Source of the DNA: a phage
Sequence record: PZ168832.1
Reading direction: 5' to 3' (one strand)
Length of the DNA: 64,000 nucleotides
Part shown: in pieces, positions 1 to 64,000 of the stretch
Position numbering within the stretch: the first letter of the stretch is position 1
Layout: the number at the start of each line of letters is the position of its first letter
Notes under the pieces: model-generated
The model's database searches: none
What the model saw: the letters and a program-made list of their open reading frames with translations, nothing else
What the model was told of the DNA's origin: nothing
Program-made: the position numbers and the translations under genes

Positions 1-354
1 ATTATTAGAACTCATTGATGTAAAGATTTCTGCACCAGAACGGTTTTCACCAATCAGGTTAATAAAGCCGCCAGTTGAACGAGGCTGAACGAAAGTGAAA
101 CGTTGCATCCACGGAGTGCGGTTGGCACCTTTCCCTGTGAATCCTTGAATCTGAATATTCAGGCCTTCTTGCTCGTTCACACCGATGTAAGTGGTAATTG
201 TTGCGCCAGTCGTCGCTGCGGTCTTGCCGTCCATCGCTTCGCAATCGTAAACAGCGATTGAATCGGAAGTACGGACAGCGGCTTCAGTCGCTTCCATATA
301 CATGGTTCCGAGAATAGCAGTTGCGGCAAGCGCGATTCCAGTGATGCGTTTCAT
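1..354 (-). CDS. Secreted protein, partial (ATG at 354; runs off the window start with no stop)
   Basis: Open frame read by hand from ATG 354..352 to position 1 (118 codons, not in the ORF track because it lacks a stop). N-terminus MKRITGIALAATAILGTMYMEA is signal-peptide-like. Confidence 0.45.
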   Translation of the reverse strand, partial: MKRITGIALAATAILGTMYMEATEAAVRTSDSIAVYDCEAMDGKTAATTGATITTYIGVNEQEGLNIQIQGFTGKGANRTPWMQRFTFVQPRSTGGFINLIGENRSGAEIFTSMSSNN

Positions 355-419
355 TTTCGTTTCCTCTATGATTTCTGCTTCAATGATTAAAGTATACGCC
401 CATTGAAGCAGAAAGCAAA

Positions 420-1415
420 TTATTTATTAGCAATATAAGCAAATTTTTGATAGTTATTTGCTTTGATGAGTTTTTCAACTTCAACAAGGTCATGAGCTAC
501 GTCATCAAGCAAGATGTTGCGCCATGTAGCGAATCGGCCAACACTGAATACGTTCAAATCCATAGTCAGCTGGAGCAGTAAGGCGTGTCGCAAGTCTTTC
601 GGAATGTCGACAATCTTGCCATATTTCTGGTCGACCTTTTCAACTTCTTCAAGAGCAATGTCACTCCATGAGAGGCCAAAGGCTGTCAATACTTCGTCAA
701 CTTCTGCACGCAACTTAATGTCACGGTAACGAGTGATGCCGCCAGCGGCTTCAATTGCGGCTTCACTTACGCTAACCAAAGGAATTGTTTCAATGATCAA
801 TGTGTCGCCAGTGATTGATGCGCGGTAAGTTCTGACGGAGTAGTCAGGAAAGTAAATGGTTTGATACAGTTCACACTTGCGTTTAATCTTAAAGCGGTAA
901 ACACGAATGTTTGCCTTGTCGAATGAGAAATCAATCTTTTGATCAATCCCAGCAAGCTTCATTATGACTGGCAGCGGCGATGTGTTGATGATTGGCGTCT
1001 CGCTATAGCCGCAAAGAGTATCAACAGGAGTATTAAAGAATATGCGGTCACCCAGTTTGTCGACAAGCTGATCATAAAAGTCATCAGGCGCAATATAACG
1101 CGTTGCAGTTTTAAGCTTCATGATTGAACGGCTGCCAAACTGATTGGTGACCTTCATGGAATACATGTTGGCAAGGTTGATTGGGCAATGGTCGTGGTAG
1201 TAGTTGCCGCGAAAATACACAGCCTTGTCAACTGTCACTGCCTTAAAAGGGATTCCGGTAATACGGCTTACTTCTTCGCCGCGAAAGCGTAGCAGCGCCT
1301 TGTGCTGTGGCGCTCGCTCCCCTGCTTCGTACACAATAGAGTTCGGGAAGTGACACGCGGTAATAAGTCCTGCCAAACCGCCGCCGATAATCATTACAGG
1401 TTGTTTCATGTTCAT
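420..1415 (-). CDS. FAD/NAD(P)-binding oxidoreductase, UDP-galactopyranose-mutase / amine-oxidase-like
   Basis: N-terminal dinucleotide-binding motif MIIGGGLAGL (GxGxxG) and C-terminal GRFATWRNILLDDV resembling the GR..Y..MD flavoenzyme motif. ATG at 1415 and 1409; AAGGA RBS is better spaced for 1409. Confidence 0.6.
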   Translation of the reverse strand: MNMKQPVMIIGGGLAGLITACHFPNSIVYEAGERAPQHKALLRFRGEEVSRITGIPFKAVTVDKAVYFRGNYYHDHCPINLANMYSMKVTNQFGSRSIMKLKTATRYIAPDDFYDQLVDKLGDRIFFNTPVDTLCGYSETPIINTSPLPVIMKLAGIDQKIDFSFDKANIRVYRFKIKRKCELYQTIYFPDYSVRTYRASITGDTLIIETIPLVSVSEAAIEAAGGITRYRDIKLRAEVDEVLTAFGLSWSDIALEEVEKVDQKYGKIVDIPKDLRHALLLQLTMDLNVFSVGRFATWRNILLDDVAHDLVEVEKLIKANNYQKFAYIANK

Positions 1416-1439
1416 TTGTCCTTTGTGGGTGATATGAGA

Positions 1440-1468
1440 AGTATAATAGCTAAATTATTTTACAGCAA
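1440..1468 (-). promoter_or_regulatory. Sigma70-like promoter for the oxidoreductase / secreted-protein unit
   Basis: On minus strand TTGCTG, 17-nt spacer, TATACT, between the upstream terminator and the ATG at 1415. Confidence 0.35.
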
Positions 1469-1494
1469 CAAGTCATTTCTATTTAGTACAGACG

Positions 1495-1521
1495 AAAAAA
1501 GACCCACAACAAGTGTGGGTC
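1495..1521 (-). terminator. Rho-independent terminator after the Lys/Ala/Glu-repeat gene
   Basis: Perfect 8-bp stem GACCCACA/TGTGGGTC with 5-nt loop, followed on the minus strand by TTTTTT. Confidence 0.5.
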
Positions 1522-1549
1522 AATTACCGCTATATAACCGTCCTACAGG

Positions 1550-2389
1550 TTATTCCGCTTGATCACCGTCTTCGGCATTGTCGTTGGATTCAACATCGAC
1601 AAACTCGATGTGTCCCATCTCTTCCAGCTTGCTCAGGTAGGAGCGAACGGAAGCGCCAAACAGTTGATCTTTAACTTTCTCGCCCAGCTCATCGATAGAC
1701 TGTGCCACGCCAACTTCGCCTTCTTTGATCGCCGCCAGAACGCGTCCACGGGTGGAATGCTCTTGCGGCTGGCTCAGGCCATTGCCAGTGTAGATGAAGT
1801 GAGTGGCTTTTGCACGACGCTGACCGTTTGCCTTTTTAGCAGCCTTGCGCTCTGCGATAGCTTTGCGACGTTCTTCAGCTTCTTTCTTACGCTGTTCTTT
1901 CTGCTGTTCCGCAGCTTCTTTCGCCGCAATCTTAGCAGCTTCACGCTCTGCCTTGCGTTTCGCCTTGGCTTCTTCTTTGGCCTTCTCTTTTTCGGCCTTC
2001 GCTGCAGCACGGGCTTGATCACGCTCTGCTTTCTTAGCAGCAGCCTGCTCTGCTTTCAGGCGCTTGGCTTCTTCTTTAGCCTTTGCCTTTTCGATTTCTT
2101 TTGCTGCTTTAGCGGCTTCACGCTCTGCTTTCTTAGCAGCAGCCTTTTCTGCACGCTCTTTAGCTTTCTTAGCTGCTTCTTCAGCACGCTTCTGAGCCTT
2201 CTCATCAGCAGCCTGTTTGCGCTTCAGCGCGGCTTCTTCACGCTTGGCTTGTTTTTCCTGCTCACGCTTCTGGCGTTTTTCTTCGGCTTCTTTCTTTTTA
2301 GCCAGGCGTTTTTCTTCAGCCACGCGACGACGTTCTGCTGCGGCTGCTTGTTTTTCTTCTTTAGATAATACTTTGATTGCTTCGGCCAT
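1550..2389 (-). CDS. Lys/Ala/Glu-rich low-complexity protein with a C-terminal globular domain (histone-H1-like / nucleoid-associated candidate)
   Basis: About 200 aa of KAE repeats (AEKAAAKKAEREAAKAAKE...), then a roughly 80-aa non-repetitive C-terminal region. ORF-track start at 2395 is GTG; ATG at 2389 has an AAGGA RBS 8 nt upstream. Confidence 0.6.
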   Translation of the reverse strand: MAEAIKVLSKEEKQAAAAERRRVAEEKRLAKKKEAEEKRQKREQEKQAKREEAALKRKQAADEKAQKRAEEAAKKAKERAEKAAAKKAEREAAKAAKEIEKAKAKEEAKRLKAEQAAAKKAERDQARAAAKAEKEKAKEEAKAKRKAEREAAKIAAKEAAEQQKEQRKKEAEERRKAIAERKAAKKANGQRRAKATHFIYTGNGLSQPQEHSTRGRVLAAIKEGEVGVAQSIDELGEKVKDQLFGASVRSYLSKLEEMGHIEFVDVESNDNAEDGDQAE

Positions 2390-2548
2390 ATTCACAGTCC
2401 TTAAATAAATTAGTTTATTTTATATTCCCCGTTTGGGATAACTTAATTATGCCTTCAGTCGCCGCCAGTAGCAACTAAAAACTATGGCGGCAATGCCACT
2501 TTAATTAAACTGATTTTCAGTTTTATTTTTCGTAAATTTACGTCAACA

Positions 2549-3733
2549 TTAACGCGCTTTCAAATCACGGTACACGGTCAGATTCTTCTTAGCACGGGTG
2601 ATAGCGGTGTACATCATCTTGGAGTACGGAACGCCGCGCAGGATTTCTTCCAGCACGCACACGTTGTCCCACTCGCTGCCTTGCGATTTGTGGACCGTGA
2701 TTACATAGCCATAGTCCATCCCGCCAACAGCGCGTTGAGCCTCTTTGCGCACTTCCTGATCAGTAGAGAAGGAAAGAGGATTAATCTTAACCTTTATATC
2801 TTTGCCATCGGTAAGCGAGCGCAAATTGACATACATGATTTCATTGGACTCGTCTTCGTCCCTTTCAAAGTCCGGCACTGGCTCATAGCTAATAACAATC
2901 CCTTGCTCGCCATTACAGAATCCTGGGCCGTGTTGGTTGAAGGTGCAAATAACCTTCTCGCCGATTCCTGGCATTGGCGTTATACGTCCGCTCACTTGCC
3001 GTAATAATGAATTCCATTTGTCTTTGGTGCTATTATAGGAGCAAATAATTTGATCATCTTCGCCCATGAATTTCTTCAATGCAGTAACGCGCGGCGATTC
3101 TGCCAACACTTTGACGTCATCATATTCACGCGGAGGAAGGCGGTTGCCTTGGCGCACGAAGAAGGAGGCGCGGATAATGTTGGACTCTTTCCCTTGCCGC
3201 ATGATTTCTGTTAACAGTACGTCAACGGCTTCTTCGGTAAAGTAGGCGGCGGCTTTTACCGGAGGGACTTGTCCAATGTCGCCTAATGCCAGGACAGGGA
3301 TGCGGTGATCAAGAAGGCGCTCTGTGTCCCACTCGCCAACCATCGACGCTTCATCGAGTACAACAAGGTGCGGCCTTTCATCCAGCTTTGACTTTCTCGA
3401 AAAGATTGGCTCATTGTCGTCATTTACGCCGCGCACGTTATAGATGAACTGGTGAAGGGTCTTAGCGCCACGACAGCCTTTTTGCTTTAATCGGCTTGCA
3501 GCCTTTCCGGTCGGCGCAATATAGATAGCGCCGTACTCACCGACACAGCGGCGCACAATCTCGCGAGCAATAGAGGTTTTACCAGTCCCTGCATAGCCAG
3601 CGATGAAAAACACGCGCTTCGTCGTTTTACCGTCCTGCAATCGCTTGTACCATGCAACGGCTTTCTCGATGGCGTCGATTTGTTGCGCGTTAAACTGAAT
3701 CACTGGCTCATCATTAAATTCTGGAATGTTCAT
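2549..3733 (-). CDS. dda: Dda/RecD-like SF1 DNA helicase
   Basis: Walker A GYAGTGKT, DEAS-like LVVLDEASM, C-terminal VITVHKSQGSEWD motif; 394 aa. Confidence 0.8.
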   Translation of the reverse strand: MNIPEFNDEPVIQFNAQQIDAIEKAVAWYKRLQDGKTTKRVFFIAGYAGTGKTSIAREIVRRCVGEYGAIYIAPTGKAASRLKQKGCRGAKTLHQFIYNVRGVNDDNEPIFSRKSKLDERPHLVVLDEASMVGEWDTERLLDHRIPVLALGDIGQVPPVKAAAYFTEEAVDVLLTEIMRQGKESNIIRASFFVRQGNRLPPREYDDVKVLAESPRVTALKKFMGEDDQIICSYNSTKDKWNSLLRQVSGRITPMPGIGEKVICTFNQHGPGFCNGEQGIVISYEPVPDFERDEDESNEIMYVNLRSLTDGKDIKVKINPLSFSTDQEVRKEAQRAVGGMDYGYVITVHKSQGSEWDNVCVLEEILRGVPYSKMMYTAITRAKKNLTVYRDLKAR

Positions 3734-4059
3734 TATAACTCCACTACGCTTTCAAGGTCCAGATATACTGGAATAAAATGGCAATCTTCTTTTCGTTCAA
3801 ACATCTCACCATCAACATGGCTGAAGAAAACAGTTGTGTTTGGTATCTTCCATCCTTTCTCGTCGCGCACTAAGTACGCCATGGATTCAACAGGGATGTA
3901 CAGCGATACCGGATTCGCGGCAAAAATAAATTTGATTCTGTCTGGTTGACCCAGGAATCGCATGATTGTTAGGCTTGAATTCAATCTTGTATTAAGGAAG
4001 GACTCAACGATTCCGACGTGTGTTGCACGCTCGCGTTGCTTCGTCTCTTTTTCGTTCAT
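3733..4059 (-). CDS. Hypothetical protein
   Basis: 108-aa ORF with AAGGT RBS; its stop overlaps the helicase start (TAATG), suggesting translational coupling. Confidence 0.5.
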   Translation of the reverse strand: MNEKETKQRERATHVGIVESFLNTRLNSSLTIMRFLGQPDRIKFIFAANPVSLYIPVESMAYLVRDEKGWKIPNTTVFFSHVDGEMFERKEDCHFIPVYLDLESVVEL

Positions 4060-4162
4060 TTCAGGCGACCTTTGTTAGTGCGGAAATATTTTTTGATAGT
4101 ATAATTGCAGATATAGTATAAAGCAAAGTAAATCGAAATTGTGAACTAAATGGTAAATATTG

Positions 4163-4190
4163 TTGACTTTGTATCACTCAATATTATACT
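4163..4190 (+). promoter_or_regulatory. Sigma70-like promoter upstream of the primase-polymerase gene
   Basis: TTGACT (4163-4168), 16-nt spacer, TATACT (4185-4190), in the divergent intergenic region. Confidence 0.45.
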
Positions 4191-4219
4191 GCAGGTATTG
4201 ATTACCGAAGGAAAGAAAG

Positions 4220-5302
4220 ATGGCTAGTTTAAGAGAAGAAGCAAAAATAATTGAAGAGTTTTTAACAGAACTCCAAAGAGGCATCCCAGAAGATGAGCGC
4301 GTCATGACGGTGTTTGCTCCTGAAGCAACGGTACAGACCGACGAGCGCGGCAAGAAGATCAACAGCAGCTTCTGGCCTAAGCCTTGGAAGTTGGGCAAGC
4401 CGCTCATGCAGCACCAAAACGGCTATGCGTGCATCAGTTCAATGCGTAAGTCTCCCAACCCAAAGACGGGTGAGATGCGATACTGGCGTACAGAGTCGGC
4501 CTTTGGTCACGGTATGGCGATGATGGTCGACGACATCGGCCACGGTAAAGGGTCCAAAGGCGATTTAGATTTGGAATTCTTTTTCGAGCGACTGAAGCCG
4601 ACTGTCATTGTCGAGACGTCACCGAACAACCACCAGCTTTGGTACTTCTTTAAAGAGCCGATTGACCATCTTATTCAGTTCAAAGCATTCCTTGGGTCTT
4701 TCGTAAACATGGTACTCAAGAAGGGCGGCGACAATACGATTAAAGACGTGACGCGCGTGGGCCGTGTTCCTGGGTGCATCAACAACAAGCGTGTGACTCA
4801 CGACGGCCCCTATAAATATGTCGATGAGAACGGCGACCCGTTCCGCTGCCGACTTGTCCATGCAGACTACTCCTTGCGCTACACCATCGAAGACATCTGT
4901 CAGGCATTTGGCTTTCACGTCGTTATGTCGCAAAAGCGTGAGATTCAAATTGACGTCGATGAATACAAGTACGATGCTGTTTGGTATAAAATAGCCCAGC
5001 AGATTCTAGCGCGCAACAAAATGGGTGAAGGGTCTGATGGCGACGTCATCGAGAACATGTCAGGCAAGTGCCGCATAATCTGTCCTTGGGGTGAAGAACA
5101 CACCAACGGCGACCCGTATGGCGCTTATTTTCGCGGCCCCATCCCTGGTGCTGAACATGAATTCGTTTTCGGTTGCGCTCACGACTGTCACCGGAAAGGG
5201 GAAGGCAAGAAAGGTTGGACCGCTTTTGTTGAAGCAGTAGTCATGCCTTATATTGAGAATCAACTTGATATGATAAATCGTCGCGCAGGTGGCATAAAAT
5301 AG
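4220..5302 (+). CDS. Primase-polymerase (archaeo-eukaryotic primase superfamily, Prim-Pol type)
   Basis: Motifs consistent with Prim-Pol: acidic MVDDIG, SPNNHQLWYF (sG.G.H-like), DVTRVGRVPGCINNK (D...R.PG..N.K); Cys/His-rich C-terminus. Confidence 0.6.
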   Translation: MASLREEAKIIEEFLTELQRGIPEDERVMTVFAPEATVQTDERGKKINSSFWPKPWKLGKPLMQHQNGYACISSMRKSPNPKTGEMRYWRTESAFGHGMAMMVDDIGHGKGSKGDLDLEFFFERLKPTVIVETSPNNHQLWYFFKEPIDHLIQFKAFLGSFVNMVLKKGGDNTIKDVTRVGRVPGCINNKRVTHDGPYKYVDENGDPFRCRLVHADYSLRYTIEDICQAFGFHVVMSQKREIQIDVDEYKYDAVWYKIAQQILARNKMGEGSDGDVIENMSGKCRIICPWGEEHTNGDPYGAYFRGPIPGAEHEFVFGCAHDCHRKGEGKKGWTAFVEAVVMPYIENQLDMINRRAGGIK

Positions 5303-5360
5303 TTTGCTTTTATTTTCATAGCAACTATAATCATTTTATGAACTGAAGCAGAGGTGATTT

Positions 5361-5507
5361 ATGCAAAGCGAAGAATTGAACATCGAGGTTGAATGTCTGT
5401 TAAAGTCGTTAGAACATAAACCAGTAGAGCTTCCGACCCTTCAAGGAGTCATGGCTCACCATCAAGCGGCTGCGGCCAAACACTACTCTGAATTTGTTAA
5501 GGAATAA
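5361..5507 (+). CDS. Small hypothetical protein (48 aa)
   Basis: GAGGTG RBS then ATG at 5361; below the ORF-track length cutoff; fills the gap before 5510. Confidence 0.3.
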   Translation: MQSEELNIEVECLLKSLEHKPVELPTLQGVMAHHQAAAAKHYSEFVKE

Positions 5508-5509
5508 AA

Positions 5510-5800
5510 ATGAACGAACCAAAAATGATGACCGTTGAAGAAGCGCAAAAGCTTCGTGTTGAAAACGAGCTTAAGCTTGTCAACCAGATTCTCCCCTTGT
5601 TTGCAGGCTACGCAGTGGAGGAAGTTGTTGGGGCAATCCTTAACGTATCCACACATGTCGCTATGAATCTTCAGGCCGAACGATTCAATACGCTGCTGAC
5701 TATTAAAAACCTTACGGTCAGTGCAACGTTCACCGTTGAGCCAGTCAATTTTGACGAAGCTGCAGCCGCGATTCAACAACAGCGAGATCAAGAGGTGTAG
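5510..5800 (+). CDS. Hypothetical protein
   Basis: 96-aa ORF in a coupled gene array. Confidence 0.5.
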   Translation: MNEPKMMTVEEAQKLRVENELKLVNQILPLFAGYAVEEVVGAILNVSTHVAMNLQAERFNTLLTIKNLTVSATFTVEPVNFDEAAAAIQQQRDQEV

Positions 5801-5801
5801 C

Positions 5802-6065
5802 ATGGGTGCTTTCCGTAACGAGTTCACCTGGAACGTTACCAGAAATCTCTCGACTTGTCCTAACTGTGCAAGCGATGTTATCAAGGTGCGGCAGCATCGC
5901 AACGCGGAGGAAGGTGCCTGGGAAGATGGCGACCTTGTAGAGTGCCAGTGCTGCTCTCATGAAGGCGTTGTGGAGCTTTACGCTGGCGAAGGTTGCCCAC
6001 CAGCAGAGCGCACAGCACGCGTTGAATGGGATGCAACAGACTCCATTGGTGATCCTCAACAGTAA
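5802..6065 (+). CDS. Cys-rich (zinc-ribbon-like) small protein
   Basis: AGAGGTG RBS then ATG at 5802; CPNC ... CQCCSHEG pattern. Confidence 0.5.
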   Translation: MGAFRNEFTWNVTRNLSTCPNCASDVIKVRQHRNAEEGAWEDGDLVECQCCSHEGVVELYAGEGCPPAERTARVEWDATDSIGDPQQ

Positions 6066-6083
6066 ATTTAGGTATAGATACTT

Positions 6084-6188
6084 ATGAAAGCCGTAAAGAA
6101 ATACACATTAATCATTTCCCTTGTCATCATCCTGGGGCTATTATATGTATTGGATATGGCATATTATTTGGCAGGGGTGAGTGGATGA
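6084..6188 (+). CDS. Small hydrophobic peptide (34 aa)
   Basis: MKAVKKYTLIISLVIILGLLYVLDMAYYLAGVSG; stop overlaps the next ATG (ATGA). Confidence 0.3.
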   Translation: MKAVKKYTLIISLVIILGLLYVLDMAYYLAGVSG

Positions 6189-6475
6189 ATATTGTAATTC
6201 TTTATGGTGAAAATATCAGCGATGACGACATCGAAGTTGCCGTTGATGTTTACGGTATCGATGAGGTGAAACGTGTTGAAGAAATTAGTGGCGCAAATCT
6301 CAATGAGATTGTCAAAGAAGCTGGCTGCCCTTCGGAAGAGATTCTGGTGGTTACTAACGATGACCTGTCTTCTATGGATCATTTGCGCCGCATCTTCACC
6401 GATTGCCAATACCTTCATGCTGTTCAATCAGTAAACAAATTGAGAAAGGCATACGCCAACCAATTTCCTTGCTGA
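6185..6475 (+). CDS. Hypothetical acidic protein
   Basis: 96-aa ORF. Confidence 0.5.
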   Translation: MNIVILYGENISDDDIEVAVDVYGIDEVKRVEEISGANLNEIVKEAGCPSEEILVVTNDDLSSMDHLRRIFTDCQYLHAVQSVNKLRKAYANQFPC

Positions 6476-6525
6476 TAGTTCACCAGTTATATTGCTTTAA
6501 ATTGAGTTTTACTATATTAATATAC

Positions 6526-6550
6526 AACGCCAGATTTCTGGCGTTTATTT
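6526..6550 (+). terminator. Rho-independent terminator
   Basis: Stem AACGCCAG/CTGGCGTT, loop ATTT, followed by a T-rich tract. Confidence 0.5.
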
Positions 6551-6611
6551 ACCGCACCCTGAAAGGATATATCCATGCAACAATATAACAAAGCCGTATC
6601 AGGAGGATTAA

Positions 6612-8282
6612 ATGTCAATTGAACATGACAATCTTCCAGAGGATACAGGTGATGAATTTGGTGCAATCTTTGACGAAATTCAAGACGCTGGTGTTTCAGA
6701 AGAAATGCAAGCAGCAGAGCAGCAAGGCACCAGAGCTAAAATAAGCCTTCAGCACAAGGCTGTTGAGAAAGATGCAGAGCGCATGGAATGCTACGGTGAA
6801 GAAGACTTGGTTGAAAGGGCACGTTTGCTCGCCTCACTTCAGGTAATCAAGTTCCCTCACTATAAACCGACGAAAGATGATTTTGTTCTTCAGGCGGACC
6901 GGACGAGTGACATGAACCGTTATGCGGTTTTCGACGCGTTGTTTGATAAGGGAAGCGGCGTTGTTCCATTCCCTCACAAAGATACTTTTCGTGGGCGCTT
7001 AGTCGACCATCGCGGCGAAACATTCACCGACCGGACGTTGGAAGTCACAGAGATAGTTGCCGCTGTCGACGCAGCAGGCCTGTCCAACCCAAACTCACGG
7101 CAGGTCGCTCAATCCTATAAGGAATGGGCCATGCGTTATCAGCGCGACGACCTGATGGACTTCTTCTACAAGAAGCTGCCTGAATGGGACGGTACTGCGC
7201 GCATTGAGAAATACCTTATCGAGCTATTCCGACCGTTCGATACAGAGTTAAACCGACAAATCGGTGTGTATTTTTGGCTATCGCTCTATAACCGCCTGAC
7301 CAACCCTGGCTGTCAAGCGCCAATATCCATTGCGCTCATCGGCGGCCAGAACGCAGGGAAGAGTTATTTTAGTAAGCTGCTTTGCGAAGCTATTATGAAC
7401 GACCGCCACGCAACACCGATTCCGTTGAACTTGGCCGCGCAAAACTTCAACCCGTTCTTGCGAGCTATTACGGGTCGCTCAATTATCGCGAACGTTGGCG
7501 AGATGACAGGCTTTAAAAAGGCCGACATCGAAAACATGAAAGCATTCCTGACTAAGACGGAAGATGACCTGGACTTCAAATTTGAAGACACGCAGGTTAA
7601 ACCACGCCAGTGGATTGCGATCATGGACGGCAACGAATACGCAGGCATGCAGCGTGACGACACGGGCAACCGTCGTGTTTACCCTATCTTTGTTGGCCAA
7701 CTTGCTGACAAGGACGGGCAACCGAACTGGTCTAAAGACTTCCAAGCTGACCTTTCCACTTTGAAAGAAGATGTTTGGCAGCTTATGGCTGAGTGCGCTG
7801 CGTGGATGGAGAAGCACGGCGAAGCAGGTTACAACGCCTTTGTTGGTGAAACGTCTCGTATGCTTACTGAGTTCAGCAAGAATGAAATGGAACGCGCTCG
7901 CGGCGTTATCCGTGATGAGATGGTCGACAACGACCTTGTTGAAGTCGTCATTACTGCGCCTTATGACCGACATCACAGCGGACGCTGGCACATCACCAGT
8001 GGTGCAATCGCTATGGGATTCAGAGCTAAGTGCGGCAAGTCGCCTTTCTCACGTACCCTTGCGCCGCACATGTCGAAACTTGGATTTGAGCCTGCAACCT
8101 ATCGCAACCAGCGTGGTTACTTTACGCCGCTGATTAAGAATGAAGCAGGGGAATACATTTCTGACTTGATGACTATCTTGGCGTATCTTATCCGCGACGA
8201 GTCTGACCCTGAAGATATTGAATTCTTGAAGAAGGTTATTGAACGCAAACGTTCTTTAGGAAGAGATAAGGATGAATTCTGA
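6612..8282 (+). CDS. Primase-associated P-loop helicase (VirE / D5-like, SF3-type)
   Basis: Walker A GGQNAGKSYFSKLL; 556 aa; sits downstream of the Prim-Pol gene, giving a split primase-helicase arrangement. Confidence 0.6.
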   Translation: MSIEHDNLPEDTGDEFGAIFDEIQDAGVSEEMQAAEQQGTRAKISLQHKAVEKDAERMECYGEEDLVERARLLASLQVIKFPHYKPTKDDFVLQADRTSDMNRYAVFDALFDKGSGVVPFPHKDTFRGRLVDHRGETFTDRTLEVTEIVAAVDAAGLSNPNSRQVAQSYKEWAMRYQRDDLMDFFYKKLPEWDGTARIEKYLIELFRPFDTELNRQIGVYFWLSLYNRLTNPGCQAPISIALIGGQNAGKSYFSKLLCEAIMNDRHATPIPLNLAAQNFNPFLRAITGRSIIANVGEMTGFKKADIENMKAFLTKTEDDLDFKFEDTQVKPRQWIAIMDGNEYAGMQRDDTGNRRVYPIFVGQLADKDGQPNWSKDFQADLSTLKEDVWQLMAECAAWMEKHGEAGYNAFVGETSRMLTEFSKNEMERARGVIRDEMVDNDLVEVVITAPYDRHHSGRWHITSGAIAMGFRAKCGKSPFSRTLAPHMSKLGFEPATYRNQRGYFTPLIKNEAGEYISDLMTILAYLIRDESDPEDIEFLKKVIERKRSLGRDKDEF

Positions 8283-8929
8283 TGAATAAAGCAATCAACA
8301 TCGCTAAATTCTTTCAAAATCTCGGTGAACTGAACAAAGAGAGTGACGTTCACGGAGAAGAAATGAACCGGATGATTTCAACCGTGTTGCGTGGTTTTGG
8401 GTACGATAAGGACTCCATCAACTGTAAGCGCACGAAGCTTGTCGATGAGACATACCTTTACTACGTTGAATTGCGCGTAGGGAAAGAGTTGATGATCATC
8501 GACCCTAAATTGGAAGGGGCGCACTGTTTTGGCGCTCACCCTCGTGCGAGTGAATTCAAGGGTCGCGGTCGCAACCGACTCCAGAAGCTTGATGATGCAG
8601 GCGACTTGAACATCTCGATGTTCCTCAAAGAGTTCCTTGCGCTGCCGAAGGTTGCATCCTCAACGGGCCGTGATGACCTGTGCAAGATTGGATTCAGAAC
8701 TAAAGATTTGCGCAATGCGCTACGCAAGAAGGGATTTGTACCTTCTTATGATAACGTCGCCGCGCTGATGGCTTCCATGGAGGAAGCTGAAGCAATGGAT
8801 AAAGTGCGCGGCTATTTCCTGAATACAGGCTACACAATGTATGAGTGGCACACCAAAGGATTGACTGTCGCCGACTTCATCTATTCATTAGAGCAGAAGT
8901 ATGTACGCAATATGCAGGCCACAGGATAA
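8282..8929 (+). CDS. Hypothetical protein
   Basis: 215-aa ORF, start overlaps upstream stop. Confidence 0.55.
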   Translation: MNKAINIAKFFQNLGELNKESDVHGEEMNRMISTVLRGFGYDKDSINCKRTKLVDETYLYYVELRVGKELMIIDPKLEGAHCFGAHPRASEFKGRGRNRLQKLDDAGDLNISMFLKEFLALPKVASSTGRDDLCKIGFRTKDLRNALRKKGFVPSYDNVAALMASMEEAEAMDKVRGYFLNTGYTMYEWHTKGLTVADFIYSLEQKYVRNMQATG

Positions 8930-8968
8930 TTATCATCAAAATATTTGCTTTTCTGACGAGGTGATATT

Positions 8969-9193
8969 ATGATTAACTTAGACAGGATTGAGTTAGCACT
9001 TAGTACCTTAATCAAATATTACCAGTTTGCTTTTAAGGCTAGTTTGTTCGGCTTGTTCAATCCTCATCAAGCAGCAAAGGCGCGAAGCAATGCCAACCGC
9101 CTGCGCTGTACTGGTATAGTTATCCACGACCGGATATTGACAGAGGGTAGATTCAGCCATGAATACACAAGGGAGAATAACAAATCAACGTAG
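8969..9193 (+). CDS. Hypothetical protein
   Basis: GAGGTGA RBS then ATG. Confidence 0.4.
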   Translation: MINLDRIELALSTLIKYYQFAFKASLFGLFNPHQAAKARSNANRLRCTGIVIHDRILTEGRFSHEYTRENNKST

Positions 9194-9368
9194 GGCTTTA
9201 CAAGTCCTCATCCACTACCTGTCACGCCTTTATCCAACGGCGCACGAGCAGAATCCATCAACGGGTCACCTGTTTAAGCGCCGTAACCTTTCGTTAAAAA
9301 CATTTGCTTTAATCCAATATGACCGCTACCTGGACGGGCGCTACTGCGGCCCGAAGGATTCTCTATGA
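9159..9368 (+). CDS. Hypothetical protein (doubtful)
   Basis: Overlaps the previous ORF by 35 nt; no clear RBS. Confidence 0.25.
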   Translation: MNTQGRITNQRRALQVLIHYLSRLYPTAHEQNPSTGHLFKRRNLSLKTFALIQYDRYLDGRYCGPKDSL

Positions 9369-9643
9369 TTACTACATACAAAGTATTCTTTGTCAAGTGC
9401 ACATCATCTATTGATGACCAATTTACTGCTGGCAAGAATTATCCCGTGATTTCTGAGTCAAGGCTAGATATAATCTTGAACGATCATGAAATCTATGAGC
9501 CGATGCCAGCGACTGCGTTTGATGTTATCGGTCATGTTCGGATTAAGACGAATGTTGAAACGATGCATGACCCGTTGTTCAAGAAGCAAATCAAGAATGC
9601 CATGCAAGACTTTTGCGCGGCCATGTTTAAATATTATAAGTGA
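9365..9643 (+). CDS. Hypothetical protein
   Basis: 92-aa ORF. Confidence 0.45.
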   Translation: MITTYKVFFVKCTSSIDDQFTAGKNYPVISESRLDIILNDHEIYEPMPATAFDVIGHVRIKTNVETMHDPLFKKQIKNAMQDFCAAMFKYYK

Positions 9644-9650
9644 GTTGAAG

Positions 9651-9872
9651 ATGAGCAAGAAAACCCTTAAGGCTGGCGACCGTATCCGTTGGGTGTCAGG
9701 ACAGCATATGCGCGCAGGCACCATCCTTGAGCTGGATGAATACCTTACCGATTCGCGCGGTCGCAATCATTACCGTGTAAGAATCGATACAGTAAAAGAA
9801 GATGACAAGTCACTGGTTGGTGAAGTCGTCATCGTAACTCCACGTCAAATCAAGGCGGCTTGTGAAGCATGA
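9651..9872 (+). CDS. Hypothetical protein
   Basis: In-frame ATG at 9651 within ORF-track entry 9486..9872. Confidence 0.45.
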   Translation: MSKKTLKAGDRIRWVSGQHMRAGTILELDEYLTDSRGRNHYRVRIDTVKEDDKSLVGEVVIVTPRQIKAACEA

Positions 9873-10024
9873 ATAAATATCAATTTAGCGATAATAAAAT
9901 CAGTAAGGCAGATGCAATCAAGCAGCTTCGCCGCGTACTTGAAGCCAGCGGCCATACGAAAGAGCGCGCACGCGTCCTGGCCAAAGAGCATTATAAACGT
10001 TTTGTGTCACAAATCAGAGGTTGA
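9869..10024 (+). CDS. Small hypothetical protein (51 aa)
   Basis: ATGA overlap with the upstream stop; below ORF-track cutoff. Confidence 0.3.
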   Translation: MNKYQFSDNKISKADAIKQLRRVLEASGHTKERARVLAKEHYKRFVSQIRG

Positions 10025-10026
10025 CC

Positions 10027-10374
10027 ATGGCTCATGTTAAAGACGAAGTGTTGTATGGCGCAGAAATTAAGAAGCGCGTGCGTGAGATGGCTTCCGGTGG
10101 CACGCTGCTGCCGCCGCGCGTTCGATGCGACCATGTGATTGGCGTATCCGGCACGAAAGAGATGGGTGTGTTGGTAAAAGACATTCGCGTTGGCGATGTC
10201 ATGGTCATAGACCGACAAGCACGCGTCGTTATCCAGGTGCAACCGAACGATGATGAAGGCTGTGTTCTATTGAAGCTGAAGAAGCTTTCATCCAGCCCAG
10301 CGAAGGCCGTCATCAAGAAGGTGTGGCCCGAAGGATTACGCAAACTCATTCGTCGACCCGTGGAGAATGTATAA
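10027..10374 (+). CDS. Hypothetical protein
   Basis: GAGGT RBS then ATG at 10027 (track start 10021 is TTG). Confidence 0.5.
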   Translation: MAHVKDEVLYGAEIKKRVREMASGGTLLPPRVRCDHVIGVSGTKEMGVLVKDIRVGDVMVIDRQARVVIQVQPNDDEGCVLLKLKKLSSSPAKAVIKKVWPEGLRKLIRRPVENV

Positions 10375-10610
10375 TGGAAGATTATATCAACGCTATGTAT
10401 ATGGCATTCTATGTCGTGCAACTTCCCAATGGCGCGGTATTCTATGGCGAGTATACCTTTGACGTTCAATATGACGTTTCAGAGCGTACAGTGTTAACAA
10501 GGGAGTTAATCGCGGACCTTAAGGACGACATCAAACGCGTCGCGCGGCAGCAGTTCAATTTGGATGACACCGTCATCGTTCGAATTACCGGAATAACAGA
10601 GGTGCAGTGA
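10374..10610 (+). CDS. Hypothetical protein
   Basis: ATG at 10374 overlapping the upstream stop. Confidence 0.5.
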   Translation: MEDYINAMYMAFYVVQLPNGAVFYGEYTFDVQYDVSERTVLTRELIADLKDDIKRVARQQFNLDDTVIVRITGITEVQ

Positions 10611-10939
10611 TGACCCGTGATCAGATACTCGCCGCGCATGAGCGTGGATTGATAAAGGAAGTTTGGAAGAAGGCCAATGTCTTTGCTGATTCTTATTACT
10701 TCTTAAAGAAGTGCATAAAAGAAAATGCAAGAATGGGCAACACAGTATTGACTTTTAATCTTCTATCTTATGGCGAAAAGCTTAATGCAATATATGCTTG
10801 TCGACTAGCCAGCATGAAGTTCGATAGAGGAAACGACGGAGAGTTGACCATCTATCGATTCTCTCACCGGACGGGTGATACAAAGATAACAAGGACACGT
10901 GACCAGATAGAGATTGACCTACTCCACTATGTAAAATGA
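10610..10939 (+). CDS. Hypothetical protein
   Basis: ATG at 10610 in a GTGATGA overlap. Confidence 0.5.
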   Translation: MTRDQILAAHERGLIKEVWKKANVFADSYYFLKKCIKENARMGNTVLTFNLLSYGEKLNAIYACRLASMKFDRGNDGELTIYRFSHRTGDTKITRTRDQIEIDLLHYVK

Positions 10940-10945
10940 ATATCA

Positions 10946-10978
10946 AAAGGTGAGCTAAATGCTTGCCTTTTATTTTAT
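10946..10978 (+). terminator. Rho-independent terminator (copy 1 of a duplicated element)
   Basis: AAAGGTGAGC-TAAAT-GCTTGCCTTT hairpin (10 bp including 2 G-U pairs) plus T-tract; identical to 12199-12223. Confidence 0.55.
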
Positions 10979-10991
10979 CAATACTTATACT
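10963..10991 (+). promoter_or_regulatory. Sigma70-like promoter overlapping the terminator tail
   Basis: TTGCCT (10963-10968), 17-nt spacer, TATACT (10986-10991). Confidence 0.35.
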
Positions 10992-11023
10992 ATTTTCATC
11001 AAGACAAACAAGTGAGGCGAATT

Positions 11024-11341
11024 ATGATTTACTTAGGCATCGACCAGGAACAAGACGAGCGTTTAGGAAGCGTGTTAAACGTAGACTTAAACACAGCTGT
11101 ACACATCAAGCCTTGGCCAGAGGACCACGGCGACGTAGTTGTACCCGTTGCGCCTTGGACGCGTTACGTGGCCATTGACAATGACGGCCTTGTACATTGT
11201 TATTCAGAAAAGCCGACCTACTTCGAAAAGTATCACCAATGGCTCATGACTGGTTGGGCATTGGTACGCTGTTGCGGCGAAGTCGGTCTGGATGGCTGGA
11301 GCTTCGAGGCTAGTGAATCGTGTGTCGAGGTGCGATTATGA
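11024..11341 (+). CDS. Hypothetical protein
   Basis: TGAGGCG RBS then ATG at 11024; the ORF-track start lies inside the terminator. Confidence 0.5.
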   Translation: MIYLGIDQEQDERLGSVLNVDLNTAVHIKPWPEDHGDVVVPVAPWTRYVAIDNDGLVHCYSEKPTYFEKYHQWLMTGWALVRCCGEVGLDGWSFEASESCVEVRL

Positions 11342-11556
11342 ATGCCGCGCTGGGTAAGCTGTCTTTCAACAAGCGCAACGAGTTGCGTATGGTGTCGCGC
11401 TTTCAACAAACGCATTTATCACTAATCAAGATTGCAAACAAGGCCTACTCTCTAAATTGTCCTGAAGAAGAATGGAAAGAATTGAATGAGCGTCGTAAAC
11501 AATTACAAAAGGCTGCGTTTAAGCTGCAGCAATATGCCATGGAGTATGCAAAATGA
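11338..11556 (+). CDS. Hypothetical protein
   Basis: ATGA overlap with upstream stop. Confidence 0.45.
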   Translation: MNAALGKLSFNKRNELRMVSRFQQTHLSLIKIANKAYSLNCPEEEWKELNERRKQLQKAAFKLQQYAMEYAK

Positions 11557-11936
11557 GAATGAAGCGTTGCCCTTACTGCCACGATGTAATGCACCTTCCA
11601 CACGAAGAGTTTGTGCAGCACATGACTAACTGTGATAAGAATCCTAAGAGCGAAAGCCAACTTGAAGAAAGAATGTTCTTGGTGTCATTCAAAGCTTCTG
11701 CTTATGAAGTGCAACGTTCTTACGGCGCACCAAGTACGATTTACTGCCCAACAACATTGAGAAGCGACATCGACTCAATTCAGCTTGCGGCCTGGATTAA
11801 CGTTAAGGAAGGAGTCACGCCGCACTTTATTGCGCGCCTCCAATCTCAGATTCTACAAATGAAGCGCGAATACAACCGTGACATAACTGAAGTGAAGGTG
11901 TTGTCTATCACGCCTATGAATAAGGAGTTGCCGTGA
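11553..11936 (+). CDS. Hypothetical protein with Cys/His cluster
   Basis: N-terminal CPYCHDVMHLPHEEFVQHMTNC. Confidence 0.5.
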   Translation: MRMKRCPYCHDVMHLPHEEFVQHMTNCDKNPKSESQLEERMFLVSFKASAYEVQRSYGAPSTIYCPTTLRSDIDSIQLAAWINVKEGVTPHFIARLQSQILQMKREYNRDITEVKVLSITPMNKELP

Positions 11937-12193
11937 ACAAGGGTCCGATGACGAAGTTGGCCGTTGCCGCGCGGAAGCTTCGACAAGCCGTTAATGGGTC
12001 GCGGCCCGTGGCGTTAACACTCGACGATGCAAAGGCACTGGTAGAGCTGCTCGACGAGCACAACCGACGCAAGAATCTGGAGAACACATTACGCTGGCGC
12101 GTTACTCCGAAAGGGCGGGAGAGCGAAAAGAAAGCTTACTTGCGGCGCAAACTAAGGTCGGTCGGCCTTCACGAAGAGGCGAAGAATATTTAA
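11933..12193 (+). CDS. Hypothetical protein
   Basis: TAAGGAG RBS 5 nt before a GTG start. Confidence 0.45.
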   Translation: MNKGPMTKLAVAARKLRQAVNGSRPVALTLDDAKALVELLDEHNRRKNLENTLRWRVTPKGRESEKKAYLRRKLRSVGLHEEAKNI

Positions 12194-12198
12194 TTCAA

Positions 12199-12230
12199 AA
12201 AGGTGAGCTAAATGCTTGCCTTTTTATTTG
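12199..12230 (+). terminator. Rho-independent terminator (copy 2 of the duplicated element)
   Basis: Same hairpin sequence as 10946-10970, followed by TTTTTATTT. Confidence 0.55.
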
Positions 12231-12243
12231 CCTGTATTATACT
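12216..12243 (+). promoter_or_regulatory. Sigma70-like promoter overlapping the terminator tail
   Basis: TTGCCT (12216-12221), 16-nt spacer, TATACT (12238-12243). Confidence 0.35.
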
Positions 12244-12265
12244 TAGTTCATCAAGCAAAGGAGAA

Positions 12266-12574
12266 ATGATTATGAGTTACGACGAAAGGTTTGGCAGAAG
12301 CGGATTATTTCATGACGCTGTACACAAAGACAGCAAAGATGTTGTCTGCGCATTCAAGGTTGATTCTTACGGTACACTGAAACCTTTTAAGGTCGGCGAA
12401 ACATACAAGCTGTTTCACGGCTGGTTGACGCGTCGCAACAACTTGCCTGACGTGGAGGTGTGGTGGATAGAATACAAGGGTCAGGCTCATCGGTGCAAGG
12501 TTGTAGAGATGCACGGCGTCAAATACTATCAATCGATCATCAGCGGCTTTGTTTTTAAAGAGGGTGAGCTATGA
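12266..12574 (+). CDS. Hypothetical protein
   Basis: AAAGGAG RBS then ATG at 12266; the ORF-track N-terminus is a terminator artefact. Confidence 0.5.
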   Translation: MIMSYDERFGRSGLFHDAVHKDSKDVVCAFKVDSYGTLKPFKVGETYKLFHGWLTRRNNLPDVEVWWIEYKGQAHRCKVVEMHGVKYYQSIISGFVFKEGEL

Positions 12575-12876
12575 GTACAGAAGCGATGAAGAAAAAGATT
12601 TTGAACGCTTTGCAAGAAGGCGTGAACTGTGGTGCTATCAAAGAGTTTAATGAGGCGCAAGTCAGCGGAGAGAATGCAATAGGATTTAGTAATAATAAAG
12701 GCGGCATCGCCGCAATCCTTTTGTTAAACAACACCGATGATAAGTTTATACTTTACGTCGGAGGGTATGAGCTTGTTGTTGATGATTTATTCATCACTTG
12801 TGCCGACGGCCTTAACCCTATGTTGACATTTGAACGTTGCGGAATTCGTGTTGCAACGTTTGGAGGGAATTTATGA
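12571..12876 (+). CDS. Hypothetical protein
   Basis: ATGA overlap. Confidence 0.5.
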   Translation: MSTEAMKKKILNALQEGVNCGAIKEFNEAQVSGENAIGFSNNKGGIAAILLLNNTDDKFILYVGGYELVVDDLFITCADGLNPMLTFERCGIRVATFGGNL

Positions 12877-13058
12877 GTACCGAAGTCCATAACGCTTCAG
12901 CACTGGTGAGCTTTTACCGCAACAAAGGCGTGTCACTCGTTAAAACGCCGCAAGGCATGCTGTTCTTTGGCACGCGCTTCCTTAAGGCTTCGGAGCGTGA
13001 AACGCTGTCCAAGTTTGACCAGAAAACATTGCACGCAGTTTGGAGAAGACAACAATGA
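12873..13058 (+). CDS. Hypothetical protein
   Basis: GGAGGG RBS then ATG at 12873. Confidence 0.45.
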   Translation: MSTEVHNASALVSFYRNKGVSLVKTPQGMLFFGTRFLKASERETLSKFDQKTLHAVWRRQQ

Positions 13059-13291
13059 CATCCAATCTTAAAGCCCGTTTGTTATTCATCAAGCCGCATG
13101 TGCCTTATAAGATTAGTAAGCGCACCTGGCTTAACATTTACAACCGCAGCGGCGACCGTTGTTTGTACAAGGCAAAGCGACGCAAGAAGGTATATTTAAA
13201 GGCTGTGGTGTCGCATCCTGTTGATGCATTCCTCGTCGGCGAAAATGAATTATCAATCGGCTATCAAATTGAATTAGGAGTAAAGAAATGA
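13055..13291 (+). CDS. Hypothetical basic protein
   Basis: ATG at 13055 overlapping the upstream stop. Confidence 0.45.
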   Translation: MTSNLKARLLFIKPHVPYKISKRTWLNIYNRSGDRCLYKAKRRKKVYLKAVVSHPVDAFLVGENELSIGYQIELGVKK

Positions 13292-13614
13292 AAATCGAAC
13301 AACTCGAAGCATTATTGGAAATGGCTGTAAAGGCAGGCGCAATAAAAAGCTATCGCCGCGAGAAGTCTGACGATGCTGCGCACTTTTGTCGCAACTTCTA
13401 TATTGTCGGCAACCTTAACGACCACTACACCATCGAGTGGTATACTAATATGATGACGCTTAAGTCGCGCACCATGGAGCTTTGGTGCGATGACGTTTGT
13501 CTTTCTCATAGCCACCCGTGCTACGACGTTGCGCTTGGATTCTTTTACAAAAGCAACCAGCCAATCGCCCACATCGGAGAGAAGTACGACCACTTGAAGG
13601 AGAAGGTTGAATAA
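13288..13614 (+). CDS. Hypothetical protein
   Basis: ATGA overlap. Confidence 0.5.
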   Translation: MKIEQLEALLEMAVKAGAIKSYRREKSDDAAHFCRNFYIVGNLNDHYTIEWYTNMMTLKSRTMELWCDDVCLSHSHPCYDVALGFFYKSNQPIAHIGEKYDHLKEKVE

Positions 13615-13955
13615 TGGAAGAGCAAGAAGGTCGTGAGCTAACGTTCGACGAGCAAATGAAAGAGCTTCAGCGCACATCGCCGCTGCGCGGTAAGATTGTT
13701 GACATCGAGGCGAGCGAATCCAATCTCACCCAGTGGCGGCTCAAGTGCACCAGCACAAGCAAGGATATGTTAAGCTTCAAAGTCGGTCATACTTATTTGC
13801 TTTATGAGGCAAAAGGACTTATTATTGATGGAAGGCAAATTGTCTTCACCGTCGTCAACGGCATGCGTTGGTTCGTGAAGCGTGATGTCGAGGGCCGTGA
13901 CATGTTTGTCGCAGGCTTTCTAGAAACAAGATTCCAATTGGAGAAGGTTAAATGA
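13614..13955 (+). CDS. Hypothetical protein
   Basis: 113-aa ORF. Confidence 0.5.
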   Translation: MEEQEGRELTFDEQMKELQRTSPLRGKIVDIEASESNLTQWRLKCTSTSKDMLSFKVGHTYLLYEAKGLIIDGRQIVFTVVNGMRWFVKRDVEGRDMFVAGFLETRFQLEKVK

Positions 13956-14284
13956 AATTGAAATGGTATGTGGACCCTGAGCCGACAGGCCAATACAGGT
14001 CATTCCAACGTCGCGGCTGGCCGACTTGTTACAGCGGCAATCCCGATAAAGAAGACTGCGAGCTGCTTGCCGCTATCGTAAGCCTCGACCATCACGGCTA
14101 TGAAGGCCACTACGCGAGAGCAACCAACCTTCGGCTCAAGGTGCGCATCCATTTCAAGGTCGCAGGCGAGGACCGCACCGGACTCTCCAAGGAAGAGTTC
14201 AGCAGCATCGCCGACGCAAAGGCGTGGCTCAAGGCTTTCTATAAGAACAACCCTAAATTCTATCCAACTAAGGATGCATCATGA
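13952..14284 (+). CDS. Hypothetical protein
   Basis: ATGA overlap. Confidence 0.5.
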   Translation: MKLKWYVDPEPTGQYRSFQRRGWPTCYSGNPDKEDCELLAAIVSLDHHGYEGHYARATNLRLKVRIHFKVAGEDRTGLSKEEFSSIADAKAWLKAFYKNNPKFYPTKDAS

Positions 14285-14772
14285 CTAATAAAACTCAGCG
14301 CATCAAGTTCGAAGGCAAAGAATACAAAATAGACGTTCGTGCAAGATTCATTGCGCGCGATTCCAATGGCGGCATTTGGTTGTATGAGTCAAAACCTGTA
14401 TGGGAAGAGCGGCGCGGCCAGTGGTTGTACGAGACTTGTGGTTCGGTTTGGTGCGAGCGCATCGACCAAGTGAAGACGTTGAAAAAGAACCGACCAGCAT
14501 CACGAGATTCTCTGCAAGAAGTCGAATCAATCAAAATCCAAGACCCAGCAACGTCGACCGATAAACAATACGCAGTCGGGCAACGTGACATCGAGCAACT
14601 CGACGAGGGTGGCTATTATACGCGCCACATCTATGCCATGACTCATGAAGGACTTTACAGCAAGTCAGACATCGCCGCTGAACTGGCTCACCGTGACTTG
14701 CAAATTGACCTTCTCAAGATAGAAGTGCAAAACTTACGCAACACCCTGTTAAATACTTGGAGCTTAAAATGA
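14281..14772 (+). CDS. Hypothetical protein
   Basis: 163-aa ORF. Confidence 0.5.
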   Translation: MTNKTQRIKFEGKEYKIDVRARFIARDSNGGIWLYESKPVWEERRGQWLYETCGSVWCERIDQVKTLKKNRPASRDSLQEVESIKIQDPATSTDKQYAVGQRDIEQLDEGGYYTRHIYAMTHEGLYSKSDIAAELAHRDLQIDLLKIEVQNLRNTLLNTWSLK

Positions 14773-15194
14773 TACAACGTTACGACCTGACATATGATGT
14801 GGTATCAGAAGATTGCGCCATCACTCCCGTTCCAGAGAGTCATGAAGGACGTTTTGTTGAATATGAGGACTATGCTGCGCTGGAAGCGAAATATAGTGAA
14901 GCGCAACGCGAGTTGGTTGCATTACGCTCACAGGTCCGTGATGCGTCGGCGCTTGTTAAGCAGTTGCACGACGTCGTTGCTACTATAGGCGTGGATGATG
15001 ATGCACCGAAGGAGGAAGCGTGGACCGTGTGGCTTGGTGGAGATAATCCGGTGCCTGGGAAGATGGTTGAGTTTGAATTACTCAACGGTTATAAATCAAA
15101 AGCTGCCGTTCCTTCGGACAGTTTGACATGGGATAAAGTCACAAGCCCGACTGGTGCAAAGATTATTGCCTATCGGGTCGTTAAGGAGGGGTGA
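14769..15194 (+). CDS. Hypothetical protein
   Basis: ATG at 14769 overlapping the upstream stop. Confidence 0.5.
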   Translation: MIQRYDLTYDVVSEDCAITPVPESHEGRFVEYEDYAALEAKYSEAQRELVALRSQVRDASALVKQLHDVVATIGVDDDAPKEEAWTVWLGGDNPVPGKMVEFELLNGYKSKAAVPSDSLTWDKVTSPTGAKIIAYRVVKEG

Positions 15195-15643
15195 TGGGTA
15201 AAAAGCTTATCGCCGCTGGTTGGGCCATCCCGAAGTGGGCTCATCGTGCGCACTACTTTGATGAAGGAGAAGTGCAAAGCCTTTGTGGTCGCGCAACTTA
15301 TTTCGGTGATGAGCGCGTCAGCGGCGATTACATCGACTCGCTTTTAGGCAAAGGTGATTGCAAGAAATGTCAGGATATATTAAGAGATATTCTTACGCAA
15401 AGAGGATTGCTTGAGCTTGATGAATCGGAGGAAGTAATTGAACTTAAGCTTGAAGCGAATTACCTTATTTATACGTTCAAGAACTATTACGCAACTAATA
15501 TGCGCTCAAAAATGAGCGAGGAAGTAATAGAAAAGGTGTTCACCTACAATCCGCTAAGGATGAATAAAACTAAATTGAAGAAGTTTAATATAATGTTAAG
15601 GAAAGAATTTAAAAGGCTTGGAGTGAAGAATTTTATATTTTAA
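15194..15643 (+). CDS. Hypothetical protein
   Basis: AGGAGG RBS then ATG at 15194; last gene before a strong terminator. Confidence 0.5.
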   Translation: MGKKLIAAGWAIPKWAHRAHYFDEGEVQSLCGRATYFGDERVSGDYIDSLLGKGDCKKCQDILRDILTQRGLLELDESEEVIELKLEANYLIYTFKNYYATNMRSKMSEEVIEKVFTYNPLRMNKTKLKKFNIMLRKEFKRLGVKNFIF

Positions 15644-15660
15644 TAGTGATTAATGTTAAG

Positions 15661-15684
15661 AGGGCCGATTGGCCCTTTTTGTTT
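15661..15684 (+). terminator. Rho-independent terminator ending the plus-strand early array
   Basis: AGGGCC-GATT-GGCCCT hairpin followed by TTTTTGTTTG. Confidence 0.6.
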
Positions 15685-15798
15685 GCCTGTGGAATGTGAG
15701 GCTTTTGTGGTTATTTACGATTCAAGGCTGTAATTTAAGAGAGCGAAAATATTATAATAATTTATCAAGATTATTGCATATTGTGGCAATCAACGTTT

Positions 15799-16499
15799 AT
15801 ACGTATTTATGACAGTTTAATCCACTAAATAATACGGATAGAACAGTGAGGAAAATACAGCGGTGTATTTTAGTGTAAATATTGAATCAAAAATAAATAA
15901 TTATGGTGCTATTATATACGCAGATTGTTTGTAATTTATAGGATATTTTATCGTGGAGTATTGGCTAACGGTGCGTTAGCCGTGGGTCTTGGTGCTTGTG
16001 GTGTTGATGCTCAGAATTTTAATAATGTTTTAGTTTTAGTAATCGTAGTCAATGATGATACGTATAAGAAAATGAGAGTCACCCCTTCACAGGATATTGT
16101 ACCGTGGCCCTGTGGTGCGCCGCGCCTGGGATTGCTGGTATACACTGGTGCTATTTTGCCGCGAAGGCAGTCATTCATACGTATCATGACGTATCATTGG
16201 GCTATTGATTTATAAGGAAAAATACGCTGATACGGATGATACGGGTGCAAACATAATATATATAGAATTCCAGAAAATTAATTAACTCCATTTTGAATTA
16301 ATTTAAATTAATTTTTTTCTACATCCTCATACTTATACTAAACTTATATTTATACGTATCATCCGTAAGATATAAGTAAAAACAAAGACTTGCGGCAATA
16401 CGGATGATACGTCATGATACGCTTCAACCAGCCATCTGCGGCTAAGTCATTGATTTGCATAACAAGCGGCGAAAGGGATGGATTTCTTTTATACGTATC
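15799..16499. repeat. Iteron cluster A: 9-10-bp CGTATCATC / GATGATACG units in both orientations around an AT-rich core
   Basis: Units at about 16057-16065, 16176-16200, 16229-16245, 16353-16369, 16398-16422, 16491-16499; AT-rich core 16261-16316; 8-bp palindrome GGCTAACG..CGTTAGCC at 15962-15980. Confidence 0.6.
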
Positions 16500-16635
16500 A
16501 AACAGTACACCACGCACCACGGTCCGCAATCCACGCAGCATTATGATTTGTGTACATTTATAGCCATAATGAACATCAATCTGCACTTGAATATAATGTC
16601 CATCCATTGTATAATTCACACTATTAATTTGCACT

Positions 16636-17124
16636 ATGGGATTTTGCACTATGAGTCAAGACTATGTAGCGATGCCTGAAGACTTTGAAGACCCGCGATT
16701 TGCAGAGCACAATCAGGCTTTATTCGATGAGTTCATTGACCTTGTTATTCAGGGCCATGACATGCGCGCAGCTTTTGCACTAGTATTTGGAATGGAAGTT
16801 GCAACGGATAACTACACTGGACAGCGAATCCTTTGCGCGCAACGCAACCCATACTACAAAATGCGCTTCAAAAAGCGTATGGAAGAGATGCCACTCAAGG
16901 ATTTGTGGAGCGTAAAAGGTGCAATTCACAATTTGGTTAAGCTTGTGCGTGATCCAGAAGTCGCGGCGTCAGCCAAGCTTAATGCTATTCGCGAACTGAA
17001 TATCATCTACGGCATCACGATGATTGATGAAAACGGCAATAGTAAAATGGGCCGTTCCATGGACGATTTCTACAAGGATTTTGGAGAGGCAGCCAAAGAA
17101 GGCGAGCAATTCTCCCGCCACTAG
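16636..17124 (+). CDS. Terminase small-subunit-like DNA-binding protein (tentative)
   Basis: N-terminal FDEFIDLVIQGHDMRAAFALVFG and QRNPYYKMR resemble the small-terminase HTH pattern (F..EY..d.n...AA..AGYS ... LL.NP.V), by recall only. Alternative starts at 16651 and 16672. Confidence 0.4.
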   Translation: MGFCTMSQDYVAMPEDFEDPRFAEHNQALFDEFIDLVIQGHDMRAAFALVFGMEVATDNYTGQRILCAQRNPYYKMRFKKRMEEMPLKDLWSVKGAIHNLVKLVRDPEVAASAKLNAIRELNIIYGITMIDENGNSKMGRSMDDFYKDFGEAAKEGEQFSRH

Positions 17125-17142
17125 CCAATTTGCACTATAAAA

Positions 17143-17178
17143 CGGCCCTAGAACACATCTTCTCCACTTCTAGGGCCG
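17143..17178 (+). other. 11-bp perfect inverted repeat (stem-loop) just after the terminase-small-like gene
   Basis: CGGCCCTAGAA, 14-nt loop, TTCTAGGGCCG; no T-tract follows. Confidence 0.3.
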
Positions 17179-17523
17179 TCGGTAATACGACGGGGAAGGT
17201 TGCAACCGTAAACGCGTTAGAAAGTGTATTATTATAAGTCATCTTTTAGTCACCTTACGTAACAATTTACGACCTTCAGCCGTCCAATCGAACGACTCCA
17301 CCAGCAGATTCGCACTATAACCTAAGATGATGCGCCCTTTCTCGTTATCGACCCGCCAACAAGTCTCGAATAGCATTCGATTTGCACTATTAACTATCGC
17401 CGCAACGCGCGTAGGGTAAACGCAATTTGCACTATGGTCATAAAGGGATAAGGTGCGACCACTTCCGATGGACAACGTAGCGATGAGAATGAGCGTATTC
17501 ATAAGCCACCAATTTGCACTATG

Positions 17524-17546
17524 AAAAGCGACCCCGAAGGGCCGCC
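17524..17546 (-). terminator. Rho-independent terminator ending the minus-strand arm of the cassette
   Basis: On minus strand GGCGGCCC-TTCG-GGGTCGC (7-bp stem with one G-U, TTCG tetraloop) followed by TTTT. Confidence 0.45.
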
Positions 17547-17552
17547 ATTCGA

Positions 17553-18179
17553 TTAGATAATCTGGAAGGTGTAGGACTTGTTGCCGAACTCGAAGTTCAA
17601 GCGCCCAGCTTCCTTAAGCTTCATGCGGAAGCGAATATGTTTGCTATCCGGTAAGCCCAGCGCGGCGAACGCTACGCGGACCGATTTGAACTCTCCTACA
17701 CCCTCGACCATAACGCCGTTACGGGTAAGACGCTTTTGCGCCACTTCCTTATTATCCCAACTTTTTGCAATGCCTTCGCTATTCGAACGGCGATGGGAAG
17801 GAGTTCCGTTTTGCACTACGCAATTTGCACTATCGTTTAAACCGCTCTTAACGAAGGCTTCATACTCTTCGTCGGTCATCGCGTCGAGTTCTTCCTGCGT
17901 CGGCTCGGCCTTTTTAACGACCGCACGCGCCTTATGCGTTTTTACATCGCTGGACACTTCCTCGCGCGGCTTCGCGTCGGGGATGGGCGATTCGTTGGAC
18001 GGCTCATCGAGCGCGTTTAAGGACTCGATTAACGCGATTACGCGAGTCTCGGCGGTCCGGCGGTCCGAAAACTTCTTAATCGGTTTTGAGCCGGAATTTG
18101 CATTATAGAATGCAACGAGGTCGGCGGTCTTAGTTGCGATAACGTCGCCGCTAGTCGAGAAGCGATTTAAGCTAACCAT
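17553..18179 (-). CDS. Hypothetical protein (208 aa), cassette gene
   Basis: Strong third-position bias with abundant CGC/TCG/GCG/TTA codons unlike the rest of the window; the antisense ORF 17578..18108 is Ser-rich low complexity. Confidence 0.55.
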   Translation of the reverse strand: MVSLNRFSTSGDVIATKTADLVAFYNANSGSKPIKKFSDRRTAETRVIALIESLNALDEPSNESPIPDAKPREEVSSDVKTHKARAVVKKAEPTQEELDAMTDEEYEAFVKSGLNDSANCVVQNGTPSHRRSNSEGIAKSWDNKEVAQKRLTRNGVMVEGVGEFKSVRVAFAALGLPDSKHIRFRMKLKEAGRLNFEFGNKSYTFQII

Positions 18180-18259
18180 AATAAACTCCTATTTGTTAGG
18201 GCGCTAGGCGCGAAAGAATTTTATTAAAGCGCCGCGCACGACGCTCTAAAAATCCTCTC

Positions 18260-18544
18260 TTACGCTTCGACGAGGGAGAAGGTTTCAAATTCTTCTTCTC
18301 CCATAACGAGTAAAATATTCCCGATTTCGACCGCTTCGAAGAAGTATCCGTTAACGTTTACTTCGAATGATTCGCGGTCCGATTCCGGTAACGCCGCGTA
18401 AAGTTTAAAAGCCTCGGCGACCGTTACCCCACCCGCTTCAATAGTTTGATCTACGTTCGCGGCGTAGACTTCGGATAAATTTTGTTTTACGCCGTAGTTC
18501 TCGACGATAGCGTTACGGATAGAAGAAACGTTAAGAATAGCCAT
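18260..18544 (-). CDS. Small acidic protein, paralogue of 19176..19466
   Basis: Aligns by eye with 19176..19466: SIRNA/SAIRAA, LSEVYAANVDQTIE vs LESVYLSNVDATIE, VNVNGYFFEAVEIG vs VTINGFVYTITEIG. Confidence 0.55.
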   Translation of the reverse strand: MAILNVSSIRNAIVENYGVKQNLSEVYAANVDQTIEAGGVTVAEAFKLYAALPESDRESFEVNVNGYFFEAVEIGNILLVMGEEEFETFSLVEA

Positions 18545-18612
18545 TTTAAACTCCTAGTTGGGATAGGCGTTAACGACCTATTCGTTAACTCATCCCGTCC
18601 CGATATGAGTAC

Positions 18613-18640
18613 ATTATAATATAGTGTAGAAAAAAGTAAA
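18613..18640 (-). promoter_or_regulatory. Cassette promoter P1 (sigma70-like)
   Basis: On minus strand TTTACT, 16-nt spacer, TATAAT, followed by a conserved TATCGGGACGGG block. Confidence 0.5.
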
Positions 18641-18684
18641 GCACTTTTTCGATAAAAATGCGATAAATTATTTTATCTTTTTTC

Positions 18685-18712
18685 TTTACTTCTTCGTACA
18701 CTCGCGTATACT
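18685..18712 (+). promoter_or_regulatory. Cassette promoter P2 (sigma70-like)
   Basis: TTTACT (18685-18690), 16-nt spacer, TATACT (18707-18712), then conserved GTTTATATCGAGACGG. Confidence 0.5.
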
Positions 18713-18767
18713 TGTTTATATCGAGACGGGCGATGGCCTTTCTTCTACTAGCATCGGGAGCTTTATT

Positions 18768-19070
18768 ATGACTACTTTGATCTCTTCCATCCTTACTTAC
18801 GACGAAGACCGCTTAACCGTTCGCTCTCTTATCGCCGCCGTTAACGCGGAACTAGAATCTAGCGCCATTAAGGTCCGCGCGGTCGCCTTCATCGGCCTTT
18901 CCTTCGACGATATGAAGTACGCCGAACGTAGCGCCATCCGCTTCACGAAGACCGACGACGAAGCCGTTACCCTTATCGAGACGGTTACGCCGCGCGACGA
19001 AGCGTTAATTATCATCGAGTATATCGATATAGAAGGTGATAAAGCTTATAAATATTTTATCGCAAAATAA
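18768..19070 (+). CDS. Small acidic protein (100 aa), cassette gene
   Basis: ORF with GGGAG RBS; same codon bias as the other cassette genes. Confidence 0.55.
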   Translation: MTTLISSILTYDEDRLTVRSLIAAVNAELESSAIKVRAVAFIGLSFDDMKYAERSAIRFTKTDDEAVTLIETVTPRDEALIIIEYIDIEGDKAYKYFIAK

Positions 19071-19081
19071 CGAAAAATTGC

Positions 19082-19110
19082 TTTACTTATTCGTACACTA
19101 AGACTATAAT
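19082..19110 (+). promoter_or_regulatory. Cassette promoter P3 (sigma70-like)
   Basis: TTTACT (19082-19087), 17-nt spacer, TATAAT (19105-19110), then conserved GTTTATATCGAGAGGG. Confidence 0.55.
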
Positions 19111-19175
19111 GTTTATATCGAGAGGGATGAGGAAGCGAATAGGTCGCTACCCTCCCGACTAACTAGGAGAATATT

Positions 19176-19466
19176 ATGATTACTTTATCCGCTATCCGCG
19201 CCGCTCGCGTCGAAACTTCCGAAAACTCTAATGTATTTGGCGAAACCTTAGAGAGCGTTTATCTCTCTAACGTAGACGCGACTATCGAGTCTATTTATGA
19301 ACCGATCAACTTCCTCGACCTTTACAAGTATCGCGACGAGGACGTAGCATCCTACCGCGTAACGATTAACGGCTTCGTCTATACGATTACCGAAATCGGC
19401 GGCGAATATCTCGCGATCCCGCAACTCGGCGGAGAAGTGACTTATTTTAAAATCGTAAGCCTTTAA
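19176..19466 (+). CDS. Small acidic protein, paralogue of 18260..18544
   Basis: See alignment under 18260..18544; TAGGAG RBS. Confidence 0.55.
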   Translation: MITLSAIRAARVETSENSNVFGETLESVYLSNVDATIESIYEPINFLDLYKYRDEDVASYRVTINGFVYTITEIGGEYLAIPQLGGEVTYFKIVSL

Positions 19467-19477
19467 GGAGAAGAAAA

Positions 19478-19687
19478 ATGACTAATATGAATAACTCTCT
19501 TAACGCGCGCGCCCATCGTACCGCCGTCATCGATATGTTCCGCGAACTTAAGGAATTATGCGATAATATGAACGCGATGTTATCCATCGGCGGCTGGGGA
19601 TACGAAGAAGAGGTTAAATACGCGGTTATGCGTCGTAAGCGCGATAACGTCCTGGGACAAATTAAACGCGCCGGATTATTCCTTTAA
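19478..19687 (+). CDS. Small hypothetical protein (69 aa), cassette gene
   Basis: GGAGAAG RBS then ATG; followed by a terminator. Confidence 0.45.
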   Translation: MTNMNNSLNARAHRTAVIDMFRELKELCDNMNAMLSIGGWGYEEEVKYAVMRRKRDNVLGQIKRAGLFL

Positions 19688-19713
19688 TTATAATTACCCA
19701 CCGTTACTAATAG

Positions 19714-19739
19714 GCCGCGCTTAGTCGCGGCTTTTCTTC
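19714..19739 (+). terminator. Rho-independent terminator ending the plus-strand arm of the cassette
   Basis: GCCGCG-CTTAGT-CGCGGC hairpin followed by TTTTCTTCG. Confidence 0.55.
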
Positions 19740-19857
19740 GTCCCTATTTCGATGCGCTTCTCCGCGAAAACTCCTTTATCCTTCCCTTCGTCGTCGCATA
19801 ATCTTCTTCGAGATGCTCCTTAGTTCGCATAACAGGTATTACGTTAAATGGAGAACA

Positions 19858-19931
19858 TCGCGTAAGTCCTTGTTTTATATAGACACCTATATCGGACCGT
19901 TAGGGCGGGTCGCGTAAGTCGTTGTTTTATA
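19858..19931 (+). repeat. Direct repeat pair TCGCGTAAGTC(C/G)TTGTTTTATA
   Basis: Copies at 19858-19879 and 19910-19931, 52 bp apart, in a non-coding stretch. Confidence 0.5.
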
Positions 19932-20056
19932 AAGGCGCAAAACTTTCCCTTCGTTCCGAACTAAAACGAGGAATATGCCGACCCTTCGTCCGAAAATAGT
20001 ACGCATGCGAAATTACATGCATCTAGAATAATCCCCACCGATATTATCCTACACGC

Positions 20057-20120
20057 AATCATTCGCTTTCGAATCATTATGCTTCATATTGTTATGCGTC
20101 AAATCATTCGCTTTCGAATT
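20057..20120 (+). repeat. Direct repeat pair of an internally palindromic unit AATCATTCGCTTTCGAAT
   Basis: Copies at 20057-20075 and 20102-20120; each contains the inverted repeat ATTCG..CGAAT. Confidence 0.5.
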
Positions 20121-20391
20121 GTAACGCTGGAAACTGTAACGGCTATTGATTATTGCGTTCGTGTGGTTTTTATGGCATGGGTCTTTTGGTGCGTTTTGGT
20201 ACTTGATGGAATTTGCGGTACACTAATCAAAATACGACACATTTGGTCCACTAACTTTTCAAAGAAAAAGTCCCAGACAGTACCGTACTATTTTGTACCC
20301 ACAGTAAATTTGCAGTACACTCCTGCGCGGCAGGCAAAATAAAGGGCCGCCACAGCGACCCACGATTCACGGTTAAATCAACAAGCACCCA

Positions 20392-20772
20392 CTATTCACT
20401 CTTATGGGCATCACCAAAGCCATCCGCAATCTGGCTGATCAGCGATTCAATGGACACAGTTTTACCAATTGATCGAGCGGTAATAGCAAGCATATTATCA
20501 ATCAAACCATGATTGGATGCATATGATCCAGGTTTTGAATCATCTTCAGAACAACCAAAAAGCTGGTCGCGCAGACTTTCAAGAGAACGCTCAATATTTT
20601 CCAACTTCTCTTCTAAATCGGATTGGCGACGTAAAACCCACGTCAAGTCACGGTTGCCAACTTCCAATCCATCAGAATAGCAAGGTGGAGCGTCAATTTT
20701 GATGCTGGAACCAAAAGCAATGCCGCTGCCTTTAGTATATGTGTGACTCATAGAATCATTTTTATTTGACAT
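20392..20772 (-). CDS. Hypothetical protein downstream of the tail fibre (possible fibre assembly factor)
   Basis: AAGGT RBS then ATG at 20772 (track start 20838 is TTG). Confidence 0.45.
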   Translation of the reverse strand: MSNKNDSMSHTYTKGSGIAFGSSIKIDAPPCYSDGLEVGNRDLTWVLRRQSDLEEKLENIERSLESLRDQLFGCSEDDSKPGSYASNHGLIDNMLAITARSIGKTVSIESLISQIADGFGDAHKSE

Positions 20773-20847
20773 ATCGTTACCTTCAATATTTGGGTGATTA
20801 ACAATAAGTATAATAAAGCCGCATAGCGCGGCATTCAAATCGATTTA

Positions 20848-21096
20848 TTAATTGTGACGATTGGATTCATCAATCGATACCAATTGTGCAGGGTCGCCGG
20901 ATACAGTTGCGCCGATGATGCCCATCTGAGAGAAAAATTCTGAATAAACTTCCTTCCAGTACTTACGCGCTGCTTTCTGGGCTTGTCCTTTGCGCTTGAA
21001 GCTTTTGCCTTGAAAGATGAAACGGTCTTTTGGCGCGGAATACTCCACCACACCTTCCAGCCATTGTAAGAATGCTACTGATTCATTTTGATTCAT
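20848..21096 (-). CDS. Hypothetical protein
   Basis: GAGGA RBS 5 nt before the ATG. Confidence 0.5.
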   Translation of the reverse strand: MNQNESVAFLQWLEGVVEYSAPKDRFIFQGKSFKRKGQAQKAARKYWKEVYSEFFSQMGIIGATVSGDPAQLVSIDESNRHN

Positions 21097-21103
21097 ATAA
21101 TCC

Positions 21104-21505
21104 TCAATATTTTAATAAGAAAGCGCCCAACCAACTTTCCTCAATCTCGCGGCCAGTAGCCACACGGTCGGTCTTTGCTATGGGTCTGGATTCGCCGCAG
21201 GGTAATCCGTCTTGTAGCTGTGTACTATTGCCAATTCTCACCAAAACCTTTCCATCAGGGTCGATATAAGCGCGACAACCCATGATTTCGAGTCGCTGTA
21301 GACACTGGCGAATCGTTTTCAGCTTCTCACCGGACCGGATAGAGCGTGGTCGCGACCGCGACCGCTGACCGTTCTTATTCACTGTACGCTTGAAAACCGG
21401 AATATCATTGGTGCGTTGTGGCTTGGGTCGGTAGTAGGCTTCTTCACCAGGAGTTGCGCCTGGTGTCAGTTCGCGCTTAAGCGCCTTTTCGATATCGATG
21501 ATCAT
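21104..21505 (-). CDS. Hypothetical basic protein
   Basis: 133-aa ORF, Arg/Lys-rich; no clear RBS. Confidence 0.45.
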   Translation of the reverse strand: MIIDIEKALKRELTPGATPGEEAYYRPKPQRTNDIPVFKRTVNKNGQRSRSRPRSIRSGEKLKTIRQCLQRLEIMGCRAYIDPDGKVLVRIGNSTQLQDGLPCGESRPIAKTDRVATGREIEESWLGAFLLKY

Positions 21506-21506
21506 A

Positions 21507-21607
21507 ATTCATGCCGCAGCAGCATGGATGATTGCGTAAACAATTCCAAACAGGGCGACAACACAAACAGTGCCCCAAAATGCAAAGCGTCGTGACTCTT
21601 TATCCAT
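21507..21607 (-). CDS. Small hydrophobic peptide (32 aa)
   Basis: MDKESRRFAFWGTVCVVALFGIVYAIIHAAAA, bridging two genes with overlapping start and stop. Confidence 0.25.
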
Positions 21608-21809
21608 TGTCCACCGCCCCAATATCAGTTAAGAACTCGTGCAACGCGCCTTTCTTATTGAGTCTTTGCATAGTTTTGATATCATCAAGCGATATACTCT
21701 GATCACTTTGCTGTTTATCTATGCAGACAAGGCCGCCTTTCTTAGCCTTGATTGTCATGCCTTTGGCTTCAATACTTTTTACGAAATCGGACAATAATTT
21801 AATTTCCAT
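21600..21809 (-). CDS. Hypothetical protein
   Basis: GAGGTG RBS then ATG at 21809. Confidence 0.45.
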   Translation of the reverse strand: MEIKLLSDFVKSIEAKGMTIKAKKGGLVCIDKQQSDQSISLDDIKTMQRLNKKGALHEFLTDIGAVDNG

Positions 21810-21890
21810 AATACACCTCACTTGTTAACGTATAATGAGTATAACTTAATAGCCCATAAAGTAAAGGCGCTTTTCAGCGCCTTGAGTGAA

Positions 21891-24248
21891 TTATTTCGCT
21901 GCTTTCAGCGCGGCTATCTCTGCCTTGAGTTCATCTATCTGATCCATCAATGCAAGAATAGCCTCGTGGTGCAGTGCTGCTGCTACACCTGGTGTGTTGA
22001 CAGATTTTATGTTATCCAACGTCGAACCGTCGCGCAGAGTAACAGGCGATGACTGTGTTTCAGATACTGCTTCAGGAAAGTCTTTCTCTACATCCTGGGC
22101 GATGAAGCCAAAACCGACGGAGCCATTAGTTTCCAGAGTCCATGCCACGCCTCTGATGTTGCGCATCTTGACAAGTGGATCAGTGATCCGCTCAATGTTA
22201 CTTTTAATACGTTCATCAGATATACTCCGCCACTCCTGACACCTTGCTATTCCATCGGAGCCAAAAAGATAAGAGGCCGCGCCGCCTGTCCCGCTGTAAA
22301 CGTTCAATTGCGCGCGGTCCAGCGTGGTCGTGCTACTCCTTATGCCTCCGAGAATCCAGCTTCCACTGTACCAGTCACCGCTGATTGAGTTTACAAAATT
22401 TCCTTCTGGAACGTTGGCATAGTTTTGAATCCTTATGGCGTTGTTTTCTGCAGCAGCAACGCCTACTGAATTAACTGGGGATGCAACAAGGTCTTTAGAC
22501 CGGATATATGCATCAACAACTATTGTCCCATCAGGGCGCAGAGTTCCAATCTGGGATGTGGAATTCGGCAACACCAATTTGCCATCTTGGTTAAATGCCC
22601 ACTCTTGCACCCCATTAGATATCACAGCACCTTGTTCAGACGTCAATCCATCAATTTTGCCGTATGCCTGCAAGAATGCTTGATACGCGATGTTCGTGCC
22701 AATCTTATATTCAGATTTTACACTACCGCCTCTGACAAGCATTCCGGCTGCAGGTTTTACTGCGTCGCCGTTAATCACACTCCAAGAAGTATTCGCGGCA
22801 ACAAATCCACCCGATGCACGAATCACCCAAACGCCAACAAAGTTGCGACCCATGATTTCGTCAGTTGCCGCTCCATAAATCGGGCTTGATCTGGATGCAT
22901 CAATATTTATTGTATTGAGACGCCCCTCTACTGCCCCGCTTCCAACAGGTATGGTGTCGCCAGCGCCTTGGGGGTACAAATCGTTGTTTGTGTAAAAAGC
23001 ACCTCGGACGGCTGTGCCAAAGATTTGCGCATAAGTGCCTGCCGATACACCAGCGGCTGAGCCTGTGATGTTTGGTGCAGCAGATTCAAATATTTGACCG
23101 TTCGCAGTGGAGTTGCCGCCATCACCGCGCCCGTAAAGCGCCCGTACAGAGCCTGTCTGAACACCGTTAAGGTCTGGGACACGGAATGTCGTTGTGCCGT
23201 TACCTGAAGAATATTTTGCACGTTTGAACTTATCCGCAAGCCAGTCGGCATCTGCGATGGGCGAAAGCATTTGCGCATACGCCCAAAGTTCAGGCCAGTC
23301 AGCACGGTTTAGCAATTGCCCGTCTGCAACGACTTCGTATGGCTGAATATATGATCTACTATTGCGAAGATGGAAATCGCCAACACCATAGTTCATGACG
23401 CCGTTCATACTTGGACCAACGGTGCCTGTGTTTACTAAGTTTTCAACCCAACGCTTAGTCGCGGCATCATAATCATTTACAGGGTCGCCAGCGAGCGGCG
23501 TTGATCCTTGTGGACGGATGTTTAGCCACGCCTGAGCATTATCTGCAGAGCCTGTGCCGCCCATTGAAGTTGGAACGATGCTCTGATCAGCAACAGGGCC
23601 GAATCCAAAAGCAGACTTCATCCCTTGGATGGTAGTTTGCCCTGTGCCGCCGTTGGCGACTGGGATGACAGATTTACTGTTGTATAATTGCGCCCATTGA
23701 CTCCAAACCCCATTTACCGCGTTGTAAGTCCTTTGGTATGTAACATTGTTGTAATATGTTGAGTATCTTTGGACGCAACTTTCTATTGATGGTCCAGTTT
23801 TTAGGACTTCAAGGACTCCTGCTTGTGAAACTGGGTAATTAAGAACAGTCTGAGCATCTGCATTGAAGTCTTGGAAATAATTTCCAAACCAAGAGCCTGT
23901 CAGAAAGTTGAGATTTATCCCAGAAGGAAGTTTGCCATAATTTCTTACAACCCCTGTTAAGGTCGCAGCAGTGTTACGAATAGAAAGCATGTCACCAGCA
24001 GACCATGCACGCGCTGCCGTACCTTCTTGTGCGCGCTGCACGGTCAGGACGTCTCCAACCACGGCTGTCACTGTGACAATTTCGAATTGGCGGCCTGTTG
24101 CAGCGTCGACGATTGTCGCCACTACACGCTCGTTCGCGCCCAAGGTCGGAAATCCCGACCCTGAGCGAATTGTGATTGTGGTGTCTGAAGTCGTCGTTGG
24201 TTGAGCCAGCGCGACCTCAAAGTTGTTTTTGAATATTAGCCTTGGCAT
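21891..24248 (-). CDS. Tail fibre / tailspike protein with C-terminal intramolecular chaperone (peptidase S74-like) domain
   Basis: 785 aa; Gly/Ser/Thr-rich beta-type body; collar-like FRVPDLNGVQ...GRG; C-terminus SDERIKSNIERI ... GFIAQDVEKDFPEAV ... ALMDQIDELKAEIAALKAAK typical of auto-cleaving chaperone domains; GAGGA RBS. Confidence 0.75.
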   Translation of the reverse strand: MPRLIFKNNFEVALAQPTTTSDTTITIRSGSGFPTLGANERVVATIVDAATGRQFEIVTVTAVVGDVLTVQRAQEGTAARAWSAGDMLSIRNTAATLTGVVRNYGKLPSGINLNFLTGSWFGNYFQDFNADAQTVLNYPVSQAGVLEVLKTGPSIESCVQRYSTYYNNVTYQRTYNAVNGVWSQWAQLYNSKSVIPVANGGTGQTTIQGMKSAFGFGPVADQSIVPTSMGGTGSADNAQAWLNIRPQGSTPLAGDPVNDYDAATKRWVENLVNTGTVGPSMNGVMNYGVGDFHLRNSRSYIQPYEVVADGQLLNRADWPELWAYAQMLSPIADADWLADKFKRAKYSSGNGTTTFRVPDLNGVQTGSVRALYGRGDGGNSTANGQIFESAAPNITGSAAGVSAGTYAQIFGTAVRGAFYTNNDLYPQGAGDTIPVGSGAVEGRLNTINIDASRSSPIYGAATDEIMGRNFVGVWVIRASGGFVAANTSWSVINGDAVKPAAGMLVRGGSVKSEYKIGTNIAYQAFLQAYGKIDGLTSEQGAVISNGVQEWAFNQDGKLVLPNSTSQIGTLRPDGTIVVDAYIRSKDLVASPVNSVGVAAAENNAIRIQNYANVPEGNFVNSISGDWYSGSWILGGIRSSTTTLDRAQLNVYSGTGGAASYLFGSDGIARCQEWRSISDERIKSNIERITDPLVKMRNIRGVAWTLETNGSVGFGFIAQDVEKDFPEAVSETQSSPVTLRDGSTLDNIKSVNTPGVAAALHHEAILALMDQIDELKAEIAALKAAK

Positions 24249-24286
24249 TTTACGGTCCTCGTTTTGTCGACAACCGTATTATAACC

Positions 24287-24628
24287 TTAATTTCTTTTGA
24301 GAGGAATATGACGGTGGCTGCCATTATTTGGTTTAATAATGAGCATAAAAACGATTAGAAAGATGATGGCTGATATACTTAATTCAATCAGCGCGGCTTG
24401 AGATATGGATTGGTCTTCGTGATACTGCTTTTGCATTTCCGCTTTCTTCTGAGCGCAAACTTCAGGTGATATATAATCGCCTTTTGAGTTGCCATAATAA
24501 ATCTCGCCATTCTCAGAAATAAGTCTGCCGCAAATATCAGTTTCAGCCTTTGCGCTTGACATCATAATGACGGTGCCGATGATAGCGGCAATTGTCCAGA
24601 TTAGCAGTTGTGATAAAGTGTTGTTCAT
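24287..24628 (-). CDS. Membrane/secreted protein (N-terminal signal or anchor, C-terminal TM)
   Basis: AAAGAGG RBS then ATG at 24628; MNNTLSQLLIWTIAAIIGTVIMMSSAKA ... AALIELSISAIIFLIVFMLII. Confidence 0.45.
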   Translation of the reverse strand: MNNTLSQLLIWTIAAIIGTVIMMSSAKAETDICGRLISENGEIYYGNSKGDYISPEVCAQKKAEMQKQYHEDQSISQAALIELSISAIIFLIVFMLIIKPNNGSHRHIPLKRN

Positions 24629-24824
24629 GATGACCTCTTTAAATTCCCTTCCCACATCGGGAAGGGTGAATATTATTTTAAACGAAAGAATAGGCGCGTG
24701 CCACACAGAGAGTCCCAACGGCCTTCGCCGTCCCATATCGAACCAACGCCAGCAGTGATTGGGCCAGCAGAATTGGCGGCATTGGCCCAAGCGAGACGTT
24801 TCAACTTCCAACTGCACCAACGAT

Positions 24825-25058
24825 TCACAGTTCACCTCCAGATTGCAAAACAAGTCCCGCATAGAGGATTGCTAAAGCTAAAGGCGCACCACTTCCAGCT
24901 TCTCTATTCTCTTTGATTTGAAGAGTGTCCTTAAGGAATTGCAGCTGAACGTTGAATTCATTTTCAATTCCAAGCACTCCAGCTAATTCTTTTACAGAAT
25001 CTGCATATGCCTTGTCTAGCACTTCTTTTGGTACTGTTAAAGTCAATTCATTTGCCAT
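24825..25058 (-). CDS. Hypothetical protein
   Basis: In-frame ATG at 25058 (track start is GTG). Confidence 0.4.
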   Translation of the reverse strand: MANELTLTVPKEVLDKAYADSVKELAGVLGIENEFNVQLQFLKDTLQIKENREAGSGAPLALAILYAGLVLQSGGEL

Positions 25059-25269
25059 TTTCTTTCCACTCCACAAATGTGCTGCCACTTGTTTCTCTAT
25101 TTAGCAGGTATCTGCCGCGCATTCCATGAAGGCTGAATTCAACCGTCGATGGATTAGATTTTGAAAGCCACATCGCTTGACCGTCGAATGGTCCGCCAAC
25201 GCATGTGTATTTGGCTTTTGGCTCACTCCTTTTGGGCCGTTTTGCCCGCTCTTTGATTGATAGTCTCAT
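25048..25269 (-). CDS. Hypothetical basic protein
   Basis: 73-aa ORF with ATG. Confidence 0.4.
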   Translation of the reverse strand: MRLSIKERAKRPKRSEPKAKYTCVGGPFDGQAMWLSKSNPSTVEFSLHGMRGRYLLNRETSGSTFVEWKENGK

Positions 25270-25484
25270 CAGTCTTCACCTTGAGATTCAAGACAAGTAA
25301 GAACAAGCCATGTCATCGGAAGAATCAAAACCAGAGAAATAAGGGACCAGATGGACCAGCACAAGATGACAGACTTGAATGTGTGAACGTCGCCAAACGC
25401 AGCAGTGAAACAAAATCCCATCACGAAAGCAAGCGCGGTGGAGTGGTTATCAATGGCTTTGATGGCACGGTCGATGAGTTTCAT
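25269..25484 (-). CDS. Two-TM small membrane protein (holin-like candidate)
   Basis: GGAGG RBS 5 nt before ATG; two hydrophobic segments TALAFVMGFCFTAAFG and VILCWSIWSLISLVLILPMTWLVLTCL. Confidence 0.45.
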   Translation of the reverse strand: MKLIDRAIKAIDNHSTALAFVMGFCFTAAFGDVHTFKSVILCWSIWSLISLVLILPMTWLVLTCLESQGED

Positions 25485-25573
25485 ATTACCTCCGGTTTTG
25501 AGTTAATATGATTATAACGCAGAGCTTCAGAAAGGCAAACTTTTTGTGAATTTATGCCGTCCATGGCAAATGA

Positions 25574-25804
25574 TTAGTGAGAAGACACGACTAATGTGCC
25601 GCTTCCTTTCGCGAAAATCTCAACACCTGGCGGGATTGTGACCGTGCCAACCACTGCGATTCCGATCAACTTGTCATCGGCTTTTTCTTCGAAACAGATC
25701 TCTGCGGCACCGCCGCGAACTTGAATAAGTGCGCCTGATACGTTTTCAGCAACAGAAAGAACGGAAGTGTAAGATGGAGTGAGTTGAATATTTACTAGGG
25801 CCAT
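25574..25804 (-). CDS. Hypothetical protein
   Basis: AGGAG RBS 7 nt before ATG. Confidence 0.4.
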   Translation of the reverse strand: MALVNIQLTPSYTSVLSVAENVSGALIQVRGGAAEICFEEKADDKLIGIAVVGTVTIPPGVEIFAKGSGTLVVSSH

Positions 25805-25818
25805 GATTTACTCCTGAT

Positions 25819-25845
25819 AAAAAAATGGCCAGAAAGAATCTGGCC
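25819..25845 (-). terminator. Rho-independent terminator on the minus strand, directly upstream of the RBS of 25574..25804
   Basis: On minus strand GGCCAGA-TTCTT-TCTGGCC followed by ATTTTTTT. Confidence 0.4.
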
Positions 25846-25922
25846 GAAAAGATCACCCTTTATCCACTACTAAGCTGGAATCATAATTTTACTTGATATA
25901 GCTGTCGCAAGCAAACTATAAT

Positions 25923-27383
25923 ATGAATAAAATATTAACACATAATTGGAAAGTCATGTACCAGTTGAATCCTGCTTTAAGAGAAGTCTGGAAGACGAAA
26001 GCGCGATACAAAGTAATATACGGCGGTCGTGCATCTTCCAAATCGCATGATGCCGCTGGTTTTGCTATTTATTTGGCGGCAAACTTTAAATTAAAATTCC
26101 TTTGCGTTCGACAATTCCAGAACAAGATTTCTGAATCAGTATATACGCTATTAAAAGACAAAATAGAAATTTCTGATTTCAAAGATGAGTTCAACTTGTT
26201 AAAGAACTCCATTGAACACAAAAGAACAAAATCTGAATTCTTATTTTACGGTATCGCACGCAACGTTGACGAAATCAAATCAACAGAAGGCGTTGATGTT
26301 CTTTGGCTTGAAGAAGCGCACGCACTTACTGAAGAGCAGTGGGACATCATTGAGCCGACAATTCGTAAGGAAGGGTCCGAAATATGGATCATATTTAACC
26401 CTGATGAAGAGGCTGATTTCGTCTACCAGAACTTTGTTATGCGACCGCCTAAAAATGCCATCGTTAAGAAGATTAACTGGCAGGACAATCCATTCTTGTC
26501 GCAAACAATGCTGGACGTTATCGCTGGCATGTATGAGCGCGACCCGAAAAAGGCAGAACACGTTTATGGCGGAGTACCGAAGACAGGCGGCGACAAGTCG
26601 GTCATCAACCGTGCATTCGTCAAGGCCGCACTAAACCTCCACAAACACCCTACGTTGGGATGGAGCTTGTCAGGGTCTAACCGTATAGGCTTTGACGTGG
26701 CAGACGACGGCGACGACTTAAACGCCACAGCATTTGTCACGGGCAACGTATTGCGCGGCATAAAGACATGGGAAGGTCTGGAAGATGAATTGCTTAAGTC
26801 CGCAAGCGGAGTTTGGAAAGATGCATTAACATTCGGCGCATCAATTACCTATGACGCCATCGGTGTTGGTGCATTTGCTGGTTCAAAATTTGATGAGCTT
26901 AATGAGTATGCAATCCATGAAAATCCAACATTCCCAAGAATCGAATTTAATGCGTTCAACGCGCAAGGTGCTGTTGATGATCCTGATGACGTCTTCCTTG
27001 AGTTACCACACGTTGAAATACTCAATAAAGACCATTTCGCAAACATAAAAGCGCAAAAATGGACTGAGATTGCCGAACGATTCAGGAAGACATATGAGTA
27101 TGCAACAGGGCAGGCCGTATACCCGACTGATGAGCTGATTTCCATCGACACAGACGGCATTCCAGAACTTGGGATTCCTGCTTGGTCTGCGGAAGAAATT
27201 GAGACATTTCTTTTTGAGATGTCAGCGCCGCGCAAAGACACGTCTGTGCTTGGTAAGTTTAAAGTTGAATCGAAAAAGGATATGGCAAAGCGTGGAGTCA
27301 AATCGCCTAACAAAGCGGACGCAGCAATCATGGCGTTGATGAAACCAATTGTTGCAGCATCCGGCTTCTTCTCTAACCTTTAA
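25923..27383 (+). CDS. terL: Terminase large subunit
   Basis: P-loop KVIYGGRASSKSH, Walker B-like VDVLWLEEAH, acidic nuclease-type C-terminal half; 486 aa. Confidence 0.85.
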   Translation: MNKILTHNWKVMYQLNPALREVWKTKARYKVIYGGRASSKSHDAAGFAIYLAANFKLKFLCVRQFQNKISESVYTLLKDKIEISDFKDEFNLLKNSIEHKRTKSEFLFYGIARNVDEIKSTEGVDVLWLEEAHALTEEQWDIIEPTIRKEGSEIWIIFNPDEEADFVYQNFVMRPPKNAIVKKINWQDNPFLSQTMLDVIAGMYERDPKKAEHVYGGVPKTGGDKSVINRAFVKAALNLHKHPTLGWSLSGSNRIGFDVADDGDDLNATAFVTGNVLRGIKTWEGLEDELLKSASGVWKDALTFGASITYDAIGVGAFAGSKFDELNEYAIHENPTFPRIEFNAFNAQGAVDDPDDVFLELPHVEILNKDHFANIKAQKWTEIAERFRKTYEYATGQAVYPTDELISIDTDGIPELGIPAWSAEEIETFLFEMSAPRKDTSVLGKFKVESKKDMAKRGVKSPNKADAAIMALMKPIVAASGFFSNL

Positions 27384-27386
27384 CAA

Positions 27387-27626
27387 TTAAAGCATTCCGT
27401 GCTGAAGGTCGAGTTTTCTTGCGGCAAACGACCTGGCACGGAATCGCTTACCCGCCCTTACTGCCTGTCGAATCTTCTTTTGCAAACACTTACGATCAAA
27501 ATCGTTGCGGTCGACGGCTTCGAGTAAATCACGACGCAAAGCACCCAGTGTCGACTTTTCAGAGACTTCAACGCCCAGCGCCGCTGCAACGTCTTTCAAA
27601 ACATCGAGTTCGGTTAAAGTTCTCAT
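27387..27626 (-). CDS. Small basic protein
   Basis: 79 aa; N-terminal TLTELDVLKDVAAALGV looks helix-hairpin-helix / SAP-like; basic C-terminus. Confidence 0.45.
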   Translation of the reverse strand: MRTLTELDVLKDVAAALGVEVSEKSTLGALRRDLLEAVDRNDFDRKCLQKKIRQAVRAGKRFRARSFAARKLDLQHGML

Positions 27627-28039
27627 TTGATAATCCCCTTGATGTCTGATTCTGCCATAAAGATTGGAGTTCCGCCGCCAGGAACAATCGAGCGCGTGAC
27701 TTTATCAAACATATCGTTTTCTTCAACTTGAATACGATAGAATTTATTTTTGGATGAAGATGGGCACAATCCCATAAATTTGCCGATTCCGCGAACGCAT
27801 TCATCTTCAAAGTATACTGTTTCACCTTGAATGGAGTCGATGTTGTCTACTGGATAGACTTTGCGACCCAACAACCACTCATCCAAAGTAGCTTGCAAGA
27901 CGTTTCGCGCATCTAAAATCCACGGGTCAATAATAGCACCTTCATATCGCGCAGCAGTGGCTTTTGCCAGCTCTTCATATTCGCATACGTTTACCACTTC
28001 GCCTTGATGAAGGACGACAAATACAATTGTTGTGCTCAT
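27623..28039 (-). CDS. Hypothetical protein
   Basis: AAAGGAG RBS 6 nt before ATG; 138 aa. Confidence 0.5.
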   Translation of the reverse strand: MSTTIVFVVLHQGEVVNVCEYEELAKATAARYEGAIIDPWILDARNVLQATLDEWLLGRKVYPVDNIDSIQGETVYFEDECVRGIGKFMGLCPSSSKNKFYRIQVEENDMFDKVTRSIVPGGGTPIFMAESDIKGIIK

Positions 28040-28201
28040 TTCAATCTCCTTTCGTTTGGTTAACTAAAATATAACTCAAAATGATACAAAAGCAAAATAT
28101 TTTATGAACTATTTATGATTACTATACATATCATTTGCTTACAAACACATGAATATTTATAATATAGATTGATTCCCTTTCACTGTCAGGTGGCGTTAAC
28201 A

Positions 28202-30577
28202 ATGAAAATTCTTGGCATAAAACTCTGGGAGAAGACGCAACCAGAAGCCGAACCAGCGGAGATGCCGCCAGGCGACCCATTGGCACCGTTTGAACGCCTT
28301 GAAAGGCGCGGCAGCGGTCAACGCTGGGAAAAGACTGAAAGCAATCGACCGACCTTTAAAACGGTTGATGACTTCCCTTTATATGAGCCTGATATTAATG
28401 GCGATGGTGTTGCAATCATAAAAGGTCGTTCAGTCGATTCCGCAACAGTATCCAAAAAGGTTATGGATAATGCCTTAAAGAACATCAGTTCAGAAGGGCA
28501 AGTCAACCCATACACAGTACCTATTCAACTTCAAAACTGGTATTTGTCACAGTCATTTATCGGCTATCAAGCTTGTGCCATCATCGCACAGCATTGGCTG
28601 GTGAACAAGGCTTGCTCTATGGTAGGCCGTGATGCAGTGCGTAAAGGTTGGGAAGTAAAATCAAGCTCTGAATCAGAATTGTCTGTGCAGGCCAGCGAAC
28701 GCTTAAAGCAAATTGATAAAGAATTTAATATCAAAGAGCACTTAGTTGAAGCCGAACGATTCAAAAATATTTTTGGTATCCGCGTCATCATATTTGATGT
28801 GCGTAGCGATGATCCAGAATACTACAGCAAACCTTTTAACATTGATGGTGTGACAAAGGGGTCTTATAAGGGAATCATTCAGGTTGACCCTTATTGGATG
28901 ATGCCATTTTTGACGTCTGAAAACACCGCCGACCCTGCATCACAGCACTTCTATGATCCAGAATACTGGGTGATCAGCGGACAACGTTATCATCGAAGCC
29001 ACCTGATCATTTTGCGAAACGATGAGCCAGCTGATATTCTCAAGCCGACTTATATTTACGGCGGCATCCCTCTGACTCAGCAGATTTATGAACGCATCTA
29101 TGCCGCTGAACGTACCGCTAACGAAGCGCCATTGCTGGCGATGTCCAAGCGTACAACCACGCTGCGGACCGACGTTGACAAGGCGATTGCCAATGAGCGG
29201 TCTTTTGCTGAACGTCTGATGATGTGGATTAAGTACCGCGACAACTATGCAGTCAAAGTGCTTGGTCAAAAAGAAGAGATGGACCAGTTCGACATCAACT
29301 TGTCAGACTTCGACAGCATCATCATGAACCAGTACCAGCTGGTGGCCGCAATCGCAAAAGTTCCGTCGACCAAACTTCTTGGGACTTCGCCAAAAGGCTT
29401 TAACGCCACTGGTGAATTTGAGATGGTCAGCTATCACGAAGAGTTGGAAACGTGCCAGCAGCATGACCTGACAAAAATTCTCGACCGCCATTACAAAATC
29501 CTTCTCAAATCAGAAGGGGTGGAAGTCGACGTTAAGGTTGCATGGGAACCAGTTGGCTCACTTACTGCTACTCAACTTGCAGAAATCAACGACAAGCGAG
29601 CTAACACTGGCAAAACTCTCATTGATGCTGGCGTCATTTCTCCTGATGAAGAGCGCGACCGCATCAAAGACGACAAAAACAGCGGCTACAACCGTCTGCC
29701 GGAAGACGCAGCAGAAGAAACCCCAGGGATGTCTCCAGAGAATATGGCATTGCTTGGCAAGTCTGCTGGTGAAGTCCTGCAAGGTAAGGCCGATATTGAA
29801 CAGGCGAAAGTTGATGTCGTTAAGATGGGCGGCCAGTTCTATAGCGAAACAGGTATTATGCCAGAGGGTGCCGCGCGTGGTGAGTTGGCGGAAAACCCTG
29901 ACAAAGCGCCTGTCGAAATCAACATGGACGATACCGATGATGAATCAAGCCATCAGGTTGATGTCCTAACGCAGTTGAAAGAAGGGCTGGAGGGTATTGC
30001 GGATTACTACCTGAAAGAAGGTCAGGATGTGGATTTTGACCCTCAAAAAGATTCACGGTCGGTGCAACCGTCTACCCTTCCAAGCGTTAAAGGACACGTC
30101 GTCAACTTACGCCACAACGTGGGTAAAATGGACGCAGCATCATTACCTAAGATGAAGTTGCACGGAATGATTCTTGGCATTGAGAATCCGCGAAACAGCA
30201 TTCGTAGAGGAAACAGCCTTGACGGTGAATGGGCCGTGAAGATGCCGCACCACTACGGATTCATCAAGGGCACCAAGGGCGCAGACGGTGATGAAGTCGA
30301 CTGCTTTGTGGGTCCAAATCTGAAGTCGCCGAAAGTCTTTATCGTGAACCAAAACGATAACTACTCTGGCGAGTTTGATGAACACAAGTGTATGCTTGGA
30401 TTCGATTCAGCAGAAGAAGCGAAAGAAGCTTATCAAGCATCATTTGGTAACGGTTGGAACGGATTCGACTCAATCCACGAATTAGATGTGAACTCATTCA
30501 AGGAGTGGTTGAAGGGTGATTGCTCTCAAGCATACGGAGCACTCAATAATCCTACTAATTCACCGAAGCAAGGTTGA
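28202..30577 (+). CDS. Portal protein with an unassigned C-terminal extension (tentative)
   Basis: Position directly after terminase and before a Mu-F-like head morphogenesis gene; AGGTGG RBS then ATG at 28202; about 790 aa, larger than typical portals. Confidence 0.6.
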   Translation: MKILGIKLWEKTQPEAEPAEMPPGDPLAPFERLERRGSGQRWEKTESNRPTFKTVDDFPLYEPDINGDGVAIIKGRSVDSATVSKKVMDNALKNISSEGQVNPYTVPIQLQNWYLSQSFIGYQACAIIAQHWLVNKACSMVGRDAVRKGWEVKSSSESELSVQASERLKQIDKEFNIKEHLVEAERFKNIFGIRVIIFDVRSDDPEYYSKPFNIDGVTKGSYKGIIQVDPYWMMPFLTSENTADPASQHFYDPEYWVISGQRYHRSHLIILRNDEPADILKPTYIYGGIPLTQQIYERIYAAERTANEAPLLAMSKRTTTLRTDVDKAIANERSFAERLMMWIKYRDNYAVKVLGQKEEMDQFDINLSDFDSIIMNQYQLVAAIAKVPSTKLLGTSPKGFNATGEFEMVSYHEELETCQQHDLTKILDRHYKILLKSEGVEVDVKVAWEPVGSLTATQLAEINDKRANTGKTLIDAGVISPDEERDRIKDDKNSGYNRLPEDAAEETPGMSPENMALLGKSAGEVLQGKADIEQAKVDVVKMGGQFYSETGIMPEGAARGELAENPDKAPVEINMDDTDDESSHQVDVLTQLKEGLEGIADYYLKEGQDVDFDPQKDSRSVQPSTLPSVKGHVVNLRHNVGKMDAASLPKMKLHGMILGIENPRNSIRRGNSLDGEWAVKMPHHYGFIKGTKGADGDEVDCFVGPNLKSPKVFIVNQNDNYSGEFDEHKCMLGFDSAEEAKEAYQASFGNGWNGFDSIHELDVNSFKEWLKGDCSQAYGALNNPTNSPKQG

Positions 30578-30578
30578 T

Positions 30579-31430
30579 ATGGCTTTTAAAGCTTCGAAAA
30601 AACGTGAACGCCGCTCACCCGATAGAATCGGACGCGGCAGTCCGATAATCCCATCAAACGCTATTGCGATGGCCTACCGTCGTGAGATGAAAGGTCTTTG
30701 CTATGCGATGATTGATGACTATCAGGCAGGCATTTCAGAATGGCTTGACAAGAAGCAGGTGCAGAAGTTTTTTGCGCAAGACTCTGCTGATTCGACATTC
30801 CAGACCCTTATGAAACGGCTGCAACTGAAATGGGCAAAGGCGTTTGCACGTGTTGGGTCGAAGATTGCCGCTGATTTTATCAAATCGGTCGAAAAGGGTG
30901 CCACTTCTGCTACATTCGCAAGCCTTAAGTCCGCAGGCATAGAAGCGCCAAAGGCCACATATAACAAATTCGTTGAGAACACTCTTAGAACAAGCGAGAA
31001 GTTTAACACGACTCTAGTGACTAAGGTCGGCGAGGATATTCACAACAGGGTGTACGAAGCGGTGATGCTTTCGCTGACTTCGCCAGACCCAGCACAGCAA
31101 GGCGCATCCGGCATTCAGGCGGCATTAAGAAATGTCAAACACTTCTCTGCAAAACGCGTAGACCTTATCGCCAAAGACCAAACGAGCAAACTTTATTGCG
31201 TATTAAGTGATGAAAGGATGCGACAGAATGGCGTGGAGGAATTTGAGTGGGCGCATTCAGGAGCAGGCAAAGAGCCGCGAATATCACATGAGCACGTCGA
31301 CGGCATGAGATTCAAGCTTGATGACAAACGCTTATGGGAAGTAGGTGGAGAACTTAAGTTCAAAAAGGGTGACATCGGTCCTCCTGGATGGGCAATACAC
31401 TGCAAGTGCAGAAAAATACCAATTATCTGA
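30579..31430 (+). CDS. Head morphogenesis protein (Mu gpF / SPP1 gp7-like)
   Basis: C-terminal HEHVDGM ... PPGWAIHCKCRKIPI, characteristic of this family. Confidence 0.7.
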   Translation: MAFKASKKRERRSPDRIGRGSPIIPSNAIAMAYRREMKGLCYAMIDDYQAGISEWLDKKQVQKFFAQDSADSTFQTLMKRLQLKWAKAFARVGSKIAADFIKSVEKGATSATFASLKSAGIEAPKATYNKFVENTLRTSEKFNTTLVTKVGEDIHNRVYEAVMLSLTSPDPAQQGASGIQAALRNVKHFSAKRVDLIAKDQTSKLYCVLSDERMRQNGVEEFEWAHSGAGKEPRISHEHVDGMRFKLDDKRLWEVGGELKFKKGDIGPPGWAIHCKCRKIPII

Positions 31431-31502
31431 ATTAAGATAGTTGTAAATAAGCGCAATTTAAACTGTGCAATTATTAATTTGATATGAACTAAAGAGGAAG
31501 TT

Positions 31503-31640
31503 ATGCAAAAGATTATTCAGTCACGTTATGTTAAAGTGCGAAATATTAATTGCAACTCTTTGCTTTCTTGGAAATGGGCTGTTTATGACTCAATGCTGAT
31601 TGGCGTTTTAGTTGCTGGAGTGCTTTTTAATATTCACTGA
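31503..31640 (+). CDS. Small hydrophobic peptide (45 aa)
   Basis: AGAGGA RBS then ATG; hydrophobic C-terminus MLIGVLVAGVLF. Confidence 0.3.
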   Translation: MQKIIQSRYVKVRNINCNSLLSWKWAVYDSMLIGVLVAGVLFNIH

Positions 31641-31672
31641 ATCGCCTGGCAATGGATTGCCGCAGGATTTCA

Positions 31673-31950
31673 CGCGTATAATGACGTATCATCCGTATCA
31701 AGTAAGTAGTTGTTTTCAAAAGAATCTTACGGATGATACGGATGATACGCGTTGCCGCGATACTTTATAGGAATTCAAATAAATTAATTTAAAATTATAT
31801 ATCTAATTTAATTTTATTTTTTTATAAACTCTTATATATGAAAAGTATCCGTATCATCCGTATCATCCGTAGCACACCAGTGATAGCGCGGCTTATACAC
31901 CGATACGGATAAAAATACGCCTCATTTTATCCGTATCATCCGTATCACAC
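31673..31950. repeat. Iteron cluster B: same 9-bp CGTATCATC / GATGATACG units and a homologous AT-rich core
   Basis: Units at 31681-31700, 31727-31750, 31845-31873, 31901-31920, 31925-31950; AT-rich core 31767-31824 shares TATAG(G)AATTC and AATTAATTTAAA with cluster A. Confidence 0.6.
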
Positions 31951-32062
31951 TAATTAAGGCGCGGCTATATCGGTTGTTATACATATTCAAACCATAATTA
32001 TTGTTTGCCTAAGTTTTTTTCATTAGATATAATACACAATACTTATTTGAGGGTGGATGCGA

Positions 32063-33475
32063 ATGCAAACGGCACGCGAAATTGACAAAAATGGATTCTT
32101 GACGATTGTGGGTTGTCCCATTTCGTCATTTGGCATTTTTGATTATTCTGCAGGTCAGGTTGGACTTGATGGTGATCCGAATCGCATCGTAAAAGTTTAT
32201 CGCCCAGAGTCAGCGGTGAAAGACCCCGAAGCGATAGATTCATTCAAAAATATCCCTTTCATCGACAATCACGAAATGCTTTCTGGATTCGAAGGTGATG
32301 AGGATAACACAGCACCCGAAGAGTATGGAGTTGATGGCGTTCTGACTGGCAATGTTTATTATGACAAGCCATGGATGCGCGGCGACCTTAAAGTGTTTAG
32401 CCGTCGTCTGAAGAAGGCCATTGATTCTGGAAAGGTTGACTTGTCTTTGGGCTATGACTGTGAATTCATCATACAGTCTGGAGAGTTTGACGGGCAGCCG
32501 TATGAAGTGGTGCAGACAACTCTTCGCGGCAACCACATTGCTCTCGTGGACGTTGGTCGAGTACCAGGTGCACGGGTGCTGGATGGTCGTTGCTTTGACC
32601 ATCTTTGTTTGACGACTGTAACACCATCCAACGAGGATTTAGACATGCCAAAACCGTTAAAAGGTAAAGCGCGTGATAATGCTGTTGAACAGCTGAAATC
32701 ACTGATCCCTGCGCTCGAACAATTTCTGAATGAAGAGAGTACTGAAGCTGCTCATCAGGACGAAGTTGAAGTGAAAGCAGAAGAGAAGGACTCAACCGAA
32801 AATCGTGAAGAAGTAATGGTTGATCCAGAAGTCAAGGCAGAAGCAGAAGAAACCCCAGAAGGTGAAGAGAAGTTTGAAGTTGAAACTGAATCTAACGCTG
32901 GCGGCGAACTTCCGCAATTGATCAGCCAAATCGAAGCACTTATTGCAAAACTGAAAGGTGGCGCGGTAGGTGATGAAGAAGAAGTTGAAGCCGAAGTCAA
33001 AGACGAAGAAGTTGAAGTCAAGGCTGAAGATGTATCACCTTGCGACAAAGCTGAAGATGTGGTTAGCGGCCTGCAAAACAGCAACGTAAAGGGGGCTTCG
33101 GTCGAAAAAGATGACAAACCGACAAAAGCGGCGAAAGCGTCGCCAGGTCCAGCAAAAGGGGAACACTCAATGGCATCTGATTCAGCAGTTGCTGCTTTCT
33201 ACGCTGATTCTGCTCGTAAGAATAGCCTCTACCAGCGCCTGTCTAAAGTTGTTGGTGCCTTTGATCATGCAACTATGGACTCCAAGTCCGTAGCGAAATA
33301 TGGCGCTAAAAAGTTAGGCTTGAAGTGCGTTGATGGTGCTGAGTTTGACGTGGTGGATAATTATCTGCGTGGCGTTGAACACGGTCAAAAACAGCGTGTA
33401 GTCGCAAAACAAAAGGCCGCTGCGGATTCTGCAGCAACTGACGAAGCATTTGAAGCTTGGTTGAAAGGGGAATAA
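32063..33475 (+). CDS. Prohead protease / scaffold-like protein with acidic repeats (tentative)
   Basis: Lies between the head morphogenesis gene and the capsid gene; central region of EVEVKAEE-type acidic repeats. Confidence 0.5.
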   Translation: MQTAREIDKNGFLTIVGCPISSFGIFDYSAGQVGLDGDPNRIVKVYRPESAVKDPEAIDSFKNIPFIDNHEMLSGFEGDEDNTAPEEYGVDGVLTGNVYYDKPWMRGDLKVFSRRLKKAIDSGKVDLSLGYDCEFIIQSGEFDGQPYEVVQTTLRGNHIALVDVGRVPGARVLDGRCFDHLCLTTVTPSNEDLDMPKPLKGKARDNAVEQLKSLIPALEQFLNEESTEAAHQDEVEVKAEEKDSTENREEVMVDPEVKAEAEETPEGEEKFEVETESNAGGELPQLISQIEALIAKLKGGAVGDEEEVEAEVKDEEVEVKAEDVSPCDKAEDVVSGLQNSNVKGASVEKDDKPTKAAKASPGPAKGEHSMASDSAVAAFYADSARKNSLYQRLSKVVGAFDHATMDSKSVAKYGAKKLGLKCVDGAEFDVVDNYLRGVEHGQKQRVVAKQKAAADSAATDEAFEAWLKGE

Positions 33476-33477
33476 AT

Positions 33478-34095
33478 ATGACTTTCCAAACTAGTGTAGG
33501 CCGTCAATATACAACTGGCTTTCCTGGCGACATCGTTCGCGACGGCCCACAGCGTGGGAAGCCAGGTCGAATTGCCAACGCCAACGAAGGCGCAAACGTA
33601 AACGCCATCAGCCGTGTGTTCGGTTTTAAGGCTGACGTATCCTTAATGGGTACTGGTCAAACCAAAACTTTGGGCGCGCAGGACTTTGAAGTTGAGCTGG
33701 GCGGCACCAACTACTACGGCATCCTCGGCAATAGCAAGCGTTACGCGCTGTATGGCAACTCTACTGGTCCTTTGGGCGCCAGCATGGTTCTGCCTCAATA
33801 TAGCGAAGGCGAGTTCTACGACATGTGCACGGGCCTCGTAGTTGAAGTATTCAACCCAAGCACCAGCCCGCAGACGCTTAACTATGGCGATTTGCTCGCT
33901 TATGTACCTAAAGGCATCTCCAGCACGGATAACCCGAACAACTTGCCTATTGGTGCAATTATCGCCTATACTGGCTCACTGCCAACTGGCATGGTTGCCA
34001 TTCCAGGCGGTATCGTGATTGACCCGACTGCTATTGCCCTTTCCGGCCCAAGCGTCCAGTCTTCCACTTATACCATTGTACAATTGACTCGTTAA
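33478..34095 (+). CDS. Capsid-associated structural protein (decoration or scaffold candidate)
   Basis: Immediately upstream of the major capsid gene; Gly/Thr-rich. Confidence 0.45.
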   Translation: MTFQTSVGRQYTTGFPGDIVRDGPQRGKPGRIANANEGANVNAISRVFGFKADVSLMGTGQTKTLGAQDFEVELGGTNYYGILGNSKRYALYGNSTGPLGASMVLPQYSEGEFYDMCTGLVVEVFNPSTSPQTLNYGDLLAYVPKGISSTDNPNNLPIGAIIAYTGSLPTGMVAIPGGIVIDPTAIALSGPSVQSSTYTIVQLTR

Positions 34096-34109
34096 TAGGC
34101 AGGTGAATA

Positions 34110-35249
34110 ATGACTCGCATTAGCCAAACACACTCTCGCCTCCCAGCGAGCAAGGTGCGCCCTTTTGATATGCAATCCGTCACCGACGCGGCTGTTTCCC
34201 AGCTTGCTCGTATCGGTATTGTGTTTGATTCCGCGATTGTGCGTGATCAGATTGAGCACTTAAACCGTGCAGGCGCTTTCCGCGTAGGTGATGCCGCGTT
34301 TACTGCGCCGCAGACTACTCCGTCAATCCCGACCCCGTTGCAGTTCCTGCAGCAGTGGTTGCCTGGCTTCGTCAAAATCATGACAGCTGCTCGTAAAATC
34401 GACGAGCTGGTTGGTATTGATACCGTTGGTCAGTGGGAAGATGCAGAAATCGTTCAGGGCATCGTTGAACCAGCTGGCACCGCAGTTGAATATGGTGATT
34501 TCACCTCTATTCCTCTGGCAAGCTGGAACGTAAACTTTGAACGTCGCTCTATCGTTCGCGGTGAAATGGGCATGGCAGTTGGTATGCTGGAAGAAGGCCG
34601 CGCGTCTGCGATGCGTCTGAACTCCGCAGAAACCAAACGCCAGCAGGCTGCTGTATCTCTGGAAATCATGCGTAACGCAATCGGCTTCTATGGTTGGTAC
34701 AACGGGAACAACCGCACGTTCGGCTTCCTGAATGATCCAAACCTGCCAGCGGCGATGACTTCCACCACCACTTCCGGCTGGGCCACTGCGACTTTCCAAC
34801 AGGTGACTGCAGACATCCGTTTGATGGTTCGTCAAATTCGTGTGAACTCTCAGGACCAGATTGATCCAGAGAAGGTTGACATGACTCTTGCGCTGCCGAC
34901 TAACTCTATCGATTGGCTGTCCAACACCACTGACTTCGGTATTTCTGTACGTGACTGGATCACCCAGACTTATCCGAAGATGAAGATCAAGTCTGCACCG
35001 GAACTCAACGGCGCACTTGGCAGCGACCCGACTTTCTTGAACGTGGCATACCTGTACGCTGATCACATCGATTCCTCAATCGATGGTTCAAGCGATGATG
35101 GTTCCGTATTCAGTCAGCTGGTTCAAACCAAGTTCATGACTCTGGGCGTTGAAAAGCGTGCTAAGAGCTACGTTGAAGACTACGCAAACGCAACAGCAGG
35201 CGTTCTGCTCAAGCGTCCGTTCGCAGTCGTCCGTATGACTGGTATTTAA
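34110..35249 (+). CDS. Major capsid protein (tentative)
   Basis: 379-aa ORF in the canonical position; AGGTG RBS; followed by a stem-loop. Confidence 0.55.
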
Positions 35250-35364
35250 TTGCTGTGATTACACAGTAAAACACATGGGGCGTGGTCGAAAGGCTTCGCC
35301 CCATATCAATAGACCTCAAGGGCTGTAGGGGCTTATCTGAGGCTTATATAAATAGGACTACAAA

Positions 35365-35829
35365 ATGCCAAAATACATCGTTTCAACTATGTCTATGTCA
35401 GTCAACTACACTTTCTATACGGAAGTGAAAGAAAACCCGAATGCAAAAGCTGGTTCAGGCGCTCTTCCAAATATTCGCAAACAGATTCTGATCAAGGGCG
35501 GTGCTGGTCTTACTTCGGCAACTTCCGGCTTTGGTGAAATGGCAAAAGGCGCTGATGGTGCACCTTTGTGGACTCCTGAAGGAATCGTCACCGTTGTAAG
35601 CGATGCTGATTTTGAACATTTAAAAGATCATCACGTATTCAAGCAGCACCTTGAAAAAGGTCTGGTTAAAGTGGTTAACCACGACATCGTTGGCAATCAT
35701 AAAGCTGTCGCTAAAGAAGTGCGCGGCATGTCAGATGACCCGTTCGCACCTATGACGCGTGAGACGGCTGACAAGCGCATCAAGGTTAAATTGAGCGGCG
35801 AACAAGAAGATGATTTGTTCCGCGTTTAA
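35365..35829 (+). CDS. Virion structural protein, unknown function
   Basis: 154-aa ORF in the head-tail joining region. Confidence 0.5.
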   Translation: MPKYIVSTMSMSVNYTFYTEVKENPNAKAGSGALPNIRKQILIKGGAGLTSATSGFGEMAKGADGAPLWTPEGIVTVVSDADFEHLKDHHVFKQHLEKGLVKVVNHDIVGNHKAVAKEVRGMSDDPFAPMTRETADKRIKVKLSGEQEDDLFRV

Positions 35830-35843
35830 ATAAGGTGAATGCC

Positions 35844-36299
35844 ATGTCATTAGATTACGAAAAGTTCAGAATAAAATTTCCACAGTTTGCTGATCAGGTA
35901 AAATTCCCTGACACAACGCTTCAAGTATTCTATGACATGGCATGTGAATTTATTGAATCACAAGACAGTCCTTGTCGTGTTTTAAATGGCAGTAAATTGG
36001 AGCTGGCATTGGAATATATGACGGCTCATCTTTTATGCATAGCCACAGACCAACAGGTGTCTGTGTCTTCTGGTGACGGAGTCGAACAAGGCGGCTTCGT
36101 GACTGGTGCAACAATCGGTGACATCACCGTGAATAAGGTAGCGCCGCCTGCAAGTGATGGTTGGGAATACTGGCTTTCAAGCACTCCTTATGGCATGGCG
36201 CTTTGGGCGCTTCTGCAAGCACTGGCTGTCGGCGGCTTGTCGTTTGGCGGTCTTCCAGAGCGCGAAGGATTTCGTAAAATTGGTGGGGTATTCTGGTGA
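35844..36299 (+). CDS. Head-tail connector candidate
   Basis: AAGGTG RBS then ATG at 35844. Confidence 0.45.
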   Translation: MSLDYEKFRIKFPQFADQVKFPDTTLQVFYDMACEFIESQDSPCRVLNGSKLELALEYMTAHLLCIATDQQVSVSSGDGVEQGGFVTGATIGDITVNKVAPPASDGWEYWLSSTPYGMALWALLQALAVGGLSFGGLPEREGFRKIGGVFW

Positions 36300-36682
36300 G
36301 GATTCCTGGCGTAAACTTATATCGAGTTGCGACAAAGGTCATCGGTCGCCAACCGATTCAATATTACATGTACAAGGGGCGCACTCTTGATAAAATGCGC
36401 AACTACGTTACCACTTATGAAGAACCAATCACGCTACTTGCTTCGGTGCAGGCTGTTCTTCGAAATCAATACGTCGAGCTTGGATTGGAGCTTCAAAAGA
36501 ACTATGTCAAAATATGGGTAGACAAAGACATTGTTGACCTTGACCGCGACGCTTCCGGCGACTATTTTGTGTTTGGTGGGAAAACGTATAAAATGGAAGA
36601 TGAAACGACATGGTTTGACCAAGATGGTTGGACTACTTGCCTTGCCGTGGAAATAAAACAAAGCTTTCCAGTGTCTACTTGA
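36296..36682 (+). CDS. Hypothetical structural protein
   Basis: GTG start overlapping upstream stop. Confidence 0.45.
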   Translation: MRIPGVNLYRVATKVIGRQPIQYYMYKGRTLDKMRNYVTTYEEPITLLASVQAVLRNQYVELGLELQKNYVKIWVDKDIVDLDRDASGDYFVFGGKTYKMEDETTWFDQDGWTTCLAVEIKQSFPVST

Positions 36683-36689
36683 GGTGTAT

Positions 36690-37265
36690 ATGACAGATGT
36701 CGACCTGATTGACATGCTGGCAACGCGAATTGAAGAAGGTCTGGCGGCGTATAGTCGTGCAGACCTTTCTGCTGTTCCGGTCCAGAAAAAGTATCAACCG
36801 ACTCAACAGGGTATTCCGACTGGTGACCAAATTTGGTTTAACCTTTTATTCTCAGTTCCGTTTGGATGGTCCATGAGGAAAAGTGAATTTGTCAATGATG
36901 AGTCTCAATTTGTAAACGGAAAATTCAAAGATATTGAAGATCAAATATACGCTACACGTTTTCAAATCAGCGGCTTATTTCCAGAAGTTCCTGGCAATCC
37001 AGAAAAGCCTACTGCTAATGACGTATTGACTTATTTGGCAAGATTCATAACTCATAAAGCGAATTTGAGGGATTGGTTCAAAAAGCATCAGGCATCAGTA
37101 TATCGAATCGACATGAATAATAATGAAAAGTTTTATGATGACATGTCGCAATTTGAATCATTCCCTTCTTTTGATTTGGTAATACTTCACAGAAACGCAA
37201 TTTCAATTGATACTCCTGCTGTTGCAAGAGCTGTTAATAATGATTTGGGTGATATTCCGGTGTAA
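36690..37265 (+). CDS. Hypothetical structural protein
   Basis: GAGGTG RBS; ATG at 36690. Confidence 0.5.
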   Translation: MTDVDLIDMLATRIEEGLAAYSRADLSAVPVQKKYQPTQQGIPTGDQIWFNLLFSVPFGWSMRKSEFVNDESQFVNGKFKDIEDQIYATRFQISGLFPEVPGNPEKPTANDVLTYLARFITHKANLRDWFKKHQASVYRIDMNNNEKFYDDMSQFESFPSFDLVILHRNAISIDTPAVARAVNNDLGDIPV

Positions 37266-37266
37266 T

Positions 37267-37752
37267 ATGACAAAATCAAAAATGATAGAAAAACAGATTA
37301 AGGCGCTTCAGTCTATGAAGGGTCTTACTGTTGAGGCAGGATGGTTTGATTCTACCAGATACCCTTCAGAAACTGGTGGAGAAGGAATACTGGTGTCAGA
37401 AGTCGCGCGGCTTAACGAGTTTGGTCACATAGCCGTTTTGAACTTTGGACAAGGACCAGTCAGGGTAGAAGTGCCACCCAGACCATTCATGAGATATGCC
37501 TATGAATTATTCGTTAGTGAGCGCAGTGAAATAGAGAATAAAATTGCTAAAAAGATTTTTTCCGGTAAAATAGACGCTAGACAGGCATTGGGTCAAATTG
37601 GGCTTGCGATGGAAGCAAAGATTGTCGAATCAATTAAAAACGGACCGTGGCAACCAAATGCCAGATATACTGTACGTGTGAAGGGATTCGACAAGCCTTT
37701 GATTCACACTAGCCTCATGTGGCAATCTGTCAGCAGCCAAGTCATTAAATAA
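37267..37752 (+). CDS. Neck / tail completion candidate
   Basis: ATG 1 nt after upstream stop; immediately precedes the sheath gene. Confidence 0.5.
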   Translation: MTKSKMIEKQIKALQSMKGLTVEAGWFDSTRYPSETGGEGILVSEVARLNEFGHIAVLNFGQGPVRVEVPPRPFMRYAYELFVSERSEIENKIAKKIFSGKIDARQALGQIGLAMEAKIVESIKNGPWQPNARYTVRVKGFDKPLIHTSLMWQSVSSQVIK

Positions 37753-37764
37753 GAGGACACCGAC

Positions 37765-39303
37765 GTGATCAGTCAATCTCGTTATATTAAAATTGTATCA
37801 GGGGTCGGAGCAGGCGCGGCTGTTGCAGTTCGCAAACTGTCGCTTCGCATCATGACTTCCAATACAGTTCTGCCGCCAGGCATTGTAGCAGAATTTTCAA
37901 CTGCTGATGCCGTTGGATCATATTTCGGTTTTTCTTCCGAAGAATACAAGCGTGCAGCACTGTATTTTGGATTCATCAGCAAGCAAATCAACTCGCCTGA
38001 TTCAATCAGTTTTTCTCGCGTTGTATCCACGGCGATTCCTGCAATGGTTATCGGCGATACTGAGCCTAAAACACTTGCTACTTTTCAGGCATTCACTGGC
38101 GCTATCTTAAGCATCACTTATGACGGCACAGACTACCTGACCGACGCAATCAACCTTTCAGCGGCAACAAGCCTTGCCAACGTAGCGGAACTTTTGGAAA
38201 CGGCAATCAACACCAAGTTTGCAGCAGAAGGTGGGACATCGGTGCCTGCACTTGCTGATGCAGAAGTGTATTGGAACGCCAACACCCAGCAGTTCACTTT
38301 GGAAGCCGCGCCGTCGACCGCTGGCGCTGGCAACCTTTCGATTAACGTTACAGGTCAACCGACAGACCCATCTCAGGCGCTTGGTTGGACGACTACTGGC
38401 ACCGTTACGGTCGATGGTCAGGGCGTAGCAAGTCCGGTAGAAGCCATCGCGGCATCTGTAGAGATTTCCAACAACTTTGGCTCATTCCTTTTCGCTGGAG
38501 CAGACCGAACGCTGGAAGAAATCACCGCTGTTGCAGCTTGGACTCACTCGCAGAACAATATGTACATGTATCTGTTCTCGACTGCATTCGCCAACATCGG
38601 CTCATACTATACCGCGCTGAAAGGTTACTCAGGCGTTGGCATGATGATCCGTGCAACCAACCTCGCGAATGATTACATCGACCAGGCACCTGCTGAAATT
38701 CTTGCGGCAACAAACTATAATACTGTAAACGCAACTCAAAACTACATGTATTATCAGTTTGACACGCGAAATGTTACTGTATCGACTGATTCACGCGCAG
38801 ATACTGCTGATCAAAACCGTGCAAACTATATCGGCGCTACTCAGCAAGCTGGTCAAACGCTCGCATTCTTCCAGCGTGGCGTTCTGATGGGCGGGTCTAC
38901 CGCAGCAGTTGACATGAACACTTATGCCAACGAGATGTGGCTTAAATCTGCTATCACTTCTCAATTGTTCAGCATGTTCTTGAATCTTGGTCGCGTGCCT
39001 GCAAACGAAGAAGGCAAAGCGACTGTACAAGCCATGATTCAAGTTGCTGTTGACAATGCGAAGGTTAACGGCACCATCTCTGTCGGTAAGGCGCTGACGG
39101 AAATCCAGAAACAGTACATCACGCAAACTTCCGGTGACAACACTGCTTGGCGGCAGGTTGAGACTATCGGCTATTGGTTGACTGTCGATTTTGACACTGA
39201 AACCACTTCCGATAACCGAACCGAATACTATGCAACATACACGCTAATCTACTCTAAAGATGATGCTGTGCGTCGCGTTGAAGGTCGTGACGTTCTTATT
39301 TAA
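37765..39303 (+). CDS. Tail sheath protein (tentative)
   Basis: 512 aa, directly upstream of the tube gene; AAGAGGA RBS then GTG start. Confidence 0.55.
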   Translation: MISQSRYIKIVSGVGAGAAVAVRKLSLRIMTSNTVLPPGIVAEFSTADAVGSYFGFSSEEYKRAALYFGFISKQINSPDSISFSRVVSTAIPAMVIGDTEPKTLATFQAFTGAILSITYDGTDYLTDAINLSAATSLANVAELLETAINTKFAAEGGTSVPALADAEVYWNANTQQFTLEAAPSTAGAGNLSINVTGQPTDPSQALGWTTTGTVTVDGQGVASPVEAIAASVEISNNFGSFLFAGADRTLEEITAVAAWTHSQNNMYMYLFSTAFANIGSYYTALKGYSGVGMMIRATNLANDYIDQAPAEILAATNYNTVNATQNYMYYQFDTRNVTVSTDSRADTADQNRANYIGATQQAGQTLAFFQRGVLMGGSTAAVDMNTYANEMWLKSAITSQLFSMFLNLGRVPANEEGKATVQAMIQVAVDNAKVNGTISVGKALTEIQKQYITQTSGDNTAWRQVETIGYWLTVDFDTETTSDNRTEYYATYTLIYSKDDAVRRVEGRDVLI

Positions 39304-39309
39304 ATAATT

Positions 39310-39327
39310 GCCGCCGTAACTGGCGGC
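39310..39327 (+). other. Stem-loop between the sheath and tube genes
   Basis: GCCGCC-GTAACT-GGCGGC, no T-tract. Confidence 0.3.
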
Positions 39328-39350
39328 CATCTCTCTGAGAGGAATCTGTA

Positions 39351-39818
39351 ATGATTAACGTTTCCGGTTTTGGCGCTTCGATTCGTTTGGTAGCATCAAA
39401 CACTTTTCCGAATGGTGTGACTCTTTCTGATTTTGCAGATGATGCTGATCCGATTGACGCGCCGGACCTGCAAATCTCTGAGGCCGCAATGGGCCTTAAC
39501 GGTGACCTAGTAGTATGGAACCGTGCAAACCCACTTGAAGTAGGTGTGAACATCATCCCTACTTCTGAAAGTGATGTCAACTTGGACGTTCTTGCAGCTG
39601 CAAACCGCGTAGGCAAGCGTAAGAACTCCGCAAAAGACGTGATCACACTTGTGCTGACTTATCCTTCTGGAATGGTTATCACGCTAAACAAAGGCACCTT
39701 GACAACTGGTTCAGTAATTCCTGGCATCCAGTCTCAAGGTCGTGTGAAAACACGTCAATATCGCTTCAAGTTTGAGAACGTAGTCAAAACTGGCGTGAGC
39801 AACCAAGAGATTTTATAA
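39351..39818 (+). CDS. Tail tube protein
   Basis: 155 aa directly after the sheath gene; paralogous to 40769..41266 (MINVSGFGASIRLVA vs MVNISGFGTSIRIVA). Confidence 0.55.
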   Translation: MINVSGFGASIRLVASNTFPNGVTLSDFADDADPIDAPDLQISEAAMGLNGDLVVWNRANPLEVGVNIIPTSESDVNLDVLAAANRVGKRKNSAKDVITLVLTYPSGMVITLNKGTLTTGSVIPGIQSQGRVKTRQYRFKFENVVKTGVSNQEIL

Positions 39819-40147
39819 TGTATCAAATACCACTTGACAGCGTACCTAACCAGAATATCAGCTTTAACGTTGACGGTGCATATTGGCAGTTGCACATTTT
39901 TGCCGCTATCGAGCATATGTGTGCCGACGTATATCGCAATGGTGAACTTTTGATTCAAGGGGTGCGCTGTTTTGGTGGTATCCCAATGGTGCCTTATAAG
40001 TATCTCATGATTGGGTACGGTAATTTCATTTTCGACAGCGTACCTGATTATGAAAGTTTTAACTCTGGCGGCTGTAATCTATATTACATGTCAGAATCTG
40101 AGTTGGCTGAATTCCAGGCCACTGCTGAAGCGGAGTTTGCAATTTGA
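39818..40147 (+). CDS. Hypothetical tail protein
   Basis: 109-aa ORF. Confidence 0.45.
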   Translation: MYQIPLDSVPNQNISFNVDGAYWQLHIFAAIEHMCADVYRNGELLIQGVRCFGGIPMVPYKYLMIGYGNFIFDSVPDYESFNSGGCNLYYMSESELAEFQATAEAEFAI

Positions 40148-40500
40148 CAACTCTAACCATTGAAGTGAACGAAAATAATGACCTTTTTCTACCTGATGGA
40201 AGAAACTTAAATATTCTTTCAGGAGAAAAAGCAATGGTGCAAGTAATCAAGGCCGCGCATCAGATGCGACTTGGTGAAGACTTGTACGATATAGAAAACG
40301 GGGTCGATTATTTGGGGACCGTTTTCAAGTCGCCCGTTGACGAAGACGGTGCGCGAAAGTCGATTGCAGATGCTATTCTGAAGAAAGCAGACGTTGCCGG
40401 AATCGACTCATTGACTGTCACCATCCAAAACGGTATCCTTGGATTCACTGCAGAAGTGGTGACTATTTATGGCGAACGTATAAAGGTGAGTAATCAATAA
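40144..40500 (+). CDS. Hypothetical tail protein
   Basis: TTG start with GGAG RBS, overlapping upstream stop. Confidence 0.4.
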   Translation: MTTLTIEVNENNDLFLPDGRNLNILSGEKAMVQVIKAAHQMRLGEDLYDIENGVDYLGTVFKSPVDEDGARKSIADAILKKADVAGIDSLTVTIQNGILGFTAEVVTIYGERIKVSNQ

Positions 40501-40766
40501 TGGCACAAGTAATTCATTTTGCAAATGGCGTCATGAAATTTGGCGAAAAATTTGAAGACGCATCAGAGCTGTTTAATAAGAAGGTTGAGCCTGTTACAGA
40601 AATCAAAGAGCAGGTCGAAGAAAAGTCCGTTGAACAAAAACTCGATTTTGATTCCATGAGCGTTTCAGAATTGAAGTCTTATGCCAAAGAAAATGGCATC
40701 GACATCAAGGGTCTTTCTTATAAGGATGAAATTCTTGCTGCAGTTAAATCTGCATCTGCGGAGTAA
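40500..40766 (+). CDS. Small protein with SAP / Rho-N-like helix-extension-helix motif
   Basis: MSVSELKSYAKENGIDIKGLSYKDEILAAV. Confidence 0.45.
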   Translation: MAQVIHFANGVMKFGEKFEDASELFNKKVEPVTEIKEQVEEKSVEQKLDFDSMSVSELKSYAKENGIDIKGLSYKDEILAAVKSASAE

Positions 40767-40768
40767 AC

Positions 40769-41266
40769 ATGGTCAATATTAGTGGATTTGGCACAAGCAT
40801 TAGAATTGTCGCTCTTCAATCTTTTCCTGTTGGGCTGAATATCAGTTCTTTGTCTGATGACCAGGATTCGCTAATTATTGAGGAAGTTGAATCAGTAGGT
40901 TATCAACTTACTTACGACGGCGGCATTTGCATATACGACAAAGCCGCCGTCGTTCGCGTATCCATTGCGGTCATTCCAAACACTGAAGATGACATAAATC
41001 TTAAGCTTTTATTATCTGCCCGTAAAGGTGGATTCAAGTGGTTGCCAATTCAGGATGTGACATCAATGCTTATTACATATCCTGACGGTGGAAGGGTGGC
41101 ATTCTCTAACGGAACAATAATCAGCGGTCCGCTTGGTGACTCCATAGAGCAATCAGGCCGTCGCAAGACAAACCGATACACATTTGTGTTTGCCAGCTAC
41201 GGTGGCGCACAGAGCACGTCTCAAATTGCCAAGGGCGTGGTGCAAAGCATATTGGGGTCCATTTAA
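40769..41266 (+). CDS. Tail tube protein paralogue
   Basis: Aligns along its length with 39351..39818 (shared KGTL/NGTI ... QSGR.KT.RY.F). Confidence 0.55.
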   Translation: MVNISGFGTSIRIVALQSFPVGLNISSLSDDQDSLIIEEVESVGYQLTYDGGICIYDKAAVVRVSIAVIPNTEDDINLKLLLSARKGGFKWLPIQDVTSMLITYPDGGRVAFSNGTIISGPLGDSIEQSGRRKTNRYTFVFASYGGAQSTSQIAKGVVQSILGSI

Positions 41267-41799
41267 TGGCTATCGATTTACTGTCATATAGTCTATCAAA
41301 CAGAAGCTTCACGATAAAGAGCTTCAACCTTGGAGAAGTATCCACGCTTGGATGGGCCATAGTCAACGTCAAAATAAGACTCCAAGCGAAGATATTCAAA
41401 AACCAAAGGGAAGACGGCAGCTATATTGTCGATGGCAGAGTAAAGATGCCGCGAATACTCACTGTCACCGTGATAGCTCAGACGAAAAGCGCATCAGACG
41501 CAATAGCTAAGATGTTGCAAAACAGGTCGACTATATACACAATTAATTCCCGTGGTCTAATATTCGAACGTATGGTGCTGCAAAATAACAACTTCAGCCA
41601 GGACGCTGACAATATAACGTCTCAGCCCATACAATTGGTCTTCCATGAGATATTAACACAGCAGGATGTGTCTATTCAAACAGCGCAGGCAGGCGACTCA
41701 ACAGTAATAGAGCGCGGCATTGCATACATAAAAGAAACTTCTGCCAGCGTCACTGGCGTCGCTACAAAGGTGATGAATGGTATCAAGGGGATGTTCTGA
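41266..41799 (+). CDS. Hypothetical tail protein
   Basis: 177-aa ORF. Confidence 0.5.
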   Translation: MAIDLLSYSLSNRSFTIKSFNLGEVSTLGWAIVNVKIRLQAKIFKNQREDGSYIVDGRVKMPRILTVTVIAQTKSASDAIAKMLQNRSTIYTINSRGLIFERMVLQNNNFSQDADNITSQPIQLVFHEILTQQDVSIQTAQAGDSTVIERGIAYIKETSASVTGVATKVMNGIKGMF

Positions 41800-42359
41800 T
41801 GGACTTCGTTTCGATTCTGCTTTCTGGTCAATCTTTGACCATAACGAATGAGTCAACAGGTCTTCCTGTCTGGACAAGGCTTTCACCTGTTTCTGCAGAA
41901 ATAACATCCCCAGCAGAAACAACTCAATTCCCTCTTGCTGGTACAGCCATGCAGGTTGTCGAAGTATCAAGCACGTCATCAGTAAGCAATTTACAGGCGG
42001 CAAAGGTTGTAATGCCAGCCCATATGGCGTTAAACGTAATTTGCAATGACCAGTCTACAATTGAAAATATCATAAATTCATTTGATGATGACGAAGTCAC
42101 ATTTTCAATAACTTCTCGAAGCATCATTGCCAGTAAAATGTCGATGTCCGACGTTGAAATAACCCAGTCAGAAGAAAACTTGAATGGAGTCTCAATAGTA
42201 ATAACTTTCGAGCAAACGTCATTTAGCATTCAAGGAAGCTTCGACCCTAAACAATCTGCAGACGAATCATCAAATGGTGTTGCTATTAAAGAACCAGTCA
42301 GTTTGACTACAACTGTGAGTTCGTTATATAATAAAATAAAATCAACAGTAGGAATATAA
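41799..42359 (+). CDS. Hypothetical tail protein
   Basis: 186-aa ORF. Confidence 0.5.
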   Translation: MDFVSILLSGQSLTITNESTGLPVWTRLSPVSAEITSPAETTQFPLAGTAMQVVEVSSTSSVSNLQAAKVVMPAHMALNVICNDQSTIENIINSFDDDEVTFSITSRSIIASKMSMSDVEITQSEENLNGVSIVITFEQTSFSIQGSFDPKQSADESSNGVAIKEPVSLTTTVSSLYNKIKSTVGI

Positions 42360-42360
42360 A

Positions 42361-42777
42361 ATGAAGATCACCAACAAACAAACTGGTCGTACAGTAGAAA
42401 TTAAAATCAGCAAAATGACTGCGATGGAAGGCTGGAATATTCAGCGTCGCTTTGTCGAATTTGCAATGTCGAAGGACCCTGCGTTTCGTTCAGAGTATAC
42501 GATGGAAGTGTTGAGCTTCGCAAAAGTCGAGCTTGATGTTGGCCAAGAAATCCCATTAAGTACTGGTGCACTAATTGACAACCATCTTGGTGACTGGGAA
42601 AACCTTAAAGAAGTCTTCGAAGCAGTCCTCATGGAGAACGGTATAAACCCAGATACTCACGCCGAGCGTGAAGGCTACTGGGAACAAGCTGGCGGCGAAA
42701 TGGCTGCAGCATTCATCGGCGAATCGATGCGATTAATCGCGCCATTCCTCAGCGGCGAGACTCCAAACAAGGGGTAA
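42361..42777 (+). CDS. Tail assembly chaperone candidate
   Basis: 138-aa ORF immediately upstream of the tape-measure gene. Confidence 0.45.
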   Translation: MKITNKQTGRTVEIKISKMTAMEGWNIQRRFVEFAMSKDPAFRSEYTMEVLSFAKVELDVGQEIPLSTGALIDNHLGDWENLKEVFEAVLMENGINPDTHAEREGYWEQAGGEMAAAFIGESMRLIAPFLSGETPNKG

Positions 42778-42780
42778 ACT

Positions 42781-44961
42781 GTGTCTGACTCATTAGAAAA
42801 ATTTGTGCTTCAATATACGGTGGACTTGAAAGAGTCCATCAATCGTCTTGAGCAATTGCAAGATAAGGTTGATCAGACAAACAAAAAGGCAAAATCCGCT
42901 GGCAAAGATTTCTCTGGAGCATTCAAAGATGTTTTTGGCGAGCTAAAGCCGCTTACTGGTGAGCTAGGGTCAATTGACGGAATACTTGCGCGGCTGACAT
43001 ATCGTTTTGCCGCGCTCGTCCCTGTTGTCGCAGGATTGGCAGTCGTCGTCAAATCCATCGTTGATGTTCGAAAAGAATACGAAGCGCAAAGAAAGCTTGG
43101 TTTTGAAGCCGGACTCTCTCCAATGGGTGTCGAACAACTACAACGACAGTTGAATGAAAGTTCAGGTGGCATCCTTGGCGCACAGGGGTCGCGAGACTTA
43201 ATCAGCAAAGCTTCTAATCTGGCATTCAATGCATACACCAACCCCGATGTGATGAACAAGGACAACTTGTTGTTGAACAAGATGGGGACAAGTCCTTTCA
43301 ACAGTAACGGCGGCATCAAAGACACGAATCAGCTGCTTGATGAAATTGGAACAAAGCTGAGAAGTGTGAATGAGCAAACCGCTCGTGCTATTGGTGCTCT
43401 GGCAGGTTTTACCGCCGATGAAGTCCGCGCCCTTCGCGAGCGCAACCAGTCTGTGAAAGAAAGCACACGCATAAGCGATGAGGAAACGGCAAAGCTGCAG
43501 CGCCAACAAGCTGCTCTTGAGACTATACGAAATAGTATGGGGCAAATTCAAGAAGATTGGCGGCGTATTGAGCTGGTTATCGGTGAAAACGTTATGCCTG
43601 CATTCTCGACGCTTGTCAGCAAAACCGCCGATACAGTCGAAGGATTCCAGATGATGTTCCAAAGAATGTCTGACGGATGGAGCGAATTTGTCGACAATTT
43701 CATCGCTGACTTGAAACACCCGTTTGATAAACAGGCGGCTGTTAACGAGCGTCACGAGCGTGCCGTTGATAGATGGATCACGCAGATGGCCGAAGGCGAT
43801 GTGAAACGCCAGAGGAACCAGGAGCAAAACGCAGCTGAACAACGTTCTGCGCAAGCACTTTTCACTCGCGATATAAACCTGTTTTCAAGCGCCGTTTCAA
43901 CATTTGCTGGCGTCATTGATGAGCGACAAGCATGGGCTGCATGGGCTGGTGAAATAGGACGAAGCGCAGGTCAATCTGCCATGCCTGGAACACCAGCACT
44001 AAGTACTGGCGCGACCGTAGGCAACAACTTGGGATCAGGCAATCCGACCGCTTACGACTCAATATATGAGGAAGCATCCAAGCGTTATGGAATCCCTGTT
44101 GCGATGATGAAGGCCGTAACAGAAGTCGAATCTGGATTCAACCCCAATGCCGTAAGCGGAGCAGGTGCGACCGGACTGATGCAAATCATGCCTTCCAACT
44201 TCAAGGGCCTTGGTATCACAGACGGCAACGACCCTAGACAAAACATTATGGGCGGCGCTCAACTGTTGAAAGAGTATTTAAACGCTGCCAACGGCGATTG
44301 GAATCTTGCGCTGACGATGTATCACGGCGGCTACGACCGCAGCGGCTGGGGCAAGAATACACGCGCTTATCCTGGAAAGGTCATGGCCGCTCTCGACCGA
44401 CAATCCAATGGTGAGTATGCCACGGCAGCGCCGCAAGGTGCACCAGTTACTCCAGTACTTAGCGGTAGCGGAGCGGAAGCACCAAAGGGCAGCTATGCAC
44501 CAGTACAAGGCCAATCGCGCCAAACGGTGCAATACAGGCAATTGCAAGAAGCCATTGCAGGATACCTGAACGTACCAGTTGAGCAGTTGATGCAGGGACA
44601 AGTAAACAAAGGTGATATTGACTTTGCTCAAACTTACCTTAAGCTTGGAACGCAAAGGGATTATATTAAAAATATGCAGCTGGCTTCAACTCCAGGTGTA
44701 AGACCGAACATTCAAGCCGAAGCGATGAAAAACGCTCGTCTTGCTGCATTCCAACTTGAAGCATTCCAGAAATATGGCGGCGACCTTTCCGCGAATAGTC
44801 GACCTGGTGGGCGTGATATTACTATGGGTCAGAAAAACGTTGTCATCAACGTAAACGGCGCTCAAGACCCACGCAGCACGGCGTTCGAAACGAAACGGGT
44901 GCTTGAACAAGATGATATCAACGACATAAACAACCTTACTGCTACACCTTTGAAGTGGTGA
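42781..44961 (+). CDS. Tape measure protein with lytic transglycosylase (SLT) domain
   Basis: Coiled-coil-rich N-terminal half; SLT motifs EVESGFNPNAVS ... GLMQIMPSNF ... LTMYHGGY; GTG start with AAGGGG RBS. Confidence 0.7.
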   Translation: MSDSLEKFVLQYTVDLKESINRLEQLQDKVDQTNKKAKSAGKDFSGAFKDVFGELKPLTGELGSIDGILARLTYRFAALVPVVAGLAVVVKSIVDVRKEYEAQRKLGFEAGLSPMGVEQLQRQLNESSGGILGAQGSRDLISKASNLAFNAYTNPDVMNKDNLLLNKMGTSPFNSNGGIKDTNQLLDEIGTKLRSVNEQTARAIGALAGFTADEVRALRERNQSVKESTRISDEETAKLQRQQAALETIRNSMGQIQEDWRRIELVIGENVMPAFSTLVSKTADTVEGFQMMFQRMSDGWSEFVDNFIADLKHPFDKQAAVNERHERAVDRWITQMAEGDVKRQRNQEQNAAEQRSAQALFTRDINLFSSAVSTFAGVIDERQAWAAWAGEIGRSAGQSAMPGTPALSTGATVGNNLGSGNPTAYDSIYEEASKRYGIPVAMMKAVTEVESGFNPNAVSGAGATGLMQIMPSNFKGLGITDGNDPRQNIMGGAQLLKEYLNAANGDWNLALTMYHGGYDRSGWGKNTRAYPGKVMAALDRQSNGEYATAAPQGAPVTPVLSGSGAEAPKGSYAPVQGQSRQTVQYRQLQEAIAGYLNVPVEQLMQGQVNKGDIDFAQTYLKLGTQRDYIKNMQLASTPGVRPNIQAEAMKNARLAAFQLEAFQKYGGDLSANSRPGGRDITMGQKNVVINVNGAQDPRSTAFETKRVLEQDDINDINNLTATPLKW

Positions 44962-44965
44962 TAAT

Positions 44966-45838
44966 TTGAAAAAGAGAATCCTTAAAGTCACCTTATCTAT
45001 GCCGGATGGCACAAGCCAAGTGCTTGATGAAGGATTGATGCTTAGATGCCGAATCAAAAAGGCAGCACTTTCCGTGCAAAATAAGGCCACAATCGAAGTC
45101 GCAGGATTGACAGGGTACTTGAGAGAGCACCTGCTTTCCAACTTCACCGCATTCAACAAACGTCTGCGTGATCAAGGCCAATTGGCGGCGAATTACGTCA
45201 ACGTAACAATTGAAGCTGGATATAGAGAAGGCAACGTTGTTAGCAGCAACTTAGTCTACAAGGGGCAAGTCACAACGGTCGAGATAACAGCGCCGCCGCC
45301 GAACATCGTCATACGCATCACTTGCTACACCAACCAGATAAACAGGACTAAGTTCATCACTCAAGCTGCACCGTCAAACCCAACATTCAAAGAGTTTGTG
45401 GAGTGGTCGGCAAAGCAAATGGATATTGATACTGTTATCTGCGATACTTCGATTAACAATCAGCGTCTTGTTAACCCAGGCCGCACAACATATGTTGCAG
45501 CCGCCTTGCTGCTTGAGATTCAGAACTATCAAAGGAACTCTATTGCGGCATATATCGATGATGATACGCTCATCGTCAAGGATAAAGACAAAATTCTGAA
45601 TCCAGAACAGATAACGGTGATTGAGGAATTTGTCGGAATACCGATGTGGAACGAGTGGGGCGCTGACTTCACTTGCATGTATAACGCGGATTTGAAGCTT
45701 GCCCAAGGTGTGAAATTCAAATCAGTCTTAAACCCAAGCTTGAACGACACCACATTCGTCATCATGCAACTTGAATATGATTTAGCAAGTCGTGATGACA
45801 TATTTACGGTGACGGGCGGCGTTGCACCATCGGCCTAA
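44966..45838 (+). CDS. Tail / baseplate hub-associated protein
   Basis: 290-aa ORF between the tape measure and baseplate genes; TTG start. Confidence 0.45.
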   Translation: MKKRILKVTLSMPDGTSQVLDEGLMLRCRIKKAALSVQNKATIEVAGLTGYLREHLLSNFTAFNKRLRDQGQLAANYVNVTIEAGYREGNVVSSNLVYKGQVTTVEITAPPPNIVIRITCYTNQINRTKFITQAAPSNPTFKEFVEWSAKQMDIDTVICDTSINNQRLVNPGRTTYVAAALLLEIQNYQRNSIAAYIDDDTLIVKDKDKILNPEQITVIEEFVGIPMWNEWGADFTCMYNADLKLAQGVKFKSVLNPSLNDTTFVIMQLEYDLASRDDIFTVTGGVAPSA

Positions 45839-45840
45839 AT

Positions 45841-46362
45841 ATGAGAAAGAATAAAGTAATTGAGTTGTTTGGAGTTACTTATGAAATACATCAATTCAGC
45901 GCAATAGATGCGTTTGAAATGGTTGATGCGATAAGCATATTAACTCCACTTGAATTATTAAGTGAATGTCATGTTATTAAATATGACGGAACTAAAGTCA
46001 GGTTAAACTCTGAGAAGGCCATAAGTGAAGAAGTGAAAAGTGTGCCAAATCACTTGCCGCCAAACCTTGTATTGAAAGTTCTAATGGAAGCGGTAAAGAA
46101 GCACAATTTTGGATTCCTCAGTGATTGGAAAGGCACTAAGATTCCAAATAGATTCTTGGCTGACGTTCCGACCGTGGAGCCTAATTATCTTGAGCCGATG
46201 GTTGCAAGCCTAATAAACAATGGTCTTGCTTCGTTAAAAGAACTGGAAGAATATTATTCATTGCGTGATGCATTCGCCATGTTTGATGGACTAATAGCAA
46301 AATCACTTAATGAAGCCTACTCAAACGAAGCTGCCATTAAAGAATCAAAGTCAAATCGCTAA
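45841..46362 (+). CDS. Hypothetical baseplate protein
   Basis: 173-aa ORF. Confidence 0.5.
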   Translation: MRKNKVIELFGVTYEIHQFSAIDAFEMVDAISILTPLELLSECHVIKYDGTKVRLNSEKAISEEVKSVPNHLPPNLVLKVLMEAVKKHNFGFLSDWKGTKIPNRFLADVPTVEPNYLEPMVASLINNGLASLKELEEYYSLRDAFAMFDGLIAKSLNEAYSNEAAIKESKSNR

Positions 46363-46373
46363 AATATTGCTTA

Positions 46374-46420
46374 TAGACTCCTTATAGATTATAATTTGTT
46401 GATCAGATATAAGGAGTCTA
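46374..46420 (+). promoter_or_regulatory. 13-bp perfect inverted repeat pairing with the RBS of the next gene
   Basis: TAGACTCCTTATA (46374-46386) and TATAAGGAGTCTA (46408-46420); the second arm contains AAGGAG just before ATG 46420; spacer contains TATAAT. Confidence 0.35.
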
Positions 46421-47148
46421 TGATGGCAGAAAAGTTAACCCAACTTACAAGCCCCAACCAAACTGACAAATCAAGTATGTTTGCCGCGCTGCAGGGAATG
46501 CTGGACCGTGGCAAGTATACCACTGACGGCATGATTCCTGCACAAGTAATATCTTATGACCGCAAACAGAATTTAGCAGTCATAAAGCCTGTTATTCATT
46601 TCGTAAGTCTTGATGATAGACCAGTGGAGCGTCAACCACTGGTGTCAATTCCTGTATTGGCAATCGGCGGCGGCGGCTTCGTAATCAACTTTCCTCTGAA
46701 AGAGGGTGATTTGGGCTGGATATTCGCTGGCGACCGCGAGTTGTCGACATTCCTTGAAGAATTGAAGCCGACCGCGCCTACCAATGGCCGCGCGAAAACT
46801 TTCGCTGATGGACTGTTCATACCGGATGTATTTCGAAAATACACCATAAGCGGAGAGGATGCAGGCTCAATGGTAATCCAGTCACTCAGCGGAGCTGTCC
46901 GCATCGCATTAAGTGATGACTCGATAAACATAACTGCATCGGCTGGAGTAAATGTGAAAACACCAATAACCACTATCGACCAACAATTGATAGTTAATGG
47001 AAAGGCAACGTTCAATGGTGGTATAGAAGGGAAAGAAGGAACGACGGCAACGCTTCCGACTGGCACAACAATCGGCGGCACAAATGTATCCACTCACGGT
47101 CACATAGGTAACGGACCTGGAAACAGAACTGGGGATATGATAGAATGA
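46420..47148 (+). CDS. Baseplate spike / hub protein (gpV-like, tentative)
   Basis: About 240 aa with a Gly-rich beta-type C-terminus, upstream of a gpJ-like gene. Confidence 0.45.
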   Translation: MMAEKLTQLTSPNQTDKSSMFAALQGMLDRGKYTTDGMIPAQVISYDRKQNLAVIKPVIHFVSLDDRPVERQPLVSIPVLAIGGGGFVINFPLKEGDLGWIFAGDRELSTFLEELKPTAPTNGRAKTFADGLFIPDVFRKYTISGEDAGSMVIQSLSGAVRIALSDDSINITASAGVNVKTPITTIDQQLIVNGKATFNGGIEGKEGTTATLPTGTTIGGTNVSTHGHIGNGPGNRTGDMIE

Positions 47149-48416
47149 GTGCACAATATTCTTACATAGTAAGCACTGGTGTAATAACCATCGACACAGC
47201 CGATTTGCTGGCTGACGTTCAAAGTGAATGGATTGAGTCATTAGGGGTCGGGCTTGACGTTGATGCCTCGACACCGCAAGGCACCCTAATCGCGACAGAG
47301 ACTTTGGCAAGAACTTCAGTCATGAAGAATAACGCCGAGCTGGGAAGTCTCATCAACCCTAATTATTCATATGGCGTATACCTTGATGCCATCGCGGCGT
47401 TGCTTGGTATTGAGCGAACGAAAAACATCAGCACGATGTTGAAAGGCATTACCGCAGAAGGAACGCCGCTGTTGGAAATTCCTGCTGGAAGTTTGCTGAC
47501 GGATTCAAATGGCACATACTGGTATGTTTTGGAAGACGTTCAAATCACTTCGACTGGCAAGACAAGCAATATGACTCTTGCATCAAAAGAGTATGGCTCA
47601 TTTACTGTTGCACCTGATGAAGAGTTTACCGTGGTGCAAGGATATGACGTCATCGGATGGTCAAGAACGTATTCAACATCAGCAACGACGACCGTACCAG
47701 GTACGCAATACATGGGCGACGGAGCGTTAAAGGCCGCTCGCGTTAAGCGCCTTTACCAGCAGGGAATTGCATCGCTTGGTGCTATTCGCGCTCGCGCCAT
47801 GTCGGTCGACGGCGTGGAATCGGTGATGGTAGTGGAGAATGACACGGGATTGCCTGGAACGGTGCGCGGCATCACCTTTTCAACGCCTAACGGTGTCTGG
47901 GTGTGCGCAAGCGGAACGTTCGATAAGCAAGTTTTTGCTGAGACTATTTTCAAGGCAAAGATGGGCGGCCAACCGTGGGACTTTGGTGCTACCAACCAGG
48001 GTGATCCAGTCAACTCGCCTGATGGAATAGAAGTTGTCGACGAAGAATCGCAACTGTCTTATTTCGTAAAGTTCAACACTGCTGTCATATATGACTTGTA
48101 TGTCGACATTACTGTTGTAAGAGGCACCGCAACCGCCGATGCCGAATCTATTATTGCCGCTGTGTTGAATTACGGTAATGGAAATTTTAACGGCGAGCAA
48201 GGATATGCAGTGGGTCAATCTCAATCTTCTTTTGAGATTGCTTCATCAGTGTCTTGCGAGTATCCAGGTCTGTACATTAAAGATTGCAAAATTGCAGCAG
48301 TTAAAAGCGGACAGGCAGCGCCAAATTATCCATCCGATTACGGCAGCGAGTGGATTGCCAATCCTTGGGATAAGGCTAATACTATGCGCGGCTTCATCAA
48401 CGTTAAATTTGTGTGA
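47145..48416 (+). CDS. Baseplate wedge protein (gpJ-like, tentative)
   Basis: 423 aa, positioned between the spike and fibre genes. Confidence 0.45.
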   Translation: MSAQYSYIVSTGVITIDTADLLADVQSEWIESLGVGLDVDASTPQGTLIATETLARTSVMKNNAELGSLINPNYSYGVYLDAIAALLGIERTKNISTMLKGITAEGTPLLEIPAGSLLTDSNGTYWYVLEDVQITSTGKTSNMTLASKEYGSFTVAPDEEFTVVQGYDVIGWSRTYSTSATTTVPGTQYMGDGALKAARVKRLYQQGIASLGAIRARAMSVDGVESVMVVENDTGLPGTVRGITFSTPNGVWVCASGTFDKQVFAETIFKAKMGGQPWDFGATNQGDPVNSPDGIEVVDEESQLSYFVKFNTAVIYDLYVDITVVRGTATADAESIIAAVLNYGNGNFNGEQGYAVGQSQSSFEIASSVSCEYPGLYIKDCKIAAVKSGQAAPNYPSDYGSEWIANPWDKANTMRGFINVKFV

Positions 48417-48422
48417 GGAACT

Positions 48423-51161
48423 ATGCAAAAGTTTGACACAAACCTGTTGCAAAACCTTAAGTGGATGCAGAACAATGCGCCAAACATCACATCTTTGGTG
48501 CAAAAGAAAAGTGACTGGTATGAAAGATACCAAGATCAGTTTTGGACTGACTGGTACAATAACATTTTTAACATTGACACTTGTGATGCAATGGGCATTT
48601 ATATTTGGTGCGACATCCTTTGCATACCAAGAGACTTTGTGGACTTAAGCAACTATGAGCACAACTGGGCGTTTGGACCCACACGCGACAATTTCGAAGG
48701 GCCGGACAATATCGGCGGCAACTTCTTTGGTGCTGGCGGAAAGGTTGTGAAAAACATCGAAGAAGCCCGCATCCTTCTGAAGCTTCGTTATCTGACGCTT
48801 ACAAGTGATGGCCGCATAGAAAGCATCAACCGTATGCTTAAGTGGATTTTCAACCGTGGAGAAGATTGGGATTACTCTTCATCGCGCTACGCATATGTGA
48901 CAGATAATACTCAAGGCGCGGTGTCTTCTTCTGAAGCAACAAACGGCTCATTCCTTCTGTACGACTGGCAGGGGTCAACTGAGATTCAGCACGATTATAA
49001 ACAAGTTCTTTTGAGCCACGGCAACAACGCAGGACTTACCATAAGTGGGGTGGCAGGGACCGTTTCGCGAATGGCACACCCAGACTGGTATTCATGGGGT
49101 AATGGTTCCGGCGCTGGTATTGTCGGTGGCGACACCAGACAGTACGGCGGCCCTGATTACTATGGACAGTTGTGTGGCGATTACCCAGGTGAGGCAATAG
49201 AGAATTTTGCCAACGCAGTAAGGGTCGTCAAGACGGCTTCAAGCGGTGAGCCTGTGTATTCTTTGGCTAATAATCCAAGCGCACAGTCAATTGCCCTTCC
49301 TTCGCAGGCTGGCGTTAACGTTTGCTATAGCTTCTACATAAAGGTGCTTTCTGAAAACGTCGCTTCTGTTTCTGTTACAGAGAATAGTGATGCATCGAGC
49401 AATGGAAAGCTGTTTGACCCCGTCACCGGCCAGTTCAACTTGGACCCGTCATTGAGCTATTTCATCAAAGGCAAATTCGATGGAGTAAGAAGGGAATCAA
49501 ACCGTGGTGGCATAAAAGCAATTGGCGGCGATTGGTATCGAATCTGGATTGTAGAGCAGACGGCAACCGCTGCTTCTGGAGTAAGTACCAGCTTTTCAAT
49601 AGAGTTGAAGGCGACTGCCGCTGGATCAACTCAAACTCGTGAATTGCCTGAAGGGTCTGATGCACTTCTTTTTGGATACTCGATTTGCGTCTGCGACCCT
49701 GTTCAGAATCCAAATGGGCCTGAGCCTTATTTTTATGGAACGCAAAACCCTCCTTCTGACGGAACAGCAATACTGTCTGTAACGGCGGGAACGCTCAACA
49801 ACATCTCCTGTGCAAACGGACCGCTGACGACAAGAAACGGTGTGGTTGGCGAGTCATTCATGCAACCTGGCTCATCACTTGCATACTCTGGCTCAATCGG
49901 CGGCTACCCGTACCCAGGGAACGCCACATTGATTGCAGAGACTGACGGCATCAGACGCTCATGGAACGTTAGCAGGCTTGATGGAGTACCGCCGCCGCCG
50001 ACCGCTGACTATTACATGGAATACGTCATCGGACCTTATTTCGCCAACAACCTGTCAGACAACTTTAAGACGCTAGTTGGCGACAGGAATGAAGGATTCT
50101 TGCCAGCAAATGCCGGAATACGTTGGCAGCTTTACCAAGAAGTCGCAGACTTATCTGATATTGATTTGACCGTCAGCAACATAACAGACACGCGAGTAGG
50201 ATTCGAAACGGAAGGTGTCGCATGGATTAACACTGACGGCATCATCAGAGTTGGCGGCATAAACGAGTGGCCGTTGAACAACTTCAAAGGTGTTATACGA
50301 CAGCTTGAATCTTTGAAAGGTGTGAACCAAGTTATCGACGGCGCACTTGTCAACGACTATTCAATCTCAAAAGCATCAAGAGATGACTTTGGTCGTGAAA
50401 TCCCACGTGCCGCGATCACAAACTACTGGCGATACACACAGCCCAATGACGGCACATCTTTTGGAAATATCGTCAAGGACGGAGATAACACGGTAACGGC
50501 GACGCCAATCAGCGGTGTGCCCAACCAGTTCCCATCATTCAAGCTTTCCGCTACAATAGGGACTGTGCCAGCGTCCGGCTATGCACGTGCTGTACTTGCT
50601 ACTAAATACACTGGCAACCTGACTGGTCCTTTGTCATTTATCGCAATAGTTAAAAACAACACGGTAAACGGTCAAAAACTTTTCGTAACCGTACCGGATG
50701 GTATGGGCGGCTATATCCCTAAATTCTACAGCATAGGCGCAGGTGATTTGCAACGTATCGAAATTGACCTTGCCGCTGAGATTGTTGCAGGAACGACTTG
50801 GGATGGTTCGACAGGTGGAATCAGCATTGGTTTGATATCAGGGAAAGACTTGCCGACCGAAGTTGGTACGACTCTTGAACTTGATATTTTAAGCTTGATG
50901 CTTGTTTCTGGTAATACGATGAATGCTCTTGCGATTTCAACAAGCGAAGATTTTGCAAAGAAAACTGCAACTTCTATATACATCAAAAACCCAGGGTCAC
51001 TGGCGACTGGAGTTCAATTGATAGCTTCGAATGGGGATGTTGTAGCGACAGTAAACTTTCCAAGAAGTGCTGCTGGCGGTTATGTTTCAAGCATGAATAT
51101 AACTGACTTGACTGGTGATTGGGCATCGACCCTTTTATCAAAAATTAAATACATCGTGTAG
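48423..51161 (+). CDS. Large tail fibre / baseplate-attached protein
   Basis: 912 aa, Gly/Ser/Thr/Asn-rich; GAGGAA RBS. Confidence 0.55.
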   Translation: MQKFDTNLLQNLKWMQNNAPNITSLVQKKSDWYERYQDQFWTDWYNNIFNIDTCDAMGIYIWCDILCIPRDFVDLSNYEHNWAFGPTRDNFEGPDNIGGNFFGAGGKVVKNIEEARILLKLRYLTLTSDGRIESINRMLKWIFNRGEDWDYSSSRYAYVTDNTQGAVSSSEATNGSFLLYDWQGSTEIQHDYKQVLLSHGNNAGLTISGVAGTVSRMAHPDWYSWGNGSGAGIVGGDTRQYGGPDYYGQLCGDYPGEAIENFANAVRVVKTASSGEPVYSLANNPSAQSIALPSQAGVNVCYSFYIKVLSENVASVSVTENSDASSNGKLFDPVTGQFNLDPSLSYFIKGKFDGVRRESNRGGIKAIGGDWYRIWIVEQTATAASGVSTSFSIELKATAAGSTQTRELPEGSDALLFGYSICVCDPVQNPNGPEPYFYGTQNPPSDGTAILSVTAGTLNNISCANGPLTTRNGVVGESFMQPGSSLAYSGSIGGYPYPGNATLIAETDGIRRSWNVSRLDGVPPPPTADYYMEYVIGPYFANNLSDNFKTLVGDRNEGFLPANAGIRWQLYQEVADLSDIDLTVSNITDTRVGFETEGVAWINTDGIIRVGGINEWPLNNFKGVIRQLESLKGVNQVIDGALVNDYSISKASRDDFGREIPRAAITNYWRYTQPNDGTSFGNIVKDGDNTVTATPISGVPNQFPSFKLSATIGTVPASGYARAVLATKYTGNLTGPLSFIAIVKNNTVNGQKLFVTVPDGMGGYIPKFYSIGAGDLQRIEIDLAAEIVAGTTWDGSTGGISIGLISGKDLPTEVGTTLELDILSLMLVSGNTMNALAISTSEDFAKKTATSIYIKNPGSLATGVQLIASNGDVVATVNFPRSAAGGYVSSMNITDLTGDWASTLLSKIKYIV

Positions 51162-51171
51162 AGGAACGGCA

Positions 51172-52959
51172 ATGCCAACACTTATTAACAGACCTTTCGC
51201 GCAAAGCGGTGATGTATCCGTGGTGCCGGATGCAAGCCCAAGTGGTTATGTGAACTTCCAGCGCGGATACACCCCTGACTATGCGCTTGCTCTGGCGGCT
51301 GGAAACGTCTCCGCGAAAGCTGTTGAGCGCGAATCGATGAACTGGTTGTTGAATCTGATTACAGACAACCTTATGTTTATTCAAGATCATGGCGCTCAAC
51401 AATATTTCTCTTCTGACTTGAAGCCGGATGGATACCCGAAAAACGCCATCGTAGTAAGCAACTCTGGAACTCCTTCAGCGCCTGAATGGCGCATTTTCCA
51501 GAGCGTAGTTGACGGAAACACAAGCGCCGTCCCGGCCAACGGAGAAACGGAATCTTGGCAGGAATTAACACTGCCCAGCGAAGCGCGAAAATACATTCCT
51601 ATGCCTGCTGGCGGCGATGCGCAAAACCCGTATTTTGTTCGCGGATTGATTTCAAGTGTTGTTGACTTTGACAATATCACGACTTCCACAACTATCGTGA
51701 TTCAATCCGATGCCGTTGCCGCTCTGTGCTCTAACATACCGAATGCTGTTGGCGCAACGAAGGTTGCAGGTCGGCTGCAGGTATGCGCTTGGCAGGTCGA
51801 TGAACAAACCTTTGCCTTGCAGCAATATACATCAATGAATGGCTATTTGTTTACTCGCTCTTATACTTCTGGTGCTTGGAGTGCTTGGATTCAAAATGCC
51901 ACTGTTCAAGACGTTCAAATTGGAACGCCGAATCTTGCATCAGGTAAAGGAGCGCAAGACATAATCCTTACCGTCCCAGCAGGTTATTCATGGCCTCCGT
52001 CAGCAGGTAGTCGCCTGACAATCGTCAATGATGTGACGACTACCGGACCTGTCACTGTGACCATTGGTGTAAACAAAGTTGCCGTTCTTGGATTCGACGG
52101 CAGCGAGTTGCCAGCTGGCGCTATCGTAGGCCTGTTGCCATTCACCATCATCTATGACGGCACTGTTTGGCGTCTTCTTCAGGCATTCGGCGCGGCGCAA
52201 ATCGGCGTTGATGCTACGGAGCCGCAGCAGTTTGTTACCAAAAGGCAACTTGACGCGCTTGCCGCGAAGTTGATTACCATGGGTGACGTATTCGAAGTCG
52301 GTGAGACTCGATTCCTTACCAACGGGACCAACCCGAATACTAAACTGGGCGCTTACGGCCAGGTATGGACACGACTGCCTGATAACATGGTGATTCGCAC
52401 GTCCGGCGCTGCGCGAAACGGTCTTGATACAGGCGGAGCAGACTCTGTTACTCTCACCGCCGCCATGCTTCCTCTCCATAATCACAGCGTGAACATTACC
52501 ACGCGACAAAGTGGTCCATGGTCCAATACCACTGGAGACGCAGGCAACCATAACCACACAGGCGATACCAGTCAAAACGGCGCTCACGTGCACGGAATGG
52601 ACACGGCAGGCAACCACCATCATGACAGTAGCTGGGGTGAAGCGAATACGAACGATGCACGATACGGCGTTTATGATGGAACACACAACAACTTCGGAAG
52701 TCGAAAGGGCGGCGACTGGGACAACTACAAATACAACACTTCAACCAACGGCAACCACGTCCATAATATTCAGTCGTCTGGATCACACACCCATGGGTTG
52801 AATATAAATTACGCTGGCAATCACAGCCATAGCTATACCCTTCCCGCTCACACTCACGATGTGGTCGGTAACACTGGCAACGCAGGGCAGTCCGTTCCAA
52901 CGGCTGTTTCAACCCTGCCGCGATATGTCGTCTTGAACGGCTGGTACAGAAGCGCATAA
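51172..52959 (+). CDS. Tail fibre protein with His-x-His repeat tip
   Basis: GAGGA RBS then ATG at 51172; C-terminal region has seven HxH motifs (NHNH, AHVH, NHHH, NHVH, SHTH, NHSH, AHTH). Confidence 0.65.
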   Translation: MPTLINRPFAQSGDVSVVPDASPSGYVNFQRGYTPDYALALAAGNVSAKAVERESMNWLLNLITDNLMFIQDHGAQQYFSSDLKPDGYPKNAIVVSNSGTPSAPEWRIFQSVVDGNTSAVPANGETESWQELTLPSEARKYIPMPAGGDAQNPYFVRGLISSVVDFDNITTSTTIVIQSDAVAALCSNIPNAVGATKVAGRLQVCAWQVDEQTFALQQYTSMNGYLFTRSYTSGAWSAWIQNATVQDVQIGTPNLASGKGAQDIILTVPAGYSWPPSAGSRLTIVNDVTTTGPVTVTIGVNKVAVLGFDGSELPAGAIVGLLPFTIIYDGTVWRLLQAFGAAQIGVDATEPQQFVTKRQLDALAAKLITMGDVFEVGETRFLTNGTNPNTKLGAYGQVWTRLPDNMVIRTSGAARNGLDTGGADSVTLTAAMLPLHNHSVNITTRQSGPWSNTTGDAGNHNHTGDTSQNGAHVHGMDTAGNHHHDSSWGEANTNDARYGVYDGTHNNFGSRKGGDWDNYKYNTSTNGNHVHNIQSSGSHTHGLNINYAGNHSHSYTLPAHTHDVVGNTGNAGQSVPTAVSTLPRYVVLNGWYRSA

Positions 52960-52967
52960 GGTGATTT

Positions 52968-53612
52968 ATGATTAATGCAAACGTAATATCTAAAGGGACC
53001 GGATGCAGCATGGATGTCGCAGAGAAATGGGTGGACCCTTTCAAGCAGGCTTGTGAGCACTACGGAATCAAAAGCAAGAATGCCATCGCGGCATTCCTTG
53101 CAAACGTAGGAGTAGAGACAGGCAGCTTGAGAACATTTGTGGAAAATCTCAACTACTCTGCACAGGGTCTTGCCAACACGTGGCCTAGCCGTTACAGCGT
53201 CAGCGGTCGTTTCGGTGGCGCACCAAACTCCTTGGCGTTGTCGATTGCCCGTAAACCAATGGAAATCGCCAATAATACATATGCAAACCGAATGGGAAAT
53301 GGTTCGGTAGCATCTGGCGACGGTTGGAAGTACCGTGGCCGTGGTGCCATTCAGCTGACTGGAAAGGACAACTATGCAGAGTATTCAAAGCAATCAGGGT
53401 ATGACGCCTTGAATAACCCTGACATTTTGACTGAGCCGAAATACATCGCTGACAGCGCGGCGTGGTTCTTCAAGAACAGCGGTTGCATTCCACTTGCCGA
53501 TGCGGGTGCATTTGATTCGACCGTGAAGCGGATTAACGGGGCCGCGCCGAATACGGCTAACCATGGGGATTTGCGACGGAAGCGTTACAAGGATGCACTA
53601 GCAGTTATGTAA
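52968..53612 (+). CDS. Endolysin, glycoside hydrolase family 19 (chitinase-like)
   Basis: AAFLANVGVETGSL and YRGRGAIQLTGKDNY match GH19 catalytic signatures; no signal peptide or TM. Confidence 0.8.
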   Translation: MINANVISKGTGCSMDVAEKWVDPFKQACEHYGIKSKNAIAAFLANVGVETGSLRTFVENLNYSAQGLANTWPSRYSVSGRFGGAPNSLALSIARKPMEIANNTYANRMGNGSVASGDGWKYRGRGAIQLTGKDNYAEYSKQSGYDALNNPDILTEPKYIADSAAWFFKNSGCIPLADAGAFDSTVKRINGAAPNTANHGDLRRKRYKDALAVM

Positions 53613-53615
53613 GAA

Positions 53616-53635
53616 AAAGGCCCATATGGGCCTTT
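53616..53635. terminator. Bidirectional rho-independent terminator between convergent units
   Basis: 20-bp perfect palindrome AAAGGCCCATATGGGCCTTT flanked by T-rich sequence on both strands. Confidence 0.55.
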
Positions 53636-53637
53636 GT

Positions 53638-53850
53638 TTATTTCACGGCTTCAACCTGGACTGGCGGCGCGGAACTTGTATCAATGTCTGGCAAGTCGAA
53701 GTAATACCCCGCCATGCCAATCACGCCAACAATCGCGGCCCGTGCCACCTTGTTGCTAATTGACTCCCCAATAAGCTTTACCAACAGGGACAAGATTTGA
53801 GACGTCAAAGCCTTTTTCAGCCTTTTGTTTTCTTCCAAATCTTTCTGCAT
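53638..53850 (-). CDS. Small single-TM membrane protein
   Basis: GGTGG RBS then ATG at 53850; hydrophobic VARAAIVGVIGMAGYYF. Confidence 0.4.
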   Translation of the reverse strand: MQKDLEENKRLKKALTSQILSLLVKLIGESISNKVARAAIVGVIGMAGYYFDLPDIDTSSAPPVQVEAVK

Positions 53851-53864
53851 AACTACCACCCATG

Positions 53865-54407
53865 TCAACGCACATCCTGTGTCTTAACATTACCTGAAGC
53901 ATCTCTTAAGGGCAGTGGATAGTAGGCCATTTGGTAGTCTGATACGCCTTCAACATGATAAAACACGATTACGTCTTTGCTGTTGATGAGCATGTTAACG
54001 ACATCTGATTTATCTTCTGGAGTGAGTATGAGTGCGCCGCCTGTCCTGCTGTCTACTGCAACAGGGTATGTCTTGTCGACAAGGCCGCTGTCCAATGTAT
54101 TATACCTGACAACGATTTCAGCGGCATCAACTTTTGCAATTGACATTCCGAACACAAACGACACGACTTGGCGACCGCGATCATTCATTACGCACATCTT
54201 TTCCTTATCAAACCTTTCCTTTATCACATCATATTTGTTCCAGCAAAATTCGAACGATTGGCCGTTGTTAAAATATCTCGTTAACACTTTGGCATTACTA
54301 TTTGGCGGCGTAAACATACTTTCAGCCGCTGCACTTTTGGTGAAGAACAAGACTGTCAGCATAGCCATGATGGTGATCAAAACAATCTTTAAAGTTTTCG
54401 ATTTCAT
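53865..54407 (-). CDS. Secreted / periplasmic protein, unknown function
   Basis: N-terminal MKSKTLKIVLITIMAMLTVLFFTKSAAA; AAAGGTG RBS. Confidence 0.5.
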   Translation of the reverse strand: MKSKTLKIVLITIMAMLTVLFFTKSAAAESMFTPPNSNAKVLTRYFNNGQSFEFCWNKYDVIKERFDKEKMCVMNDRGRQVVSFVFGMSIAKVDAAEIVVRYNTLDSGLVDKTYPVAVDSRTGGALILTPEDKSDVVNMLINSKDVIVFYHVEGVSDYQMAYYPLPLRDASGNVKTQDVR

Positions 54408-54438
54408 TATAATTCACCTTTTGATTACGAATATTAAT

Positions 54439-54466
54439 AGTATAGGCCGAAGGTTTTGAAAGTAAA
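54439..54466 (-). promoter_or_regulatory. Sigma70-like promoter for the 54407-53638 two-gene unit
   Basis: On minus strand TTTACT, 16-nt spacer, TATACT. Confidence 0.3.
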
Positions 54467-54480
54467 TAAGGCGAAAGGTA

Positions 54481-54511
54481 AATAAAAGAAAAGCCGGAGA
54501 TTTCCGGCTTT
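54481..54511 (-). terminator. Rho-independent terminator after the ligase gene
   Basis: Stem AAAGCCGG/CCGGCTTT, 6-nt loop, followed on the minus strand by a T-rich tract. Confidence 0.5.
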
Positions 54512-54583
54512 ATGTATACACTGTATATTAAATTCTATAAAACGACGCGATAGATTATCCGCACCAATTATTTATCTAGTGTC

Positions 54584-55546
54584 TTAAAAATACTCCATAT
54601 CGGTAATATCACGGAAGCATTTATACAAAGCAGAGCGCGGCACATCAACGATGCCAAAGTTAAAGAATTTATACGTTAGATATTTATCGCGATAGTTCTC
54701 GCGATTCTCCCAAAGCATTTTTCTCTCTGCCATAGGCATTGAACCAGCGGATACGCGGAAAGGAATCATTTCACCTTTTTCATCCACATATTTTGGATTG
54801 ACGACTACGAATGAGCCAAGGTGTCCTTTCGCAACTAAACCTTCAGCCTCTTTTGAACGCTTGGTGCGACCCAATTCGTCAATGAATGCTTCGTTGTTGT
54901 TCTCCATCATCTCAACGAAGTCTATGATCAATCCTTCTTCATCCGTCCACGGCTTGTCCTTCCACACATCACGTGACTTCGGCGTCGCGCGGCCATGCTT
55001 GTATTTGCCCGTCCAAGACTTGCCATACAAGCCTTCATATCCAAGCTGGTCTGCTTCGATTTGCATCGCCGCGTACTGTTCCATATTTTCGATGTTTCGA
55101 TATTCGAGAGCGCGAAGGAATGGGCGTCGACCATGGTTGATGAGATGTTGATTAACTTCAGCAACTCTGGCTCGATAGTTTGCATAACGCTTTTCAAAAG
55201 GCAGATCAGGGTCGCTGAAGTCATCAAACACCCACCATGTAAAGTTAGTTATTGCGTCAGTATTCATGCATGCAGTATAGGCCTGTTGCATTACGTTCTT
55301 ATCATTTGGATTGCCGTCGATTAGCTCTCCATCAAGTCCGTGAATTAGTTCACCCAAAAAGAGGAACTCTTTTTTGATTTGAACGTTGCGCAACGGCATG
55401 CCGGAAGTGCCCATTGGCAAGTTGTCATACGCCATTGCACGTATGCCATCGACCTTGAATGACAGTCCGCAAGGCAGCGGCACGTCTTCGCCGCGCTCGA
55501 TAATCTGCTTACGTTGGCAACCCTTCATTGGTTTTAATGCTGTCAT
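54584..55546 (-). CDS. ATP-dependent DNA ligase
   Basis: Nucleotidyltransferase motif I KVDGIR (KxDG); 320 aa, similar in size to small phage ligases. Confidence 0.7.
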   Translation of the reverse strand: MTALKPMKGCQRKQIIERGEDVPLPCGLSFKVDGIRAMAYDNLPMGTSGMPLRNVQIKKEFLFLGELIHGLDGELIDGNPNDKNVMQQAYTACMNTDAITNFTWWVFDDFSDPDLPFEKRYANYRARVAEVNQHLINHGRRPFLRALEYRNIENMEQYAAMQIEADQLGYEGLYGKSWTGKYKHGRATPKSRDVWKDKPWTDEEGLIIDFVEMMENNNEAFIDELGRTKRSKEAEGLVAKGHLGSFVVVNPKYVDEKGEMIPFRVSAGSMPMAERKMLWENRENYRDKYLTYKFFNFGIVDVPRSALYKCFRDITDMEYF

Positions 55547-55548
55547 AA

Positions 55549-56172
55549 TTATTGTCCTGTAACTTCTCTGATCACACGGTCTTCAAGTTCCAGCTTCTTT
55601 ACCATTTTGCAGGAGTGCTCATAAGCTGGATCAGTCGATTTGATAAACGTGCCGTTGTACATGACACCTTTGCGGTCCTTGATGTCTTCGTAGGCCGCTT
55701 GCGCACAGTCGGATAATCGAAGGCCATAATCATGAGCTACGCCGGAAAGGTAATCGACTGCGGCCATGATAGTGACGTCAATATCCATGGCCTGATTCTT
55801 GGCAATAGCATCACCAAGTCGTCCAAGGGTCTTTGCCAGGCGAAGGATAAATGAATGAGGGTGAGCGCCCTTATCAGCGCAACCGCCGCCATTAATGTTT
55901 TCGATTTCAGTACCGTTTTGCGCTGCCAGGATGGCCAACACAACAAGGCAATCGCCGATGTCGTCCTTAATTGCCGCCTGCAAGTCACAGATGGCCTGCT
56001 CTGTATATCCAATTTCAGGGTCAAAGAACACAAGGTCATGGAGTTGATCAACGTGGTCGGTTAACTCCCCAAACTCGCTGATAAGCTTCGGATATTGGTC
56101 TTTAAGGTCGCAACCTTGGATGATGTTACGGTCAGAAGCCCACTGGCGAATGTTTGCATAAATCTGGTTCAT
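55549..56172 (-). CDS. MazG-like nucleoside triphosphate pyrophosphohydrolase
   Basis: EFGELTDHV and IGDCLVVLAILAAQNG fit the MazG helical EExxE / D motif pattern. Confidence 0.6.
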   Translation of the reverse strand: MNQIYANIRQWASDRNIIQGCDLKDQYPKLISEFGELTDHVDQLHDLVFFDPEIGYTEQAICDLQAAIKDDIGDCLVVLAILAAQNGTEIENINGGGCADKGAHPHSFILRLAKTLGRLGDAIAKNQAMDIDVTIMAAVDYLSGVAHDYGLRLSDCAQAAYEDIKDRKGVMYNGTFIKSTDPAYEHSCKMVKKLELEDRVIREVTGQ

Positions 56173-56687
56173 TTATTTTCCTTTGATGCATTTAATTGAT
56201 CGATTTTTATTTTAGCCTGATTATAAGTATCAATCAAGCTATTAACTTTCTCTTTTAATCGGTTTGTTTCTGCGGCGAACTGAACAAGAAATCTGACATC
56301 CTCTTCTGATAGTCCACAGTTTCCTTCTGGGATAGAGAGGCGTCCAGTGGTCGCAGAGTCGGGCACACTCCTGAGTAACTCACGGGAGCAGCTGAGTTGC
56401 TCGCGCAGCTTGATATTCCCAGACTTGTAACGAGCAATAGTGTCATCAGCAACCAGTTGCGCTTCCTGGCGACCCTTCTCATATGCCGATGCCGATTCAA
56501 CCTGTAAAGTTGCAATTTGCTCTTCGAGTGCATTTATCTTGTCCTTACGCTCATTAAGCGATGTCAGATATTGATTATCCTTGGCCAGTGATGCGTTGGT
56601 TTGCTGCAGGTCTTCAACGTATGATCCAGCGGCAAACGCACCAACAAGGGCCAGAATCTTCAGGAGCGGTACAATTCTTTCTATCAT
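56169..56687 (-). CDS. Inner-membrane spanin (Rz-like)
   Basis: N-terminal TM LLKILALVGAFAAGS, long coiled-coil region, embedded +1-frame lipoprotein gene; GGTG RBS. Confidence 0.6.
   Translation of the reverse strand: MIERIVPLLKILALVGAFAAGSYVEDLQQTNASLAKDNQYLTSLNERKDKINALEEQIATLQVESASAYEKGRQEAQLVADDTIARYKSGNIKLREQLSCSRELLRSVPDSATTGRLSIPEGNCGLSEEDVRFLVQFAAETNRLKEKVNSLIDTYNQAKIKIDQLNASKENK
56255..56482 (-). CDS. Outer-membrane lipoprotein spanin (Rz1-like), fully embedded in the Rz frame
   Basis: MRRVARKRNWLLMTLLLVTSLGISSC: positive n-region, hydrophobic core, lipobox ISSC; Pro-containing mature part. Start ambiguous (ATG at 56533, 56482, 56446). Confidence 0.5.
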   Translation of the reverse strand: MRRVARKRNWLLMTLLLVTSLGISSCASNSAAPVSYSGVCPTLRPLDASLSQKETVDYQKRMSDFLFSSPQKQTD

Positions 56688-56744
56688 GATGCACCAGATA
56701 AATAAAAGGCCGCCAAACGGCAGCCTTGTTGATTTGATTGTCGA

Positions 56745-57605
56745 TTAAAACTCTTCTGCGTCGGTCGGAGTTTCATTGACAGGACCAGCGGCACCGCTTG
56801 CTTCTTCCTGCTTGCTGCGGTCGATGTTAACGTTACCGCCAACTACGTCGTTGTGGAATGCCTTGGCGACTTCGTACAGGCCTTTGTCCTGCACCAGACC
56901 TTCCAGCTCAAACTTCAGAACAGACCAGGTGTTGCCGTCTTTGGACTGGGATGCAGTACCCATGCGAACGATGTTCATAAAGGTCGGCGGCGTTTTCAGA
57001 CCCTGCGGAGTCTGAACTTTCTTCTGCTGCAGCGCGGTCATCAGCATGCGAGACGGCTTGATCATGGAAGAAGTCAGAGACAGCATTGCGCTACCAAATT
57101 CACCAGTTTCTTCGTTCAACAGAATCACAAAGTGGTTGCGTGTATCTGCGTAGTAAGGCGATTTCTTCTCGTGCACCTTGCCGTTTTCGTCTGGCACAAA
57201 CACCTTACCGTTGATCTCAACAGCGCGGCCTGCCGCGACTTCTGCATCAACGTGCTCTTTGGTGAATTCACCTTTAAAGCCTTTATCGTCGGACTCGCGA
57301 CCGCCCCAAAGAATGAAGGTGCGTTTGAATGCGCAAGGGATGATCTGCACGCCTTTCTTGCCGTCATACAACTCACCAGTAACGGTGTTGTAAAGCATGC
57401 CAGCTTTTGCGCCAGGAACGTGTTTTGGATCATCTTCGTCGACCATAGGAGACATCTTCTGCAGTACGACGATAAAAGGAATGGCATACGCATCGGCATC
57501 GGCACCTTCAAAACCAGCGCCAAAATCGGTCATGTCGACAAAATCAGCCATAGCGGACATCTGGGTGTTTTTCACTGCAACTTCGGTGGTTTCTTTCTTA
57601 GACAT
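56745..57605 (-). CDS. Putative ssDNA-binding / recombination protein (product uncertain)
   Basis: 286 aa; acidic C-terminus ending in Phe (ETPTDAEEF), a feature of T7 gp2.5-type and bacterial SSBs. Confidence 0.45.
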   Translation of the reverse strand: MSKKETTEVAVKNTQMSAMADFVDMTDFGAGFEGADADAYAIPFIVVLQKMSPMVDEDDPKHVPGAKAGMLYNTVTGELYDGKKGVQIIPCAFKRTFILWGGRESDDKGFKGEFTKEHVDAEVAAGRAVEINGKVFVPDENGKVHEKKSPYYADTRNHFVILLNEETGEFGSAMLSLTSSMIKPSRMLMTALQQKKVQTPQGLKTPPTFMNIVRMGTASQSKDGNTWSVLKFELEGLVQDKGLYEVAKAFHNDVVGGNVNIDRSKQEEASGAAGPVNETPTDAEEF

Positions 57606-57664
57606 TTGATATTTTCCTATAGTATCAAGTTTCGTGGCAACCTGATTTCAAGATAAAGGTTAAA

Positions 57665-58222
57665 TTACTTTTTGCTTTTAGGCAAGGTTATTTTAGCTTC
57701 TTTGTATTCAAAAACGCTAATATCTTCACTAACTGGATTGCCCGCTTCCAGCTGTTCTTTTACAAACGACTTCAGTGTAGCAGAATGAACGCCTTGTTTC
57801 AACGTGGCTTCAACACCATCTTCACGCAGCGCGGCAACAATCTCTTGCGCCTGTTCGATTTCTTCGCGACCGAACTCAGCCGTGACGCTGGACTTGATCA
57901 AGCCGCCGTAACCGTTGTTGACAAGCCAATCGAAAACTTTTAATTCGTTTTCTTTCTTGATTGAAGCGTTCACCTTGGACTCGACCTTGATTTTGGTCTT
58001 GTCCTCAAGCTTGATTTCGGACACGCCAAGCTCATCCATAACGCCAGGAAGCAGAACAGTTTTGATTTCACTGATGCGCTGCTTTTGCATATCAGCTTCA
58101 TCTTCAAGCTTTGTCAAAACTTCTTGTCGTTCTGCCAGTTCAGACACTAAGCGCGCAAGGCGCTCTTGAATGCTCTCAGGAGCAACCTGCGGCAAATCAT
58201 CTTCCCAATTAATATTGCTCAT
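57665..58222 (-). CDS. Hypothetical coiled-coil protein
   Basis: 185-aa ORF, ATGA overlap with the upstream gene. Confidence 0.5.
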   Translation of the reverse strand: MSNINWEDDLPQVAPESIQERLARLVSELAERQEVLTKLEDEADMQKQRISEIKTVLLPGVMDELGVSEIKLEDKTKIKVESKVNASIKKENELKVFDWLVNNGYGGLIKSSVTAEFGREEIEQAQEIVAALREDGVEATLKQGVHSATLKSFVKEQLEAGNPVSEDISVFEYKEAKITLPKSKK

Positions 58223-58482
58223 ATTTTACCTTCTTGCATTAGCCCTTCAACACGGGTCATTTGATAACGTTCAGGCTTCCAAGCCGCCAAAGCCTTCTCA
58301 GCGCCTTTTAAGGTTTTATATGCCTTGATGCCAGGCATAATAACGGTATTCACCCCAGCACCGTTGCCATAATCAAACTCTTTAACAACGCGGAACATAC
58401 CGTCAATTTCTTTGACCAAAAGACGTTTGAAAGCGATTGCGCCAGTAGCTTCATTTTTGTAACGTTCAAGGATGCGTACCAT
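58219..58482 (-). CDS. Hypothetical protein
   Basis: AGAGGA RBS 7 nt before ATG. Confidence 0.5.
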   Translation of the reverse strand: MVRILERYKNEATGAIAFKRLLVKEIDGMFRVVKEFDYGNGAGVNTVIMPGIKAYKTLKGAEKALAAWKPERYQMTRVEGLMQEGKI

Positions 58483-58556
58483 TTTGTGTTCCTCTGTTTC
58501 GTTTCGATGAAGTAATTATGACTCATCTTCCATGACAAGTCAAATTATTTTTGATA

Positions 58557-60080
58557 TTAATTCATCTTTTTGCCGTCGAGGATGTGATCAGCAAGCATAG
58601 ATTTCATGCTCAGTGAACGCTGAATTTCTTCGTCGATGGTATCAACGCCAATAAAATCAACATACAACACGCTTGATTTGGTGCCGATGCGGTGATTTCG
58701 GTCTTCGGATTGCTTGCGCAACTCGTTGTCATAGTTGCAAGAATAATAGATTGCCAAGTCGGCGGCTGTAAGCGTGATTCCGATGCCTGCCGCTGCAGCG
58801 TGACAAACAAGCACTTGCGTCCCACCGTTCTCGACTGTGTTCTTCTGGAAGTCATCAATCAAGAACTCACGCTGCTCTTTTGACGTCTCACCGTTATATA
58901 AACCAGTGACCACTCCTTCAGACTCAAGCCAATCCTTAATCTGGTTCATCTCTTCCTTAAAGATGGCCCAAACAATGAATTTGCGCTCTGGGTCGTCTTC
59001 CAGCACCCCTTCCACATAGTCCTTAAAGGCCGTGAATCGTGGGTTGTCTTCCATGTAGACCATCTCATCATACACCTTAACAAAGCCTGATGTAACCTGC
59101 TTCATCTTAGTGCGAGATGCGATCATCTCAAACTTAACGTTTTCTTCTTCGCCCTTGTATTCCATCAAATAGTTGTACTCATTCTTGAGTTCATCGTAGA
59201 CATCGCGTTGTTTAGGCGACAGCTCGAAGTCGATAAACTTATACACCTTCTCTGGAAGGTCAGGCAAGTATTCCGCTTTTGTCGCACGAAAATAGTGCGG
59301 TTCCATCAGCCGGATAAGCTTGTCAAGGTTTTTGTACATCGGTCGGCCAAACTGGTCTTTGCGCGGCACTTGCGGAATCCCATGGCCATTGCCGCCGATT
59401 TTCTTGAGAATGGCCTGCATCTCTGGGTCGTGCGCTTCAAGCAGCACCGTGAATTCAGAATTGAATGCACGGAACGATTTTGTGCCAAGCAAGCCAGCTT
59501 CAAGGAAGTGATACTGCATGTAAATATCAGCAGGCGAGCGCGGCAGCGGCGTACCGGAAAGGATTCGACGGGCCTTTGCCAGCCGTCCCAATTCCACAAC
59601 CTTGATGGAGCGTTTGGCTGTGTTATTTTTGATACGCGTCGATTCATCAATGATCATCAAACAGCGGTACTTCTTCAGGACGGACTCAATGTGTTGATAA
59701 CCGACTGGCGTATTCACCGTATCAATGTTGAATGAGAAGATGCGCGCAGGCACTTCACCTTCAGGGTAGTGATCAGCAAACATCTTCTCCCAAAGCGCCT
59801 TGCCCTTTTTAGTCTTCATCTTGTCATTGCCGCGCCAGTAATGCCCAATCCACTTGATGGAAAGGTGTTCTGGTGCTTCACGACGAATCCAGTTTGAGTG
59901 CACACCGTTAGGAGCGATGACAACCATGGCATCAAATGCGCCAGCGGCGAAGTGTTTTTCAAACTCTGCCAAAGCAGTCCAGGTTTTGCCAAGACCCTGC
60001 TCCATGAAATAAGCAAAGTATTTTCTGCGGCCTGCTTTATCAAGCGCCAATAATTGGTGGCGCATTCCTTGTGTTTTCAT
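58557..60080 (-). CDS. SNF2-family (SF2) helicase / ATPase
   Basis: Walker A MEQGLGKTW, DEAH-like MIIDESTRIK, helicase C-terminal motifs. Confidence 0.8.
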   Translation of the reverse strand: MKTQGMRHQLLALDKAGRRKYFAYFMEQGLGKTWTALAEFEKHFAAGAFDAMVVIAPNGVHSNWIRREAPEHLSIKWIGHYWRGNDKMKTKKGKALWEKMFADHYPEGEVPARIFSFNIDTVNTPVGYQHIESVLKKYRCLMIIDESTRIKNNTAKRSIKVVELGRLAKARRILSGTPLPRSPADIYMQYHFLEAGLLGTKSFRAFNSEFTVLLEAHDPEMQAILKKIGGNGHGIPQVPRKDQFGRPMYKNLDKLIRLMEPHYFRATKAEYLPDLPEKVYKFIDFELSPKQRDVYDELKNEYNYLMEYKGEEENVKFEMIASRTKMKQVTSGFVKVYDEMVYMEDNPRFTAFKDYVEGVLEDDPERKFIVWAIFKEEMNQIKDWLESEGVVTGLYNGETSKEQREFLIDDFQKNTVENGGTQVLVCHAAAAGIGITLTAADLAIYYSCNYDNELRKQSEDRNHRIGTKSSVLYVDFIGVDTIDEEIQRSLSMKSMLADHILDGKKMN

Positions 60081-60499
60081 GACAATTCCTCTAAATACTT
60101 GATGATGTGATGAATAGTTCCCTTCACGATTATCTCACGTTGAACGTCTGCAGTATTATAACGCTTTAATTCAATAGAAGGGTGGACTAAATAAAACATC
60201 TTCTCAGAATCAACCTTAAGCAAAACGAATGATGGGTATCGCCAATCATTCCACGAAGAAAGGAAGCTGCACTGTCCTTTCTCAAATGCATTTCTGAAAG
60301 GTGCAGTGGTTGCCCTTGCAGGCCACGATTCAAAGAACTTCATTTCAAGCCAAAAGCCGCGCCCTTTCCGGTTGGTGCCGATTACGTCCGGCACGCCATC
60401 ACCAGTCATTGACTCGATTCGTTGAAGCTTCAATACCGATTCTGAATGCTTCTTCAAAGGCACGAATATGTATTTCTGCTCACGGTTATTTGTTGCCAT
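60077..60499 (-). CDS. VRR-NUC domain nuclease
   Basis: GDGVPDVIG ... GFWLEMK fits the PD-(D/E)xK pattern of VRR-NUC. Confidence 0.6.
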   Translation of the reverse strand: MATNNREQKYIFVPLKKHSESVLKLQRIESMTGDGVPDVIGTNRKGRGFWLEMKFFESWPARATTAPFRNAFEKGQCSFLSSWNDWRYPSFVLLKVDSEKMFYLVHPSIELKRYNTADVQREIIVKGTIHHIIKYLEELS

Positions 60500-63383
60500 C
60501 TGGATACACCTGTTTGATCACGTCAACGATGAACATGTCAATGCCTTCAAGCTTACGACCTTTCATCAGGAAGAATGCGCCGTTCCCGACGTTTTCAGCA
60601 ATGTACTTCCCGTACTTCTGGAACTTCTCTGGACGAATCCTGAAGCGCATTGGCGAGTCGGTCGAGTCGTCTTTGCACATAAGGTCGATGAACTGAGTCT
60701 CAAGCTTGTTCCCGTACTGGTCAAACTCTGCGTAGCGGCCATCAGCTTGAAGACCCTTTTTAAGCTTTCCGTACTTTGTATAAATGCCGCGCTCAAGACG
60801 TTTGCGGATGCGTGTTGCTTCGTTCTCGTCTGCAAGCACTTTCTTTGTCAACTTGCCGATTACTATTGCGCGCTCGTCATCACCGACTTCCTTCATCTGG
60901 CGTATTGAAGCGCCGGACGTCACGCCAATAAGATAAGGGTCATTATACGCCCAGCCAAACTTTGTGTGCATCTCTGTAAGGTCGCCGTATTTGACTTCAG
61001 CATTGGCCAATGCATCCTTTTGCTTTTGCGTTAAGGTTCCGGCTTCACGTGCTTCGATATACTTCATCGCCTTCACCATTCCGTACCCTTTCGCGTTCAT
61101 GATGCCGCCGATTAGCTTTCCGTTCGCGATGGTCCAGTTCATTGAAGAGTGATCAGGGTCGATTGGCACATAATCCACGCCTTCCTTCGCAAGTTCACGT
61201 AATATCGCAATCGTCTGGTCTTCATCCTTGGCAGCGCGTAAGCAGGCAGCGGCAAATTCCAACGGGTAGTGTCGCTTAAGCCACAAGGTCCAGTAGGTCA
61301 CGACCGCGTATGACACGGAGTGTGATTTGTTAAAGCCCCATGACCCGAACGTAGCCATCGCTTGCCAAAGCTTTCTTGCATCCGCTTCCGGTACGCCGTT
61401 ATTGATTGCGCCTGCAACAAAGTCCTCGCCAAGCTTGTTAAAGTATTCTTCACCCTTACGGCCTGACATCGCCTTACGGACAGCGGACGTTTTCGCCCAG
61501 TCAAATGAACCAATCTCTTTAACCACGGCCATGATTTGCTCTTGGTAAAGAAACACGCCGTAAGTCTCTTTTAAGTACGGCTCAAGCTGCGGCACGTCGT
61601 ATTCAATCGGCGCACGCCCTGCCGCGCGTTCAATGTATTTCTGGGCCATACCGGATGACAACGGGCCAGGTCGACCCAAAGCCGTCAGGTTGTCGATTTT
61701 GTTAAAGTTATCGACGTGCACAAAGTTTGTTACTGAGCGTACAGCGTCGCCTTCAAACTGGAAGATGCCTGACATCTTGTTTTCGTTAAGAATGTCAAGG
61801 ACGCTTTGATCATCAAGCTTGATGCCGTAGAGCGTTTCAGCATCAATAACGCCTGTATCAGAAATAATGCCGAGAGTACGAAGGCCCAGCGCATCAAGCT
61901 TCAAAAGGTTAAGGTATTCGCTGTCAGGCTTATCGATTTGTGCAATCCCTTCTGCAGTTACAGTACAGTAATCAGAGATTGGGTCATTACACACAATGAT
62001 TCCCGCTGCGTGAACACCTGTGTGGGACGGGTGAATCTCAAGGTCACCCATGCAACGCGCGGCGTCAGGATATTTCGCCACGAACTCTTGGCCCGTGGTC
62101 GTTGTTGCAAAGGTATCCTCCAGGCCGTGACCATAACGGGCGTCACCGGATGAGTATTCAAGCAGTGCGTTTTTAATGTTGGCCGTTTCGTGGTATCCAA
62201 TGTTGAACTTCTTACCAACCTGCGCCATTACTGAGTTGGCCTTAAGCGTGTTGATGTTGCCAAGCTTTGCAACGTTCATTTCGCCGTATTTCTCTTTAAG
62301 GTAATCAAACACCATGTAGCGTTTGGTATCTTCAAAGTCGATGTCGATGTCAGGAAGGTCGGCGCGGCTTACGTCGATGAATCGGGCAAACAGCAGCTTA
62401 TACGGGATTGGGTCCACTTCCGTGATGCCGAGGCAATAGCAAACAAGTGAACCAGCCGATGAGCCGCGAGCAGGACCGACGAGCATTTTTGTTTTTGCGA
62501 ATCGTACAAGGTCCGCTACTACCAGAAAGTATGAGTCGAAATCTTTCAGCTGAATCTGGTGAATTTCTTCGTTGAAGCGGTCCTCATATTCCTGAGTCCA
62601 TTCTTTGATGTGACCTGCTTTGAGACGGTACTCCATCCCCTCACGCGCAAGCTTTACCATATCACCAGCAAGGTGAATAATCGGTGCCTTGCGTAATTTC
62701 AGGTCAAGTCCGACTATGCCGTTTGCTATGTCAACAGCATTGGCCGTTGCCTGATTCAGCTCATCTTCCGTCAAGATGCCTTTAAGCTGTTTGCGCAAGT
62801 CTTCCGCGTCAACGATGCAGTGCGGCTTGACCGTGTCGCGCACTTCCCAAGCATAAGCAAAGTCAACGTGCTCAGGTGAAGGCATGTGGTTGTATCCGGT
62901 TAAAACCAGCGGCCTTCCACCGCTACGATGAGCCAATGCCTGGCGCTTTGCCAAAAGGAACGATGATGGGTTGACGTCTATATAGTCGTAGTCCTCTGGC
63001 CGCAGCAACTCCACGGCACCGCCACAGAATTTAACGACGCCATCGAGCGCACCGAACTCTGCACGGGTAAGCCCACCGCGCTGCGTTGAAAGTGTTGTCG
63101 CGTTGTAAAAAGATTTTAAGTCAAGGGCCAATATCCAAGCCTTCGGTTTGAATCCCTTTTTAGGGTCCGCATCAGGGTCGATGATTGGAATCTCCATCCC
63201 AAACATAGGCTTAATATCATTTTTCTGGCATTCCTTTTCCCAGCGAACGTGACCCCATGTGTTGTTATCAACTAATGCCGCGACTTCGCAGCCCAACTCT
63301 TTGAGCCGTGCTATAATTTCAGGATGCCGTCCATAAACTTCTTTGAACGTGTAACCGCTGCAAACTCTCAATTGTGGAAACAT
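60486..63383 (-). CDS. dnaE: DNA polymerase III alpha-like (DnaE family) with N-terminal PHP domain
   Basis: 965 aa; PHP-like N-terminus; core motif GPARGSSAGSLVCYCLGITEVDP typical of DnaE. Confidence 0.85.
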   Translation of the reverse strand: MFPQLRVCSGYTFKEVYGRHPEIIARLKELGCEVAALVDNNTWGHVRWEKECQKNDIKPMFGMEIPIIDPDADPKKGFKPKAWILALDLKSFYNATTLSTQRGGLTRAEFGALDGVVKFCGGAVELLRPEDYDYIDVNPSSFLLAKRQALAHRSGGRPLVLTGYNHMPSPEHVDFAYAWEVRDTVKPHCIVDAEDLRKQLKGILTEDELNQATANAVDIANGIVGLDLKLRKAPIIHLAGDMVKLAREGMEYRLKAGHIKEWTQEYEDRFNEEIHQIQLKDFDSYFLVVADLVRFAKTKMLVGPARGSSAGSLVCYCLGITEVDPIPYKLLFARFIDVSRADLPDIDIDFEDTKRYMVFDYLKEKYGEMNVAKLGNINTLKANSVMAQVGKKFNIGYHETANIKNALLEYSSGDARYGHGLEDTFATTTTGQEFVAKYPDAARCMGDLEIHPSHTGVHAAGIIVCNDPISDYCTVTAEGIAQIDKPDSEYLNLLKLDALGLRTLGIISDTGVIDAETLYGIKLDDQSVLDILNENKMSGIFQFEGDAVRSVTNFVHVDNFNKIDNLTALGRPGPLSSGMAQKYIERAAGRAPIEYDVPQLEPYLKETYGVFLYQEQIMAVVKEIGSFDWAKTSAVRKAMSGRKGEEYFNKLGEDFVAGAINNGVPEADARKLWQAMATFGSWGFNKSHSVSYAVVTYWTLWLKRHYPLEFAAACLRAAKDEDQTIAILRELAKEGVDYVPIDPDHSSMNWTIANGKLIGGIMNAKGYGMVKAMKYIEAREAGTLTQKQKDALANAEVKYGDLTEMHTKFGWAYNDPYLIGVTSGASIRQMKEVGDDERAIVIGKLTKKVLADENEATRIRKRLERGIYTKYGKLKKGLQADGRYAEFDQYGNKLETQFIDLMCKDDSTDSPMRFRIRPEKFQKYGKYIAENVGNGAFFLMKGRKLEGIDMFIVDVIKQVYPDGNK

Positions 63384-63925
63384 TATTTACTCCAGATGTC
63401 ATATATGCCAATTTGTTGGCAGACTTTGTGCAGTAATATTACGTCGTCTAATGCACGGTGTTTCTGTTCATATTTTCCGAAATATAATTCATACAGCTCT
63501 TGAAGCTTAACTCTTCGGCCAAAAATAGGCAAGGTTTGCTCAACTGTACAAATGTTTATTTCTGGAAAATTAACATCATCAAGCGTAAGTCCTTCGCGCT
63601 GTAGTGCATAATCAAGAATGTTTTTATCGAACGCATGGTTGTGCGCGATAGTGGCATCCGTCTTCTTGAAGATTTCTTTTAGCTGCGGGACAAAATTGAT
63701 GAATGGTGGATTGCACTCAAGGTCTTCATTTGTTAATCCGGTAATCTTTGTGATAATTTCTTCAATCACGATTTCAGGATTAATTATGAATTCAAACGTT
63801 TCAAGAATCTCTTTGCCGTCTGTCAACAGACCTGCAAATTCAATAGGGCGCGGCTGCATCCCAAGCGGCGCTTTCGGGTGCACGGTCAATCCGGTTGTTT
63901 CGAAGTCATAAGGGAGAAATAACAC
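63383..63925 (-). CDS. DnaQ-like 3'-5' exonuclease (proofreading epsilon-like)
   Basis: Exo I motif YDFETTGL; 180 aa; GTG start 7 nt after AGGAGG; stop overlaps the polymerase start. Confidence 0.75.
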   Translation of the reverse strand: MLFLPYDFETTGLTVHPKAPLGMQPRPIEFAGLLTDGKEILETFEFIINPEIVIEEIITKITGLTNEDLECNPPFINFVPQLKEIFKKTDATIAHNHAFDKNILDYALQREGLTLDDVNFPEINICTVEQTLPIFGRRVKLQELYELYFGKYEQKHRALDDVILLHKVCQQIGIYDIWSK

Positions 63926-63936
63926 ATTAGCCTCCT

Positions 63937-63963
63937 ACAAAAAGGCCGCCCATTAGGACGGCC
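63937..63963 (-). terminator. Terminator-like hairpin directly upstream of the exonuclease RBS
   Basis: On minus strand GGCCGTCC-TAAT-GGGCGGCC (one mismatch) followed by TTTTTTG, then AGGAGG. Confidence 0.35.
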
Positions 63964-64000
63964 ACAGATTCACGATTTGTTATACAGTGTACGGAGTACC

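Follow-up and report, generated by a model that had tools for sequence, protein, structure and literature searches.

The gene at positions 28202-30577 of the window (by which we mean the whole 64,000-nt stretch of phage DNA that was analyzed) encodes a portal protein that carries at its C-terminus a domain of the pyrophosphatase-like InPase family. Judged from its profile matches and its neighborhood, the protein is the portal of a Wifcevirus and the orthologue of gp19 of phages E217 and Pa193. The reading that we favor, at a probability of roughly 55%, is that the InPase domain is a cargo of this portal, that is, a virion-borne, putatively active hydrolase with a probable benefit in counter-defense. 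Neither the gene nor its domain family nor the portal-domain fusion constitutes new biology, all three being already present in public databases and in the literature. The window itself belongs to Wifcevirus (98% nucleotide identity to phage WFH), and no tRNA genes were found in its 64,000 nt. The portal gene and its surroundings are laid out as follows.

25923..27383, + strand: large terminase subunit (TerL), Pfam Terminase_3 E=3.2e-37
28188..28193, + strand: ribosome-binding site AGGTGG, 8 nt 5' of the portal ATG, read from the sequence
28202..30577, + strand: portal gene, 791 codons and a TGA stop, with Pfam, PHROG and PDB profile matches
30579..31430, + strand: Mu F-like minor head protein, PF04233 E=4.5e-7, with the same annotation in relatives
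32057-33475: DUF2213 gene, downstream in the head module
34110-35249: major capsid protein gene, downstream in the head module

A preliminary description of this DNA had proposed the protein as the portal, and both profile matches and position within the head module bear this out. Pfam Phage_portal_3 (PF06381) matches aa 122-468 (E=4.5e-88, 295.8 bits against a cut-off of 33.8), the E217 portal gp19 (chain 8fvh_O) matches aa 107-537 (E=8.6e-189), and the Pa193 gp19 portal (9b41_L) matches over the full length, including the C-terminal domain (E=6.6e-250). The match to PHROG 4660 spans aa 16-777, and a search of NCBIfam returned a single match, TIGR01555, which was sub-threshold and lay on the portal part. 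The gene is located 0.8 kb 3' of the TerL gene, with two small minus-strand ORFs in between, and the ATG of the Mu F-like gene begins 2 nt past the portal stop codon; a position that follows the large terminase and precedes the head morphogenesis genes is as expected for a portal. On orthology alone, the protein would assemble into a 12-mer ring within this phage's capsid.

Translation of the ORF (28202-30577, + strand) from its ATG yields 791 aa. An alternative in-frame TTG start at 28169, which would give 802 aa, was dropped; the ATG at 28202 is favored because the AGGTGG ribosome-binding site sits 8 nt before it, and it is also the annotated start in all seven of the relatives with annotation that were examined. 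For each of the 29 related phage records, the alignment starts at the same place in the portal gene. Promoter-like sequence in the region upstream of the portal failed a consensus scan. Within the protein, the following parts can be distinguished.

28202..28483, + strand: N-terminal region, aa 1-94, of low conservation and predicted to be disordered (pLDDT <50)
28484..29821, + strand: portal fold, aa 95-540 (wing, stem, clip, crown and C-terminal barrel helix; PF06381, 8fvh_O)
29735..29824, + strand: barrel helix, aa 512-541, projecting into the capsid, a helix in the full-length predicted model
29825..30130, + strand: linker, aa 542-643, with a net charge of -10 and mostly disordered
29939..30007, + strand: conserved amphipathic helix in the linker, aa 580-602, block-mean pLDDT 74-90
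30056..30094, + strand: conserved linker motif RSVQPSTLPSVKG, aa 619-631, with the family pattern [KR]-[ST]-[VI]-x-P-[ST]-V-x-G
30131..30526, + strand: InPase domain, aa 644-775, a divergent family I pyrophosphatase-like OB fold
30284..30304, + strand: DGDEVDC, aa 695-701, the family I pyrophosphatase metal-binding/general-base motif
30527..30574, + strand: C-terminal tail, aa 776-791, disordered (pLDDT <50)

Because the model of the Pa193 portal ends at residue 528 (approximately residue 540 in the window protein), the extension beyond the visible portal fold comprises aa 541-791, or 251 residues, in agreement with the C-terminal extension of ∼250 residues that had been described from the sequence; the three strings quoted at that time (HVVNLRHNVGKMDAASLPKMKLHGMILG, DGDEVDCFVGPNL and DEHKCMLGF) are all present in the translation. 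The accompanying suggestion of a separate globular domain holds for aa 644-775 (∼132 residues) but not for the other ∼100 residues, which are a largely disordered linker. At the opposite end of the protein, the equivalent of the N-terminal region in Pa193 consists of 93 residues that are without a model in the structure.

In the full-length model the pLDDT of the linker falls below 50 at aa 537-579 and 616-635, and across 42 fused portals the linker ranges from 46 to 111 aa in length and is variable in sequence. Its helix follows a heptad-like pattern (LLxxLxxKLxxL...PEGxDL) common to most fused homologues, and P623 of the linker motif (RSVxPSVxG) is at least 90% conserved. The motif also occurs in the tail of P0076, a related portal that lacks the InPase domain. 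A regular-expression search of the six-frame translation found the motif nowhere else in the window, the portal being its sole occurrence; because there is no second copy in another window protein, a shared protease site is not obvious, and that candidate role has no support from other virion proteins. Strong purifying selection acts on the whole extension: in a comparison of eight Wifcevirus portal genes, all of which encode an intact 791-aa protein, dN/dS was 0.006 for aa 95-470, 0.018 for the barrel (aa 471-537), 0.023 for the linker and 0.017 for the InPase domain.

The C-terminal domain had been regarded as being of unknown function, which at the family level is not the case. Pfam InPase (PF18823) matches aa 649-771 (E=3e-46, 157 bits against a cut-off of 26.8), the domain has the pyrophosphatase-type OB fold, and its AF2 model has a pLDDT of 86 overall and >90 in the core. 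InPase is a shortened, divergent relative of the family I inorganic pyrophosphatases, and Iyer et al. (2017, PMC5512222) describe the family as lacking a beta-hairpin insert that classical PPases have. The domain studied here is ∼40 residues shorter than E. coli PPase, with a shortened stretch at the equivalent of R43-Y55, as compared without residue-level superposition. The classical pyrophosphatase model PF00719 reached only 18.0 and 20.3 bits against its gathering cut-off of 23.5, with only aa 679-703 aligned. In the literature searched, there was no measured enzymatic activity for any InPase domain, the 2017 computational paper being the only relevant one.

The profile segment HYGYIkgTkGaDGDeVDcFV aligns to the segment of E. 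coli PPase that contains Y55, D65, D67 and D70, placing DGDEVDC opposite DGDPVDV; this comparison is confident over 25-28 columns only (the Y55-D70 segment), and all equivalences outside of it, including D102/K104, come from an approximate manual alignment. DGDEVDC (aa 695-701) also matches the PROSITE family I signature D-[SGDN]-D-[PE]-[LIVMF]-D-[LIVMGAC]. Among the 42 fused portals, which are 40-55% identical, E661, R668, Y685, D695, D700, D726, E727 and K729 are invariant, whereas D697 is an aspartate in 34, a glutamate in 6, a glutamine in 1 and a histidine in 1; in a 36-sequence alignment of short InPase proteins, the corresponding columns show either no variation or a conservation of at least 90%. 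As judged from these alignments, the predicted metal-binding and catalytic core (E661, Y685, D695, D697, D700, D726/E727 and K729) is retained. The PPase active site involves ∼14 residues (E20, K29, E31, R43, Y51, Y55, D65, D67, D70, D97, D102, K104, Y141 and K142). In the approximate alignment, counterparts are present for E20, K29 (as R668), Y55, D65, D67, D70, D102 and K104, no conserved counterparts were found for E31, R43, Y51, D97 and K142, and the position of Y141 is occupied by F748; by the same alignment, the full family I active-site set is not matched by the domain.

The preliminary description named, as a finding that would refute it, an extension that is normal for portals of this family, and the extension indeed proved to be a normal part of portals in Wifcevirus, in Pbunavirus and in 66 of the 120 best portal homologues. 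A portal-InPase fusion has already been described as BcepF1.124 (Iyer et al. 2017, PMC5512222), and 29 Wifcevirus-type records align over the full portal gene with 91-98% nucleotide identity. Clustering at 50% identity leaves about 12,290 representatives with an InPase domain, and giant multi-domain phage proteins of 1,000-6,000 aa make up most of the best 150 of these ∼12,290 matches. Short InPase proteins (100-285 aa) occur elsewhere, and some apparently stand-alone InPase genes (176-229 aa) lie outside head modules, among DNA/sugar-modification or baseplate genes.

Sister portals that are 51-53% identical carry an anti-CBASS Acb1 domain at the InPase position within the same E217-type head module (in P0114, a PF23474 match with E=1e-19), and further related portals have other tails or no tail. 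The window protein itself has no match to Acb1 PF23474 or a 2H phosphodiesterase domain in Pfam. The name "anti-CBASS protein Acb1 family," given by NCBI to the portal-InPase protein P0093, is not warranted by its domains, and a tail that appeared ParB-like by eye (DGHHSLAA, in P0119) had no Pfam match at E<=0.01 and was left unconfirmed. Nothing relevant on portal-fused Acb1 appeared in the literature searched.

That the extension may be packaged together with the portal, as the preliminary description suggested, is supported by peptides from CsCl-purified virions of two close relatives, vB_Eco4M-7 and ECML-117, rather than of the phage studied here (91.5% and 97.3% nucleotide identity, respectively, in the portal gene). 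Shotgun proteomics of these virions identified linker peptides as well as peptides of the InPase domain and of the very C-terminal end, among them LHGMILGIENPR, MPHHYGFIK, GADGDEVDCFVGPNLK, VFIVNQNDNYSGEFDEHK and GDCSQAYGALNNPTNSPK, the last of which derives from the C-terminal tail and was seen in both relatives; N-terminal peptides (aa 12-32 and 45-53) were seen in Eco4M-7 virions (PMC7048862). Because the proteomics was gel-free, it is uninformative on cleavage and does not distinguish the intact 88.7-kDa protein from fragments. In E217 the barrel projects into the head, and residues 529-765 are invisible in the cryo-EM of both E217 and Pa193.

The barrel helix points into the capsid and is followed by the ∼100-residue acidic linker and the 132-residue InPase domain. 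We propose that twelve InPase copies would be suspended by flexible tethers inside the head, over the portal. Such flexible tethering would account for the absence of E217/Pa193 cryo-EM density past residue 528. The putative activity would be that of a Mg2+-dependent phosphoanhydride hydrolase, and its purpose would most likely be that of other virion-borne phage effector domains, ready at the start of the next infection. The target may be PPi or, more probably, a host-made pyrophosphate-containing nucleotide-type molecule, and the benefit would probably lie in counter-defense. Iyer et al. (2017, PMC5512222) predicted that InPase is packaged and injected and that its substrate is nucleotide-like or PPi. 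The tether together with an unfolded barrel would reach at most ∼480 Å as compared to a tail length of 1300-1500 Å, and the domain could therefore enter the cell only after a protease had released it and by moving through the channel. Several observations count against this proposal: twelve copies make a low enzyme dose, the cytoplasm is out of reach for a portal-tethered domain unless it is cleaved off, and the PF00719 score is sub-threshold, with the leaving-group residues E31, R43 and K142 having no conserved counterpart in the approximate alignment.

Among the alternatives, one is possible but clearly less probable than carriage of the enzyme as a virion cargo: the domain may be active solely in the cytoplasm of the producer cell at a late stage of infection, while attached to portal protein that is free or bound to procapsids. 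There it would remove PPi or else a nucleotide signal that late proteins trigger, and its presence in the capsid would be a by-product of the fusion to the portal. A tether too short to reach the cell agrees with this, as do the fusion to a late structural gene, which ensures co-expression with the capsid proteins, and the location of some of the apparently stand-alone InPase genes (176-229 aa) outside head modules. However, InPase typically resides within giant multi-domain phage proteins that are predicted to be packaged and injected (Iyer et al.), and an inward-pointing C-terminus would sequester the enzyme when the shell closes, which would be odd for a purely cytoplasmic enzyme.

It is rather doubtful that the domain is a genuine inorganic pyrophosphatase, with PPi hydrolysis at the entry site or replication focus driving early transcription and DNA synthesis rather than serving counter-defense. 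E. coli already has abundant PPase, and the contribution of twelve more molecules would be minor. The leaving-group site seems to have been remodelled, the classical Pfam model stays below threshold, and in the sister portals the same slot is filled by Acb1, a signal-degrading nuclease. These points stand against the conservation of the family I fold and of the electrophilic-phosphate/metal site, the listing of PPi as an alternative by Iyer et al. (PMC5512222), and a report of unusually fast Wifcevirus replication that is cited in the BASEL paper.

A structural role, in which the twelve tethered domains and acidic linkers would serve over the portal barrel as an internal plug, as an organizer of the DNA end or as a headful/pressure sensor and the fold would merely be reused, is improbable. 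Within the genus, conservation of the linker, including its helix and motif, is as strong as that of the InPase domain, the motif is present in the InPase-less tail of P0076, and the barrel of E217 reacts when DNA is present, all of which would suit such a role. However, the catalytic acidic residues, lysine and tyrosine are invariant in the 42 fused portals and conserved in short InPase proteins, and the domain is missing or swapped for Acb1 in portals that are 50-55% identical and have the same head module; because it is dispensable or replaced in these sister portals, the InPase domain is not essential for portal mechanics. The notion that sequencing or assembly error joined a portal gene to a small enzyme gene found no support beyond the existence of short InPase proteins (100-285 aa) elsewhere, and it is refuted by the uninterrupted 791-codon ORF in 8 of 8 genes, the 29 independent records aligning over the full length, the inclusion of the InPase domain in the deposited Pa193 portal (PDB 9b41, 765 aa) and the linker-spanning peptides found in virions.

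A stronger version of the cargo reading is speculative, and we would give it little more than an outside chance. It holds that E217-type portals use their C-terminus as a general slot for counter-defense cargo, with InPase in this phage and Acb1 or other domains in its sister phages, that cleavage at RSVxPSVxG, linked to maturation or ejection, would free the twelve InPase copies, and that these would leave with the DNA and hydrolyze a pyrophosphate-containing immune signal or alarmone, making InPase an uncharacterized class of virion-delivered anti-defense enzyme. Should the domain indeed prove to be delivered by the virion and to destroy a nucleotide signal of the host, a widespread family would join the known anti-defense enzymes. 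In the cryo-EM atlases of E217 and Pa193, the last ∼237 residues of the portal go unexplained and a pyrophosphatase-like enzyme is not mentioned; the word "pyrophosphatase" has 0 occurrences in the two structural papers.

Among known systems, gp19 of the Pseudomonas phages E217 and Pa193 (Pbunavirus; 8fvh, 9b41) shares the same two-part architecture and the same order of head genes, and in the Pbunavirus portal P0054 the portal region is ∼62% identical. The Pa193 portal (9b41) has 765 aa, InPase domain included, and the window protein is 26 aa longer. Unlike in E217 and Pa193, the host here is E. coli, and the linker sequence has diverged except for its helix and motif; N-terminal peptides were detected in Wifcevirus virions, whereas none were in Pa193. 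The InPase polyvalent proteins (Iyer et al. 2017, PMC5512222) likewise keep the acidic residues and include the same portal fusion, but the window protein is a simple two-domain protein rather than one of 1,000-6,000 aa and is without a processing protease domain. With E. coli Ppa (PF00719, EC 3.6.1.1) it has in common an OB-type fold and alignable YGY...DGD-x-x-D and D/E-x-K segments, the latter corresponding by manual alignment to D102/K104. The portal-Acb1 fusions of metagenomic E217-like phages (PF06381 plus PF23474) have the same succession of an acidic linker and a small C-terminal enzyme domain, and their genes have the same kinds of neighbors (terminase, Mu F, Pa193_gp24-like, cement, capsid and E217 gp27-29), but their cargo is a 2H phosphodiesterase, the fold of which is unrelated to that of InPase.

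The portal gene, its ribosome-binding site (read from the sequence) and the neighbours consistent with its identity are as follows:

25923-27383, large terminase
28202-30577, + strand, portal gene, 791 aa from ATG
8 nt upstream of the portal ATG, + strand, ribosome-binding site AGGTGG
30579-31430, Mu F-like protein
32057-33475, DUF2213/Pa193_gp24-like protein
34110-35249, major capsid protein

An in-frame TTG start at 28169, adding 11 residues, is used by none of the relatives with annotation examined. The window comes from a Wifcevirus-type E. coli myophage. The gene shares 98.1% nucleotide identity with that of vB_EcoM_WFH, and 91-98% over its full length across 29 phage records. Its product matches Phage_portal_3 (aa 122-468, E=4.5e-88; Pfam) and aligns with the solved gp19 portals of the Pseudomonas phages E217 (8fvh; aa 107-537, E=8.6e-189) and Pa193 (9b41, 765 aa; aa 14-779, E=6.6e-250), the latter match including the C-terminal part too. 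All three strings quoted in the preliminary description were found in the translation, and the long C-terminal extension it observed is real. The DUF2213/Pa193_gp24-like protein (472 aa), labelled maturation protease or scaffold in relatives, contains in its middle a long, highly acidic stretch rich in Glu, Val and Lys; in its Pa193 homologue a helix-turn-helix (residues 286-326) remains bound beneath the capsid pentons. ARAGORN detected neither tRNA nor tmRNA genes anywhere in window 1-64000.

In the cryo-EM structure papers, the E217 and Pa193 portals were modelled up to residue 528 (about residue 540 here), and residues 529-765 were without density. The visible part ends in a helical barrel, which points into the head and loses its fold once the DNA has been ejected. 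A full-length AlphaFold model, with an input alignment of 42 portals fused to the same domain, gave the following layout:

aa 512-541, barrel helix, pLDDT about 50-58 (10-residue block means)
aa 542-579, disordered, pLDDT below 50 up to 579
aa 580-602 (window 29939-30007), helix, pLDDT 74-90
aa 603-643, largely non-helical, pLDDT below 50 in 616-635
aa 644-775, compact beta-rich domain, pLDDT 85-97
aa 776-791, disordered tail, pLDDT below 50 from 786 on

Modelled separately, aa 620-791 took the same layout (mean pLDDT 86; 122 residues at 90 or above). What had been read as a 250-residue globular domain is therefore a separate domain of ~132 residues, the remaining ~100 residues being a tether. 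The linker varies in sequence and in length (46-111 aa) among the 42 fused portals, most of which retain the amphipathic helix (here aa 580-602) as well as a motif, [KR]-[ST]-[VI]-x-P-[ST]-V-x-G (here RSVQPSTLPSVKG, aa 619-631, window 30056-30094), that occurs only once in the whole window and may serve for cleavage or for docking. The motif is also present, as ARSVRPSVTG, in a related portal tail without the domain (P0076).

The domain, of unknown function in the preliminary description, is of a catalogued type, the pyrophosphatase-like InPase (PF18823; aa 649-771, E=3.1e-46, 157 bits vs a Pfam cut-off of 26.8); the classical pyrophosphatase family PF00719 was sub-threshold in Pfam, with only aa 679-703 aligned. 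All 50 of the PDB matches listed by Foldseek were family I pyrophosphatases (E from about 1e-4, TM about 0.40-0.45), and the profile segment HYGYIkgTkGaDGDeVDcFV aligned to the E. coli pyrophosphatase segment holding Y55, D65, D67 and D70. E661, R668, Y685, D695, D700, D726, E727 and K729 are invariant among the 42 fused portals, whose overall identity is only 40-55%, and 40 of these have D or E at the position of D697, the counterpart of the general base D67. An approximate alignment of our own suggests that the domain retains the family I site for the metals and the electrophilic phosphate, and that the leaving-group-site residues E31, R43 and K142 have no conserved counterpart, the Y141 position being F. 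Taken together, these matches make the domain very probably a metal-dependent phosphoanhydride hydrolase, not necessarily one specific for PPi.

Packaging of the extension, proposed in the preliminary description, is borne out by published shotgun MS of CsCl-purified particles of the close relatives vB_Eco4M-7 and ECML-117 (PMC7048862 supplementary files). Peptides were recovered from aa 12-32 and aa 45-53 near the portal N-terminus, the linker (e.g., LPEDAAEETPGMSPENMALLGK, APVEINMDDTDDESSHQVDVLTQLK, EGLEGIADYYLK and GNVVNLR), InPase (LHGMILGIENPR, MPHHYGFIK, GADGDEVDCFVGPNLK, VFIVNQNDNYSGEFDEHK and CMLGFDSAEEAK) and the very end of the protein (GDCSQAYGALNNPTNSPK). Whether joined to the portal or cut from it, two states that gel-free MS does not distinguish, the extension is thus associated with the virion. 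In both proteomes (supplementary files 3 and 4), spectral counts of extension peptides lie far above those of portal-core peptides: 172-174 PSMs for MPHHYGFIK and up to 135 for LHGMILGIENPR, against 1-2 each for AcSMVGR, NIFGIR, IYAAER and TANEAPLLAMSK. Unlike in Pa193, whose first 93 portal residues went undetected, aa 12-53 peptides were detected in Eco4M-7/ECML-117.

The extension with its enzyme-like domain is under purifying selection. All eight Wifcevirus portal genes compared code for 791 aa, and dN/dS (Nei-Gojobori) was:

portal core, 0.006
barrel, 0.018
linker, 0.023
InPase, 0.017

The extension is standard in this portal family, and the portal-InPase fusion has been described before: Iyer et al. 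2017 (PMC5512222) defined the domain, pointed out the fusion BcepF1.124 and proposed that InPase is packaged and injected, with a nucleotide-like substrate or PPi. The E217 and Pa193 structure papers make no mention of a pyrophosphatase. With the portal region alone as query, PF06381 and PF18823 co-occurred in 50 of the 55 top homologues and 66 of the best 120; the fused proteins are 730-780 aa long and lie mainly on 65-72 kb contigs. By tblastn the domain occurs in 471 phage records (294 Pseudomonas, 70 Vibrio, 27 Escherichia, with Serratia, Burkholderia, Xanthomonas and others), usually in proteins annotated 'minor head protein' or 'hypothetical'. Naming in GenBank is inconsistent for this one protein type (hypothetical, minor head protein, virion protein, portal protein); pyrophosphatase is annotated in one of the 45 records listed of the 471, and a Citrobacter portal-InPase protein (P0093) is called 'anti-CBASS protein Acb1 family protein' despite having no Acb1 domain. 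A profile search returned 12,290 cluster representatives at 50% identity, most top-scoring matches being multi-domain proteins of 1,000-6,000 aa, and PHROG matches agree. Three InPase genes (176-229 aa) are apparently stand-alone, in three unlike contexts:

L008 7001-7669, among QueC, asparagine-synthase-like, radical SAM and sugar-modification genes (DNA/sugar modification)
L009 7001-7690, in a head module, a few genes past terminase
L010 7001-7531, adjoining baseplate genes

The analyses show a portal, present in virions, whose C-terminus faces into the capsid and continues through a flexible tether into a conserved domain that resembles an enzyme. We propose that 12 InPase copies would be suspended above the barrel inside the head, without order relative to portal symmetry, which would account for the absent cryo-EM density. 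The domain probably hydrolyses a phosphoanhydride bond; it would be of use in the following infection, where its likeliest role is to remove a nucleotide-type host molecule. Because the tether (about 103 disordered plus about 30 barrel residues) reaches at most ~480 A and the tail measures 1300-1500 A (E217/Pa193 structure papers), access to the cytoplasm would need channel passage and also cleavage, for which the motif conserved in the linker is a candidate site. Rival explanations are that the enzyme is active in the producer cell only; that it is a true PPi-clearing enzyme; and that the extension is a structural plug. An artefactual portal-InPase ORF is excluded.

A hint of the function comes from what occupies this position in related phages. 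Three portals from metagenomic E217-like phages (P0114, P0129 and P0164), 51-53% identical in the portal region, carry the anti-CBASS domain Acb1 where InPase lies here (in P0114, L011 2288-4309: PF23474, E=1e-19, aa 534-666), and other related portals have unannotated 100-250-aa tails or are tail-less at about 500 aa, so that the C-terminus behaves like a slot in which the cargo can be exchanged. A further related portal, P0119 (L013 6001-8259, 752 aa), ends in ~250 aa of another kind that include DGHHSLAA, ParB/nuclease-like by eye and without a Pfam match at E<=0.01; upstream on that contig there is also a separate ParB_N gene. The Acb1 portals lie in an E217-type head/neck module with the gene order seen here (terminase, portal, Mu F, Pa193_gp24-like, cement, capsid, E217 gp27/28/29), and the acidic linker before Acb1 resembles that of the window portal. 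One occupant of the slot, Acb1, belongs to a family known for degrading immune signalling nucleotides.

Follow-up and report, generated by a model that had tools for sequence, protein, structure and literature searches.

What does a non-coding block of repeats do in the middle of the structural genes of a phage? The question is raised by the window (the whole 64,000-nucleotide stretch of DNA that was analyzed). In it, a first-pass annotation had marked a module of 9-bp units and an AT-rich core at 31673-31950 and had described it as a partial duplicate of a similar cluster closer to the start of the window. Two origins, a duplicated regulatory site and a recombination hotspot were offered as readings. 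The module was borne out at 31673-31950 and is called B here; the other cluster is called A.

Module B and its genomic setting

The window phage belongs to the genus Wifcevirus and is an E. coli myovirus distantly related to the PB1-like Pseudomonas phages (Pbunavirus). The 7.9 kb around module B were 96-97% identical to WFH, WFC, ECML-117, FEC19, Mansfield, and other Wifcevirus genomes. Pfam families in this region were those of a large terminase, a portal, a MuF-like protein, a DUF2213 protease/scaffold, and a major capsid protein. Module B was flanked by a 45-aa ORF and the head protease gene, at a distance of 15.0 kb from the small-terminase gene (terS) and approximately 300 bp upstream of the operon encoding the head protease, scaffold, and capsid proteins. 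Its repeat unit comprised the core word CGTATCA within the 9-mer CCGTATCAT. The module and its surroundings contained the following features:

31503-31640, plus strand: small conserved ORF of 45 aa with a hydrophobic C-terminus; stops just before B and is annotated in WFH, Mansfield, and LBL3
31673-31950, no strand: module B, repeat units on either side of an AT-rich core
31675-31700, plus strand: left outer units in direct orientation (CGTATAA, degenerate, at 31675; CGTATCA at 31685 and 31694)
31728-31749, minus strand: left inner units TACGGATGATACGGATGATACG (units at 31734 and 31743), one arm of the inverted repeat
31750-31849, no strand: AT-rich core of 100 bp, lowest GC in 80 nt 9%; approximately position 31794 is the aligned counterpart of A's virion DNA end
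31846-31872, plus strand: right inner units, three tandem 9-mers (CGTATCA at 31850 and 31859), the other arm of the inverted repeat
31902-31948, no strand: right outer units, a degenerate inverted pair (31902-31919) followed by direct plus-strand units at 31932 and 31941 (31930-31948)
32005-32033, plus strand: sigma-70-like promoter TTGCCT-17-TATAAT in the gap from B to the protease gene, matching the consensus at 10 of 12 positions; a consensus match only
32057-33475, plus strand: head maturation protease/scaffold gene (DUF2213), the first gene of the operon downstream of B

The inner units of B formed a perfect 22-nt inverted repeat around the core, and a spacer of approximately 27 bp separated the left direct units from the left inverted units. 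No ORF longer than 30 aa was found inside B, and an Rfam scan of B returned sub-threshold matches only (miRNA and sRNA look-alikes). Both these look-alikes and the strong single-strand fold of B (z = -7.4) are explained by the 22-nt inverted repeat. On the Rfam and ORF results, a known structured RNA and a small protein gene were rejected as identities for B. A search of 5,426 complete E. coli genomes and 72,556 plasmids gave no match to B. A mobile repeat (MITE/REP) and a plasmid-derived origin were likewise rejected, given this lack of a host or plasmid match and the presence of only two copies in the phage.

Three further observations concerned other parts of the genome. The portal ORF (28169-30577) contained an inorganic-pyrophosphatase-like domain (PF18823, E=3e-46) C-terminal to the Phage_portal_3 domain. 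At the position corresponding to approximately 30577 of the window, Mansfield (L001:2980-3831) and WFH (L002:14079-14930) contained an extra 852-bp gene, located between the portal gene and the gene aligning with window positions 30516-31430. This gene was labeled hypothetical in Mansfield and MuF-like "head morphogenesis" in WFH, and because of it 7,901 bp of the window corresponded to approximately 8,767 bp in those relatives. Within the early-gene block, a 32-nt direct repeat (AAAAGGTGAGCTAAATGCTTGCCTTTT..., 94% identical) at 10945-10976 and 12198-12229 resembled a repeated terminator or regulatory hairpin.

Module A and the virion DNA end

The word CGTATCA occurred 24 times in the 64 kb, compared with 6.4 ± 2.6 times in shuffled sequences, and none of 100 shuffles reached 24. 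Two-thirds of the hits (16 of 24) fell in the clusters A (16167-16500) and B (31673-31950). The 12-mer GTATCATCCGTA was present in nine exact copies in the window, every one of them in A or B. The two modules were colinear over approximately 200 nt, the AT-rich core included, with a local alignment score of 83 vs. 20.4 ± 2.5 for shuffles. With the repeats excluded, the AT-rich cores alone scored 42 vs. 21.7 ± 3.5; one of 1000 shuffles reached 42, and the remaining AT-rich stretches of this genome reached a maximum of 24. Unit offsets (with strand) were -111+, -101+, -63-, -54-, +64+, +114-, and +124- from position 16290 in A, and -110+, -101+, -61-, -52-, +55+, +64+, +137+, and +146+ from position 31794 in B. 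Judged by these alignments, A and B are homologous beyond their repeats and follow one common repeat geometry. The claim that B partly duplicates A was thereby upheld, and the repeat word proved not to be a generic one for this genome.

No third copy of the module was found in the window. A candidate from repeat finding at 19858-19934 was rejected, as its local alignment score of 27 was within the shuffle range (21 ± 2.5, maximum 32).

Module A was set among the following features:

16167-16500, no strand: module A, the same units as B and a related core; packaging-initiation/terminus site
16290, plus strand: physical left terminus of the virion DNA, also the left limit of the direct terminal repeat; assigned from homology with five Wifcevirus records
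16290-20186, plus strand: direct terminal repeat, approximately 3.9 kb here; right boundary from alignment to the end of the WFH record
16636-17124, plus strand: small terminase (TerS) gene, the first gene after A, with the ATG at 16651 as the probable true start

The GenBank records of WFH, WFC, Ro157lw, and SP13 contained a terminal repeat of approximately 3.7 kb and shared a common first base (ATTTTGAATTAATTT...), which corresponded to window position 16290, centrally within the AT-rich core of A. The ends of WFH and WFC had been placed where most reads stopped abruptly, giving a 3.7-kb terminal repeat (PMC6563267). For Mansfield the terminal repeat had been predicted by PhageTerm (PMC6753283), and both the record and this repeat began at the same base as the other four. 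GenBank record starts may partly be copied conventions; at least three of the end determinations were independent, namely the WFH and WFC read ends, the Mansfield PhageTerm prediction, and the long reads of Pbunavirus JG024 described below.

The gene at 16636-17124 was identified as terS by its similarity to PDB 7UXE, the TerS of Pbunavirus E217 (phmmer E=6e-34; profile E=1e-50), by its membership in phrog_4783, and by an orthologue annotated as small terminase in Mansfield. Module A was 346 bp upstream of this gene, and repeat units were found approximately 55-65 bp and 100-110 bp away on either side of the cut at 16290. A DNA-end site directly upstream of terS is the usual arrangement of a pac site. 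Module A is the site of the packaging cut, which falls midway in the AT-rich core and creates the left end of the virion DNA.

Within Wifcevirus, B was 99-99.7% identical in four of the five relatives compared in full and 94.8% identical in WFC. Its conservation matched or exceeded that of the start of the neighboring protease gene, and the 3′ end of the adjacent MuF-like gene was below it at approximately 90% identity. In WFH the left arm of A (CTTACGGATGATACGGATGATACGCGTCGCCGCTATACTTTATA, L003:45500-45560) was almost identical to the left arm of B (window 31725-31775), whereas the window's own A had a left arm diverged from that of B. The two copies therefore exchange sequence, a pattern that suggests gene conversion between modules A and B. 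The DNA to the left of A (15650-16150) was unrelated to WFH, WFC, ECML-117, and FEC19 (alignment coverage approximately 10%); since similarity resumed inside A, a mosaic breakpoint coincides with the packaging site at the left edge of A.

Other repeats were observed within the terminal repeat. A second repeated word, (A)ATTTGCACTAT, was present at 16628-18106 in 11 copies (seven exact), all on the plus strand. These copies were confined to the first 1.8 kb of the terminal repeat to the right of the DNA end, with none elsewhere in the 64 kb, and were intergenic, just before the start of terS, or inside minus-strand ORFs. The word may act as a promoter element specific to the phage, or as a signal near the DNA end for packaging or injection. 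Two direct-repeat families lay within the terminal repeat, close to its right boundary (approximately 20186), at 19858-19934 and 20057-20137 (TCGCGTAAGTC(C/G)TTGTTTTATA twice and AATCATTCGCTTTCGAAT three times). Their resemblance to B was at chance level, and they may have a role in the formation of the right end.

Paired modules in related genera

In the Pbunavirus phages JG024 and LBL3, a module of the word GGTAATTTGG around an AT-rich core was located between the primase-helicase gene and terS. For JG024, 36 of 161 long reads have been reported to begin at 59,376 ± 5, along with a corresponding pac fragment (PMC10913387). This position fell inside the core of the A-equivalent module; the tandem units AGTAATTTGGTAATTTGG follow 68 bp downstream and terS 601 bp downstream. 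The record of Ab27 started at the equivalent of 59,376 and that of PS44 at 59,377. Reads of Ab27 showed "a single fixed termination" without a terminal repeat (PMC4482731). From PS44 the start coordinate alone was used, as the record has an apparent terS duplication and its layout looks rearranged; duplication or misassembly has been suspected in a 68.8-kb Pbunavirus genome (PMC12390725), a size that agrees with PS44.

The record of Pantoea phage Kyle contained terS at both ends, which implies a terminal repeat of approximately 3.6 kb, and had its first base in the AT-rich core of a module made up of GGTTATTT units. Relative to the record start, the Kyle units were at -115+, -104+, -73-, -55-, +59+, and +77+, i.e., the Wifcevirus geometry with a different word. 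Across three genera, the virion DNA end is at the center of this module type, 55-70 bp from the nearest units.

Modules corresponding to B were also present upstream of the protease gene. In LBL3 a 550-bp gap upstream of the protease contained GGTAATTTGG units around an AT-rich core. The corresponding gap of 457 bp in Burkholderia phage Maja contained GATAGTTAAC units (seven hits vs. 0.07 expected), and the one further cluster of this word in the Maja genome was directly upstream of the terS orthologue. When the module was looked for in relatives, the pair of A plus B recurred in Pbunavirus, Bcepfunavirus, phage Kyle, and an uncultivated lineage. The position of B within the structural operon had been regarded as unusual in the first-pass annotation; in this phage supergroup, a non-coding module directly before the head protease gene turned out to be usual. 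In all five lineages readable for both modules (Wifcevirus, Pbunavirus, Maja, Kyle, and the uncultivated contig lineage), the terS-proximal and protease-proximal modules had a word in common. The words shared by A and B were:

Wifcevirus: CCGTATCAT
Pbunavirus: GGTAATTTGG
Maja: GATAGTTAAC
Kyle: GGTTATTT / AAATAACC
Uncultivated lineage: AGTTGCGG / GCAACTAA

A wider survey covered 80 IMG/VR loci recovered with the protease N-domain and used k-mer counts rather than curated alignments. Most lineages with at least 60% protease N-domain identity had an 8-mer repeated four to eight times, each lineage with its own word, together with an AT trough that precedes the protease start by 230-350 bp. In most of the 800-nt windows of this phage that served as a control, the maximum 8-mer count was two to three. 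No such repeat cluster was found in IMG/VR groups more distant than 60% identity. Xanthomonas phage XcP1 (Carpasinavirus) had no clear A-type or B-type cluster, a single case that fits a linkage between A and B.

GC-rich boxes (TGCCGCG / CGCGGCA) adjoined the repeat units in the modules of Wifcevirus, Pbunavirus, and Maja, and in Pbunavirus they formed a 22-30 nt inverted repeat around the core. As a box conserved across genera, GCCGCG / TGCCGC was rejected: the word was common genome-wide (39-104 hits) and was not significant alone.

Candidate functions of module B

Module B had all of the features of A except an observed cut and a neighboring terS. Its repeat boxes stood in the arrangement of the functional site (-110, -101, -61, -52, and +64 in B vs. 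-111, -101, -63, -54, and +64 in A), and B is a paralogue of the packaging site A. No virion end, record start, or read pile-up was found at B in any relative examined: none of 29 Wifcevirus relatives had a record start at B, and the sampled Pbunavirus records had none at the B-type module. With no DNA end observed in it, B lacks the main functional mark of a pac site. Neither was it in or next to the small-terminase gene, which is 15.0 kb away.

Paired modules that co-vary in this way imply one sequence-specific protein recognizing both. The cut at the center of A, the conserved repeat distances, and the adjacency of terS make the small terminase the simplest candidate, and on the same three facts the element is best described as a "pac-type recognition module". 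In Wifcevirus, module A has stayed beside terS despite the approximately 8 kb of small genes between it and the primase-helicase gene, which favors a link to packaging over one to replication. Our best explanation, held with roughly even confidence, is that B may be an uncut or rarely cut terminase-recognition site that is auxiliary or synaptic in packaging, or that couples TerS occupancy to head-gene expression.

According to this explanation, a recognition protein, most simply a ring oligomer of TerS, would bind the repeat units of A, and the bound protein would wrap or bend the core and position the large terminase. With the units and geometry of A and a related core, B would assemble the same nucleoprotein complex. 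The complex at B might then help to load or pair terminase on concatemers or, as a second option, might make head-gene expression depend on TerS occupancy. A review has stated that E217 TerS is without appreciable binding in vitro to the DNA used there (PMC9611059), which calls for caution about TerS as the binder. The Wifcevirus terminal repeat, the structure of E217 TerS, and a putative JG024 pac coordinate are already published. In the literature searched, no prior description was found of the repeat architecture, of the conservation of lineage words, or of the second copy upstream of the head protease operon.

The pac site of SPP1 consists of pacL (box a), pacC, and pacR (box c), and that of P1 has hexamer repeats on both sides of the cut and an IHF site. 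Like A, these sites are next to or within the small-terminase gene. A further likeness to A is that recognition boxes are found on both sides of the first terminase cut, with bendable AT-rich DNA between them (PMC9611059). Unlike SPP1 and P1, which have a single pac, the phages described here have in B a conserved second full copy of the same geometry; 15-26 kb distant, it precedes the head protease operon and has no observed end. Also unlike the headful permutation of SPP1 and P1, the Wifcevirus cut is an exact end with a terminal repeat of 3.7-3.9 kb.

For T4, Black and co-workers reportedly described a pac-like sequence in gene 16 and a homologue in gene 19 as "synapsis" sites paired by gp16. 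As in T4, two homologous terminase-recognition sequences are present in the morphogenesis region of one genome, with pairing by the small terminase proposed. The T4 sites differ: they are short (approximately 24 bp), form part of coding sequence, and have neither repeat arrays nor an AT-rich core. In the present phages, pairing is only proposed. Lambda cosB has the order R3, I1, R2, R1. The likeness there lies in small-terminase sites in opposite orientation with a bend site between them, next to the nicking site and the small-terminase gene. Lambda differs in having a single site and cohesive ends, and the cores described here are without an IHF consensus: the one match was outside the core of A, with none in that core and none in B.

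Alternatively, A and B could be replication origins, or parts of a bipartite origin, with the repeats as iterons for an initiator (e.g., the VapE-like primase-helicase encoded at 6612-8282), a core that unwinds, and a DNA end that is separate or coupled. The modules have the classic look of an iteron origin, with repeats in both orientations flanking an AT-rich core of approximately 100 bp and 9% GC. The A-type module directly follows the primase-helicase gene in Pbunavirus and Maja, and lineage-specific repeat words are typical of initiator-iteron pairs. Two distant copies served by one protein have precedents in SPP1 oriL/oriR (G38P) and P4 ori/crr (alpha primase-helicase), and repeats flanking an AT-rich region are a likeness to iteron origins generally, SaPI ori among them.

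We nevertheless consider an origin improbable. Unlike iteron origins, the module holds the packaging end, and in Wifcevirus it keeps company with terS rather than with the helicase gene: A and the VapE-like gene are 7.9 kb apart, A and terS 346 bp, and B is in the head-gene block. An origin leaves the cut at the center of the module in three genera, with conserved repeat distances, unexplained, and the units are spaced 9-10 bp apart in short inverted sets, not in long phased arrays. As a weaker point, the cumulative GC-skew minimum was at approximately 3-4 kb in the window, away from A and B. Pbunavirus GC-skew minima have been reported to fall within replication genes (PMC12390725). GC skew in phages mostly follows transcription or gene orientation and is therefore a weak test for an origin. 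The first-pass view of an origin-like element, possibly one of two origins, is accordingly not supported, given the five Wifcevirus genome ends at 16290 in A, just upstream of terS, and the position of the skew minimum.

B and A could also be the upstream regulatory regions of late promoters, at which a phage transcription factor other than TerS binds the repeats and switches the promoters of terS and of the protease, scaffold, and capsid genes. Sigma-70-like promoters follow both modules (TTGAAT-17-TATAAT at 16587-16615 after A; TTGCCT-17-TATAAT at 32005-32033 after B); from the last repeat unit to the -35 element, the distance is 58 bp in B and 70-87 bp in A. In the LBL3 annotation, promoters are predicted within both cores and overlap the repeats on the right. 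The distance from AT trough to downstream start codon was similar for the two module types (230-350 bp for most B-type, 315-390 bp for A-type modules), and the Pbunavirus phage 14-1 has promoters requiring a phage factor (PMC10914365). Our promoter calls were, however, consensus matches only, no more numerous than in shuffles, and no candidate regulator was identified. This reading, too, leaves the DNA end at the center of A in three genera unexplained, and we regard it as doubtful. It would be compatible with the best explanation if TerS itself were the regulator.

It is very improbable that B is a functionless relic, i.e., a duplicated pac module resembling A only through gene conversion, or a mere recombination hotspot, since B-type modules occupy the same position in several genera with protease N-domains only 60-70% identical and carry words matched to A, which requires selection on both copies, and since B is more conserved in Wifcevirus than the 3′ end of the MuF-like gene. 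The sequence exchange visible between the left arms of A and B in WFH and the mosaic breakpoint at the left edge of A do speak for this reading.

Extended to the PB1-like myoviruses (Pbunavirus, Wifcevirus, Bcepfunavirus, Kyle, and relatives), the terminase-recognition reading becomes a tentative proposal of two-site packaging. A pac module by terS and a co-evolving copy before the head operon would be bound by one protein, and their pairing or looping might license the first cut of the concatemer, or head-protein synthesis might be tied to the availability of terminase.

In these phages the small terminase is encoded far from the large terminase. The lineage-specific repeat arrays at fixed distances around a mapped end provide a concrete candidate DNA substrate for TerS, and a conserved second copy, apparently undescribed, makes recognition of DNA by TerS directly testable. 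The Pbunaviruses count among the most widely used therapeutic Pseudomonas phages, and the Wifceviruses are their E. coli relatives; the genome ends of Pbunavirus have been reported inconsistently (PMC12390725). The modules matter for phage engineering and rebooting because they show where not to insert into or split genomes, and knowledge of the packaging site bears on judging the risk of transduction.

Follow-up and report, generated by a model that had tools for sequence, protein, structure and literature searches.

The tails of the Pseudomonas Pbunavirus phages E217 (PDB 8fuv / 8env / 8eon) and Pa193 (PDB 9b42 / 9b45), whose virions were solved by cryo-EM in 2023 and 2024, respectively, contain a tube and baseplate-tube pair that is resolved at near-atomic resolution. 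The E217 tail tube protein gp32 forms stacked hexameric rings inside the sheath (34 rings, 204 copies), and E217 gp36, called 'tail tube-B' there and 'baseplate tube' in Pa193 (gp37; PMC11456595), forms a single hexameric ring, enclosed by the baseplate cap and sharing the axis of the tube, whose distal end it occupies; tube and baseplate-tube copies in E217 stand at 204:6. The naming is inconsistent, as PDB 8env gives 'Ripcord' to gp36 and in Pa193 'ripcord' denotes the products of the two genes that follow; the E217 and Pa193 papers also differ in how they describe the adaptor contacts. In both phages the baseplate-tube ring sits on top of the gp37/gp38 ring (E217 numbering), a heterohexameric six-to-three-fold adaptor of which ripcord-1 is one half, and contraction leaves the baseplate-tube ring, the ripcords and the hub attached to the tip of the tube.

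Tube and tube-initiator paralog pairs are also known from T4 (gp19 with gp48/gp54), AFP (Afp1 with Afp5) and PVC (Pvc1 with Pvc5), in which the diverged tube copy provides the initial ring (or rings) within the baseplate and makes the connection to the hub.

Here we analyzed a window of 64,000 nucleotides (PZ168832.1) that belongs to a known Escherichia phage of the genus Wifcevirus (98.9% DNA identity to Bas98 and 98.5% to WFC), a distant relative of E217 and Pa193. We put the probability at roughly 90% that its tail module is collinear with those of E217 and Pa193, with the protein of 39351-39818 as the main tube and that of 40769-41266 as the single baseplate ring that starts the tube. This two-paralog arrangement is correct, already known and ordinary, since it has been solved by cryo-EM in the related Pseudomonas phages. 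The biological gain is small, as the BASEL collection paper had already used the homology between the two genera and let a Pbunavirus cryo-EM structure guide Wifcevirus annotation.

The two tube genes and their tail module

The initial annotation had described two tail-tube proteins that are similar along their length and separated by three small genes, and it was right on both counts. Both ORFs were confirmed with ATG starts (Table 1), exactly three ORFs lie between them, packed tightly or overlapping by 1-4 nt, and the two genes are true, ancient paralogs. BLASTP aligned the proteins without gaps over 143 residues (47 identities, 33%; 61% positives; E=2e-32), and their Smith-Waterman score of 251 compares with 31 +/- 5 for 1000 shuffles (maximum 52; z=44), so that the pairwise alignment left the proposed similarity standing. 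Both also cover the whole 144-position profile of Pfam PF22764 (E217_Gp32), with 203.8 bits for the upstream protein (residues 2-144) and 180.4 bits for the downstream one (residues 3-144), against a curated gathering score of 27 bits.

Table 1. Tail genes and associated features of the region, in positions of the window
Feature	Coordinates	Strand	E217 / Pa193 counterpart	Description and evidence
Tail sheath	37765..39303	+	gp31 / gp32	Pfam DUF3383 E 8.5e-119; PDB 8fvg/9b42 E ~1e-165, full length
GC-rich hairpin GCCGCC-GTAACT-GGCGGC	39310..39327	+		In the 47-nt sheath-tube spacer; direct reading and terminator scan
Main tail tube protein (paralog 1)	39351..39818	+	gp32 / gp33 (orthologs)	155 aa, 16.5 kDa
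Baseplate adaptor 'helical bundle'	39818..40147	+	gp33 / gp34	109 aa; PDB 9b45_A E 1.1e-26, 8env_G E 2.4e-26; Pfam Pam3_gp18 E 2.5e-16
Sheath initiator, T4 gp25-like	40144..40500	+	gp34 / gp35	118 aa, TTG start; PDB 9b45_G E 6.1e-23 from residue 1, 8env_H E 1.8e-21
Variable 'slot' protein, C-terminal SAP/HeH domain	40500..40766	+		88 aa; Pfam SAP E 8e-6
Baseplate tube / tail tube-B / putative tube initiator (paralog 2)	40769..41266	+	gp36 / gp37 (orthologs)	165 aa, 17.6 kDa
Ripcord-1	41266..41799	+	gp37 / gp38	PDB 9b45_S E 1.1e-20, 8eon_A E 2.9e-20; Pfam Gp38_E217 / Dit_like
Ripcord-2	41799..42359	+	gp38 / gp39	PDB 9b45_V E 1.3e-27; Pfam Gp38_E217 E 1.8e-71
Conserved 138-aa protein	42361..42777	+		PHROG 4627 (unknown function) E 3.9e-63; its gene directly precedes that of the tape measure
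Tape measure / lytic tail protein	42781..44961	+		Pfam SLT E 2.8e-24 (transglycosylase domain); PHROG 2013 E 4.8e-139; tape-measure PHROGs
Baseplate/tail hub, trimer beneath the ripcord ring	44966..45838	+	gp41 / gp42	PDB 8eon_E/9b45 E 1.8e-85, residues 1-283 to 1-280

Searches against PDB assigned the two paralogs to different layers. The upstream protein is the reciprocal best match of the solved tail tube (Pa193 gp33, E 1.4e-48; E217 gp32, E 4.4e-42; 54% identity to both over the full length), with the baseplate tube far behind at 2.5e-25, and it begins 47 nt past the sheath stop codon. The downstream protein is the reciprocal best match of the solved baseplate tube (Pa193 gp37, E 1.1e-52; E217 gp36, E 2.2e-49; ~52% identity, full length), with the tube at 1.4e-21, and ripcord-1 begins at its stop codon. 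In a neighbor-joining tree, midpoint-rooted and without bootstrap support, tube and baseplate-tube sequences separated cleanly into two clades. Each of the five phage lineages covered (Wifcevirus, Pbunavirus, Myosmarvirus, Carpasinavirus and one Burkholderia phage) is present in both clades, and each of our proteins fell into the clade of its best match. Reciprocal best match, clade and position thus place the upstream gene in the main tail tube orthogroup, and the same evidence, together with a shared C-terminal tail, places the downstream gene in the baseplate tube / tail tube-B orthogroup. The proposal that the duplicated gene provides distinct tube and baseplate-tube layers is borne out by these assignments.

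Between sheath and hub, the gene order matches that of E217 and Pa193 and is kept in six relatives, and a solved E217/Pa193 homolog exists for every neighbor but the slot protein and the 138-aa protein. The sheath initiator belongs to PHROG 120 (baseplate wedge subunit), and its Mansfield counterpart is annotated as gp25-like. Downstream, this phage has the ripcord pair in common with E217 and Pa193, ripcord-2 being a weak paralog of ripcord-1 (21% identity, E 2e-4). The 138-aa protein gave no match in the Pfam search; its gene position, conserved in all relatives, suggests a tail assembly chaperone. The systems differ in host and genus (E. coli Wifcevirus with ~46% GC here, Pseudomonas Pbunavirus there) and in the tape measure, which is a 726 aa ORF here and longer in Pa193, where residues 840-858 of gp41 were built in the structure.

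The sheath-tube spacer contains, 3' of the hairpin and just upstream of the tube ATG, a Shine-Dalgarno-like GAGAGGAA. An antisense ORF within the tube gene (39296..39646, 116 aa) was taken as spurious, because purifying selection on the plus-strand frame is strong and synonymous changes in it are numerous. A consensus scan yielded 22 promoters (16.4 +/- 3.3 in shuffled sequence) and 12 terminators (10 +/- 2.9). These numbers are close to those of shuffled sequence and no convincing internal promoter or terminator was found between the two paralogs, so separate transcription units for them were rejected. Neither tRNAs nor Rfam families at gathering score were detected in the region or the window.

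Virion content and tail architecture

The initial annotation would have been undermined had only one of the two proteins been present in virions, and published mass spectrometry spared it this outcome. CsCl-purified particles of phage vB_Eco4M-7 contained vB_Eco4M-7_49 (16.5 kDa; 6 peptides, score 283) and vB_Eco4M-7_53 (17.6 kDa; 3 peptides, weak score of 4.5) (PMC7048862), which are 100% identical to our tube and baseplate-tube proteins, respectively, with matching masses. Through these identical counterparts both paralogs are virion structural proteins, the evidence for the baseplate tube being weak; in the second phage analyzed, ECML-117, the baseplate tube is absent from the table (PMC7048862). 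The protein scores, ~60-fold higher for the tube, are not stoichiometries; the much lower score of the baseplate tube gives indirect support to a single ring of six copies.

Orthology, fold, synteny, purifying selection and, by way of the identical vB_Eco4M-7 protein, virion presence are established for this phage. The geometry of the Wifcevirus virion is probably the same as that of E217 and Pa193, by analogy: the position and copy number of the baseplate tube are transferred from ~52-54% identical proteins, as the solved structures come from these two phages and none from a Wifcevirus. On this model, the tube protein would form hexameric rings stacked within the sheath, and the anciently diverged copy would form a single ring where the tube ends distally. 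The lower face of this ring would rest on the heterohexamer of ripcord-1 and ripcord-2, itself built from a paralog pair, which would step the six-fold symmetry down to the trimeric hub and spike. Its upper face would present a tube-like surface on which the first true tube ring could nucleate, and we infer a putative tube-initiator role for the baseplate tube. Upon contraction, ripcords, hub and baseplate tube would stay together at the tip of the tube. Of the three intervening genes, two encode the baseplate adaptor and the sheath initiator, and the third a small protein that varies.

Two other architectures deserve consideration. The paralogs could co-polymerize along the whole tail as a heteropolymeric or alternating tube, which would suit their common fold, their joint association with virions and the lack of a solved Wifcevirus structure. 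We consider this very improbable, as the helical tube of E217 and Pa193 consists of gp32/gp33 alone and gp36/gp37 contributes one cap ring, the downstream protein scores ~60-fold lower in virions, and both its C-terminal tail and its residue 34-56 hairpin region are clade-specific and conserved for a distinct role. Equally improbable is that the second copy stays out of the virion, as a redundant duplicate in decay or as an assembly factor without a structural role, a reading that draws on its weak score in vB_Eco4M-7 and its lack of an entry for ECML-117. The 3 peptides came from CsCl-purified particles, and homologs are modeled in two virion structures. Moreover, dN/dS is ~0.01 for the baseplate tube and 0.013 for the tube, at dS ~0.5-0.6, which shows strong purifying selection on both paralogs, and the baseplate-tube protein is 100% identical in amino acids across wifceviruses that are 10% apart in DNA. 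Matches at 737 places in 380 phage records indicate that nearly all of these related phages carry both copies. The arrangement of a polymerizing tube and a single baseplate ring remains the preferred one.

Age of the duplication, fold and the tail fiber label

A recent, phage-specific origin of the second copy, by a local tandem-duplication event or as an assembly artefact, has nothing in its favor except the protein similarity itself, and we regard it as already refuted: blastn between the two genes found only 8-9-mers and third codon positions are 33.6% identical (two results that also reject the pair as a recombination substrate), the paralogs are 33% identical to each other versus 52-60% for each to its own ortholog in other genera, and independent genomes show the same arrangement. 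The lack of DNA similarity and the two clean clades over five lineages instead mark the duplication as old. Single-copy relatives were sought to date it, and in Bordetella phage IFTN1 (39.8 kb) a single copy was detectable. Burkholderia phage Bm1 seemed to be another by tblastn, yet a further PF22764 gene directly precedes its tape-measure-like gene.

Structure prediction gave models of moderate confidence (pLDDT 79.9 and 78.9), in which both paralogs have an identical order of strands and helices: a predicted beta-sandwich of two sheets, flanked by one helix and bearing a long beta-hairpin, as in the tail tube / Hcp fold superfamily. Foldseek matched both to E217/Pa193 chains at TM 0.77-0.90 and, after these, to the tubes of Pam3, Sf14, Bas63, PhiTE, lambda gpV, Hcp, AFP and PVC. 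The best match of the upstream model, whose underlying alignment consists mostly of baseplate-tube-clade sequences, was 9b42_M (TM 0.82/0.85, 54% identity), and that of the downstream model was 9b45_M (TM 0.83/0.90); the predicted folds thus agree with the initial annotation and are reciprocal-best with the tube and the baseplate tube, respectively. Outside the Pbunavirus group the closest solved tube is that of cyanophage Pam3 (PDB 8hdw; TM ~0.6, identity ~15%), and the adaptor encoded here belongs to the Pam3_gp18 family. Both paralogs also match tube-fold chains in the AFP (6rao) and PVC (9qgl, 6j0n) baseplate entries (E ~1e-3 to 1e-5), with the fold alone in common (8-15% identity, TM ~0.45-0.5). 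The logic of the pair is the same as in T4, AFP and PVC, and the duplications there and here may be independent.

Public records (RefSeq, BASEL, PHROG 2420, the PF22764 description) call both paralogs tail fiber proteins. The label is wrong and already refuted by the solved structures: it derives from a molecule name, the E217 paper's own name for gp32 is tail tube protein, true fibers are encoded elsewhere (E217 gp46), and both paralogs are globular proteins of ~16-18 kDa with predicted tube/Hcp-type beta-sandwiches that match tube chains from numerous phages and from contractile injection systems, not fibrous trimeric receptor-binding or fiber-shaft architectures. In total, four tube-fold baseplate and tube proteins are mislabeled as 'tail fiber protein' in RefSeq/BASEL-style records, PHROG 2420/2580 and the PF22764 description line. 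This label misleads searches for host-range determinants in therapeutic Pbunavirus and Wifcevirus phages, and the practical value of the finding is one of annotation.

The C-terminal tail and the slot protein

At its C-terminus the baseplate tube extends into a tail of ~20 aa that is specific to its clade, has a predicted helical structure and is conserved in the E217 and Pa193 proteins as well. Its motif GAQ(S/T)..Q....Q..LG is present in 34/34 baseplate-tube sequences and 0/7 tubes, and the tail lies outside the modeled part of the 151/152-residue PDB chains. A speculative and rather doubtful idea is that this tail (GAQS..Q....Q..LG) converts a tube subunit that would otherwise polymerize into an initiator of one layer, through docking of the tape measure or of a different partner in the lumen or baseplate, the adjacent, fast-evolving slot protein being a candidate. 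Were it true, the slot protein would be an unrecognized, disordered virion component across the whole phage group.

The slot gene differs between the systems, encoding 88 aa that include a SAP domain in this phage and 143 aa without a recognizable domain in Pa193. A PDB homolog search with the slot protein returned nothing below E 0.28, its positional equivalents have only an N-terminal motif of ~15 aa in common, and those in four other genera gave no Pfam domain; its dN/dS is 0.12. Neither of the two Pbunavirus cryo-EM papers (E217, Pa193) mentions it in its main text. In the virion mass spectrometry it was detected with 10 peptides and a score of 2929 (PMC7048862), and a protein that is virion-associated by this measure and unplaced in the structures constitutes a minor lead.

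Similarity and orthology of the two tail-tube paralogs

The initial annotation had placed two similar genes in the tail region, separated by three small genes, and this layout was borne out by the six-frame ORF list, in which both genes have exactly the stated coordinates and the three intervening ORFs are tightly packed. BLASTP aligned the two proteins over 143 ungapped residues with 33% identity and 61% positives (E=2e-32), a highly significant similarity that confirms the pair, and 1000 shuffles gave Smith-Waterman scores of 31 +/- 5 against 251 for the real pair (z=44). Both match Pfam PF22764 across the entire profile, and both match PHROG 2420.

Tail genes and other features of the window
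Feature	Position	Strand	Basis or remark
Sheath	37765-39303		solved E217/Pa193 homolog, E about 1e-165
GC hairpin in spacer	39310-39327	+	GCCGCC GTAACT GGCGGC
Tail tube	39351-39818	+	155 aa
Adaptor, E217 gp33 / Pa193 gp34 'helical bundle'	39818-40147		solved E217/Pa193 homolog
Sheath initiator	40144-40500		solved E217/Pa193 homolog
88-aa protein	40500-40766	+	C-terminal SAP/HeH domain, Pfam E 8e-6
Baseplate tube	40769-41266	+	165 aa
Ripcord-1, E217 gp37 ortholog	41266-41799	+	solved E217/Pa193 homolog; Pfam Gp38_E217 / Dit_like
Ripcord-2, E217 gp38 ortholog	41799-42359	+	solved E217/Pa193 homolog; Pfam Gp38_E217 / Dit_like
Hub, E217 gp41 ortholog	44966-45838	+	solved E217/Pa193 homolog
Octamer-rich intergenic regions	16055-16421, 31685-31939		13 of 14 copies
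281-aa ORF	1550-2395	-
Repeats within 281-aa ORF	1821-2152		families D2, D6

By blastn against phage records, the stretch 37765-44961 matched Wifcevirus Escherichia phages at 90-99% identity with 100% query coverage (Bas98 HermannAdler, 98.9%; vB_EcoM_WFC, 98.5%), and more weakly about 255 Pseudomonas phages together with phages of Serratia, Xanthomonas, Burkholderia and Pantoea. Wifcevirus and Pbunavirus are distantly related according to the BASEL collection paper, in which a Pbunavirus cryo-EM structure is said to have 'greatly helped' the annotation of Wifcevirus structural genes. E217 and Pa193 are two Pseudomonas Pbunavirus phages with solved virions. Across all PDB sequences, the 155-aa protein best matched Pa193 gp33 'Tail tube' (E 1.4e-48) and E217 gp32 (E 4.4e-42), against E about 1e-25 for the baseplate-tube family, and the 165-aa protein best matched Pa193 gp37 'Baseplate tube' (E 1.1e-52) and E217 gp36 (E 2.2e-49), against E about 1e-21 to 1e-16 for the tube family; the matches are reciprocal best.

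Structure prediction agreed with this assignment. AlphaFold2 models built on a 32-sequence alignment (pLDDT 79.9 for the tube, 78.9 for the baseplate tube) have an identical order of beta-strands and one helix, with an additional C-terminal helix at residues 150-164 in the baseplate-tube model. In Foldseek searches against PDB both models showed the tube fold and each matched its own orthogroup best, the tube model 9b42_M and the baseplate-tube model 9b45_M (TM 0.83/0.90), followed by the tubes of Pam3, Sf14, Bas63, PhiTE, lambda, AFP and PVC and by Hcp. The alignment behind the tube model consisted mostly of baseplate-tube-clade sequences, yet its best match was still a tube. Membership tests for the tube fold, for PF22764 and for the tube and baseplate-tube orthogroups all came out positive for the two proteins.

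The same gene order is found in Mansfield, Bas98, Pa193, Erwinia phage TropicalSun, Xanthomonas phage Carpasina and Burkholderia phage Karil-Mokiny-1. No solved E217/Pa193 homolog was found for the 88-aa protein or for the 138-aa protein preceding the tape measure gene. Directly downstream, the ripcord genes form a second, much weaker paralog pair (21% identity, E 2e-4). The hub ORF opens at TTG 44966, a start also used in vB_Eco4M-7, with its residue 1 aligned to residue 1 of E217 gp41 (E 1.8e-85); the annotated gene begins 54 nt downstream of this in Mansfield (equivalent to 45020 of the window) and 33 nt downstream in Bas98 (equivalent to 44999), so that both calls probably lack part of the N-terminus.

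Ring architecture and gene names

In E217, the tube consists of 34 stacked gp32 hexamers. Concentric with it is a single hexameric ring of gp36 ('tail tube-B'), whose RMSD to gp32 is 3.6 A and to which three gp37/gp38 heterodimers attach (PMC10329688). These orthologs of ripcord-1 and ripcord-2 build a heterohexameric ring that converts six-fold symmetry to three-fold, as the trimeric hub gp41 and the tip gp43 require, and the tube tip keeps gp36, gp37/gp38 and gp41 after contraction (PMC10329688). The arrangement in Pa193 is as in E217, with gp37 named 'baseplate tube' (PMC11456595); the adaptor contacts are described differently in the two papers (PMC10329688, PMC11456595). The proposal that the duplicated gene encodes distinct tube and baseplate-tube layers is supported, and the arrangement is already known from these related phages. 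By orthology, the 165-aa protein should form a single hexameric baseplate ring. Analogous tube paralogs occur in T4, AFP and PVC, and from this analogy together with the ring geometry we infer that the 165-aa protein would nucleate polymerisation of the 155-aa tube protein and so serve as tube initiator.

Public records name these genes otherwise. Both paralogs and both ripcords carry the label 'tail fiber protein' in Bas98-101 and in the RefSeq entries of WFC, WFH, FEC19, ECML-117, Pa193 and others, and the descriptions of PHROG 2420/2580 and Pfam PF22764 read the same. The fold contradicts a tail fiber identity, as does the E217 paper (PMC10329688), and the label on four tube-fold genes is a systematic mis-annotation. 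The first paralog is a 'tail tube protein' in Mansfield, and the second a 'baseplate cap subunit' in the Pseudomonas record vB_PaeM_PE1. Names also clash over gp36, which is 'Ripcord' in PDB 8env; the Pa193 paper keeps 'ripcord' for the next two proteins (PMC11456595).

Divergence of tube and baseplate tube

In a neighbour-joining tree, midpoint-rooted and without bootstrap support, tubes and baseplate tubes form separate clades that each contain all five lineages (Wifcevirus, Pbunavirus, Myosmarvirus, Carpasinavirus and a Burkholderia phage), with identities of 43-60% between orthologs and 27-39% between paralogs. No DNA similarity is detectable between the two genes, whose third codon positions are 33.6% identical. 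The baseplate tube found 737 places in 380 phage records by tblastn, so both copies are present in almost every relative. Both paralogs are under strong purifying selection within Wifcevirus (at dS ~0.5-0.6, dN/dS 0.013 for the tube and ~0.01 for the baseplate tube), and the baseplate-tube protein is 100% identical in genomes with 10% DNA divergence. In Burkholderia phage Bm1 the second PF22764 copy (7132-7626, E 1.7e-45) is more divergent and was missed by tblastn with the window protein; it lies directly upstream of a tape-measure-like gene, and the two are not separated by a ripcord pair. Bordetella phage vB_BaM-IFTN1 (39.8 kb) has a single PF22764 gene and a Dit_like gene after the tape measure; the position and presence of the duplicate thus vary in more distant relatives.

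The two clades have 24 strongly conserved positions in common and a clade-conserved difference at residues 34-56, which read D.PDF..ADT..GLNGD.V.W in tubes and E..E..GYE.LYDG in baseplate tubes. This segment aligns with the 'extended beta-turn' of E217 gp32 (residues 35-56), which makes many subunit-interface hydrogen bonds (PMC10329688). A C-terminal tail, (F/Y).GAQ(S/T)..Q....Q..LG.., is conserved in 34 baseplate-tube sequences and absent from 7 tubes; it is predicted with modest confidence to be helical and is not modelled in the deposited chains, as these contain 151-152 residues of the 167-residue protein. The genes also start differently: a separate 47-nt spacer after the sheath stop codon, with a GC hairpin and the Shine-Dalgarno-like GAGAGGAA, leads into the tube gene, and the baseplate-tube ATG, preceded by GGAG, lies 2 nt past the preceding stop codon. 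This layout is consistent with high tube expression and lower baseplate-tube expression. The hairpin is a perfect 6-bp GC stem. It has no T-run after it on the plus strand and so may serve mRNA stability or processing instead of termination.

Virion proteins and other elements of the window

Both paralogs, not one only, were detected in virions of vB_Eco4M-7. In mass spectrometry of CsCl-purified vB_Eco4M-7, _49 (16.5 kDa) gave 6 peptides, 52% coverage and a score of 283, and _53 (17.6 kDa) gave 3 peptides, 25% coverage and a score of 4.5 (PMC7048862); by coordinates these are the tube and baseplate tube. Many tube copies and six baseplate-tube copies would give a gap in this direction, although an MS score is not quantitative. 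The baseplate tube is unlisted for ECML-117 (PMC7048862).

The third-highest score in that dataset (2929; 10 peptides, 65% coverage) belongs to vB_Eco4M-7_52 (PMC7048862), identical to the 88-aa protein whose gene separates those of the sheath initiator and baseplate tube. No PDB homolog was found for it, and the E217 and Pa193 main texts do not mention the equivalent gp35/gp36 (PMC10329688, PMC11456595). Its dN/dS of 0.12 makes it evolve ~5-10 times faster than the genes around it. The proteins encoded at this position in Pa193, Carpasina, TropicalSun and Karil-Mokiny-1 (71-150 aa) have only an N-terminal motif of ~15 residues in common with it, M..QV..FANGVM; the rest of their sequence is acidic, Pro-rich and of low complexity. 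The 88-aa protein may be a disordered, unplaced component of the virion.

Elsewhere, the octamer CGTATCAT occurs in 14 copies against 2.0 +/- 1.5 expected, a number reached in 0/100 shuffles. All but one lie in two intergenic regions near GC-skew and strand-switch points, many paired in tandem at a spacing of 9-10 bp, in both orientations, around very AT-rich cores; these regions resemble binding sites of the iteron type, at divergent promoters or an origin. The 281-aa ORF contains four ~99-nt repeat copies (69-94% identity), which points to internal 33-residue repeats in its predicted product.
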